A DNA stretch of 64,000 nucleotides, taken from Blastocladiella emersonii ATCC 22665 (Eukaryota > Fungi > Blastocladiomycota). Under the pieces are notes generated by a model, which did no database searches, had not been told where the DNA came from, and worked only from the letters and a program-made list of their open reading frames with translations. This document shows, piece by piece, positions 1 through 64,000 of the stretch. The DNA lies in contig JANHCV010000004.1 of assembly GCA_025594325.1 (NCBI GenBank), positions 1,922,001-1,986,000 on the forward strand, given 5' to 3'. Within the stretch, counting starts at the first letter, position 1, and every line of letters begins with the position of its first letter. Position numbers and translations under genes: made by a program.

Positions 1-1202
1 CGCGGCACGCGGGCGCGAATCCATGCGGCGCCGTGCAGGCGCCAGAACCAGGCGCGGCGCTGGGCCACGTTCCAGTCCCTGATCGTGAATGCGGGCGGGC
101 GAGCGGTGGCGCTCCCGCGTGCAGCAGCGCGGTGACAGCGGCGACGACGGTGGTTTGCCGCGCGGAGGAAGGTGTTGCATGAAGTGCATGAGGAGGAGGG
201 GCAGCGGCGCTGCGTCCACGGTTCGGCGGGGTCGAAGAGCAGCGCGACGTACGTGCTGGGAGGGACGACGACGACAACGACGAGGCGACGGCGGTGGGGC
301 GGAGGGAGGGTGGGAGCGCGGACGCGTTTCGCGCTGCTCGAGTCGGTCGGTGGCGTTTCGAGAGTAGAAGCGGACAAGGTTTCTTGATCGCTCCCGTGGT
401 GTGGCGCACGCGGGCGCGCTCCTCGCGTCGGTTCACCCGCACGTGCCACGCGCGCGCCGGGCACGTCGAATTCGATGTCAGCATGCGTCACCCTCGGTCC
501 GCCTCCCCTGCCGGCGCAGTCCCTCGCACGGGGCCGCGGTCGATGTGAGGCGGTCCTGCGCGTCATGCAGCCCCCGTCTCGCTCGATGGCCGCCCATCTC
601 CCACTCGGCTGCTCTGTCGCGGTGAGCGATGGATGGGCGAGAGGGCGAGAGAGGAGGCCAGAGATGAATGAATTCTCAGAACGTGTTGAATTCGGCGCAT
701 ACTGCATGACGGAAGATGCGGCGAGAGCTACATCATCGCCGGCCGGGGCCGCCCGCGATGGCCCATCGCACGCGCTGCGCCGCCGCGTCCGGGTCATGTG
801 CCGCTCCTCGGCTCCGGGACCTCCCGATGCGGCGCAGGATGGCGTGCAGAGAGCCGGGCGGGCCCTATCGCTCAAAACCGGCGTGCTCCCCCCGCCGCCC
901 CGCGCGCTCGCTCCTCTCGGCCGCCCTTATCACTCCCGACTCACACGCTGCAGTCACGCTGCTGCTGTCTCGCACTGTCTCGCACCTCGACCGCGTCGCA
1001 GCCGCACTCATCAGCCGCCCGCGTGTCACGAGCCGTTCGAGTCTTCATCCGCGACTGCACGCCGTTGAGCTCGGACCCCGTCGCCGGCCTCCCCCGACCT
1101 CATCCCACCCTCCTTCCCCCATCCCCATCGTTTGCCCGGCATCCGACCGTCCGAAGCTAGCCTCAACCTAAGCGTGCACCAGATCCCGCCATCACCGCCA
1201 CC

Positions 1203-2812
1203 ATGACCGCCTCCACCCTCGTTGCCCGCGCCACCTCGTCGCTCCTCTCGTCCGCCACGGCGCCCTCGGCCGCGGCCGCGCACTCGCTCGAGCGCCTGTC
1301 GCTGACCGCCTTCAGGCGTGCCCGGCGCGACACGCTGCTCGCCGCCTCGGTCGCCGCCCAGCGCCACGCGCAGACGGCCGGCCTCGTGCGCGACCTCGCC
1401 GCCGCCCTCCCGACCCGCCCGCAGCAGGCCGCCGCCGCGGCGTCGCTGCGCGCGTGCGCCGATCGCTTCTCCCACGCCGCCTCGGTCCTCGGCCAGGTCG
1501 CCCCGCTCGGCACATCAAGTGACGTGACGGCCGAGCACCGCGCCACGCTGGCCGCGGCCAACTCGGAGCACGCGGCGCTGCTCGCGCATCTCGAGGCCGC
1601 GTGGGCGCCCGTGGTCGGCACGGTCCTCGCCGACCCTGCCGAGCTGCAGCGGCTGCGCGCCCTGCTCAAGCACGTCCACTCTTCGACGCTCGGCACCGGG
1701 CTCATCCTCGCCGAGGCCCTGCTGCCCGCCGACCAGCACCTCGCCACCCACATTGACCCCGTCGCCGTCGCCACCGCCGCCATCGACGAGGCCACGGCCT
1801 GGGCCACCGCCACGTTCGGGTACTTATCACTCATCACTCTGCACTCACCCTCGAGTCAGCACTTGTGCGGCTTGCGTCCCAATCGCGCCGCGATTCCGCC
1901 TTGGTTCCACTTCCATTGCTGCTGCGTGCTGCGGCCGCCGTGATGGAGCCCGCTGATCGCGGCGCGTGCGTCACAGCACCAGATGACTCGCGCGCGCCCT
2001 GATTGGCCCACCGCTCGCCCTCCGCCAAATCGGGACGCCGCCACTGACTGTGCCACCCACGTGCTTTCCCCCATCTATCTAGCTTCTCGCCCGAGGTGCA
2101 GCTCAAGAACGTGTCGTCGTTCCAGCCGCTGTACGTGCAGCGGCACCTGCACGGCATCCTCGTGTCGATGCTGTGCTCGGCGCTCGCGGCTTCGGTCGAG
2201 GCCCGCGCCGGCACCGACCCTGTCGCCCCCGTCAAGCTGCTGATCGTCGACGGCCGCGAGGACCTCGCCTTCAAGGTCTCGGACAAGGGCCCCGGCCTCT
2301 CGCAGCGCCAGCTCGCCCAGGTCTTCAACTTTGGCCTGATCGCCGCCCCGCTCGCCCACCCGCGCCTGCCCCCACTACCCTTCCAGCTCGACCGCCCGCA
2401 CCCGACCCGCACGTCTTCGACCCCGCTCGAGCGCGTCGCACCACCACCCAAGGCCTACTCGTCGCCGCTCCTGTCGACCGCCGTGGCGTGGTTCCAGTCC
2501 CTGCTCGGCGGCAGCAGAAGCAGCTCCAGCAGTGTACCGGCGCGTGCCGAGTCGTGCCCCGTCGCCAAGCCCGTCGAGATCGACGGCCCCCTGCGCGAGC
2601 CAGTACCAGTACACCCCGTCGCCACGCCGGCCGCCACGCTCCCCGCCAACATGCCGCCCGTGTGCCGGCTGCTCCAGCAGCACGCCGTGTCGCTGTCGCT
2701 CGCCCGCGTCCACGCCCGCTTCTTCAACGGCGACCTCGAGCTCATCTCCATGGACAACTACGGCTCCGACGCGTACCTGCACCTGACCAAGAAGGTCGAC
2801 GACGAGCAGTAA
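1203..2812 (+). CDS. Mitochondrial alpha-ketoacid dehydrogenase kinase-like protein (PDK/BCKDK family, GHKL fold), probably catalytically degenerate
   Basis: Exons 1203-1819 and 2083-2812; the GT..AG phase-2 intron joins ORFs 1203 and 2096 in frame (about 448 aa). FKVSDKGPG resembles the G1 box, and SLARVHARFFNGDLELISMDNYGSDAYLHL matches the PDK C-terminal LYARYFxGDLxLxSMEGYGTDAY pattern. Confidence 0.75.
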
Positions 2813-3425
2813 GCTGGCCTTGCTGCTCCTCTTCTTCATTACCCCACCCTCACCCTTCACTAGTGTACATTCTTACATCCCGCCCACGCCATAGCCTCTC
2901 CCTCCCCCTGCCTCGCGACGTGTGTCTTGCGTCCGATCCCCCTCCTCTCCCTCGCTGTATTTTTGTTTGCTCTCCTTGCCCGTCCGTATCTCATACCACC
3001 TTTGGCCCTGGTCCGGGGCCAAGCCGCTGCTCCCGATCGCGGACCCCCCACCTCCTCCGCGCGCCGGGCGCATGCGAGTCTCACCTATCCCAATACATGT
3101 GCCTTCCTTCACACACATCTCGCCCTGCTTCGCCAAGAACGAGTGCCGCGAGGCACCAAGGGATGCGGCCCGCGCGTCGCGCCGCGACTATGGTCGCCTC
3201 CTGATCCCGACTCCTGCTTGGCGCGCGGAGACCTGAATGTCTCGCGCGCTGCACCGCGCCGCGCCACGCATGCCTGCGTCGACATGCCGGCGACGCGTCG
3301 TGTTTCAAGTCGCCGCAGCCGCGAGAGAGGGGAGGTCATAGACGTAGACGCGCCGCGCCACGACGCATACCTCTGGATCACCGACTTCCATCATCTATCT
3401 GTATCCAATGCACTAGCGAGCGACC

Positions 3426-6400
3426 ATGAGCCCGCCACCACCACCCATCACCGACCCGCCAGCCACCGCGCCCGAGTCGCGTGCCTCGTCCAAACCGACC
3501 TCCGCCGCGTCGACCGTGGCCACGAGCGCGAGCGCCAACATCGCGAACAACAGCGGCGGAGGCGGATCGCGCCGCCCGTCGTGGAAGTCGCTCGGGTTCG
3601 GTAGCGGCCACGCCGGCCCGCCGCCTGGCGCTGAGCGGCTGCCCACGGCGCCGTCGTCCGAGGTCATGCCCGACGTGGCCGTCCCCGAACCGCCGGCGGC
3701 CAAGGGATCCAGCGGGTCGCCGCCCAAGAAGCCCGCGAGCCCGCTCGCCGCGCTCCGCGCCGAGGAACGTAGTCTCCTGTGGGCGACCAGCGGGAGCACG
3801 TCCGAGAGCCACGATCTGCTGCCGAAACAGGAGGATGCGACGCGAGGTACGTTCGCCCACACTCGGTTATCATCTTCGGACGACTAACAAGCTTGCACGC
3901 TCGCAGCCAAGGCTTCGGTGACCCCGCGCGCCGAGTCGCCAACCACCGAGCTCAACTCGCTCGGCTCGCCGCCGCCCGTGATCCAGTCGGCGGTCCTGAA
4001 CGTCGGCACCGCCATGTCGCAGCTCGCCGACAACCTCGCCAAGACCCCCGTCACGTCCGTGACCACGCGGCTGCCCGAGCCCGTGACGCCAACCAGCGTC
4101 GTGATCGCGTCGGCCTCGACAGCCCCCGTCGCCCCGCCGCTCCCGCAGGCCGCCGCCGGCAGCCCGGGCCACAGCGCGGCGGTCCCCGGCGTCACGCTCG
4201 ACTCGAGCGGCCGCAGCGAGCGCACCATGGAGTGGTTTCCGGGGAAACCCACGTTCCCGCCGCCGCAGCCCAGCCTCATCGCGAAACTGCCCGGCGGCGC
4301 CGCCGCCGTCCACCAGCACCACCAGCACCACAGCAACGCGACGGGGAAGCGCCAGGCGCCCGCGCCGCCGCCGCCCCCGCCGCTCCCGACCCTTCCGCCT
4401 GGATCTCCCGGCGGCGGCGGCGGGATGATGACGGCGGCCGACCGGCTCAAGTATATCAGCCCCGAGTCGTCGGTGGCCTCGTCGCACTTTCATGGCGGCG
4501 CAGGCGACGGCATGATGCCCATGGCGGTCGGTATCCCGGACCCGCTCGTCAACTCGCTCAACGCGTCGGGCCACCACGTCATGCGCGCGAGCGGGACCCC
4601 GCTCGAGGTCCAGGACCTCGACGGGAGCCGCCAGTCGACGGCAGGGTACAGCGTCGCGCCGCGGTCGCCCGTCGCCGTGACCGCGTCGTGGGGACCGAAC
4701 ATGAGTAACGGCGGGGGTAGCCCGAACGGCGGCGGAGCTGGAGGTCCGCGGACGCAGTCAGCCATGATCCTCGACGGCAACGGCGGCTCGTCGCCCGTCG
4801 TCCTGCTGCAGGCGCCCGCGAGCGGCGCCGGGTCGCGGTCGCCGAGCCCGACGGCCGACGCGGGGCTCAACGCCGAGCTCAAGTCCCTGACCCGCCAGAT
4901 GCGTGAGTTCGAGCGCAAGGTCAAGACCAACCAGCGCCGCACCTGTGTCGCGGTCGTCGTCGCCATCCTGTTCGCGCTCATCGCGCTGATCCTCGGGCTC
5001 CTCGTCCTCGCCAACAGCGGCAAGAGCTCGGGCACCGGCACGGGGACGGGGTCCGGTAGCGGGACGCAGTCTCTCGGCGCGTCGTCCGTCACCGAGGCGA
5101 TGCTGGCCGACGGCGCCGTGACGAACCCGAAACTCGCAACCTCGGCCGTCGACGCGCGCGCCCTGTCCGAACGCGCCGTCTCGGGCGAGAAGATTGCGCT
5201 GTCGGCGGTTGACGGCACGCACCTCGCGGCGGGCAGCGTCGGGCGCGCGGCCATTGCTGACGCGGCTGTGCACACCAACCATCTCGCGACGGGCGCGATC
5301 ACGTCGGCCCTGATCGCGAACCGCGCTGTCGGCAGCGACCAGATCGCGCTCGGCGCCGTCACCGCGCAGCACCTCGCGGCGGGCGTCGTCGGGACCACGC
5401 AGATCGCCGCGGGGAGTATCACCGAGGCCCACCTCGCATCGGGCGCCGCGTCGTCCCGCGTCATTGCCGACGCGGCCGTCGGCACACAGCAGATTTCGGA
5501 CCGCGCCGTGACGACCGCCAAGCTCGTGGATGGCGCGGTCGCGGGCGTCAAGCTCGCGGATGGAGCCGTCGCGACGGCCAAGATCGTCGACGCGGCCGTA
5601 TCGGCGGCCAAACTTGCAGATGGATCCGTCGGGACTTCGAAGCTCCTCGACGCGGCAGTCGCCCCCGAGAAGCTCGCGGACGGCGCCGTCACGCAGACCA
5701 AGCTCGCAGACTCCGTCGTGTCGACGGGCAAACTCGCCGACTCGGCGGTCGTCCCCGCCAAGCTCGCGGACCAGGCCGTCGTGACGGCGAAGCTCGCCGA
5801 CGGCAGTGTGACGCCGCCCAAGCTCGCGGACGCCGCGGTGACCACGCCCAAACTCGCTGACGGCGCCGTCACGTCCGCGAAACTCGCGCCGGGCGGCGTC
5901 AACACGGCGAACCTCGCCGACGCGGGCGTCACCAACTCGAAGATCGCCGCGGGCGCTGTCACCCAGGACAAGCTCGGGTTCAGCATCGCCAGTGTCGCGC
6001 TCGGGCCCGGCGCCGTCGGCACTTCGGCGCTCGCGGACGGCAGTGTCACGACGCCCAAGCTCGCGGCCGCCGCCGTCACCAACGAGAAGATCGCCGTCGG
6101 GACTATCTCGATCGACCGCCTCGGGTTCAGTATCGCCAGCGTCGCGCTCGGCGCGGGCGCTGTCGGGACCATGAATATCGTCGATGGCGCGGTCACGACG
6201 CCCAAGATCGCGGATAACGCCGTCACGTCGGCCAAGGTCGCGTCGGGCGCGGTCGGCACCGCGCAGCTCGCTGACGCCGCCGTGTCGACCGTCAAGCTTG
6301 CCGACAACGCGGTGACGGGTCCCAAGGTCGTCACGGGCGCGATCGGCACCGCGCACATCGCCGACGGGTCCGTCACGACGCCGAAGCTCGCCGACAACGC

Positions 6401-8542
6401 GGTCACGGCGGCCAAGGTCGCGGCGGCGGCCGTCGGGACCGTGCAGATCGCCGATAACGCGGTGACCACGGCCAAGCTCGCCGCCGCGTCGGTCGGCACC
6501 ACGCAGCTCGTCGACGGCAGCGTCGCGACCGTCAAGATCACGGACGGCGCCGTCACCACGCTCAAGCTCGCGGACACGAGTGTCGGCACGGCCAAGCTCG
6601 CTGACGCGGCCGTCACGACCATCAAGATTGCGGACGCGGGCGTCACGACGGCGAAACTCGTTGACGCGGGCGTGACTACGGCCAAGCTCGCGGACGGCAG
6701 TATCAGCACCATCAAGCTCATCGACTCGGCCGTCACCTCGACCAAGATCGCTGACGGCGGCGTCCTCACGGCCAAGCTGGCCGACACGTCGGTCACCACC
6801 ATCAAGCTCGCCGACCTCGCCGTCACGGCGGCTAAGCTCGACCTCGGCTCGGTCGGCACCCTCCAGCTGGCCGACGGCGGCGTCGCGACAGCCAAGCTCG
6901 CCGACACGTCGGTGACCTCGGCCAAGCTCGCGCTCGGTGGCGTCGGGACGCTGCAGCTTGCGGATACGGCGGTGACGACTGCGAAACTCGCCGACACGGC
7001 CGTCACGACCCTGAAACTTGCCGACACGTCGGTGACAACCGCGAAGCTCGCCGCGACCGCCGTCGGTACGGGCCAGCTCGCGGACGCCGCCGTGTCCACG
7101 GCAAAGCTGGCGGACGCGAGCGTAACGGCCATCAAGCTCGCCGCCGGCGCGATCGGGACCACGCAGCTCGCCGACGCGTCCGTGACGTCGGCCAAGCTCG
7201 CGACGGGCGCCGTGCTCACGGCCAACGTCGGCGCGCAGGCCATCACGACCGCGCTCCTCAAGCCGGGTGCTGTCGACGGCACGATCCTCGCGTCCACGAG
7301 CGTCGCCAACACGCACCTCGTCGACCAGGCCGTGACCTCGAGCAAGTTCGCGCCAGGCGCCGTCACGCTCGCGGCCATGGGGCAGGGCGCAGTCGACGGG
7401 ACCGTGCTGGCTAACGGCGCGGTCGCGACGACGCATCTCGTCGATGGCGCGGTGACGACGCCCAAGATCGCGGCCAACGCGGTCACAACGGCCAAGATGG
7501 CGCTCGGGTCGGTCGACGGCACGATCATCGCCGCGGCCTCGGTCGCCACGTCGCATCTGATTGATGGGTCGGTCGCGGCTGCCAAGCTCGCGACGAACGC
7601 GGTCACGTCCACGTCCATTGCCGCGAGCGCGGTCACGTCGGGCAAGATCGCGACGGGCGCGGTGACGAGGTGCGGCTTTGCTCATGTCGAGTCTGCGAGT
7701 GCGACGAACATTGACCTTGTTGATGCTGTGTAGCGACTCGATACTCGACGGTACCATTGCTACGGCCGACATTGCGGCCGGCGCCATCATCGGCACATCA
7801 ATTACCGATGGAGTCATCACGGAAGCGAAGCTTGCTGGTACGTTCAAATGATGAGCGGATTGGCGGCCACCACCTGACCACGGCCATGACCATGACCACG
7901 TAGATCTCTCCGTGTCCTCGAGCAAGATCCAGGCGCAGGCCATTTTCTCGGGCCACATCCTGTCCGGGTCGATCACGTCGACCAACATAGCAACCAGTGG
8001 TATCGCCGCCGGAAACATTGCCTGTGTGTATTCTGGCACCCGAAGATTGATTGGAGTGGATGGCCACTAACACAAATCGTCGTATAGCATCGGCCATCCT
8101 TGCGCGGCACCTTAGTGCGAGCGCCGTGACGTCTGCTGCGATCGCTTCTGGGGCTGTGACCTCGGCGGCAATTGCGAGTGCGGCTATCCAGAGTACCCAC
8201 ATCGGCACCAACCAGGTCCTCCCATCGAATTTCGCGATCCGGATCCTGCTTCTGTCCGTCTCCAGCCAAGGCCTGTCGACGACAACATACCTCGGCGGCC
8301 TGACCTCGACCAGGACAGCGACCGGCAACTACCGCATCACGGCGGACGCGGCCTCGGCCATTTCAAGCACCGTGATGTGCCTCGTCACCGCAGTCCGCAC
8401 CACGAGCCCTCGCTTCGGCTCCTGCGCGACCGAGACGTTGACTGGTGTCTACGCGCCTGGGTGCATGGTTTACTGCTCGGACAACACGGGCGCGGCGGCG
8501 GACATTGGCTTCAACGTCATGATGCTGGGTTCGGGAACCTGA
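3426..8542 (+). CDS. Giant type II membrane protein (~1620 aa): low-complexity N-terminus, coiled coil, one TM helix, ~100 (A/S)VTxxKLADG decapeptide repeats and a C-terminal globular domain
   Basis: Exons 3426-3846, 3907-7669, 7734-7837, 7904-8023 and 8088-8542, all joined in frame by GT..AG introns. The TM segment is VAVVVAILFALIALILGLLVLA. The repeats are directly visible in ORF 3918-7733 and continue in the downstream exons. Confidence 0.85.
5090..8210 (+). repeat. Coding tandem decapeptide repeat (consensus ~ADGAVTTAKL, 30-nt period)
   Basis: Continuous 10-aa periodicity in the translation; the nucleotide units are diverged, so the period is maintained at protein level. Confidence 0.9.
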
Positions 8543-8629
8543 TTCTTTGCTCGGACGCGTCGCTCATCTCGGCACGCGACGCAGTTATGTAATAGACTTT
8601 TGTGTATTCTCCACCACGCACGGCTGCGA

Positions 8630-10111
8630 TCACTTGAGGTACTCGTACTTTGCGAGTCGAAACAGGGTCTCGTCGTAGAGCTTGGCCGAGACCTCGCGGC
8701 CGCCAAAAAAGCGGCCGTGCATGGCGGCGACAGCGCGCTGGGCCGCGTCGGCGTGCGTGAACTGGACGAAGATGCGGACGGCGGCCTGGCCCGGCGGTGG
8801 GTTCTTGAACTAATAGTGCACGAGGGTCAGTGGTGGTCCGAGGCGGACGAAGGTCGCGGTCGAGGCCGTACCGTGTGGATGTGGCACTTGTGCACCTGAC
8901 CGAACTTGGAGCACTCCTCGGACGTCTCGGCCTCGAGGTCTTCGTCGACGTCGCGTGCGTCGACCATGTTCTCGAGGACTAGGACCGTCGACGCGGTGAT
9001 GGCGTCGAGCGGCTGCGGCGCGAGGTGCACGGTCGGTACCTTGACGGCGAGGTGCTGGTTGAGGATGGTCGGGTCGACGGTGCCGAGGACGTAAAGGCGG
9101 AGGAACCCGGGGATCTGCTTCAGGTCTACGGGTGGCGAGCGCAGTCAGCGACGTGCAAGGCGAGTCGTGCAAGGAGTGGGCGTACCGAGCTCGTCCATGG
9201 GTTCGCCGTCGATATCGATGCCCTCATCGTCGCTCTCCTCGGACTCGCTCGATGACGAGGACGAAGATGTCGCGCTGGACTCGACGCTCGAGGCGCGGGA
9301 TCCACGCGATGCGGGCGCAGTCGAGCGGCTCGGTGGATCCACGTTCATGGCATCCTCGAGTTCGGGGGCAGTCGAGACTCGAGACGATGGTGCGGGATCA
9401 GCGGGCCGAGCAACGGGTGCGGCGGGTGGTGGCGGCGGCGGGGGACGCGTCTTGCGCACCTCGTCGCGCCACTGGCGGTACGCCGTGTAGTCGTTGGGCC
9501 GCGTTGGATCGTACGGCTCGTCGTAGACTGTGCGAGGCCCGGTGCGCTTCTACACGTTGCGGAGGGTGAGAGACCGGTCGATGGGGACGCGGTCGGTGTG
9601 GTGCGCGGACCTTGCTGTTGTTGTTCGACCCACTAGGTGCACCGCGCTTAGAGCCTGCTTGCGCGGGAGCTGCGGTCCCATCAGGCGTGCTTGCAGCAGC
9701 AGGCAGGCTGTTAACCGACGACGACGACGATGCAGCCGACGCCGTCGTTGCCGGATCCTTGCTGTCGGAGATCGGCTGCGTCCACGCGGCTGTCCACGCG
9801 AGAGAAGCACAGCAAGAGGACCGAGACGAAGATCAGCTCGAGGGTCGGAGCGCGCAGAGGGGGCCCGAGGCCAAAGGAGAGGAAGAAGTGCCTGGAATCA
9901 CAGGACGCTTTGCCGCGGCCGAGGTCACCACCACCTTCTTGATGATCTGGCGCTTGCCCGGGATGGCCCTGACCACAGTCGTGGCCGTGGGTGCGGGCGT
10001 TGCGGCGGCTGCTTTGCCGGTCGACGCCGGCTTGGCCTCGGGCGGCGCCGGGTCCGCCGCGGCGGCGGGCGGGAGGCCGAGCCCGCCAAAGATGTCGTCG
10101 TAGGATGCCAT
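8630..10111 (-). CDS. RBM17: Splicing factor 45 (SPF45/RBM17)-like UHM/RRM protein, multi-exon
   Basis: N-terminus MASYDDIFGGL, YDPTRPNDY motif, and UHM domain VLVLENMV..DEDLEAETSEECSKFGQV..VRIFVQF..MHGRFFGGREVSAKLYD. Stop at 8630-8632. Internal exon boundaries are only partly resolved. Confidence 0.85.
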
Positions 10112-10277
10112 GGAGGAGCGGTTGCGGGCAGTGGTTGATTCGTAGCAGGTGTCGGGGTATGTAGGAGGAGGGCCGGCCAACCTCAGGGGTCGCGGCCGTT
10201 CGCGAACGAGCGGTTCTCTCCACGCGCCGCTCGCGCCCTCCCTCCCCTCCCTCCCTTCCTCCGTCACAAGTCAAACA

Positions 10278-33779: not shown

Positions 33780-34505
33780 TCAGTAATCGTTCTCGGGGTC
33801 CCAGCCGCCGTGCGGGACACAGTACTGGCGCTGGCAGTCCGACTCGCTGTGGCCGTCGTCGTCCCAGTGCGAGTCGTCGTCGCGGTCGCAGAGCTGAGAG
33901 GACGGCATCCGCAAGCTAAGGTCGTGGTCCAGGGAATGGCTGATGCACCAGTCCCGCGCACCCCGCTGCCGCTTGGACGTGGCCCACACGACCGACTCGG
34001 GATCGAGCTCAAAGTCGTCGCAATTCTCGTACCACCACATCAAAACGCTAGTGCGTCCGGTCCGCAGGGCGTGGCTCAGAGCGCTTTCGTATCGCAGCTC
34101 CAAACCCGAGTCCTTCCACCAGTTTAGAACTCGGAAACCGCGCTTGGCGCTCGCCGCGTCGAGTGCCGCAGCCGAGTACTTGATCTCAAGGCCCGAATCG
34201 ACCCACCGCTGCAGCGTCGTGACATGGCCGCCGGCTGCCGCGCGATCCATGGCGTGTTTCGTGTAGCGAAGCGGAAGGCCCGACTTTTTCCACCAGTCGA
34301 GGCCCTTGGGGCAGCCGCGCGCCGAGAGTTGGTTCATTGAGCACCAGGGAAGCTGAGGAATGATGGCGCGGCGGAGCAGCTCGGTCGGGTGGACAACAGA
34401 AAGGTAGGCAAGAAGCTGGTGCGGATCATCGTGTTCGAGCTGCGCAACCTCGACGAGGATGAGTTCGATGAGCTCTGCAGGAAGTCGCTTCATGGTGTGA
34501 TACAT
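33780..34505 (-). CDS. F-box-like/ankyrin-repeat protein paralog 3 (intact)
   Basis: Starts MYHTMKRLPAELIELIL; same ankyrin units and DDSHWDDDGHSESDC tail as paralog 2. Confidence 0.8.
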   Translation of the reverse strand: MYHTMKRLPAELIELILVEVAQLEHDDPHQLLAYLSVVHPTELLRRAIIPQLPWCSMNQLSARGCPKGLDWWKKSGLPLRYTKHAMDRAAAGGHVTTLQRWVDSGLEIKYSAAALDAASAKRGFRVLNWWKDSGLELRYESALSHALRTGRTSVLMWWYENCDDFELDPESVVWATSKRQRGARDWCISHSLDHDLSLRMPSSQLCDRDDDSHWDDDGHSESDCQRQYCVPHGGWDPENDY

Positions 34506-34864
34506 GGGTCGTGAGTTGTTGAGCAGCAGTGGGAGAGGGTGTTGCGCGACGACGTGGAGCCAGGCCAGCACCCCGTTTCTGGCGCTTCCTTTTCCTGTCC
34601 TGTCACCCATGCCGCACGTGTGCGGCGCAACGCGAAGTTCGCGCCGAGCACGAGCTACGACGTAATCCCTGGCTGCGAGGTGCTAACGATGACCGTGAGC
34701 AGGACCGAGAGGCCTGCGTCGCCGCCAATGCAAGCGTTCAGTGAGGGCTCAGCATCGTTGCAAAGCTACGCCGTGTATCAATTGAGGCACGAAGATGTAT
34801 TGGACTATTGATACGGGATCAAGCCCGCATCGTACCATCAACTAGGCACGTCGAAAGGCAGCGC

Positions 34865-35586
34865 TTAGTCCTCGCAGTCGGAATCCGAGTCCCCGTGAAG
34901 CGAGCAGCCGGCGTCCTCGCTCTCCGACTCGCTGTGATCATCGCCATCCCAATCCGCCTCGTCCTCGTCATCGTCGACAGGGGACGGACAAGATCTGTGA
35001 CGCGGGCGTAGATTGATTCCTTGGGCGCGGCACCAGTCGAAGGCCCAGTTTTTCATGCGATCCACGCTCTCCACAATAAACTCCTTGTCGATTTCAAAGT
35101 TGAAGTCATTATCCTGCCACCATTCAAGAACATCGCCGCGATCGGCCAGAAGCGCGCCCTCGAACGCGTGCCCGTGCTTGACCTCCAAGCCCGAGTCCGA
35201 CCACCAGTACAGTACTTTGAGATTCCCTCGAGCGCTGGCGACATCGAGCGCATCCTCTGTGAACAAAACTTCGTATCCAGAGTCGAGCCACCACTGCAGG
35301 ACTTCGATGTGGCCCTCGGCTGCCGCGACGTCCATGGCATTCTCCGAGTACTCGAGGGACAGGCCCGAGTTGAGCCACCAGTCGAGTCCGCGAACGCAAG
35401 CGCGTTCCGAGAGATCGTCGAGCACCACGGCAGCTCCGGAATGATGACGCGGCGCAGTTGCTCAGATGGGCGGATCACGGAGAGATAGTCCAGCAATCCG
35501 TGCGGGTCGTCGTAATCGAGTCGCGCAACCGCGACAAGGATCATTTCAATAAGCTCTGCAGGAAGTCGTTGCATGATGTGATACAT
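34865..35586 (-). pseudogene. F-box-like/ankyrin-repeat paralog 4 (frameshifted)
   Basis: The N-terminus lies in ORF 35053-35610 and the remainder in ORF 34865-35428; the frameshift at about 35420 falls at PWCS(M)DDLS by comparison with paralogs. Confidence 0.75.
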
Positions 35587-36714
35587 GGTTCGTGTGTGCG
35601 TAAGGGTCAACGGGAGAAGCGTGCGACGGTCTCACGGATCGGCAACCGGCGCAAGCTTGCTCATCATTTGATCCGCGCGTGTGTGGCGCAACGCGACCCC
35701 GTTCAAAATACCATTAGGCACGCCCGCAAATCCGGCGGCGATCCCAGTCGTGCGCCACAAAATACTCACATGATCTCAGCCCACCTCTGACCGGCCTTTC
35801 GATTTTTTTCTCCTCCCCTCCGTCGCCCACCCCCGACCTCGGCGCTCTTCCCCTCAGCTCCCTCCCTCCCAATACAGAATTCTCCAAAATGCTCGGCACC
35901 CCATGCATCTGACTCGCGGCACCCACCACCGTCTGCCGCTTCAGCCGGCGCTGCCGGCCTCGCCGTCGACCCGCCCCTCTACCTCTCGCCGTCCCCCTAC
36001 GCTGTGTCGCTCCCTGTTGGCTCTCCTCCCACGAGCATCGTCCCTACCGCCTCCTCCCATGTCGCTCCATCCGCCCCTGACGCCGCTGATGCAGCTTCCG
36101 ATCCTTGCTCGCCGCCCCTCCCTTGCTCTACCCTGCCCTCTGAGCGCCGCCGCCGCAGTCGGCTACCACTGCTCCTTCCCCCATGGCTTTGCCCCGACCT
36201 TCGCCTACTACCCTATCGGCCTTTCCGCTCTCCCGCAGTGCGGCATCGTTCCACACGGCCACTACATGTCGCACGGTCCTGCGCCTCGCCGTCCCCGTCA
36301 ACCTACCGTTTCCGCCAACAAGTACTTTCAGTTCTGATGGCATGGGCAGCATCATGCCAGTTCTAACGTTCTCCATGGTTTGCGTAGCCTGGGCGCTCCG
36401 GAACTCAACCGCAACCCACGCGGCGGACGCCCACGCACGTCCCGATCGTCGCAGCCATCCGCGTCCCAGCCCGTCGTCGATCCCTCCCCGTCTTCCACGC
36501 CGCTGTCGGTCGCGGGCTCGCCCGCGTGCCGCTCCCCGAGACGCCCGCGCCCGCGCCCTCTGTCCACCCCGAGGTGCTGCCGCTGCCCGAGTCGCCCCCG
36601 CTGTCACCGCTTCACTTTCCCGACGTGCCGCCGCCCGAGATCCCCCTGTCGCCGATCATTCTCCCCGACCTGCCGCCGCTAGATCCCCTTGCGCCGATCC
36701 CGGACGTCGTGTAG

Positions 36715-37700
36715 GCCGCCCTCAACGCGCGCCCGATCCGTTTCGCGTGGAAGCGGTGCGAAAACTGCACGTCCCCGCTGCTGCACCGCGTCCGCGCCAA
36801 CACCAAGGGTCCGCGCCGACGGCTCCATGACCATCAACCAGAAGTCGGTCGAGCCCGACTCCATGTGCTGCAGCAAGGACGGCGACGTGCGCGCCTTCTT
36901 CGTGGATCAGGGTGTCGTGCCCGACTGCCCGCCCGCGCTCCTCGAGCTCATCGCCCGCGAGGCGGACCTGCGCCGGTTCGCGCGCGCTCACAACTCGCGG
37001 CTCGCCATGACTGCCGTGCTCACGCCGCCGGGCGCCTGCACCAACCCGTGCGACGTGCACAACTCGCGCCTCAGGTTCTCGGTGCTGCGCGGCGCAACGT
37101 GGTACGTCGCTCGCCGCCATAGCTGCAGCCGCCGGTGGCCCTGATGCTACTTCATCATCGTCTGCCGCCGCGGGCGATGGCGCGGACGCCGCGCTGGGCG
37201 AGAGCTTCCTCGCCAACGGACTCGAGTCGCGCCGCGAAATCGAGGACGTGGCGCGCAGCGTCGGCACCGGTCTGCCGTCGTACTACATCCACGACTCGAA
37301 CGCACTCACACTCACGGAGAACCACATCTTTGTAGCTACATGGTGCGCCTGGTCAAGGCGCTCGGCGACATCCTCCAGGAGTCGAACCCGCTGGTCCGCG
37401 GCTACGTCAAGATCCGCAACATCATCAAGGACACGCGGTCCGCGGTCGAGACGCCCATCGTGCGCATCGACACGTCGCTTGGGTCCGATCCTTGACTCGG
37501 CCGCCCTCCTCGTGCCGTTTGCCCGTGCCAAGCAGAACCACCTGCCCTATGTGTTCGCGCTCAAGCTCGATGCTGGCCACCACAACGGCCGCTTCTACGA
37601 CGAGTGCATGAACGTCCTGTCGGCCGAGTACGAGCCGCTCGCGTTCCCGCTGCTGTTCCCGTTTGGGCAGCCCGGCTGGTCGCCCGAGCTCAAGAAGAAG
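36715..37700 (+). mobile_element. Degenerate Helitron Rep/helicase N-terminal fragment
   Basis: CENC...CCSKDG zinc-type motif, RRFARAHNSRLAMT, SYYIHD, ILQESNPLVRGYV and YEPLAFPLLFPFGQPGW (Helitron YDPLxYPLLFPxGExGW pattern) spread across shifted frames. No PIF1 helicase domain is seen. Confidence 0.65.
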
Positions 37701-38122
37701 TATGTCCTCTTCCTCGCCCGCCGCATCGCAGAGTGCGCTGTGCAAGCCGCCGCCGCGTCCGTCGCCTCGACGCGTCCTCGCCGCAGCCGTTGTCGCGACG
37801 TTCCCCATCCCCTGTAGTGGCTGCCCCAAAGCCAGCGCACCTCGCGGCTGCAACGACCGTCGTGATCTCCCGTACGGCATCGGCTGCCTCGCCGCGGGCG
37901 ACGTCCAATCAACGTCCGCATCCAGCCTTCCCTGTGTTTCTTGATACCCCCTTTACTGCTTTCTGCGGCTCCCAAGTCTCGACCATTCTCTCATAGCGCA
38001 CTCCCCGTGATACGTTGCTACTCTATGTCCACTATCAGCTTTCCCACGTGCATCGCACTCACGCGTTCAGCCACTCACATGACCGCGATTCCTGTGGCAC
38101 GTTCCACTCCCGCTGCCCCAAC

Positions 38123-39290
38123 TATGGCGGCTCAAGCCCGGACACTCCTGTTCACCGTTCGTCGTTCGTCGAAACGCGTGCGCCACACCCCCGCGCGCCA
38201 AATTTGGCGTGTCTCCTGTCTCAACGCCGACACGTGAGCTGCGCGCGTCCCTTTTTTTCTCAGAGTCCACGAAGCGAGCGACCCCTGCCGTCAAAGCACA
38301 CTAAGGGAAACGAGGAATACGTGTACGGCCAGTTGCATGGCTATGAAATGTTCGACTCAGCTCAGGGTTTACGTTGACGGGCGGTTTCGTGGCAAGAAAA
38401 AGCAGAGAGCAGAGGCAGGACTTGGGCACCGCGCGTCGGACTCGCCCGTGCCCTGCTTAGACTCAGGATCGGCGGCCAGAGGGAGACCAGCGAAAAGCAA
38501 CCAGCTGGTACATGAGGATGATTTTCGTGTATTTCAACTCACTCGCGCGAGCAATGAGAGACCCCGCGCGGCGCCGATCCGGTCGCTTCGTGAGGATGGC
38601 GGGGGACAATACGCACGCGGGTACATGCGCCTTGCGCACGTACGCGGGTACGCGCGCACGCACGCGGGTACGCGCGCACGCACGCAGGCACGCAAACACG
38701 CGGCGAACGGATAGCGCGGGAACTTGCTTGCGGGATGACGGACGTGCGGCCAGACGGCGTGGAAAGCGTGTAGAAGGATGACGAACGGCGCCTGTGCCAG
38801 ATCGCTCACAAGGAAGGAAGGAAGCCCGAGGTGAGCAAGGGTCCGACGGGCGCGGGGTCCGCGAAGGGCCCGCGAACGCGACGGCGACCTTATACCACGT
38901 AGCTACAGCAAGCACGCGGCGAGCGATTTCGCGGGGATCTCAGGCAGGCGGTAGCCGCGGCCGCCAGTACGCACCCCAGTTAGCTGCTGTAGACCACCGT
39001 CCCGACCCGGTTTTCAGCGGCGCGGGGCACGAAGCGAGTGCGTCATGGGTGTGAGAGTGCATTGCATGAGGTCTAGATAGGTCAAGAGATCGAGCTGCGT
39101 CGTAATATACGCTCGCGAGCAGCTCGACAGCAGGCCCGAAAGCGTCGGTTGTTTGGCTGGCGGCCCACGTGTTATTCTGCCGCGACTCTCGGCGTCGGAG
39201 ACACGCCAAATTTGGCGCGCGGGGGTGTGGCGCACGCGTTTCGACGAACGACGAACGGTGAACAGGAGTGTCCGGGCTTGAGCCGCCATA
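38123..39290. mobile_element. MITE-like non-autonomous TIR element (1168 bp)
   Basis: 94-bp inverted repeats at 38123-38216 and 39197-39290, identical by eye. Flanked by the direct repeat CCCAAC (38117-38122 and 39291-39296), a putative 6-bp TSD. Confidence 0.85.
38610..38702. repeat. Short minisatellite (GCACGCACGCGGGTACGCGC-like units) inside the TIR element
   Basis: Two to three near-identical ~20-bp units rich in alternating purine-pyrimidine. Confidence 0.6.
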
Positions 39291-39558
39291 CCCAACCAGC
39301 CTTCCCCATGTGCCGTTGCTATTCACTGCGATCCACAAGTCTCGAGGACCCTCGCGACGCCCGATCCCCCTTACAGCAACCTCCTGTCGGGGGCGTCGCG
39401 CGAAAAAAACTTGTCTCTGCCTCGTCCGACCCGCAACCAGCATTCCTGCCGCAACGCTCACAGAGTAAGTCAAATTCGGCCACAGGTTGCGCAAAAAGGT
39501 TCTACATCTATTGAGGAACAAAAATTCAGGCAATCCGTTGCAGGACGCGGCTACGCGT

Positions 39559-42500
39559 CTACGCGGCCGTTGTGCCGGCGGCTGTCATAGTAGTCCCCGA
39601 GCACATCTCGAGAAGCGTACGTAGCGTCTGCCGCCAGTAGTGGCAGTCGACGGGAACGACGCTGTTGCAGGGTACGTGTACGACGGCGCCGACCTGTTCG
39701 TCGCACTTGGGCACGGGGTCGGTGAACGGGACGACGTTGACGGGCCACTGGGACACGGCGTCGAGCGACAGCTCGTAGTTGAGGTAGCTCATACCAAGCC
39801 CCGGCGCGGAGACGGCGACGGCAGGCACGCTGCGGCGCGCGCCGACGATGCTGGCGATCCCGCCGCCGAGACTGTGGCCCGTGACGACGACCTGGCGGCC
39901 CTGCGCCTGCAGCGCGCCGACGTACGCGTCGACCTCGGTGTAGTACAGCGCCGCGTTGAAGGCGAGGTACCGCGAAACGAACCGCACGAGCTCGGCCGTC
40001 ACGGCGCGCGGCCACAGACCGACCATGGTGCCGACGTACGTTGACGACTGGAGGAGAATTGGTGTGCTCCAGAGGTGAATGTCCTCCCACACATCAGAGG
40101 TCGTAGACGTGCCGCGGACCGCGACCACGCTGACGTTGGGCGCGGACTTGAACCGGAACTCGATGGCGCGGACGCCGACGGTATCCGTGAAGTTGGCGGC
40201 GGCGAGGACCGCGTCGTCGCGCAGGCGGGCGTTGCGCGAGATGAGGTTGGCGACGTCGGCGTCCGAGTTGAAGTAGGCCGCGCCGGACATGGTGACCATA
40301 TCGACGAGCGAGAACTGGCCGTCGCCGCCGTACCGCGCGGTGCACACGGGGAACGCGCGCGTGGCGTTGGGGAAGTTGATATTCTCGATATGGTTGACGC
40401 CCGACGCGCGGTCCGTCTCCTGCTGCTGCTGGAGCCCGACGAGGTACCCGAGGACGACGCTGACGAGGACGGTGCCGACGACGAGCGCGAGCGTCAGCAT
40501 CGCTTTCGTCGTGGCGCGCCGGAACCGCCGCCGCCCGCGCATGCTGCCACGGTTCGTCCAGAACGCGCGCCCGTCGCACATGTCGATCGACAGGTACGAC
40601 AGGACGACCAGCGTCGTCGCCGACACGGGCATGTTGAACTGGAGCACGGCGAGCGCCGCGATCGCGACGCGCCCGAGCAGCGACAGCGACAGCAGGACCG
40701 ACGCGAACCACGACGGGATCGGCGTCACGATCAGCGCCACGTCTTTTGAAAAGTACGTGATGAGGTACGCGATCAGGAGGTTGAGCCACCGCGCATCGGG
40801 CGGCGGCGGCGGCCCGCTGCTCAGGTCGATCCCGCGCTCGGCCGCCTCGTTGGCGACATCGAGCGACGCGACGGCGAGGAGACCGACGATGGTCACGACC
40901 AGCCGCGTGAACATGACGCCGAGCGGCGTCCGGTAGTTGCGCCCGTCAAAGTGCTCGTACACGGGCGTCAGGTCGATGGGGTCCGCGGACTTCGCGGCGC
41001 CGCCCTTACCCCGGCGCCGCGAGCAGCACCCCTTGAACAGGTGGCGCAGACGCAGGAACAGCAGGCCGCCGATCACGACCATGAGGATGTTGACGAGGAC
41101 CATGCGGCGGAGCTACGGGACCGGGGAAGCGTCAGTAGACGCGCCAAAAGCTGACCGAAATCGAGTCGAAGCGTACCCCGTTGAGGAAAATGATCCCAAC
41201 AAGCAACAACAGCGCGAGCCGGAGCACCTGCTCAATGATCGAGTCGGCGAGGTTGATCTCCGCGTCCTGGCCGACAGACGCGACGTACATGGCGAGTCGG
41301 CGGTCGTTGGGGACGGGCGCCTTGGCGAGGATGAGCAGGAACCGCATGGTGCGGTGCAGGCGCGCCGTCAGGTTGACGAGGAACACGACGGCGACGGCGG
41401 ACGCGATCGACGCGACCGACAGCGACGAGACCACGCCGTAGTAGCCGTAGTTGAGCGCCGCGAGAATTACCGGGATCACGATGATCACGGTGAGGAAGAC
41501 CATGTGCAGCAGGTACCGGATGTAGTCGCCCAGGTTCGCGCGCGTCTCGGCCAGCGACGCCGCCGTGTCCGCGGCAGGGACGGGCGGGGGCGGTGGCGGA
41601 GGTGGCGAAGACGGCGGGATGGCGCGGTCCGTGTCGGGGACGAGGGTGACGGTCGAGGGCGACTGGGCACGCGCGCCATCGTTGGTGGTGGTCGACGTGG
41701 GCGAAGCGAGATCCAGCGGCTCCACTTGCGGCTCCGGCTCCGGCTGAGGTTGCTGCTGCTGCCACGGCGGCGTGATAGTAGCGAGCGAGCTGAGCGATGG
41801 GATGAGGGAGTAGACCCACATGATGGCCGAAACGGTCCCGTCAACAATCACGTCGAGCAGCGTAGACGCAAACTGGCGCGGCGACGCGACAAACAGGAGC
41901 CCCCAGCTCTCGGCCGACTTGGGCCGACGGCGCGCCGACTTGGTCGCAAGCGGCGCGGTCCACAGCCAGACGAGGATCCGCAGCGCCGTCCGCAGAATCG
42001 TGCGCGAGAACCCGAGGAAGGCGAAGACGTAGAAGATCATGGCGGCGGCCGTGACGTTGAACGGCGCGGGGCTGTGGAAGGCGAGGTAGCCGACACTCAT
42101 CAGCACGCACAGCATGATGGTGAAGAAGAGCGCGAGCCCGCCGAGCAGCGCTACCGTCAGCAGCGCGTGCACGAGCCGCCGCCACACGGACACGCGGTGG
42201 AACCGGTTCGCGGCGGGCGGGCCCAGGGTCTCGCTGTGTACGAAGGACGCAAAGATGCGCGATGTCGACAGCTCGGGCGCCGACGCGTCGGGACCGCGCG
42301 ACCGGTCGAGGTCCGAGTCGAGGTATGGCGGCTCGCCGTCCGCGGCTGGAGGGAGCGGTGGAGGAAGACCGACGTGCCGCTGCTGCTGCCCTGCGGCTGC
42401 CCGCTCAGTGGCGCGCGACATGACCGACAGCGAGCGCTTGTTCAAGAGCAGCGCGCTCCGCTTGGCCTCGAGCGTGGCGGCGTCGTCGTCGGTTTGGGCG

Positions 42501-42703
42501 GTGCCCGATGCGGCTCCGTTGACGGTCAACTGCGACGCCGCGTCGCCGAGCTGGGATGAGCTTGGGCGCAGATCCTCGCCGTCGTCATGGACATGGATGA
42601 GGGTGTCGGTGGGCAGGGCGAGCGGCGTCGCCGGCGAAGCGGGCTCGGGCGACGCTGTCCGCTCGGTCCCGCGCGGCGACAGCTCGATTCCGGGCGAGTT
42701 CAT
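39559..42703 (-). CDS. Multi-pass membrane protein with a C-terminal class 3 lipase (alpha/beta hydrolase) domain, ~1033 aa
   Basis: Exons 42703-41156 and 41112-39559, joined by a 43-nt phase-0 GT..ACTGAC..TAG intron. Many hydrophobic segments; lipase motifs VAVRGTS, VVVTGHSLGGG and SAPG. Confidence 0.8.
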
Positions 42704-43060
42704 GGTGATGAGGCCCGGAGCGCAAGAGCGGGAGCAAGGTAGCAAGGGTTGGTGGTGATGGCGGGTTGTTCTTTGAGGCGCGGAGACAGTAGACTTGGAG
42801 GAGCTCAAGGACGTCACGCTCGAGCAGGGCACTGCTTCATGGCATTCGGGCGAGGGCGTTTGCACCGAGTCGACCTCAAGGGAGAGAAGAACAGACAAGC
42901 GAGGGCAGGCGGGTGGCCGCGTCCGGCAGCCGTCGTCACGCTCGAGCAGCGGGTGGCGCCGCCGATCACCGGGGACGGTGTCGCTCTCTTGGGCGCGTCG
43001 CCTGCGCTTCCTCTTCATCCGCCAAGACGACAGCCTTCCATGCATCTCTGACCGCCAAGC

Positions 43061-44818
43061 ATGCCGCTCGGTGCGCACTCGGCGCAACACGCTCCGTGGA
43101 CCGCAGCGCGCGTCCAGCGCGACTCACGCGGCGCGACCGGTCTCGCTTAGAATTCTCACGACGCACGCAGCGGCTCGTGCTGGCATCCTACATCCTCGCG
43201 TTCGTGCTGGGCGTGCCCAAGTGGTGGTCGCTGACGTCGGTGCCGCGGGCGCGGCTGCCGCTGCGCGAGCTGGCCGACGTGCACGACGCCAAGTCGATCC
43301 CCGTCACGCTGCAGTTCCAGTGGCTCGCGCAGTGTCCGGGCGCGAGTGCAGCAGGGCCCGCGTTCGACGTGAGCGGTCTCAACGCGCTGGCGCAGGCCGA
43401 GTTTGGCGACGCGAGCGACGGGCACCGCGTGCTGGTCCTCGAGTCGCACTCCGCGTGGCAGATCGATTACCAGGTCACCGTGTCCGACGCGTCATCCGCG
43501 GCAGCGGCAGCGAGTGGGAGCGCGATCCAGGTGTGCGCCGTCGCGCCCGATACGGAGCTCGCGGCGCGGTCCGTGCACGTCGACGCGGCGGGGCTCGTCA
43601 AGGTCGCCGCAGTCACGGTTGAAGATGGTACGAGCGCTGTCTCAAAGCGAAACCGCACCCGCTAACAGCTCCAACGAGCGTGTAGCGGCCAAGAGCCTCG
43701 CAGCGTACGCGCAGCACCTGGCGTCGCTCATGGCGCGCCCAGGTCAGTCGATGCACTTTTCGCAGCAGTACGAGGTGCTGCTGAGCCTCATGGTGCAGAA
43801 TCCGGAGCGGACGCCGGTGCGCGCGTGGGACGTGTCGGCACCCGCGGCCGCCGTGCTGCGACCCGTGCTGACCGAGATTTTGGGGGATGCGGCGCGGTTT
43901 AAGCTCGTTTCGCAAGTCGAGTACTACGCGCAGCCCGGGTCGGGCGTCACGCTCCCGTCGCCGCCCCCGCTGCTCCCGATCCACATGCGCGTCGAGCTCG
44001 ACGCGGCGACGGGCGAGTGGGTCGAGCAGGCGGCGGCGCCGCAGCCGCCGCAGCCCGTGGCGATTCCGGTGGCGCAGCTGCCGCATTTCGTCAACCCGGA
44101 CTGGAGCCTCGCGGCCGTGACGCCCAACCACTCGGTCGTGCACCTCGTCACGTACGTGCCGGACCCGCAGACGCCCATGACGGTGCTGGGCCCGAGCGGC
44201 GACGCGTCGCGCAGCAACGATTTCGTGGTGCCGCGGTGGGGCGGCGTGGCCGTGCGCAACCTGGCGCCGGGCTCCCCCAAGGTCGACGCGGCGGCGCTCG
44301 CGCCCGTGTGGCTCGCGCACCTGCGCGAGGTGTTTGGCGTGGTCCCGCTGGCGGGGACGACGGCCAAGGTCGGCCCGCGCAAGGCCCAGCCGACGACCAT
44401 CACGTTCGCGGCGAACACGCGGGCGGCGCTGACAGCCGCCGAGCGGCTCGTGTACCACCAGTCGCAGGTCGCGGTGCACGTGGCCGAGACGGTCGAGACG
44501 CTGGCGGCGCTGGTGCGGCTGACGGACCAGCAGGCGAACCTGCCCGTGTCGCGGTCGCTGGCGCGGCGGGTGGCGGCGGCGCTCGAGCGCGTGGCTCTGG
44601 TGCGGTCGGGCGCGGGCGCGGCGCGCGACCGGTTCGCGGCGGCGTGGCAGGCGCGGCGCGACGCCGAGGCGGCCTTCTTCGACCCCGAGATGGTCGGGCT
44701 CGCCTACTTCCCCGCCGAGCACACGTACGCCGTGTACATGCCGCTGTTCGTGCCCGTGCTCACGACCGTCGTCATGATGGCCGCCAAGGAGGTGCGGCTG
44801 TGGCGCGCGGGCAAGTGA
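43061..44818 (+). CDS. PIGS: GPI transamidase subunit PIG-S/Gpi17
   Basis: Exons 43061-43070, 43151-43627 and 43686-44818. N-terminal TM plus WWSLTSVPRARLP, VPRWGGV, and C-terminal EHTYAVYMPLFVPV TM. Confidence 0.9.
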
Positions 44819-45046
44819 ATGGTCGATTACCGTGCAGTCCCACGCGACGCGCTGGCGATGGGCGGCCGGCGTGACGCACTCCTCGAAATATACAGAAAAT
44901 CCGGTCTGGGACAGCCACGCGCCTCGCTCTCTCTCCCACCGCTCCCCTCGCCGCTCGCCGAGCTCAATGAATCTCTGCTGAGCAACGCTCTCCACTTGCT
45001 GCAACCCGCACCGCCAACCCGCCCTCACACAACAGAACCGCCCGCC

Positions 45047-46932
45047 ATGCCCCCGAGCCCATCGCACGGCCCGCGCCGCGGCGCCTTCTTCCTGACCGAC
45101 GGCGACTCGGCGGACAGCGATTCCGCCTCCCCGTCATCGTCCTCGCCCGTCCCTGCACCGCCGACCACGGCCAACCGCTCGGGCCCCCGCATCTTCGTCC
45201 CCGCCCCGCTCCTCCACCGCCTTTTCCCGTCCGCCGATGACGAGAGCGACAACGAGATCACGGAGCGCACGCCCAAACGGCAGCGACGAGCCAGTCCCGT
45301 TGTCAGCGAGTCGATTGATCTGACCGCGGCCTCATCGGGCTCATCGGCGGCGTCGTCGTCGTCCTCGTTGCCGCGCGTCGTCTTCTCCTCTTCGCCATCG
45401 CGCACCGCCACCTCCAACACCGCACGCGGCGGCCCGCCAACACTCGCCATCACCACCTCGCCGCCCGCAGGCAACAGCAGCAGCAGCAGCAGCGGCAGCG
45501 CCACCTCGACGGTCCACGGGTCGCACCAGTCGCACATGTTCCTGTCCAGTTCATCGCCGGCCCGCCGCGCGCCCGTCGAGGTCATCGACCTGCTCGACTC
45601 CGACGACGAGGACGAGGATGACGACGTCGAGGTGCACGTCCGCACCTCCTCCACGGCCGCGTCGTCGAGCCCCGACATCCGCATGCGCAGCAGCAGCGGG
45701 GCCAGCGAGGTGGTCACGGTCCTCGACTCGGACGACGACGAGATCACGGTCGTCAGCAGCACCATCCGCCAGCCCACGCACACGCACCAGCAGCGGCAGC
45801 GACACGGCAACGTGCACCTGCTCGACTCGGACTCGGACTCGAGCGACGACAGCAACGAGGTGCGGTTCGTCGGCGCGCGCCAGGTCGAGCCGCGCGCACC
45901 CGTCCCGCCGCCCATCATGGCGCCGGGGCAGAACCTGTTCCAGGTGACGCAGGCGCTGCGCGACAACATCATGCAGGCTGCGCGCGCGCCGCCGGGCGGC
46001 GGGCCGAACTTTGCCGACCTGGCGCGCCAGCGCGTGCGGCACGAGGAGCAGCTGCGCGGCGAGGCGCAGCGTCGTCTGCGCGCCGAGCTCGACGCCGAGA
46101 CGCGCCGCGCGCAGGCCGCCGCGCAGCCCAACTTCCTGCAATTCGGTGTCGGCGGCAACGCGTGGCCCGGCCTGCCCACCTTCCTCGCGGGCGCCCGCGC
46201 CTACTTCGCGGCCGCGGCCAACCGCGCCGAGTTCGGGCTCAACTTCAACCTCGGGCGGCCCATGGGCGACTATATCCCCGACGATATGCTCGACGGCATG
46301 ACGTACGAGGAGATTGTCGAGCTCACGGACCGCGTCAGTAACCGCAGCGGCGCTGCTGCTGGTGGAGGTGGGGGCCGTGGTGACGCGCCTGCGCCGGGGA
46401 TGCGGCCCGCGGAGATCAGCCAGCTCCCCGAGACCGCGTACAAGAAGCCGCGGCCCGGTACGCCCGCCGCTGAGGCCGAGGACTGGTACGCCTTTCGCCT
46501 CCCTCGCTCTGCCCTGTCTTGAAACTGACACCCTCCGCCCCTCGTAGCTGCGCCATCTGCCAGGACGAGTACAAGGCGGGCGACAAGGTGCTCACGATTC
46601 CGGGGTGCAACCACTTCACCCACTCGACGTGCATCAAGCCGTGGCTGCAGCGCAACGCGACGTGCCCAATGTGTCGCGCCAGCGTCCGCGACGCCATTGC
46701 GCAGCACGCTGCCGCCGCCTCCTCGTCGTCATCAGCGCCGCGGAACCGGGCGACCTGGGCCGGACCCAGCGGGCCGCAGCACCCGCCGTTGCCGCCGCGC
46801 CGCTCGCAGGGCGCTGGTGCCGGTTCGGGGGCCAATGCCGCTGCTGCGGCAGCCGCGGCAGCGGCGGCATCCGCGGGCGCGGCGCGCCGTCGGCCGGCTG
46901 GCCGCGTCGAGGTCGTTGTGATTGACGACTGA
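45047..46932 (+). CDS. RING-H2 E3 ubiquitin ligase with multiple SUMO-interacting motifs (STUbL-like)
   Basis: Exons 45047-46485 and 46548-46932. RING-H2 CAICQDEY..CNHFTHSTCIKPWL..TCPMCR, preceded by MTYEEIVELTDRV. SIM-like VEVIDLLDSDDE, VVTVLDSDDD and VEVVVIDD. Confidence 0.85.
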
Positions 46933-47074
46933 ACCTCCCCTCGCTTTCGATCATCCCCCTTTGTGTGTGCTCCTCTCATATCCACCCGTTCTACTACTAC
47001 CACCTACTACACATGTTGCCTCCCGCCTCAGCCCTTCGCCGTCAAGTCGAAAACCCATCCCATTCTCCTCAGCA

Positions 47075-49798
47075 TCAATCCCCCTCGCGCACCATGAACA
47101 CCCTCCCCACCCCCGCCGCGAGCTCGCCCCACTTGACCTCCGGGTGCCTCGCCTCGCGGTACCCCGGCACGCACGCGGGACACACCATGGTCGCGTCCAT
47201 GGCCGTGATCAGGCCCGTGCTCGGCTCCACTTCGCCGCGCGCCGCCGCGCGCAGGTCTAGCGCGAACACGGTGCCGGGCGCAAGGTGGCATTGCGCGCAC
47301 GCGGGGAGCGAGGTGTGCGGGGTTGGGTTGGCGTCGGACAGGTCGAAGTCGGGGTCGGAGTCGGGGGAGGTGGAGGTTGAGGCGTATTGCAGGATCGCGT
47401 CGATGCTCGACGACGTCCATGCCGGTTGCGACGCGAGCGGGACGGGCTCGGCGGGGGCGGCGGCCGCGGTCTCGCCCGCGATGGTGGTGGGAGAAGCGGT
47501 GGCCGAGGCGGCCAAGGCGGCCGCGGCCTTGCGCTCCCGCGCGACGCGCGTGTAGTGGAATGCGGCGAGCTGGCGCAGCGACGGCGGGCGCGCGGGGAAC
47601 GCGCAGATCATGGGGACGTCTACAGACACGGCCGCCACGCGAGTGAGCGATGGCCACCACCCGCGTAGATGAGAGGGATGCGTACCGTGGCTCTTGACGA
47701 ACCGCTGCAGGACAAAGTGATGGAGAAACAAAATCTGGCGGTTGTTCCCCTGCAGCTCGCGGACGCCGTGGTACAGCGCCTGCAGCACGCCCTGCGCCGC
47801 GAGTTTGGCCTGGTCTTCGGCTACAGACGGCCGTGGTTAGTGGCCATCGTGGTGCGGGATCCGTGCAAAAACGTACGCCGGTCGCCGAGGTGCATGAGCG
47901 AGATAGCGCAGAACATGCGGAGCATCTCGATCCTTGTCATGGCCGAGTTCTGCGAGCCCACGACGACCTGGGCCGCGCTCGTCGGCGAGTTCGGGCGGAG
48001 GAGCGGCCGCGTATCCACCTCGCCCGCGCTCCCGTCAGCCTCGTCGCGCGCGTGGTCGTCGACAAACTCAAAGTCGTCGAGCTCATCCTCCACCCCCGCC
48101 GCCGCTGCCGCGTCCGCATCCTCGTCATCATCGGCGTCGCCGTCCGTGACGACGCCGTACCGCGTGGCGCTCGCGAGATCCTCGGCGAGGTTCGTCGACG
48201 TGGTCAGGTGGAGACGGCGGCCGGGCAGGTCGGCGAGCATGGTGTGCACGATGCGCGGGCCGATGCCCAGCGCGAGCAGGTGCCGGCGAACCCGGTCGGT
48301 GCGCGCCAGGACCGACCACAGGAACATGACGGTGGTCTGGAACGATTCGTCCCACCGGTACTCGTCGGACATGCGCAGGAAGGAGGGGAGCGCGCGGATC
48401 AGGGCGTCTTGGATTGGGTCGGATGGGATCTCTGCTGTATGGGCGGTGTGGTCAGCGAGGGGAGGGATGGAGGGTGAGCGATGGGCGTACCCGAATGGAG
48501 CAGCTGCGACAGCGCGAAAAAGGCCGAGATCAGGACAGCCTTGCGGTGCGCGAACCGGGTGAAGATGGCGAGGATGCGCTGGACGAGCCGGTCGTCGGCC
48601 GGCGACGTGTCTAGCAGGCGGTGGTGCATCAGCCATCGGAGCGTCGACTCCACCCGCGAACCACGGACGTACCGTTGGCGAAAAAGTTGCCGAGCGAGCT
48701 GAGCGCGGCGCACAGGACCGTCTCCTCGAACGGGTGCGCGTCGATGCACCGGACGATCGTGTCGACGGTATCCCTGAGCCGCGACCCATCCACGCGGCTA
48801 ACAGCAGCGAGGACGTGAAGCCCATGGACAACGAGCTCACGCGGTCCCGCGGCCGCGGCCGCGACGTGGTCGGCGATCAGGTTCTGCACGACGAGGTGGC
48901 CCTTGGCCGCGACAATGGCCTGGACGTGGTCGACGCCGTAGCACGTCAGGTTCGACAGCGCCGCGAGCAGCTCGACGAGCGCCGTCGGGTGGCCGCGCAG
49001 CGTGGCGATGCGGGAGACGAGCAGCGCGGGGAGACCGTGGTCGAGCATCGGCGCGCGGTTCGGCTCGATCAGGGCCAGGTTCGCCAGCGCCGCGAACAGG
49101 TGCACCACGGCGTCGACGGCCGCGGGCGACGACGCGCCGCGCACCGCGTCGCACAGCAGCGACACGGCGTTGCGCTGGCTCAGGTACGTGCAGTTGGCCT
49201 CGGACCGCGAGAAGACGCGCAGCGTGCGCGCGACGATGGCGAGGCTGGCGGCGTGGGCGGGCGACGGCGGCGGCGGGGCCTTCTTCGAGTCACCGTCCGC
49301 CGGCGCCAGCGCGGCGAGCGTCGTCGCGCACAGGTCCAGGATCGACGCGATCGTCTGCGAGGTCCCGCCCTCGAACTTGTCGCGGCTCTCCGTGTACCGG
49401 GCCATGTCGAGGTACCGCTTCAGGAACGCGTCTATGTACACGTCGCTGTCGATGGCGACGGCGCCGCCGATCACGTCAGCCGGGCTATCGGGCGACGATG
49501 GCGAGGCTGCCGAGAGGTCCTCGGCGATGCCCGGCCGCGACGACTGCAGCTGCTGCACGTGGCGGCCGAGCACCTTGCGCAGGCAGAAGAGGAGCGTCGG
49601 GACGCACGCGGGCGACACGACGAGCTGGTCGACCGACTCGACGGGCCGCACGGGCGTCGTTGGAGCGGACGCGAAGCCCACGGCGCTGTCGGGCGAGGAC
49701 TCACGGGCAGCGGCGTCACGCGGCAGCGGCAGCGGGAGCGCGGTCGCTGGCGCAGGGTCGGTCGCGATGGCGAGCGGTGATGGCTGGTCCGGCCGCAT
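47075..49798 (-). CDS. Armadillo-repeat protein with a C-terminal Cys-rich tail, multi-exon
   Basis: ORFs 48629-49798, 47821-48840 and 47075-47788 are linkable by GTACG..AG introns. ARM-like units LFAALANLAL and LLAALSNLTC; tail PPSLRQLAAFHY...CAQC...CPAC. Confidence 0.65.
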
Positions 49799-50115
49799 CG
49801 CGTAGTAGAGTCAAGTTAGGTTCGGTGTTGCATCCAAGTCGGGGGTTCGGTTGCGGGAGGTTGCGAGCGTTCGCGCGGACTTCATCAAGTCTCGGCCAGG
49901 GAGTTCCGTGCGCGCGGGAGACGGCGTGTGACCAGCGCCGCGACGCGTCGTTCATCTTCGTGCTCGCGCTGAAAAGTGAAACGGGTCGCGTTCGTCTCCC
50001 CGTAACGTGATCGCTTTTTCGCTCGGAACGACTCCCAACCCGCCCGCCCTATCACCACCGCTCATGTTATACTCTGTCTCCATGTAGACTCGATGCAACT
50101 TATTGATCCCAAACC

Positions 50116-51384
50116 ATGGCAGCCGCTGCAACCGCCGTCCAACCGCCCGTGTTCCCGATCGCGCTCGATGCTCCGATCTCGCTTGGCGGCAACGGCAATG
50201 CGCTCCCGACCGCTGTGTCGATGGTGAATGTGAAAGGGTCACCAGATGACCACGCCAAGGCCAGCAAACCCGCCGCGGCGACGACATGGAGCGACATGGA
50301 CCTCAGCCGCTACCTCGTCTACGGCAGCGGCTTCGTGTTCCTCGTCGACTCGCTCATGTATCCGTTCGAGGTCCTGCGGACTCGGATGCAGGCCGACAAC
50401 GTATGCGCTACCCCCAACTTCCCCTCCGCGCTCGCTAACCACCTCCCCGACCCGCGCAGATCACGCACCAGCGCGGGATCGTGTCCATGGTCCGCCGCAT
50501 CATCCGCCAGGACGGCTGGCTGCGCCTGTACCGCGGCATCGTGCCGACCGTGTGCGGCAGCTTCCCGGCCCAGTCCATGTACTACGTCGCCTACGAGGCC
50601 GGCCACTACAAGCTCGAGCAGGCCGCCTTCAAGTGGACCAACGGCGCTCCGCTGAGCCCGTTCCAGGGTACTGACCGCACTGCCTCACCTTGACCCGTTA
50701 CCCGCCCGATCGCTCACCCCAAACCGTGTAGACTTTCTCTGCCACTCCTTCGCTGGCCTGTCCGCCGAATGCGCGTCGGCGTGCTTCTACCTGCCCGCGG
50801 ACATGGTATCGCAGCGGCTGCAGACGCAGCCGCGCTTCTCTTTCTTCCACGCGGCCTTTGACTACCGCGGCGCACGCGACGTGGTCCGCACTATCTACGC
50901 GACGCAGGGGATCCGCGGGTTCTACTGCGGCCTCGTCCCGCACCTGCTCGCCTACGCGCCGTCGGGGTTCGTGTACTGGGGCGTCTACGAGCTCACCAAG
51001 AAGCAGATCCCGAAGCGTGTTGCGGGGGTCGATTCGACGCTCATCAATGCGTACGTCTGCTCGCTCACCCCGCTCCGTCGCTCAACACTGACTCCGTCCT
51101 GCGCGTGAAGCGTCTCGGCCTCAATCGCAGGCGGCGCCGCCGTCGTCGTGTCCAACCCGTTCGACGTGCTGCGCACGCGCGTGCAGACGTACCAGACGAC
51201 ATCGGCGACGACCCCGAGCATCGCGCAACTCGCGCGGTACGTGTGGCGGCACGAGGGGTGGACTGGGTTCGCCAAGGGGATGCGGCCGCGCCTGTTTGTC
51301 GCGATCCCTGGGTCAATGGTCGCGCTAACCGGGTACGAGGCCATCAAGTCGTGGTCGCGCGAGGGCAAGGAGGACGGAGAGTAG
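50116..51384 (+). CDS. Mitochondrial carrier (SLC25), SLC25A44-like
   Basis: Exons 50116-50400, 50460-50667, 50732-51050 and 51111-51384. Three Px(D/E)xx(R/K)x(R/K) signatures: YPFEVLRTR, LPADMVSQRL and NPFDVLRTR. Confidence 0.9.
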
Positions 51385-51592
51385 AGGAGAACGATGGGAG
51401 TGTGTATGAATATAGAACCTGTGTACAGTCTAGACGAGCGAGTACTAGCGTGGGGATCGTTGAGCGGGTACTGCGAAAAAGTCAGGTATATTTTGCGAGT
51501 CGAGTCGAGTCGAGGGTCATGATACTGAGAAACGAATGGCCACGGCCGTCTATACCTATCCAACACCGCACCACGCGACCGGCCGGCCGGCA

Positions 51593-52711
51593 TCATGGCC
51601 GCCGCACCGTGGTCATGAGCATGGCCTTGATCCGCTTCCACCCGTGCTTGGCCTTCTTGAGCTGCACCACCTTGACTGCCGCCCACTTTGACGAGGGCGA
51701 TGTGGGCGACCGTGCCGGACTCGCCACCGTGGCCTGGTCGAGCGGCGTCAGTCCTGGCCGCCCGCGGTCCTCGCTCTTGAGCAGCACCGCGATGGCGGCA
51801 AACTCGTCGCCGTCCGAGTCGTACAGCGCCTTGGCCAGGACCGCCGGCGCGTGGAACGGGAACACGTTCGCCAGGCGCTGCATGGCGCCGTCGTCGAGCG
51901 GCGGCGGGTCCGGGATGTCCTTGCGCTGCACGCGTGGCGCCGCCGCGGCGGGCTCGGACGCCGGGCGGGGGTGGTGGTGGAGCGGGGTGGAGGGGAGCGA
52001 GATGGCGGCGCGTGGCGGCGTCGACGGAGCGACGGTTACGGCATGGCGGATCGGCTCATCGACTGTCGCGCCGACGTCGAGCGGGTCCCCACACTCGTCA
52101 ATGGCGCGGTCGTGCGCGCGTTTCGACGCGCCTCGCTTGGCGGGCGACGGCGGCGGGTTGGTGGCGACCTGCAGGAACACGGACATCGGGTCGGCCTCGT
52201 CGGCGACGTAGCTCGAGTCGGTGCGCATCTCGGCAAACGAGGGTTTCGCCGCCGTGGCGGGATCGTGAAGAGAGTCGGCTACACGTTGCGCGGATGTGAG
52301 CGGGGGTCACGGCGACGGTCGCGCGCGGACACGTACTCGACGCGGACGCGAGGTACGCCTGCTTCTTGCACCAGGCGGGGAGCGCCGACCGCTCGCGCTG
52401 GATGTCGTCGAGCTTCTCGCCTACACGTTACTCGGCAGCCATGAGTCGCCCATCCCTCAAGTATTTCGCAACCAGCGCGTCGTACGGTAACACTCGGCAA
52501 TCCGGCGCGCGCGGCCCGCCTCGAACTCGCGGCGCTGCTGGAGCCGGCACGTTTCCATGACGCGCGTCACGATCACCGAGTCGCGCACGCGCGCGGGCAC
52601 CGACAGCGTCGAGCGCAGCGACAGCGCCGTGGACATGTCGGACATTTGCGACTGCACGCCGAACGAGCGCTCGCCGAAGCCCGCGCCGCCGCGCGAGGGG
52701 GATAGATACAT
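51593..52711 (-). CDS. Hypothetical protein with a possible CUE/UBA-like domain
   Basis: Two plausible phase-1 GT..AG introns join ORF 52457-53122 (from M at 52711) to ORF 51593-52228. QRLANVFPFHAPAVLAKALYDSDGDEFAAIAVLL resembles CUE (FP...L...AI.LL). Confidence 0.45.
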
Positions 52712-53204
52712 GGTGGTGGTGGTGGTTGCGGGTTTGGGTGTAGATGATTCAAGTCGATCGTGGGAGGAGAGCAGGGAGCCGAGGAGGGCAACTGGAGAAG
52801 CGCGCGCGAGCGGCCTTGACTCCGTGTAGAACCACGTTTCCGCGTTGCTGGGGGCCTCGCCCCAGCGCCAGCAATGCGAACACTCGGGCACGCACGCGTC
52901 GTGTGCAACGGTCAGCGTTGTGCCGTGCGGCGTGCCGGTGGAGACATTTTCACGACGCGTCGAGTGGGCCGCCGCGCGCGAGACGCGAGGCGCGAGACAC
53001 GCGCGATCGCGGTGGCGCGGGCGCCGGGTGATCTCATGTGACGCGAGGTTTTGAGTTTCCACTCCGCCGTGTGTGGCTGCGCGCTGGCCGCCGTGCTGCT
53101 GGCCGCTGCCGACCATCACCATGCAAGACGACGACGTCGCCAGGTCCTTGTCCGTTCTCTAGTCGCACTCGACGCAACGTAACGCTCCGCACACCGACAC
53201 CACC

Positions 53205-53712
53205 ATGGCCCTCCTCGACTCGTTCGTCAACCGCCCCAACAAGGTCCCCGAGCTCCAGCGCGCGTACCAGGTGCGGCTCTCGCTGTCCTCGGCGCCCGCG
53301 TGTGGCGGGATGGAGGGGCAGGGATCCGGCTGCTGCGCTGTCATCGGACATGGCGTGGGATGTGAGTTGGAGGTCGGCACTCGCGGTCGCAGGCGGCGGC
53401 GGTCGCATGAATGATCGCCCAGCTTGCCGCGGCTGCGCCACGCCGACCTCGAACCCGTACCACACCCATAGCCGGACGGGTCACGGACCCTGCCCTTCTT
53501 GTCGCTGGCCACCGCTCCGTCCCTCTCGGATGCACTAACGTCTCTCCCATCGTCCCCTCCAGGCGCCCTCGTCGCACTTCATCTACGCCCGCTCGCCCAA
53601 GGACCGCTTCTGGCTGTCCGTGTACGGCGTCGCCTCGGCTGCCGGCCTCGCCTACTGCCTGTACGGCCTCGTCGGCATGACCGTCGGCCACGGCAAGAAG
53701 CCCGGCTTCTAA
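53205..53712 (+). CDS. COX7: Cytochrome c oxidase subunit VII/VIIa (Cox7)
   Basis: Exons 53205-53270 and 53563-53712 give MALLDSFVNRPNKVPELQRAYQAPSSHFIYARSPKDRFWLSVYGVASAAGLAYCLYGLVGMTVGHGKKPGF: a small single-TM protein with the NKVPExQ motif. Confidence 0.75.
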
Positions 53713-54127
53713 GCTGCTGCTGCTACCCGCAACAACTACCTTTGGTTCTCCTTCATCTTCCCCCCTATTCAGCGTGCCACCTGGACCTGTCGATTGTCGC
53801 AAATACACGTCAAAAAACATGCACCCCCCGTGGCCCGCCGCTGCCCGCTCGTAAGCGCCCGTCCACAGCTCGCGCCCTCTCTCCGTCGAGTTCTCGCCGT
53901 CGTCGAGACCCGCCCTGCTCCCCCTCCCTCGCCTACTGCTTGTATTCTGTTAATCTATCTCATTAATGCGGATTGCGCCGATTTCAACCGAGACTTCGAG
54001 AAGGACCGCAAACGCGAGCGGAGAGCAGCGGCACACGTTTTGACCGCCGCGCTCGTGTGGCGATCGATCCCTCCTCTCTCTCTCCCCTCGCCGCCCTACG
54101 CTCGGCGCTTCATGCAATAAATACACC

Positions 54128-56057
54128 ATGCCATCGCCATCCAGACGACCCGCGGCCGCCCGCGCCAACGAAACCGGCGGCGTGATCCGCGCCGAGACCT
54201 TTGACGAGGCCGTCAAGCTGACGACCGCCGCCGCCGCCAAGCGCGCGTCGACGGCGCCCGCCAAGGCGGCCAAGGAGGCCGAGACCGCGTCGCGCTTCGG
54301 CGCCGCCGTGTCGGGCGCGGGGTACATGTTCGTGCTGCAGGTCTTCTCGAAGCTCGTCACCTTCACGTGCAACCAGCTGGTCCTGCGCAAGGTGTCGCCG
54401 CAGATCTTCGGCGTCGCGTCGATCCAGCTCGAGCTGCTCGTCAGCACCCTGCTCTTCTTCGCGCGCGAGCCGCTGCGCCTCGCCGCGCTGCGCGTGCCCG
54501 TCGTCGGGGTCAAGGGCAACGCGGACCTCGCGCAGCTGCAGTCGATCGTCAACCTTGCGTGGATCGCGCCCGCGGTCGGCGCGCCGCTCGCTGCGCTGCT
54601 CGCCGCGTACTATATCCGGTACCTCCCCGTCCCCGAGCTCGCAGCGTGGTACTCGACGAGCGTCGTCATGTACGCGGCGGGCGCGTGGCTCGATCTCATG
54701 GCTGAGCCCTTCTTCACCGTGCACTACTCGCTGCTGTTCCTCAAGACGCGCGCTATCATCGAGGGGCTCGCGCTCACGGCGTCGTGCGGCACGGCTTTCT
54801 ACCTCAGCTGGTGGCACGGCGAGTCCATGGGCCTCCTCGCCTTTGCGTACGCGCGGATCGCGTTCGGCGCGACGTACTTTGGCGCGTTCGTCGCGGCGTT
54901 TGTCTGGCACAGCGTCAAGAGCGAAGGCGCGATCCCGCTCGCGATCGTGGTGCCCAAGCCGGTCACGGTCACGATCAAGGAGAAGTACGTCTGCTTGACG
55001 TGATCATGACGCCGAAGCGAAGCTCACCCGGCGCAACCGCGTGTGTAGGACGCAGACGCGGTTCTTCGACACGCAGCTGCTGGGCGTGGCGTGGTCGTTC
55101 CTGACGCAGTCGCTGCTCAAGCACGTTTTGACCGAGGGCGACAAGTTTGTCCTGTCGCAGTTCTACACGCCGTACCACCAGGGCGTGTACGCGGTCATCT
55201 TCAACTACGGCTCGATCGTGACGCGCATCGTGCTGCTGCCGCTCGAGGACGCGGCGCGCCTCATCTTCACGCGGCTGCGCCGCGACGAGTACTCGACCAC
55301 GGCGCGCAACCTGCTCGAGCTCGCCACCAAGTTCCACGTGTTCCTCGGCGCCCTGTGCGTCGCCATCGGCACCCACTACACGGACACGCTCCTGTCGCTT
55401 CTCGTCGGCGCGCAGTGGGGCAGCACCGCCGACGGCATGGGCGGCGCGCCCGCGGCGCTCGCTGCATACTGCTGGCTGATCCCGGTCCTCGGCATCAACG
55501 GGATCACCGAGGCCTTCGTCACCAGCGTCGCGACCCCCGCCGACGTGCGCGAGCAGAGCGCCGCGTTCGTCGCGGCTGCCGCCGTCTTTGCCGGCGTCGC
55601 GTACCTTGTGTACCCGTGGGGCGCCGCGGGTTTGTTCATTGCCAACGCCGTGCACCTCCTCGTCCGCATCGCGTGGTCGCAGTGGTTCATTGACCGCACG
55701 CTCGGCCCGCTGTCCCCGCAGGAGCTCCTCGCGCGACTCCGCGCGGGTCACGGCGGCTGGGACGCGTGGCTCCCCGTCCGCCCGGTGCTGCACACGCTCG
55801 CTCTCAGCTGGCTCGTCACGCGGTGGAGCCGCAACGCGTTCATCACGGACCCCAACGCGCCAGTGTACCCGACGGCGCATCTCGCGGTCGGCGTCGGGTG
55901 CGGCGTGCTGTGTCTGTTCACCGTGTACGTTTGAAAGGTCCTTGTCGTGTGAGAGGAGCCAGACTGACCATCGACATCGATGATGCTGTGTAGGTTCCGC
56001 AAGGACCACGAGTTCGCGATGCGCCTCTGGCGCCTGCGCAAGGGGCAGGTTGAGTAA
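54128..56057 (+). CDS. RFT1: Man5GlcNAc2-PP-dolichol translocation protein RFT1
   Basis: Exons 54128-54984, 55049-55924 and 55994-56057. Motifs SKLVTFTCNQLVLR, QLELLVSTLLFFAREPLRLAALR, KHVLTEGDK, NYGSIVTRIVLLPLED and GINGITEAF. Confidence 0.95.
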
Positions 56058-56270
56058 TGCGCGTCGTGATCGCAACGTGGATAGCAGCTTGTAATAACAA
56101 CCACTCTTCTTGTGTCTCCTGGTCTGGATCGATCCAGCGGGTCGAGGTCGTTGTCGGCGGAGAAGTTCGTGGCCAGGGCCGTCGACCTGCAAAGCCAGCG
56201 CTCGTCGCCGCGCTCATCCCCGCCCCCGCTCTCCGTCACCGCCCCGCCCTCGCACGGCAACCCACCAACC

Positions 56271-57299
56271 ATGGAGCAACTTGATGCAACGAATGAAAAA
56301 CTAGAGCCGCTAGAGGAAACTCTCGCCGCCGAGTGCGAGTGCGCCGCCAAGTGTCCGCCGGCCCTCCGCTGCTTCCAGCGCATTGCCGTCACCGGCGACC
56401 AGTCGGACGTCCGCATCGTGGTCTGCGGCAAGTCTTACGCCCTGCACCGCGTCATGCTCGCCCAAAGCCCCTTCTTCCGCGCGCTTCTCAGCGACGACTG
56501 GCACGCGCCCGTCGATAACTGCGCGGTTCGCGTTGACTTTTCGCTCTCATCCTCGGCTGGCGACGACGTCGACGACACGGAGGACGAAACCAGTCTCGCG
56601 CGCACGCTCTACGCTTGGGAGACGGCGATTGTCGCCATATACGGCGCGTGCCCCAAGATTATGGCTTCGCGCATGTCAAACACCAACCTCATGGACCTCT
56701 TGGAGGCGGCGCTCTACTTTGGTACGCTTATTCGGCTTTGATGTTACTCGTACCATGTGTTTTGCTTAACAGCCATACCGATTAGACCTACCGCAGCTCG
56801 TTGACACCTGTTGTGACTGGTTCAAAGTGCGGCTTGCGAACTGCGCGGCGACTGATGGACCGCCGTCCGAGACCTTCTCTCGAAACTTGCTGCTCGCATG
56901 TTGGCCCTTTGCGATCGGGGCACCATTCCGAAGAACGTGCAGGAGCTATCTACGTGGGTTTTTAATTACCTTGCAGCGCTAGGACCGCACCCAGTTACAC
57001 GCTCGATACTTGAGCATTGCCTCCCGGAACAAGTCAAACGCACCGCCCTGTCGCAGCACTTCTGGTTCCCCTCTGAGTATGCGCTATTCGAGTTCCTCGC
57101 CGGTCTGGACTTTCCTCCGGACGAGGTTCTGCGCGCGGTCAACTTCTGCAACATGGCCGACGAGGAGCTGTTCCGTGTGCTCTCTGCGCCGCTCGCGGTC
57201 AATAATCCAAGCTTTGGGCGGGCGTCCGAGCGGCGGCGTTTGCTGCCACCGAGCTTCGCGCTTCGATCCTTGCGGCCAAGCCCGAGGATGAGAGGTTAG
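56271..57299 (+). pseudogene. BTB/POZ-domain gene with an apparent frameshift (pseudogene or assembly error)
   Basis: BTB motif SDVRIVVCGKSYALHRVMLAQSPFFRALL. After the intron (56723 to about 56785) the DLPQLVDTCCDWF frame switches to the 56898 frame at a CTCT run near 56878. Confidence 0.55.
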
Positions 57300-58217
57300 T
57301 CCGGCCAGGCCACCCCGACTCGCCAGTTATCGACGCCGAATCCGCGCTTGAAGAGGAGGAGGAGCGGTCTTGCTTTCACCAGCGCAGGTGACTGCAAGCG
57401 GATACTGGAGGTTCGCACGAGAGATGACTCGCGCCGGCCCCGCCCGCGGCCCGTGAAGTGGGGACGTGAGACGCGTCGAACAATCATGTGACCGCGCGGA
57501 GACGCGTTTTTCGACCTTCCGCGCGCGCCGAAGCGGCGTTAGCAGTTGACCGGGTGATCGCGAAGGCACACCGCACATCTTTGCCACCTTGCGCATCGTG
57601 GTCAGGCCCTTGTTTCACGGCGCGTGAACATCACAACGACGCGCTCTCTCGATTTTCGTGAGGTCCTTGCTAGGCCGCCGCGTGCCGCTCACTCCGCTAC
57701 CCCCGGACACTCTGCAACCTGAGCGTAGCTGCAGAGGCGCCGCTCGCGACGAACTGAACTTGTTGCACGCAGGGGAGGGATGCCGTCAGCGTTTTGCGAC
57801 CCTTCGATTCGCGCCTCGACACAGGCTCGGGACGTGGTCGACATCATGGGAAGCCGTAAGCCATCGTGACGCACACGGCTTGTACTGAAAAATTTTCTCC
57901 ATGTCATCGGAGCCTCGGGCGCGGGGAGACGCGGAGAGGCGTGGGATGGAATCCCGACCCGATCCGCGGACGTGTTCGATCAGCGGCTTGATCAGCGCGG
58001 AAGCCACCAGCCACGTCAGCCCACGTCACCGTGACGCGCCACCCGCACGCGCACACGCTGCTCGTCGCTTCCGCACCGCTCCGCTCCCTTCCATTTGCCG
58101 GCAAAGGGGCCTGACTCATAGTGCGTCGAAACAGCGAGCTTATTCCGCCCGCTTCGGCGCGCGCGTTCGCTCGCCGCCGCCACCCGAGCTCCCTTGCCCC
58201 GGCGCCGCCCGCCAGAC

Positions 58218-58223
58218 TATAAA
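58218..58223 (+). promoter_or_regulatory. TATA box upstream of the USP gene
   Basis: TATAAA about 80 bp upstream of ATG 58301. Confidence 0.55.
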
Positions 58224-58300
58224 GAGGGCGGGCCCCCCGCGCATCTCTGTCGACGGACATCAACGTATCAACAACCAACCAACCAACCAACGCATCAACC

Positions 58301-59023
58301 ATGTCTGGCAAGAACATTCTCCGCTTCAAGTCGGCCTCGGACATCTCCGACTGGACGGCGACGGCGCACCCGGTCGAGGGCAAGCCGCTGGGCGAGCGCC
58401 GCAAGGTGCTGCTGGCGTACGACTCGTCGCGTTCGGGCGACTACGCGCTCGAGTGGGCGTTCGACGGCCTGCTCAAGGAGGGCGAGGACCACCTGATCAT
58501 CGTGACGGCGGTCGAGCCGACGCAGCCGCTGGCGCGGATCCAGTACCTGACCAAGTCCGAGGAGGAGGTGCGCAACATCATCAAGCGGCGCCTCGAGTCG
58601 GTGCGCGCCGTCCACGACACGCTGTCGACGCTGTGCCGCAAGCGCAACATCTCGGCCCAGTCGTACATTCTCGAGGGCGACGCGCGCGACGTGATCCTCG
58701 ACGTGGCCGAGCGCGCCCGCGCCGACGTGATCGTCATGGGCGCCCGCGGCCTCAACGCCATGCACCGCGCCGTGCTCGGGTCCTCGTCGCTCTTCGTCAC
58801 GCAGCAGGCCGAGGTGCCCGTCGTCGTCGTCAAGAAGCCCAAGAAGTCGGCCGACCCCGCCGCCAACAAGGACGACACCAAGGCCGCCGCCCCCGAGGTG
58901 CTGCCCCTCGAGCGCACCGACTCGCTCGGCTCGATGCTCGACTGGCTCTCGCTCAAGGACAAGTCGATCGAGAAGCGCATGCGCGAGTCGAGCCTGTCCA
59001 AGCAGGTCCTCGCCGAGGAGTAA
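58301..59023 (+). CDS. Universal stress protein (UspA domain)
   Basis: Intronless 240 aa; RKVLLAYDSS, EGDARDVILDVA, ADVIVMGARG and VLGSSSLFVTQQAEVPVVVVK. Confidence 0.95.
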   Translation: MSGKNILRFKSASDISDWTATAHPVEGKPLGERRKVLLAYDSSRSGDYALEWAFDGLLKEGEDHLIIVTAVEPTQPLARIQYLTKSEEEVRNIIKRRLESVRAVHDTLSTLCRKRNISAQSYILEGDARDVILDVAERARADVIVMGARGLNAMHRAVLGSSSLFVTQQAEVPVVVVKKPKKSADPAANKDDTKAAAPEVLPLERTDSLGSMLDWLSLKDKSIEKRMRESSLSKQVLAEE

Positions 59024-59909
59024 GGGCTGCCGCTGTCGCTGGCCGCTACCTGTACCATATTCCGCGGCACCCTCGATCGCCGCGTAGCTCACGCCCAAGT
59101 TTTGTCGTTGTTCTCGCTTGATTTGCTCGTATAAAAACACGTTCACTGCACATCCCTCCTCGTCTCAGTGTGCAGGAGTCCTGTTCCCGCGCGGCAACGA
59201 TGCCGAGCGGCCTCAGCCGCCCGCTGCCCTCATCAACCGACCATCAACACGACGAACGGCCACGGCCACGGCCACGGCGACGCAACCCCGCTTCACTCGA
59301 ACACGCACCAAACCGAGCGCTCGAGCCGATCATCGAGAAGGCGGCCCACGCTTTGCTTGTTTGCCATCGCCCGCCCTCGTCGACCCGAACCCTCGGCCCG
59401 CGGGCAATAGCCACCGTCGTCCCCATCAACCCGGCCATCGCCGAGGAGCGCACCCCGATCAAGGCTCGCTTCATCCCGACCGGCTGAACAAGTTCTCTCA
59501 TGCGCATGAGGCCCACGCACCGCGTCGTCTCGGAAGAACCGGAGCGGCAGCGCGCGGCGAACGCGGCGGCGCCGCCATGGAAGCGGGCTCGTTCCGCGGC
59601 GCGACGCCTGTGCTCGTCCCGTTGGGGCAGGTCCCGCGGGTATAAAGTGCCACCGAGGACCGCGCGCATCGCGGGCTTTCGCTCTGCGCTTTAAACAGCA
59701 TCGCGTACAGTACGTTGCCAGATGATGGAGGGAAGGGAGGAGATGGCCGACTCGCCCCAGCGCCACGGCCGCCATGTGGGCGCACTCGTCGCCGCCGCCC
59801 GCCGCCGACCGACGCCACCGCCCCTCCCCCGCGCTCCTCTCCTCCCGCCGCTTTCCCCCGTTCTAACAAACCCGGCGTAGACTCTCCGCAAACCACACGT
59901 ATCAACAAG

Positions 59910-60816
59910 ATGCAGATCCACACCCTCGCCGTCCTCGCCGCCCTGGCGACCGTCGCCTCGGCGCTGCCGCAGACGGCTGCCCCGACCGCCGGCGCCGCCG
60001 CGGCCGGCAACACGACCGCCCCCGTGGCCCCGCGCCCCGCTGTCGGCGGCAACGCGACGGCTGGCGGTATGGGTGCGGCGGGCGAGGGTATCGCCAAGTG
60101 CTTTGCTGCGTACGTCGTTCGCTCGCCCCTCTTGCTGCGGTGCCGTGCCGAGCGCTAACCTTGTATGCCCATGTAGCCTCAAGCTCGACACGTGCCTGCC
60201 GAGCCAGACGACGGACCTGGACACGGCCAACGAGGCGGACGCGGTCAAGAAGTTTGACCAGTACTGCTCGGAGACGTGCACGGCGGCGATGGGCGCGCTG
60301 ACCAAGGACGCGGCGACGGCCAAGTGCGCCGACGCGCCCGAGGTCGGCCCGATCATCTCGCTGCTGGCGCCGACGGTGCCGGCGCTGTCCAAGGCCGTGT
60401 GCCTCAAGGAGAACAACGCGTACTGCTACCTGACGATCGCCGGCGGGCTCAAGAAGGCGGGCATCACGGCCACGTCCAACATCACCCCCGACAAGCTGCC
60501 GCGCGATGTCGTCTGCAGCCCGTGCCTGCCCAAGCTCGCCCTCGCCGCCCAGGACGTCCAGGCCTCGCTCAACAAGTCGCTCGCTGACAGCGGCATGAAC
60601 GACCCCTCGATCGCCGCCGCCTTCAACCTCGGCGTCTCGTTCGACCAGAAGGACCTCGACTCCATCAAGCAGTACTGCGCCTCGGGCTCGTCGGGCGCCA
60701 AGCCCGGCGCGACAGCCGCTGGCAGCTCGGGCTCGTCCTCGTCCGTCTCGCACCTCGTCGGCCTCGCTGCCGCCGGCCTCACGGTCGTCGCCTCGGTCTT
60801 TGTCTCGGCCCTCTAA
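59910..60816 (+). CDS. Secreted Cys-rich protein with a probable GPI-anchor signal
   Basis: Exons 59910-60109 and 60177-60816. Signal peptide, about 10 Cys, Ser/Gly linker and C-terminal hydrophobic tail. TATAAA at 59641. Confidence 0.8.
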
Positions 60817-60931
60817 GCCTACTCTCTCCCCTCCTCTCAGTTGCACGCTTGCGCACGACGACGATAGACTTTCCTCCCATGGCAAAATAAAGCAAATGCA
60901 AGTGTGCACACACACATTTCTATTCAATACG

Positions 60932-62703
60932 CTAGACCGACTTGCGCACCTTCCACGCAGCGACGGGCATGCTCTCGAGCAGCCGCACCTCGGGGCGGAT
61001 CAGGCGCGCGAGGAGAACGAGGCCGATGACAAACGAGGCCGTGCCGACGACGTAGTACCCGTCGCGCTCCACGACACACGTGCCCGCAGCCGCCGCACAC
61101 GCGGCGCGGCCCGCGTCCGAGATACAGGCCTCGCCCGTGGCCGAGCACGTTGCGGACGACAGCCAGTCGACGGCCTCCAGCACGAAAAACTTGGGCCAGG
61201 TCCCGCCAAAGTTGGAGAAGGTGTTGAGCAACGTCATGTAGGTGCCGCCGATGATCGGGTCGGCGATCGACGAGAAGAAGGCGCCGAGGGAGACGAACTG
61301 GACCGTCGACGTAAACGACGATAGCACCGTGGTCACGATCACCAGCATCAGGTAGCTCGACGTCACGCCTTCCGCCGGGAACGCGCCGACCACCAGCATG
61401 CCGACCAGGGCGAACGCGAGGCGCCCGACGAACGCGTACAGCCACGGGCGCAGCGGGCGGGACCCGCTGCTCCACTTGGCCGCGTAGTAGCCGAACAGCA
61501 GCTGGAACGGGAAGTCGATGAGCACGGCAAGCGCGAGGTCTTCCTTCTGGATCCCCTTCTCCAGCAGCTTGAGCGCCGTCACCGCCTCGTTGCAGATGAA
61601 GGCCACCTTGGCGAACAGGAGCACCAGGATGAACTTGATCATGTCTGAACGTTAGCGCGCGTGTGAGTGCCACGATGAGTGCGCTAGCGAAGAAGGAAAA
61701 ACGTACGCGGCAGCTTGACGATGCTGTAGATGGTCTGGTACGTCGACTTGATGGTCACGTCGTGCTCGTCGGGGTCGACGCCCTCGTCCTTGAAGAAGGC
61801 GACCCACAGCGTCAGGCCAATGTAGAAGAGCGACCAGAACCCGAGGTAGGGGCCGAGCTGCAGCAGGCCCGCGTCCGACGGCACGCTGCGAATGTACTTG
61901 TTGCTACACGCGAAGGCGGTGGGTGAGTGCGGCGCTATCGGAAGGGCAAAGAGACGTCACGTACCAGAATTCGGCCGAGTTGAAGGCGAGGAAGATGGTG
62001 AACGAGAGAAAGTAGCCAATGTTGATCCCAATCGTCTGGCACGTTGACGCGAACTGCATGTTCTCGCGCGACAGCAGCGTCAGCGCCCAGCCGTCGACGG
62101 CAATGTCTAGACGCGGGTTGGAACTGAGTGAGCAAAGCGCACAGCATCGCGCGACGAGCGGGCAGTCGTACCCTGCGTCGCACACAGGAAGATGACCGAG
62201 AACCAGATCGCCGTGATCGCGTAGACGTTGATGCTCACAGCGTCGCCGCCCATGAGCGTGTCGATGTTGTTGCTGAGCCAGTAGAACATGACGCCCGTGA
62301 GAAGCTGGATCGGGATGATCCAGCTCTTGCGGCGGCCAATCGACTTGACGAACACCGAGTCGACGATGGGCGACCACAGCAGCTTCAAGCTGTACGGGTA
62401 CCCCGCGAGCGAGAAGACCGCCATGTCCGAGAACGACAGCTTCTGCTTGAGCAGGAACGGCAGCGTGCCGAACGCCAGCCCGACGGGGACGCCCTGCAGC
62501 ATGTACAGCAGAATCAGCAGCACGATGTTGCCCGCGTCGTTCTTCGGCAGGAAGCCAAAGTAGTAGTCGGCCGGCAACGTCGGGATGAAGGCGGACGGCG
62601 CAGCAGCATCCTTGAGCGGGACAGACTCGTCGGTCGGCGACCCGGCGCCGCCGGCCTCCTGGTCGCGCGCCTTCCGCCGCATGGTCGGAGTGTTGCGGCC
62701 CAT
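60932..62703 (-). CDS. SLC33A1: Acetyl-CoA transporter 1 (AT-1/SLC33A1, MFS), multi-exon
   Basis: Motifs LYMLQGVPVGL, YPYSLKLLWSPIVD, GRRKSWIIP, ATQDIAVDGWAL, ASTCQTIG and GGTYMTLLNTFSNFGGTWP across 4-5 exons. Confidence 0.95.
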
Positions 62704-62988
62704 GTGGGTGAGCAAGTGCGTGATACGTTGCAGGTCTAGCCGGTTGCGTGAAGCGAGAGAGAGCGAGGGCGGCCGCCGCAAGGGACGAACGAGTGCGAAC
62801 GAACGAGTGCCAGCGTGGCGCCCGCGGCAGAGTCCGCAGCGCCGAGGCGCCACGCGGATGGGAGTGGCAGGGATCCGCGGCGCGTCCTGAAACGGGACGC
62901 GTTTTTGCCGACGTTTCAGCCGCCTCGGGTCCGGCACTCGAGTTCGTCGTGGAAAAGAGTTGTATTGTCATGGTCTCGGTAAATAGGC

Positions 62989-64000
62989 TCAGATTCCCGG
63001 CTTGGAAGCCGACTTGGCCGTGAAATCGAGCCACGGCAACAGCCGCGCGGCCTTGCTGCGGTACTGCTTGTCCACGGCCAGAATGATCAGCGGGTCGAAG
63101 GCGGTCCCCGCGCACATCCAAAAGTTGAGAACTACATGTCGGAATGAGTCAGAGTTAGTTGTGCGCGAGTCGCGGTGGTTGTCGCAGCGTGATCGTACCT
63201 TGATCCATCCAGCTCGGTACACGCGTCCCCGTCCCCGTCGAGTGCACGAGAAGTGCGATGAAAAAGACCCAGGTCATGCTGAACGGCGCAAACGTCAGGA
63301 TCCCGCGCCGCAGGAGCAGGGCCTCGGTGCGGAGCAGCGCGAGCTCGTCCTTGTCCTTGGTCGCGACCTTTTTCTTGGACGAGTTGGCGGGGGATGGCAC
63401 AACTGCGCTCGGGGCTGCGGCAGGAAGAAGCGCACGAGGAGATGGCGGCGCCGTAATCGTCGACGTCGGCGAGGTATCAGAGCTGCCCCCGTTACTGTGC
63501 GGTCCAGACGAAGCCTCGGACTCGGTCCACGGTATCCCGCGCGAGCTCGACGAGCGGAACATGTCGCGGAAGCGAGGCAGCTTGACCTGCTTCTCAGCCG
63601 GCCCGTTGTGCGCGCGGACCGACTTGAGGCGCCGGAAGTTGGACCGCAGCGTCACGATGATTCCGCCGTACGCAACTAGACACGCTTCGCGGTCAGCCAC
63701 GACGAGTGGGCAGCGTGAAATGGCGTACCGATGATGGCGACGACGTTGATGATGATCAAGTTGATGGCGACGATCGAGAGCGCGAAAATGTACCCCGAGC
63801 TGTCGAACCCGGGACAGCAGTAGAGCCCCGAGTTGGAGATGACCGGGTTCGGCGCGACCGCCCAGTGGATTGCCGTGTTGGCTGCCCCGATGGCCCAGCT
63901 CAGGCCGCCTGCGAACCAGGCGAACCGGATCGTCATCTTCTTCATGACCACAATGGCCATGTAGCGCTCCATTGAAGCGAAGAATAGGACGATCAGGTAG
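62989..64000 (-). CDS. Class A (rhodopsin-like) 7TM GPCR, 5' end outside the window
   Basis: Introns 63676-63728 and 63132-63198. TM3 SMERY, ECL2 SGLYCCP, TM5 AY, TM6 FSMTW, TM7 AFDPLIILAVDKQYR. Confidence 0.75.

Follow-up and report, generated by a model that had tools for sequence, protein, structure and literature searches.

A decapeptide fibre repeat of phages and bacteria in a predicted membrane-anchored protein of the fungus Blastocladiella emersonii

The repeat-fibre gene and its genomic setting

Within the window, the 64,000-nucleotide stretch of Blastocladiella emersonii DNA that was analysed, positions 3426 to 8542 of the forward strand hold a five-exon gene with four introns that encodes a protein of 1620 amino acids (Table 1). 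When joined, the exons (the last spanning 8088-8542) form one uninterrupted 4863-nt CDS, which opens at 3426 with the earliest ATG past an in-frame TAG at 3414. All four introns are of the GT..AG type, and two of the four have a GTACGT donor. Furthermore, the period-10 register of the repeat array described below runs unbroken over all three exon junctions that fall within it, providing independent support for the splice model. The four-intron gene proposed in a first-pass annotation of this DNA is therefore borne out by a frame-consistent CDS and canonical introns.

Table 1. Features of the repeat-fibre gene, with positions in the window and residues of the predicted protein.
Feature	Position	Strand	Description
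Exon 1	3426..3846	+	Start codon; residues 1-140 of Pro/Ser-rich region, cytoplasmic by prediction
Intron 1	3847..3906	+	60 nt; GTACGT...CAG; GACTAAC branch site; GC 0.55 vs ~0.72 in adjoining exons
Exon 2	3907..7669	+	Remaining cytoplasmic region, coiled coil, TM, linker, bulk of array; ORF 3918-7733
Poly-proline run PPPPPP in APAPPPPPPLPTLPPGSP	4365..4382	+	Residues 294-299
Juxtamembrane coiled-coil-like heptads	4866..4931	+	Residues 461-482, then basic KVKTNQRR
Single predicted transmembrane helix	4941..5012	+	Residues 486-509; Kyte-Doolittle 2.34; signal-anchor, N-terminus inside
Gly/Ser/Thr linker	5013..5084	+	Residues 510-533; G 33%, S 29%, T 17% (G/S/T 79%)
Repeat array, exon-2 part	5085..7669	+	Residues 534-1394; period 10; PHROG tail-fibre profiles to E 2.4e-161
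First 12-residue interruption GFSIASVALGPG	5976..6011	+	Residues 831-842
Second 12-residue interruption GFSIASVALGAG	6123..6158	+	Residues 880-891; part of ~49-aa internal duplication
Intron 2	7670..7733	+	64 nt; GTGCGG...TAG; within repeat array; GC 0.53; register kept across junction
Exon 3	7734..7837	+	Degenerate repeats
Intron 3	7838..7903	+	66 nt; GTACGT...TAG
Exon 4	7904..8023	+	Degenerate repeats
Intron 4	8024..8087	+	64 nt; GTGTGT...TAG; CTAAC branch site; GC 0.47
Exon 5, first part	8088..8215	+	Final repeats, up to residue 1512
Exon 5, remainder	8216..8542	+	C-terminal 108-aa non-repeat domain, 4 Cys, stop codon

Third-position GC is 0.89-0.92 over most of the gene, compared with 0.85-0.93 in neighbouring ORFs, and GC in the introns is 0.47-0.58; in exon 1 the three codon positions have a GC of 0.65/0.71/0.86. 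Among the neighbours are a gene for an ABC transporter, an ORF for a class-3 lipase and a gene for a UHM-type splicing factor, and no viral hallmark gene was seen among the genes adjoining the locus, which are cellular. Several DNA runs of the sample also contain the locus with its introns in place and without sequence differences, in one case within a 25-kb contig; a search for RNA runs listed none. Because its codon usage is host-like, its introns interrupt the array with the register kept and its neighbours look cellular, this is a resident nuclear eukaryotic gene of B. emersonii and not contamination.

Architecture of the predicted protein

The order of parts proposed in the first-pass annotation (a cytoplasmic Pro/Ser-rich head, one transmembrane helix, a Gly/Ser hinge, repeats and a terminal domain) is present in the sequence. 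Residues 1-485 are rich in proline (15%), serine (13%), alanine (13%) and glycine (11%), and include a poly-proline run that is a possible SH3- or profilin-type ligand. A length-limited word-index search returned no significant match, among the matches listed, for the first 395 residues that exon 2 encodes. The coiled coil that had been described as ending in KVKTNQRR is present, yet amounts to just about three heptads, with an a/d pattern of L461, L465, L468, M472, F475 and V479 (spacing 4,3,4,3,4). It is followed by the sole segment of the protein with a Kyte-Doolittle score of at least 2.2, in which L, V, A and I account for 83% of residues and no charges occur. This helix is flanked by KVKTNQRR (five K/R, +5) before and by NSGK (one K/R, +1) after, a charge distribution that agrees with the earlier prediction that the repeats lie outside the cell. 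The lack of a signal peptide at the N-terminus, the single hydrophobic helix inside the chain and the positive charge of its N-terminal flank make this a predicted type-II (N-in, C-out) single-pass membrane protein.

Beyond the linker, a strict 10-residue period extends from residue 534 to ~1512. The array itself is thus confirmed, its count being corrected from about 100 to ~98 decapeptides, with the consensus AVTTAKLADG. Of the 95 units that are in register, 94 have V/I at position 2 and 94 have L/I/V/M at position 7, far above chance, and A8 (74%), K6 (55%) and D9 (53%) are also preferred. The period is broken only by two 12-residue insertions of the form GFSIASVALGxG, at 831 and 880. At the DNA level the units are on average only 53% identical, but conservation at positions 2 and 7 reaches 99%, with several synonymous codons in use there, which argues for selection acting on the protein.

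The non-repeat end of the protein (residues 1513-1620) carries cysteines at 1567, 1582, 1595 and 1599, and all cysteines of the ectodomain are confined to it. An exhaustive scan of 1.84 billion representatives gave 0 matches to this domain at E <= 0.001, and it had no Pfam or relevant NCBIfam match, including no Pfam match to the H-type lectin or Gp53-like_C tip domains. The WIAG-tail domain was likewise not matched in exon 5 at E <= 1 (NCBIfam and Pfam), resemblance to WIAG-tail proteins being restricted to the repeat part. An AF2 model of the single domain sequence was unusable (pLDDT 36). Its language-model neighbours in the Atlas (0.81-0.83) are phage fibre tip domains of similar size, which are weak leads only. 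By sequence, then, the C-terminal domain is an orphan.

Relatives of the repeat in phages, bacteria and viruses

The first-pass annotation had likened the repeat to decapeptides of phage and bacterial fibres, and this is borne out by profile searches, by tblastn and by a matching consensus. Twenty PHROG profiles, mostly of tail fibre or minor tail proteins, matched the array, led by phrog_892 (E 2.4e-161, 14 stretches) and phrog_28766 (E 4.2e-146); these E-values are inflated by repetition, although the alignments nonetheless span the whole array. Using tblastn, 145 phage genome records were matched, the best being cyanopodovirus tail fibres, which align over hundreds of residues at 42-49% identity. 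The top protein matches (P0001, P0002 and P0044) are encoded in phage or phage-like gene arrays together with portal, terminase, connector or Collar genes, and at least 1673 further bacterial, phage or metagenomic proteins were matched. When 7116 units were pooled from 162 matches, their residue preferences were the same as those of the query, unconstrained positions included, with 8 of the 10 repeat positions sharing a preferred residue or residue pair. In this sample of 162 matches the number of pattern-matching units reached at most 85, as against 93 in the Blastocladiella protein. The A-V-T-T-A-K-[L/I]-A-D-G unit is common to the shafts of many phage tail fibres, to long surface proteins of bacteria and to a trimeric protein that decorates a phage head; it is also present in iridovirus proteins.

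No fungal relative was found among the matches listed in these searches, of which the word-index ones were length-limited and not exhaustive. This result is weaker than it looks, because the proteome of the organism itself, and perhaps those of its near relatives, seem to be missing from the databases. With Pfam, the Decapeptide model (PF25296) scored 26.5 bits, below its gathering threshold of 45 bits; in the same Pfam copy, the bacterial proteins listed with PF25296 scored 29-41 bits, which shows the model to be a weak one throughout this group. DUF5907 (PF19264) gave no match at E <= 1 in any exon, though many homologues carry it.

The closest parallel in phages is the tail-fibre shaft (PHROG 892, 28766, 21412 and 7660), in which the same A-V-T-x-A-K-[I/L]-A-D-G unit forms long tandem arrays, for example in the tail fibre-like proteins of the cyanopodoviruses S-TIP37, S-CBP4, NATL2A-133 and P-SSP3 and in actinophage minor tail proteins. 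The logic of a long shaft with a small variable distal domain is shared. In contrast to these fibres, the Blastocladiella protein has no T7 tail-fibre N-terminal, Collar, Peptidase_S74 chaperone, fn3 or CBM modules, and is instead the product of an intron-containing eukaryotic gene, with a predicted 485-aa cytoplasmic tail and transmembrane anchor. Virion tail fibre identity was considered and rejected: Pfam gave no match to Phage_T7_tail, Collar, Peptidase_S74 or any further phage domain by which the protein could be attached to a virion, and introns and cellular neighbours were found instead.

The array is also shared with bacterial surface proteins of the beta strand repeat-containing, WIAG-tail and DUF5907-Decapeptide (PF19264, PF25296) kinds, whose members named at NCBI belong to Flavihumibacter, Cupriavidus and Comamonas. 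In line with this, a Foldseek comparison with AFDB clusters gave E-values of 1e-13 to 1e-14 against WIAG-tail, DUF342, Peptidase_S74 and YadA-anchor proteins. The anchor of the Blastocladiella protein, however, is a predicted eukaryotic signal-anchor and not a signal peptide or outer-membrane anchor.

Fold, origin and possible function

We found no matching solved structure for the repeat in the PDB copy searched, and no description of it in the literature searched. In the AlphaFold check suggested in the first-pass annotation, the AF2 monomer of residues 1001-1300 (pLDDT 67, pTM 0.37) is periodic, with a short turn per decapeptide, but has no compact fold, and this model of moderate confidence had no Foldseek/VIA match to solved structures. 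The beta-helical, rigid and possibly trimeric nature proposed for the stalk is accordingly putative. A rod built by the array would be about 23 nm long with 20 residues per 4.8 Å coil, or about 47 nm with 10 residues per 4.8 Å layer, and under either model the earlier estimate of a stalk "tens of nm" long is reasonable. Indirect leads towards a trimer are the trimer-associated domains of homologues, the trimeric base of LME-1 orf16 and the juxtamembrane heptads.

The shorter length would apply if the array were a monomeric right-handed quadrilateral beta-helix of the pentapeptide-repeat (Rfr) type, with two decapeptides per coil and no trimer. Like pentapeptide-repeat proteins, including the DotG/IcmE repeat region, the array has a hydrophobic residue at every fifth position (V/I at 2, L/I at 7) and small residues at i-2 (G/A at 10, A/T at 5), and profile matches, all weak, were obtained to DotG/IcmE repeats (E 8.6e-13, PDB sequences), HetL, Pentapeptide_4 and designed pentapeptide solenoids. 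We nevertheless regard this fold as rather unlikely. The unit is a strict decapeptide, and Pentapeptide_4 reached 11.9 bits against a Pfam cut-off of 38, as HetL reached 27 bits against 260. Moreover, AF2 usually recovers Rfr folds, whereas here, in a monomer model of moderate confidence, it gave a non-compact chain with no Foldseek or VIA match to any of the many solved pentapeptide proteins, and homologues bear Peptidase_S74, T7 tail-fibre or Collar domains, which are typical of trimeric fibres.

Taking all the data together, the best explanation, and one we think probable though well short of certain, is that a horizontally acquired fibre module and a host type-II anchor together form a surface rod, probably homotrimeric. 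The donor of the repeat module would have been a bacterium, a phage or a large DNA virus of eukaryotes; once in the lineage, the module would have been joined to a cytoplasmic tail and a signal anchor of host type, and later have gained introns and host codon usage. A repeat does not by itself indicate the direction or the donor of such a transfer. The chains would build a thin rod some 25-50 nm long, in all likelihood a parallel homotrimer whose assembly starts from the juxtamembrane heptads and the transmembrane helix, and this rod would keep the small, disulfide-capable C-terminal domain off the plasma membrane as a binding tip, while the proline-rich cytoplasmic tail could couple the rod to cytoskeletal or signalling proteins.

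Two other accounts seem to us unlikely, to a similar degree. According to the first, what has been endogenised here is a structural gene from a virus of eukaryotes, such as a giant virus or a polinton-like element, so that the product would not be a surface protein of the cell and the gene may be inactive or still serve the virus. Giant viruses do infect zoosporic fungi (PMC13533422), and the decapeptide occurs, as noted, in iridoviruses; against this, the neighbours are cellular, four spliceosomal introns and host GC3 mark the gene itself, and a 485-aa cytoplasmic tail with a signal anchor is not the architecture of a virion fibre. The second account is convergence, in which an Ala/Val/Thr-rich tandem repeat expanded internally in the fungus in the absence of horizontal transfer. 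Short repeats evolve easily, their E-values are inflated by multiplicity and composition, and both ends of the protein have no detectable relatives (among the matches listed for the N-terminal end, exhaustively for the C-terminal one). However, the agreement with the pooled units at 8 of 10 positions extends to positions that were not used for unit picking, the best matches keep their 42-49% identity over hundreds of residues, and the units are old and diverged in DNA, which speaks against a recent expansion.

That the gene is non-functional, as an unexpressed relic or an ORF mis-modelled in a genome where, at 67-72% GC, long spurious ORFs arise on both strands (two antisense ORFs of >1000 aa overlap this gene), is very improbable, since the 4863-nt frame is intact only once four canonical introns are removed, the chosen frame has a GC3 of 0.9 against a GC2 of 0.56-0.61, the protein keeps its periodic pattern despite DNA divergence, and repeat composition accounts for the antisense ORFs.

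Membrane collagens XIII and XVII, class A scavenger receptors and ectodysplasin are animal type-II membrane-anchored trimeric rod receptors. As a functional analogy, they resemble the surface rod that we favour in having a cytoplasmic N-terminal tail, a single signal-anchor, a short membrane-side coiled coil, a long rod of repeats and, at the C-terminus, a small domain for recognition. The sequences are not related, however; the Blastocladiella rod is not collagen, being devoid of G-X-Y, its coiled coil lies on the cytoplasmic side of the membrane and its trimer is putative. By this analogy, its role would be like that of a membrane-anchored trimeric rod receptor or adhesin. A site on the zoospore surface and a part as adhesin, spike or receptor may be conjectured from the architecture alone, and a ligand and a coupling to the cytoskeleton are likewise matters of conjecture.

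A more specific proposal, which we put forward tentatively, is that a phage or viral fibre shaft was captured by a eukaryote and turned into a plasma-membrane-anchored, cytoskeleton-coupled trimeric rod on the wall-less zoospore or germling, with a tip that binds the substrate, prey bacteria or viruses. If true, this would be an undescribed class of eukaryotic surface projection, a non-collagen counterpart of the membrane collagens, and possibly an adhesin, or a protein that decoys or senses viruses of the fungus that bear fibres.

If the gene proves to be unexpressed, it would be a mere curiosity. A membrane-anchored decapeptide fibre is, judged from the predicted protein, an unusual architecture in a fungus. 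The repeat is very common in phages and bacteria (>1,600 matches listed in a single search, as a lower bound) yet has no robust curated domain model, and the Blastocladiella array, a clean eukaryotic one with 98 units behind one transmembrane anchor, is a convenient object for solving the structure of the repeat. The protein would also be a well-ameliorated case of a module that was captured across domains and gained introns afterwards, and it allows one to test whether a virus-type fibre can be reused as a cellular surface organelle. In the biology of zoosporic fungi, where the molecules of adhesion and sensing are poorly known, this B. emersonii protein is a candidate for a surface molecule.

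A five-exon gene and its predicted product

The locus contains a 1271-aa ORF at window positions 3918-7733 (+), with shorter ORFs of the same strand listed on either side. Joining five exons across four short introns (60-66 nt, 4/4 GT..AG as read from their junctions, with a GTACGT donor in two of the four) gives one 4863-nt frame of 1620 aa, whose start ATG at 3426 is preceded by an in-frame TAG at 3414. The spliced model contains the elements that the first-pass annotation had described, namely a four-intron gene encoding a Pro/Ser head, one transmembrane helix, a hinge, the repeats and a terminal domain; the coiled coil ending in KVKTNQRR is also present, though it is short. By the positive-inside rule, we infer an N-in/C-out topology. 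A minimal upstream ORF (ATG CAC TAG, window 3407-3415) lies 11 nt upstream of the start codon.

Introns and predicted protein regions of the decapeptide-repeat gene (introns in window coordinates)
Feature	Position	Strand	Length	Description
Intron 1	3847-3906	+		GT..AG, CTAAC branch site
Intron 2	7670-7733	+		GT..AG
Intron 3	7838-7903	+		GT..AG
Intron 4	8024-8087	+		GT..AG, CTAAC branch site
N-terminal region			485 aa	Pro/Ser/Ala/Gly-rich, PPPPPP run
a/d heptad stretch	residues 461-482			KVKTNQRR at its end
Hydrophobic helix (one)	residues 486-509
Linker	residues 510-533			Gly/Ser/Thr
Strict period-10 array	residue 534 to about 1512			sole interruptions two GFSIASVALGxG insertions
Non-repeat C-terminal end			108 aa	four Cys

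The decapeptide register is intact over all three exon junctions located within the array, which supports these splice sites, since wrong sites would break the register. GC3 is 0.89-0.92 across most of the gene, as compared with a GC2 of 0.56-0.61, and lies at 0.85-0.93 in the neighbouring ORFs; the GC content of the four introns is 0.47-0.58. Mean identity between repeat units is 53% in DNA and 38% in protein, and conserved unit positions are encoded by several synonymous codons; from this we conclude that the array is old, is preserved as protein sequence and does not stem from a recent DNA expansion. The last three exons (window 7734-8542) have a lower GC3 (0.70 for residues 1395-1512 and 0.83 for the tip domain, against about 0.9 elsewhere), contain all but one of the introns, and encode repeats that are more degenerate, Ile-rich and poor in Lys.

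In four DNA runs from a single sample, contigs carry the locus unspliced and without differences, in one case within a 25-kb contig; this agreement is not independent, as the assembly itself may derive from that sample. The runs listed for the gene and its 3' end included none of RNA. In the contigs of one DNA run (X4), loose ends at window positions 5666 and 5937 resemble a loxP-type adaptor, suggesting mate-pair preparation by Cre-lox; they arise from the library and do not reflect genome variation. On the minus strand, the gene is overlapped by ORFs of 1051 aa (window 4490-7645) and 1093 aa (window 4758-8039), which were rejected as genes, being by-products of the GC-rich periodic repeat. 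Elsewhere in the window are ORFs for an ABC transporter and for a class-3 lipase, among others. A convergent minus-strand gene (window 8625-9030) terminates about 85 nt from the fibre gene's stop; two of its exons were seen, one reading ...FVQFTHADAAQRAVAAMHGRFFGGREVSAKLYDETLFRLAKYEYLK*, and it presumably encodes an SPF45/PUF60-type splicing factor, of which these exons would form the UHM domain. The short exon fragments gave no significant match in Pfam.

The decapeptide repeat and its relatives

The 95 in-register units have the consensus A-V-T-T-A-K-L-A-D-G; position 2 is V/I in 94 of them, and position 7 is L/I/V/M in 94. The array matches tail-fibre and minor-tail profiles of PHROG, a set of phage protein families, with a best E of 2.4e-161. 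A tblastn search against phage genomes returned 145 records, the best of which were cyanopodovirus tail fibre-like proteins (42-49% identity); next came proteins of actinophages, Lactobacillus phages and roseophages. A large protein collection yielded at least 43 matches in a first search and at least 1673 with residues 1236-1394 as the query; among the matches listed, those with a name or an annotated domain are bacterial or phage, bar one that comes from a data set of Mesostigma viride. Domains on the matched proteins include DUF5907, Decapeptide, Peptidase_S74, Phage_T7_tail, fn3 and CBM_4_9, and the three top matches inspected lie within phage or phage-like gene arrays.

Units were drawn from all 162 fetched matches by a loose pattern that fixed only positions 1, 2, 7 and 8. 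At the free positions they show the fungal preferences (T3, T/A4, A5, K6, D/A9, G10), and because preferences are shared where nothing was fixed, the fungal array is, at the level of its sequence, the same repeat as the phage and bacterial one, beyond mere compositional likeness. The phage/bacterial-type fibre repeat named in the first-pass annotation is thus borne out by profile matches, identity and free positions alike. With 93 pattern matches, as compared with a maximum of 85 in the 162 proteins, the fungal array is the longest of those sampled. None of the Pfam and NCBIfam thresholds tested was reached by the fungal protein; with the Pfam Decapeptide model its score is 26.5 bits where 45 would be required, a threshold that bacterial members miss too. 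No description of the decapeptide repeat, PF25296 or DUF5907 was found in the literature searched.

Several further features of the repeat were observed. At window positions 7207-7669 (residues 1241-1394) the decapeptides are organised in about three copies of a 30-40-residue super-repeat, GAVDGT[I/V]LA..SVA.[T/S]HL[V/I]DG.V...K.A..AVT..., a second level of periodicity that is absent from the central array. The GFSIASVALGxG interruptions are spaced ~49 residues apart in a duplicated block (window 5965-6165), and a likeness to them (KVGFSIGGG) occurs in one of the 162 homologues, P0019. The Mesostigma protein (P0026; eukprot Mv19951, 1653 aa, from a streptophyte alga data set) has ~18 such decapeptides close to the N-terminus and, beyond them, a long stretch of unrelated sequence. 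In two phage contigs a few genes past the fibre gene for P0001, the best match, lies a gene for an Mtd_N domain protein (L001 13890-14162, L002 7634-7906); Mtd_N forms the N-terminal part of proteins targeted by diversity-generating retroelements.

Structure of the array and the two ends of the protein

An AF2 monomer of residues 1001-1300 was computed from an alignment that combined window slices with segments of homologues. Its pLDDT is 67 overall and 70-82 for most of the first 240 residues, and its pTM is 0.37. In each unit of the model, positions 4-6 form a helical turn of three residues, and DSSP assigned no strands to it. Against the PDB it gave 0 Foldseek matches and, in a wide VIA-align search, a best Z of 2.6 and no match, and we therefore dropped it as proof of a beta-helix. 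Among predicted structures it did find matches, to cyanophage fibre proteins, to bacterial WIAG-tail, DUF342, Peptidase_S74 and YadA-anchor proteins, and to two iridovirus proteins. Invertebrate iridovirus entries of BFVD (A0A5B8RHM6, A0A5B8RIB5 and A0A068QKX6) match the repeat model with E down to 8e-7, so that large DNA viruses of eukaryotes also take part in the circulation of the decapeptide repeat.

As modelled, the monomer is a regular yet non-compact chain, which may be read as an array whose strands fold only within an oligomer, and the trimer-associated domains of homologues lend indirect support to a trimer. Alternatively, the array may be a monomeric pentapeptide-type solenoid, which would fit its i/i+5 hydrophobic pattern and the weak matches to DotG, HetL and designed solenoids, but the Pfam threshold was missed and the fold searches gave no match. 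Calculated from 4.8 Å per layer, a solenoid would give a rod of about 23 nm and a layered trimer one of about 47 nm.

Neither end of the protein resembles any portion of the 162 homologues. None of the 8000 candidates scored in a word-index search with the N-terminal region was a homologue at E <= 0.001, and an exhaustive HMMER scan of 1.84 billion representatives with the C-terminal 116 residues gave 0 matches. The C-terminal domain likewise found nothing relevant in Pfam, NCBIfam or PHROG, and nothing below E about 1 among the homologues by local phmmer. Single-sequence AF2 of exon 5 gave a pLDDT of 36. Language-model neighbours of the tip domain (H_lectin, Gp53-like_C and K1-lyase_C; scores 0.81-0.83) all belong to small families of phage fibre tips, equal to it in size, and serve as leads only; a WIAG-tail identity received no support from the NCBIfam scan. 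Of the 162 homologues, just five contain a strongly hydrophobic segment, which in four cases lies inside the first 40 residues; a long tail predicted to be cytoplasmic, together with an internal anchor, is therefore peculiar to the fungal protein. The ectodomain's lack of N-x-S/T sequons was discarded as a sign of secretory-pathway selection, the fixed positions of the repeat largely explaining the absence.

A phage-type fibre module on a probable host anchor

We infer a horizontal origin of the repeat module because the repeat is overwhelmingly bacterial and phage, and scattered in eukaryotic viruses and algae; the tree signal in alignments of tandem decapeptides is not reliable. On balance we favour a composite reading, in which a horizontally acquired module on a host anchor would work like a membrane-anchored trimeric rod receptor or adhesin, over the alternatives that the array forms a monomeric solenoid, that the gene is an endogenised viral one or non-functional, and that the likeness arose by convergence. 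A paper on Mycodnaviridae makes no mention of Blastocladiella or of fibres. Under the composite reading, the module would have been acquired horizontally and fused to the host anchor, with introns gained afterwards; assembly of the rod would hold the Cys-containing tip 25-50 nm off the membrane, and the proline-rich tail might be coupled to cytoskeletal or signalling partners.

Judged by repeat anatomy and PHROG profiles, the fungal protein belongs to the decapeptide fibre-repeat group. It is not itself a phage tail fibre, because it has neither an attachment domain nor a phage context. The decapeptide module is held in common with phage and bacterial fibre proteins, whereas the predicted eukaryotic type-II membrane architecture sets the protein apart from prokaryotic and viral fibres. 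What is new here is thus a known prokaryotic and viral fibre module within what is predicted to be such an architecture.
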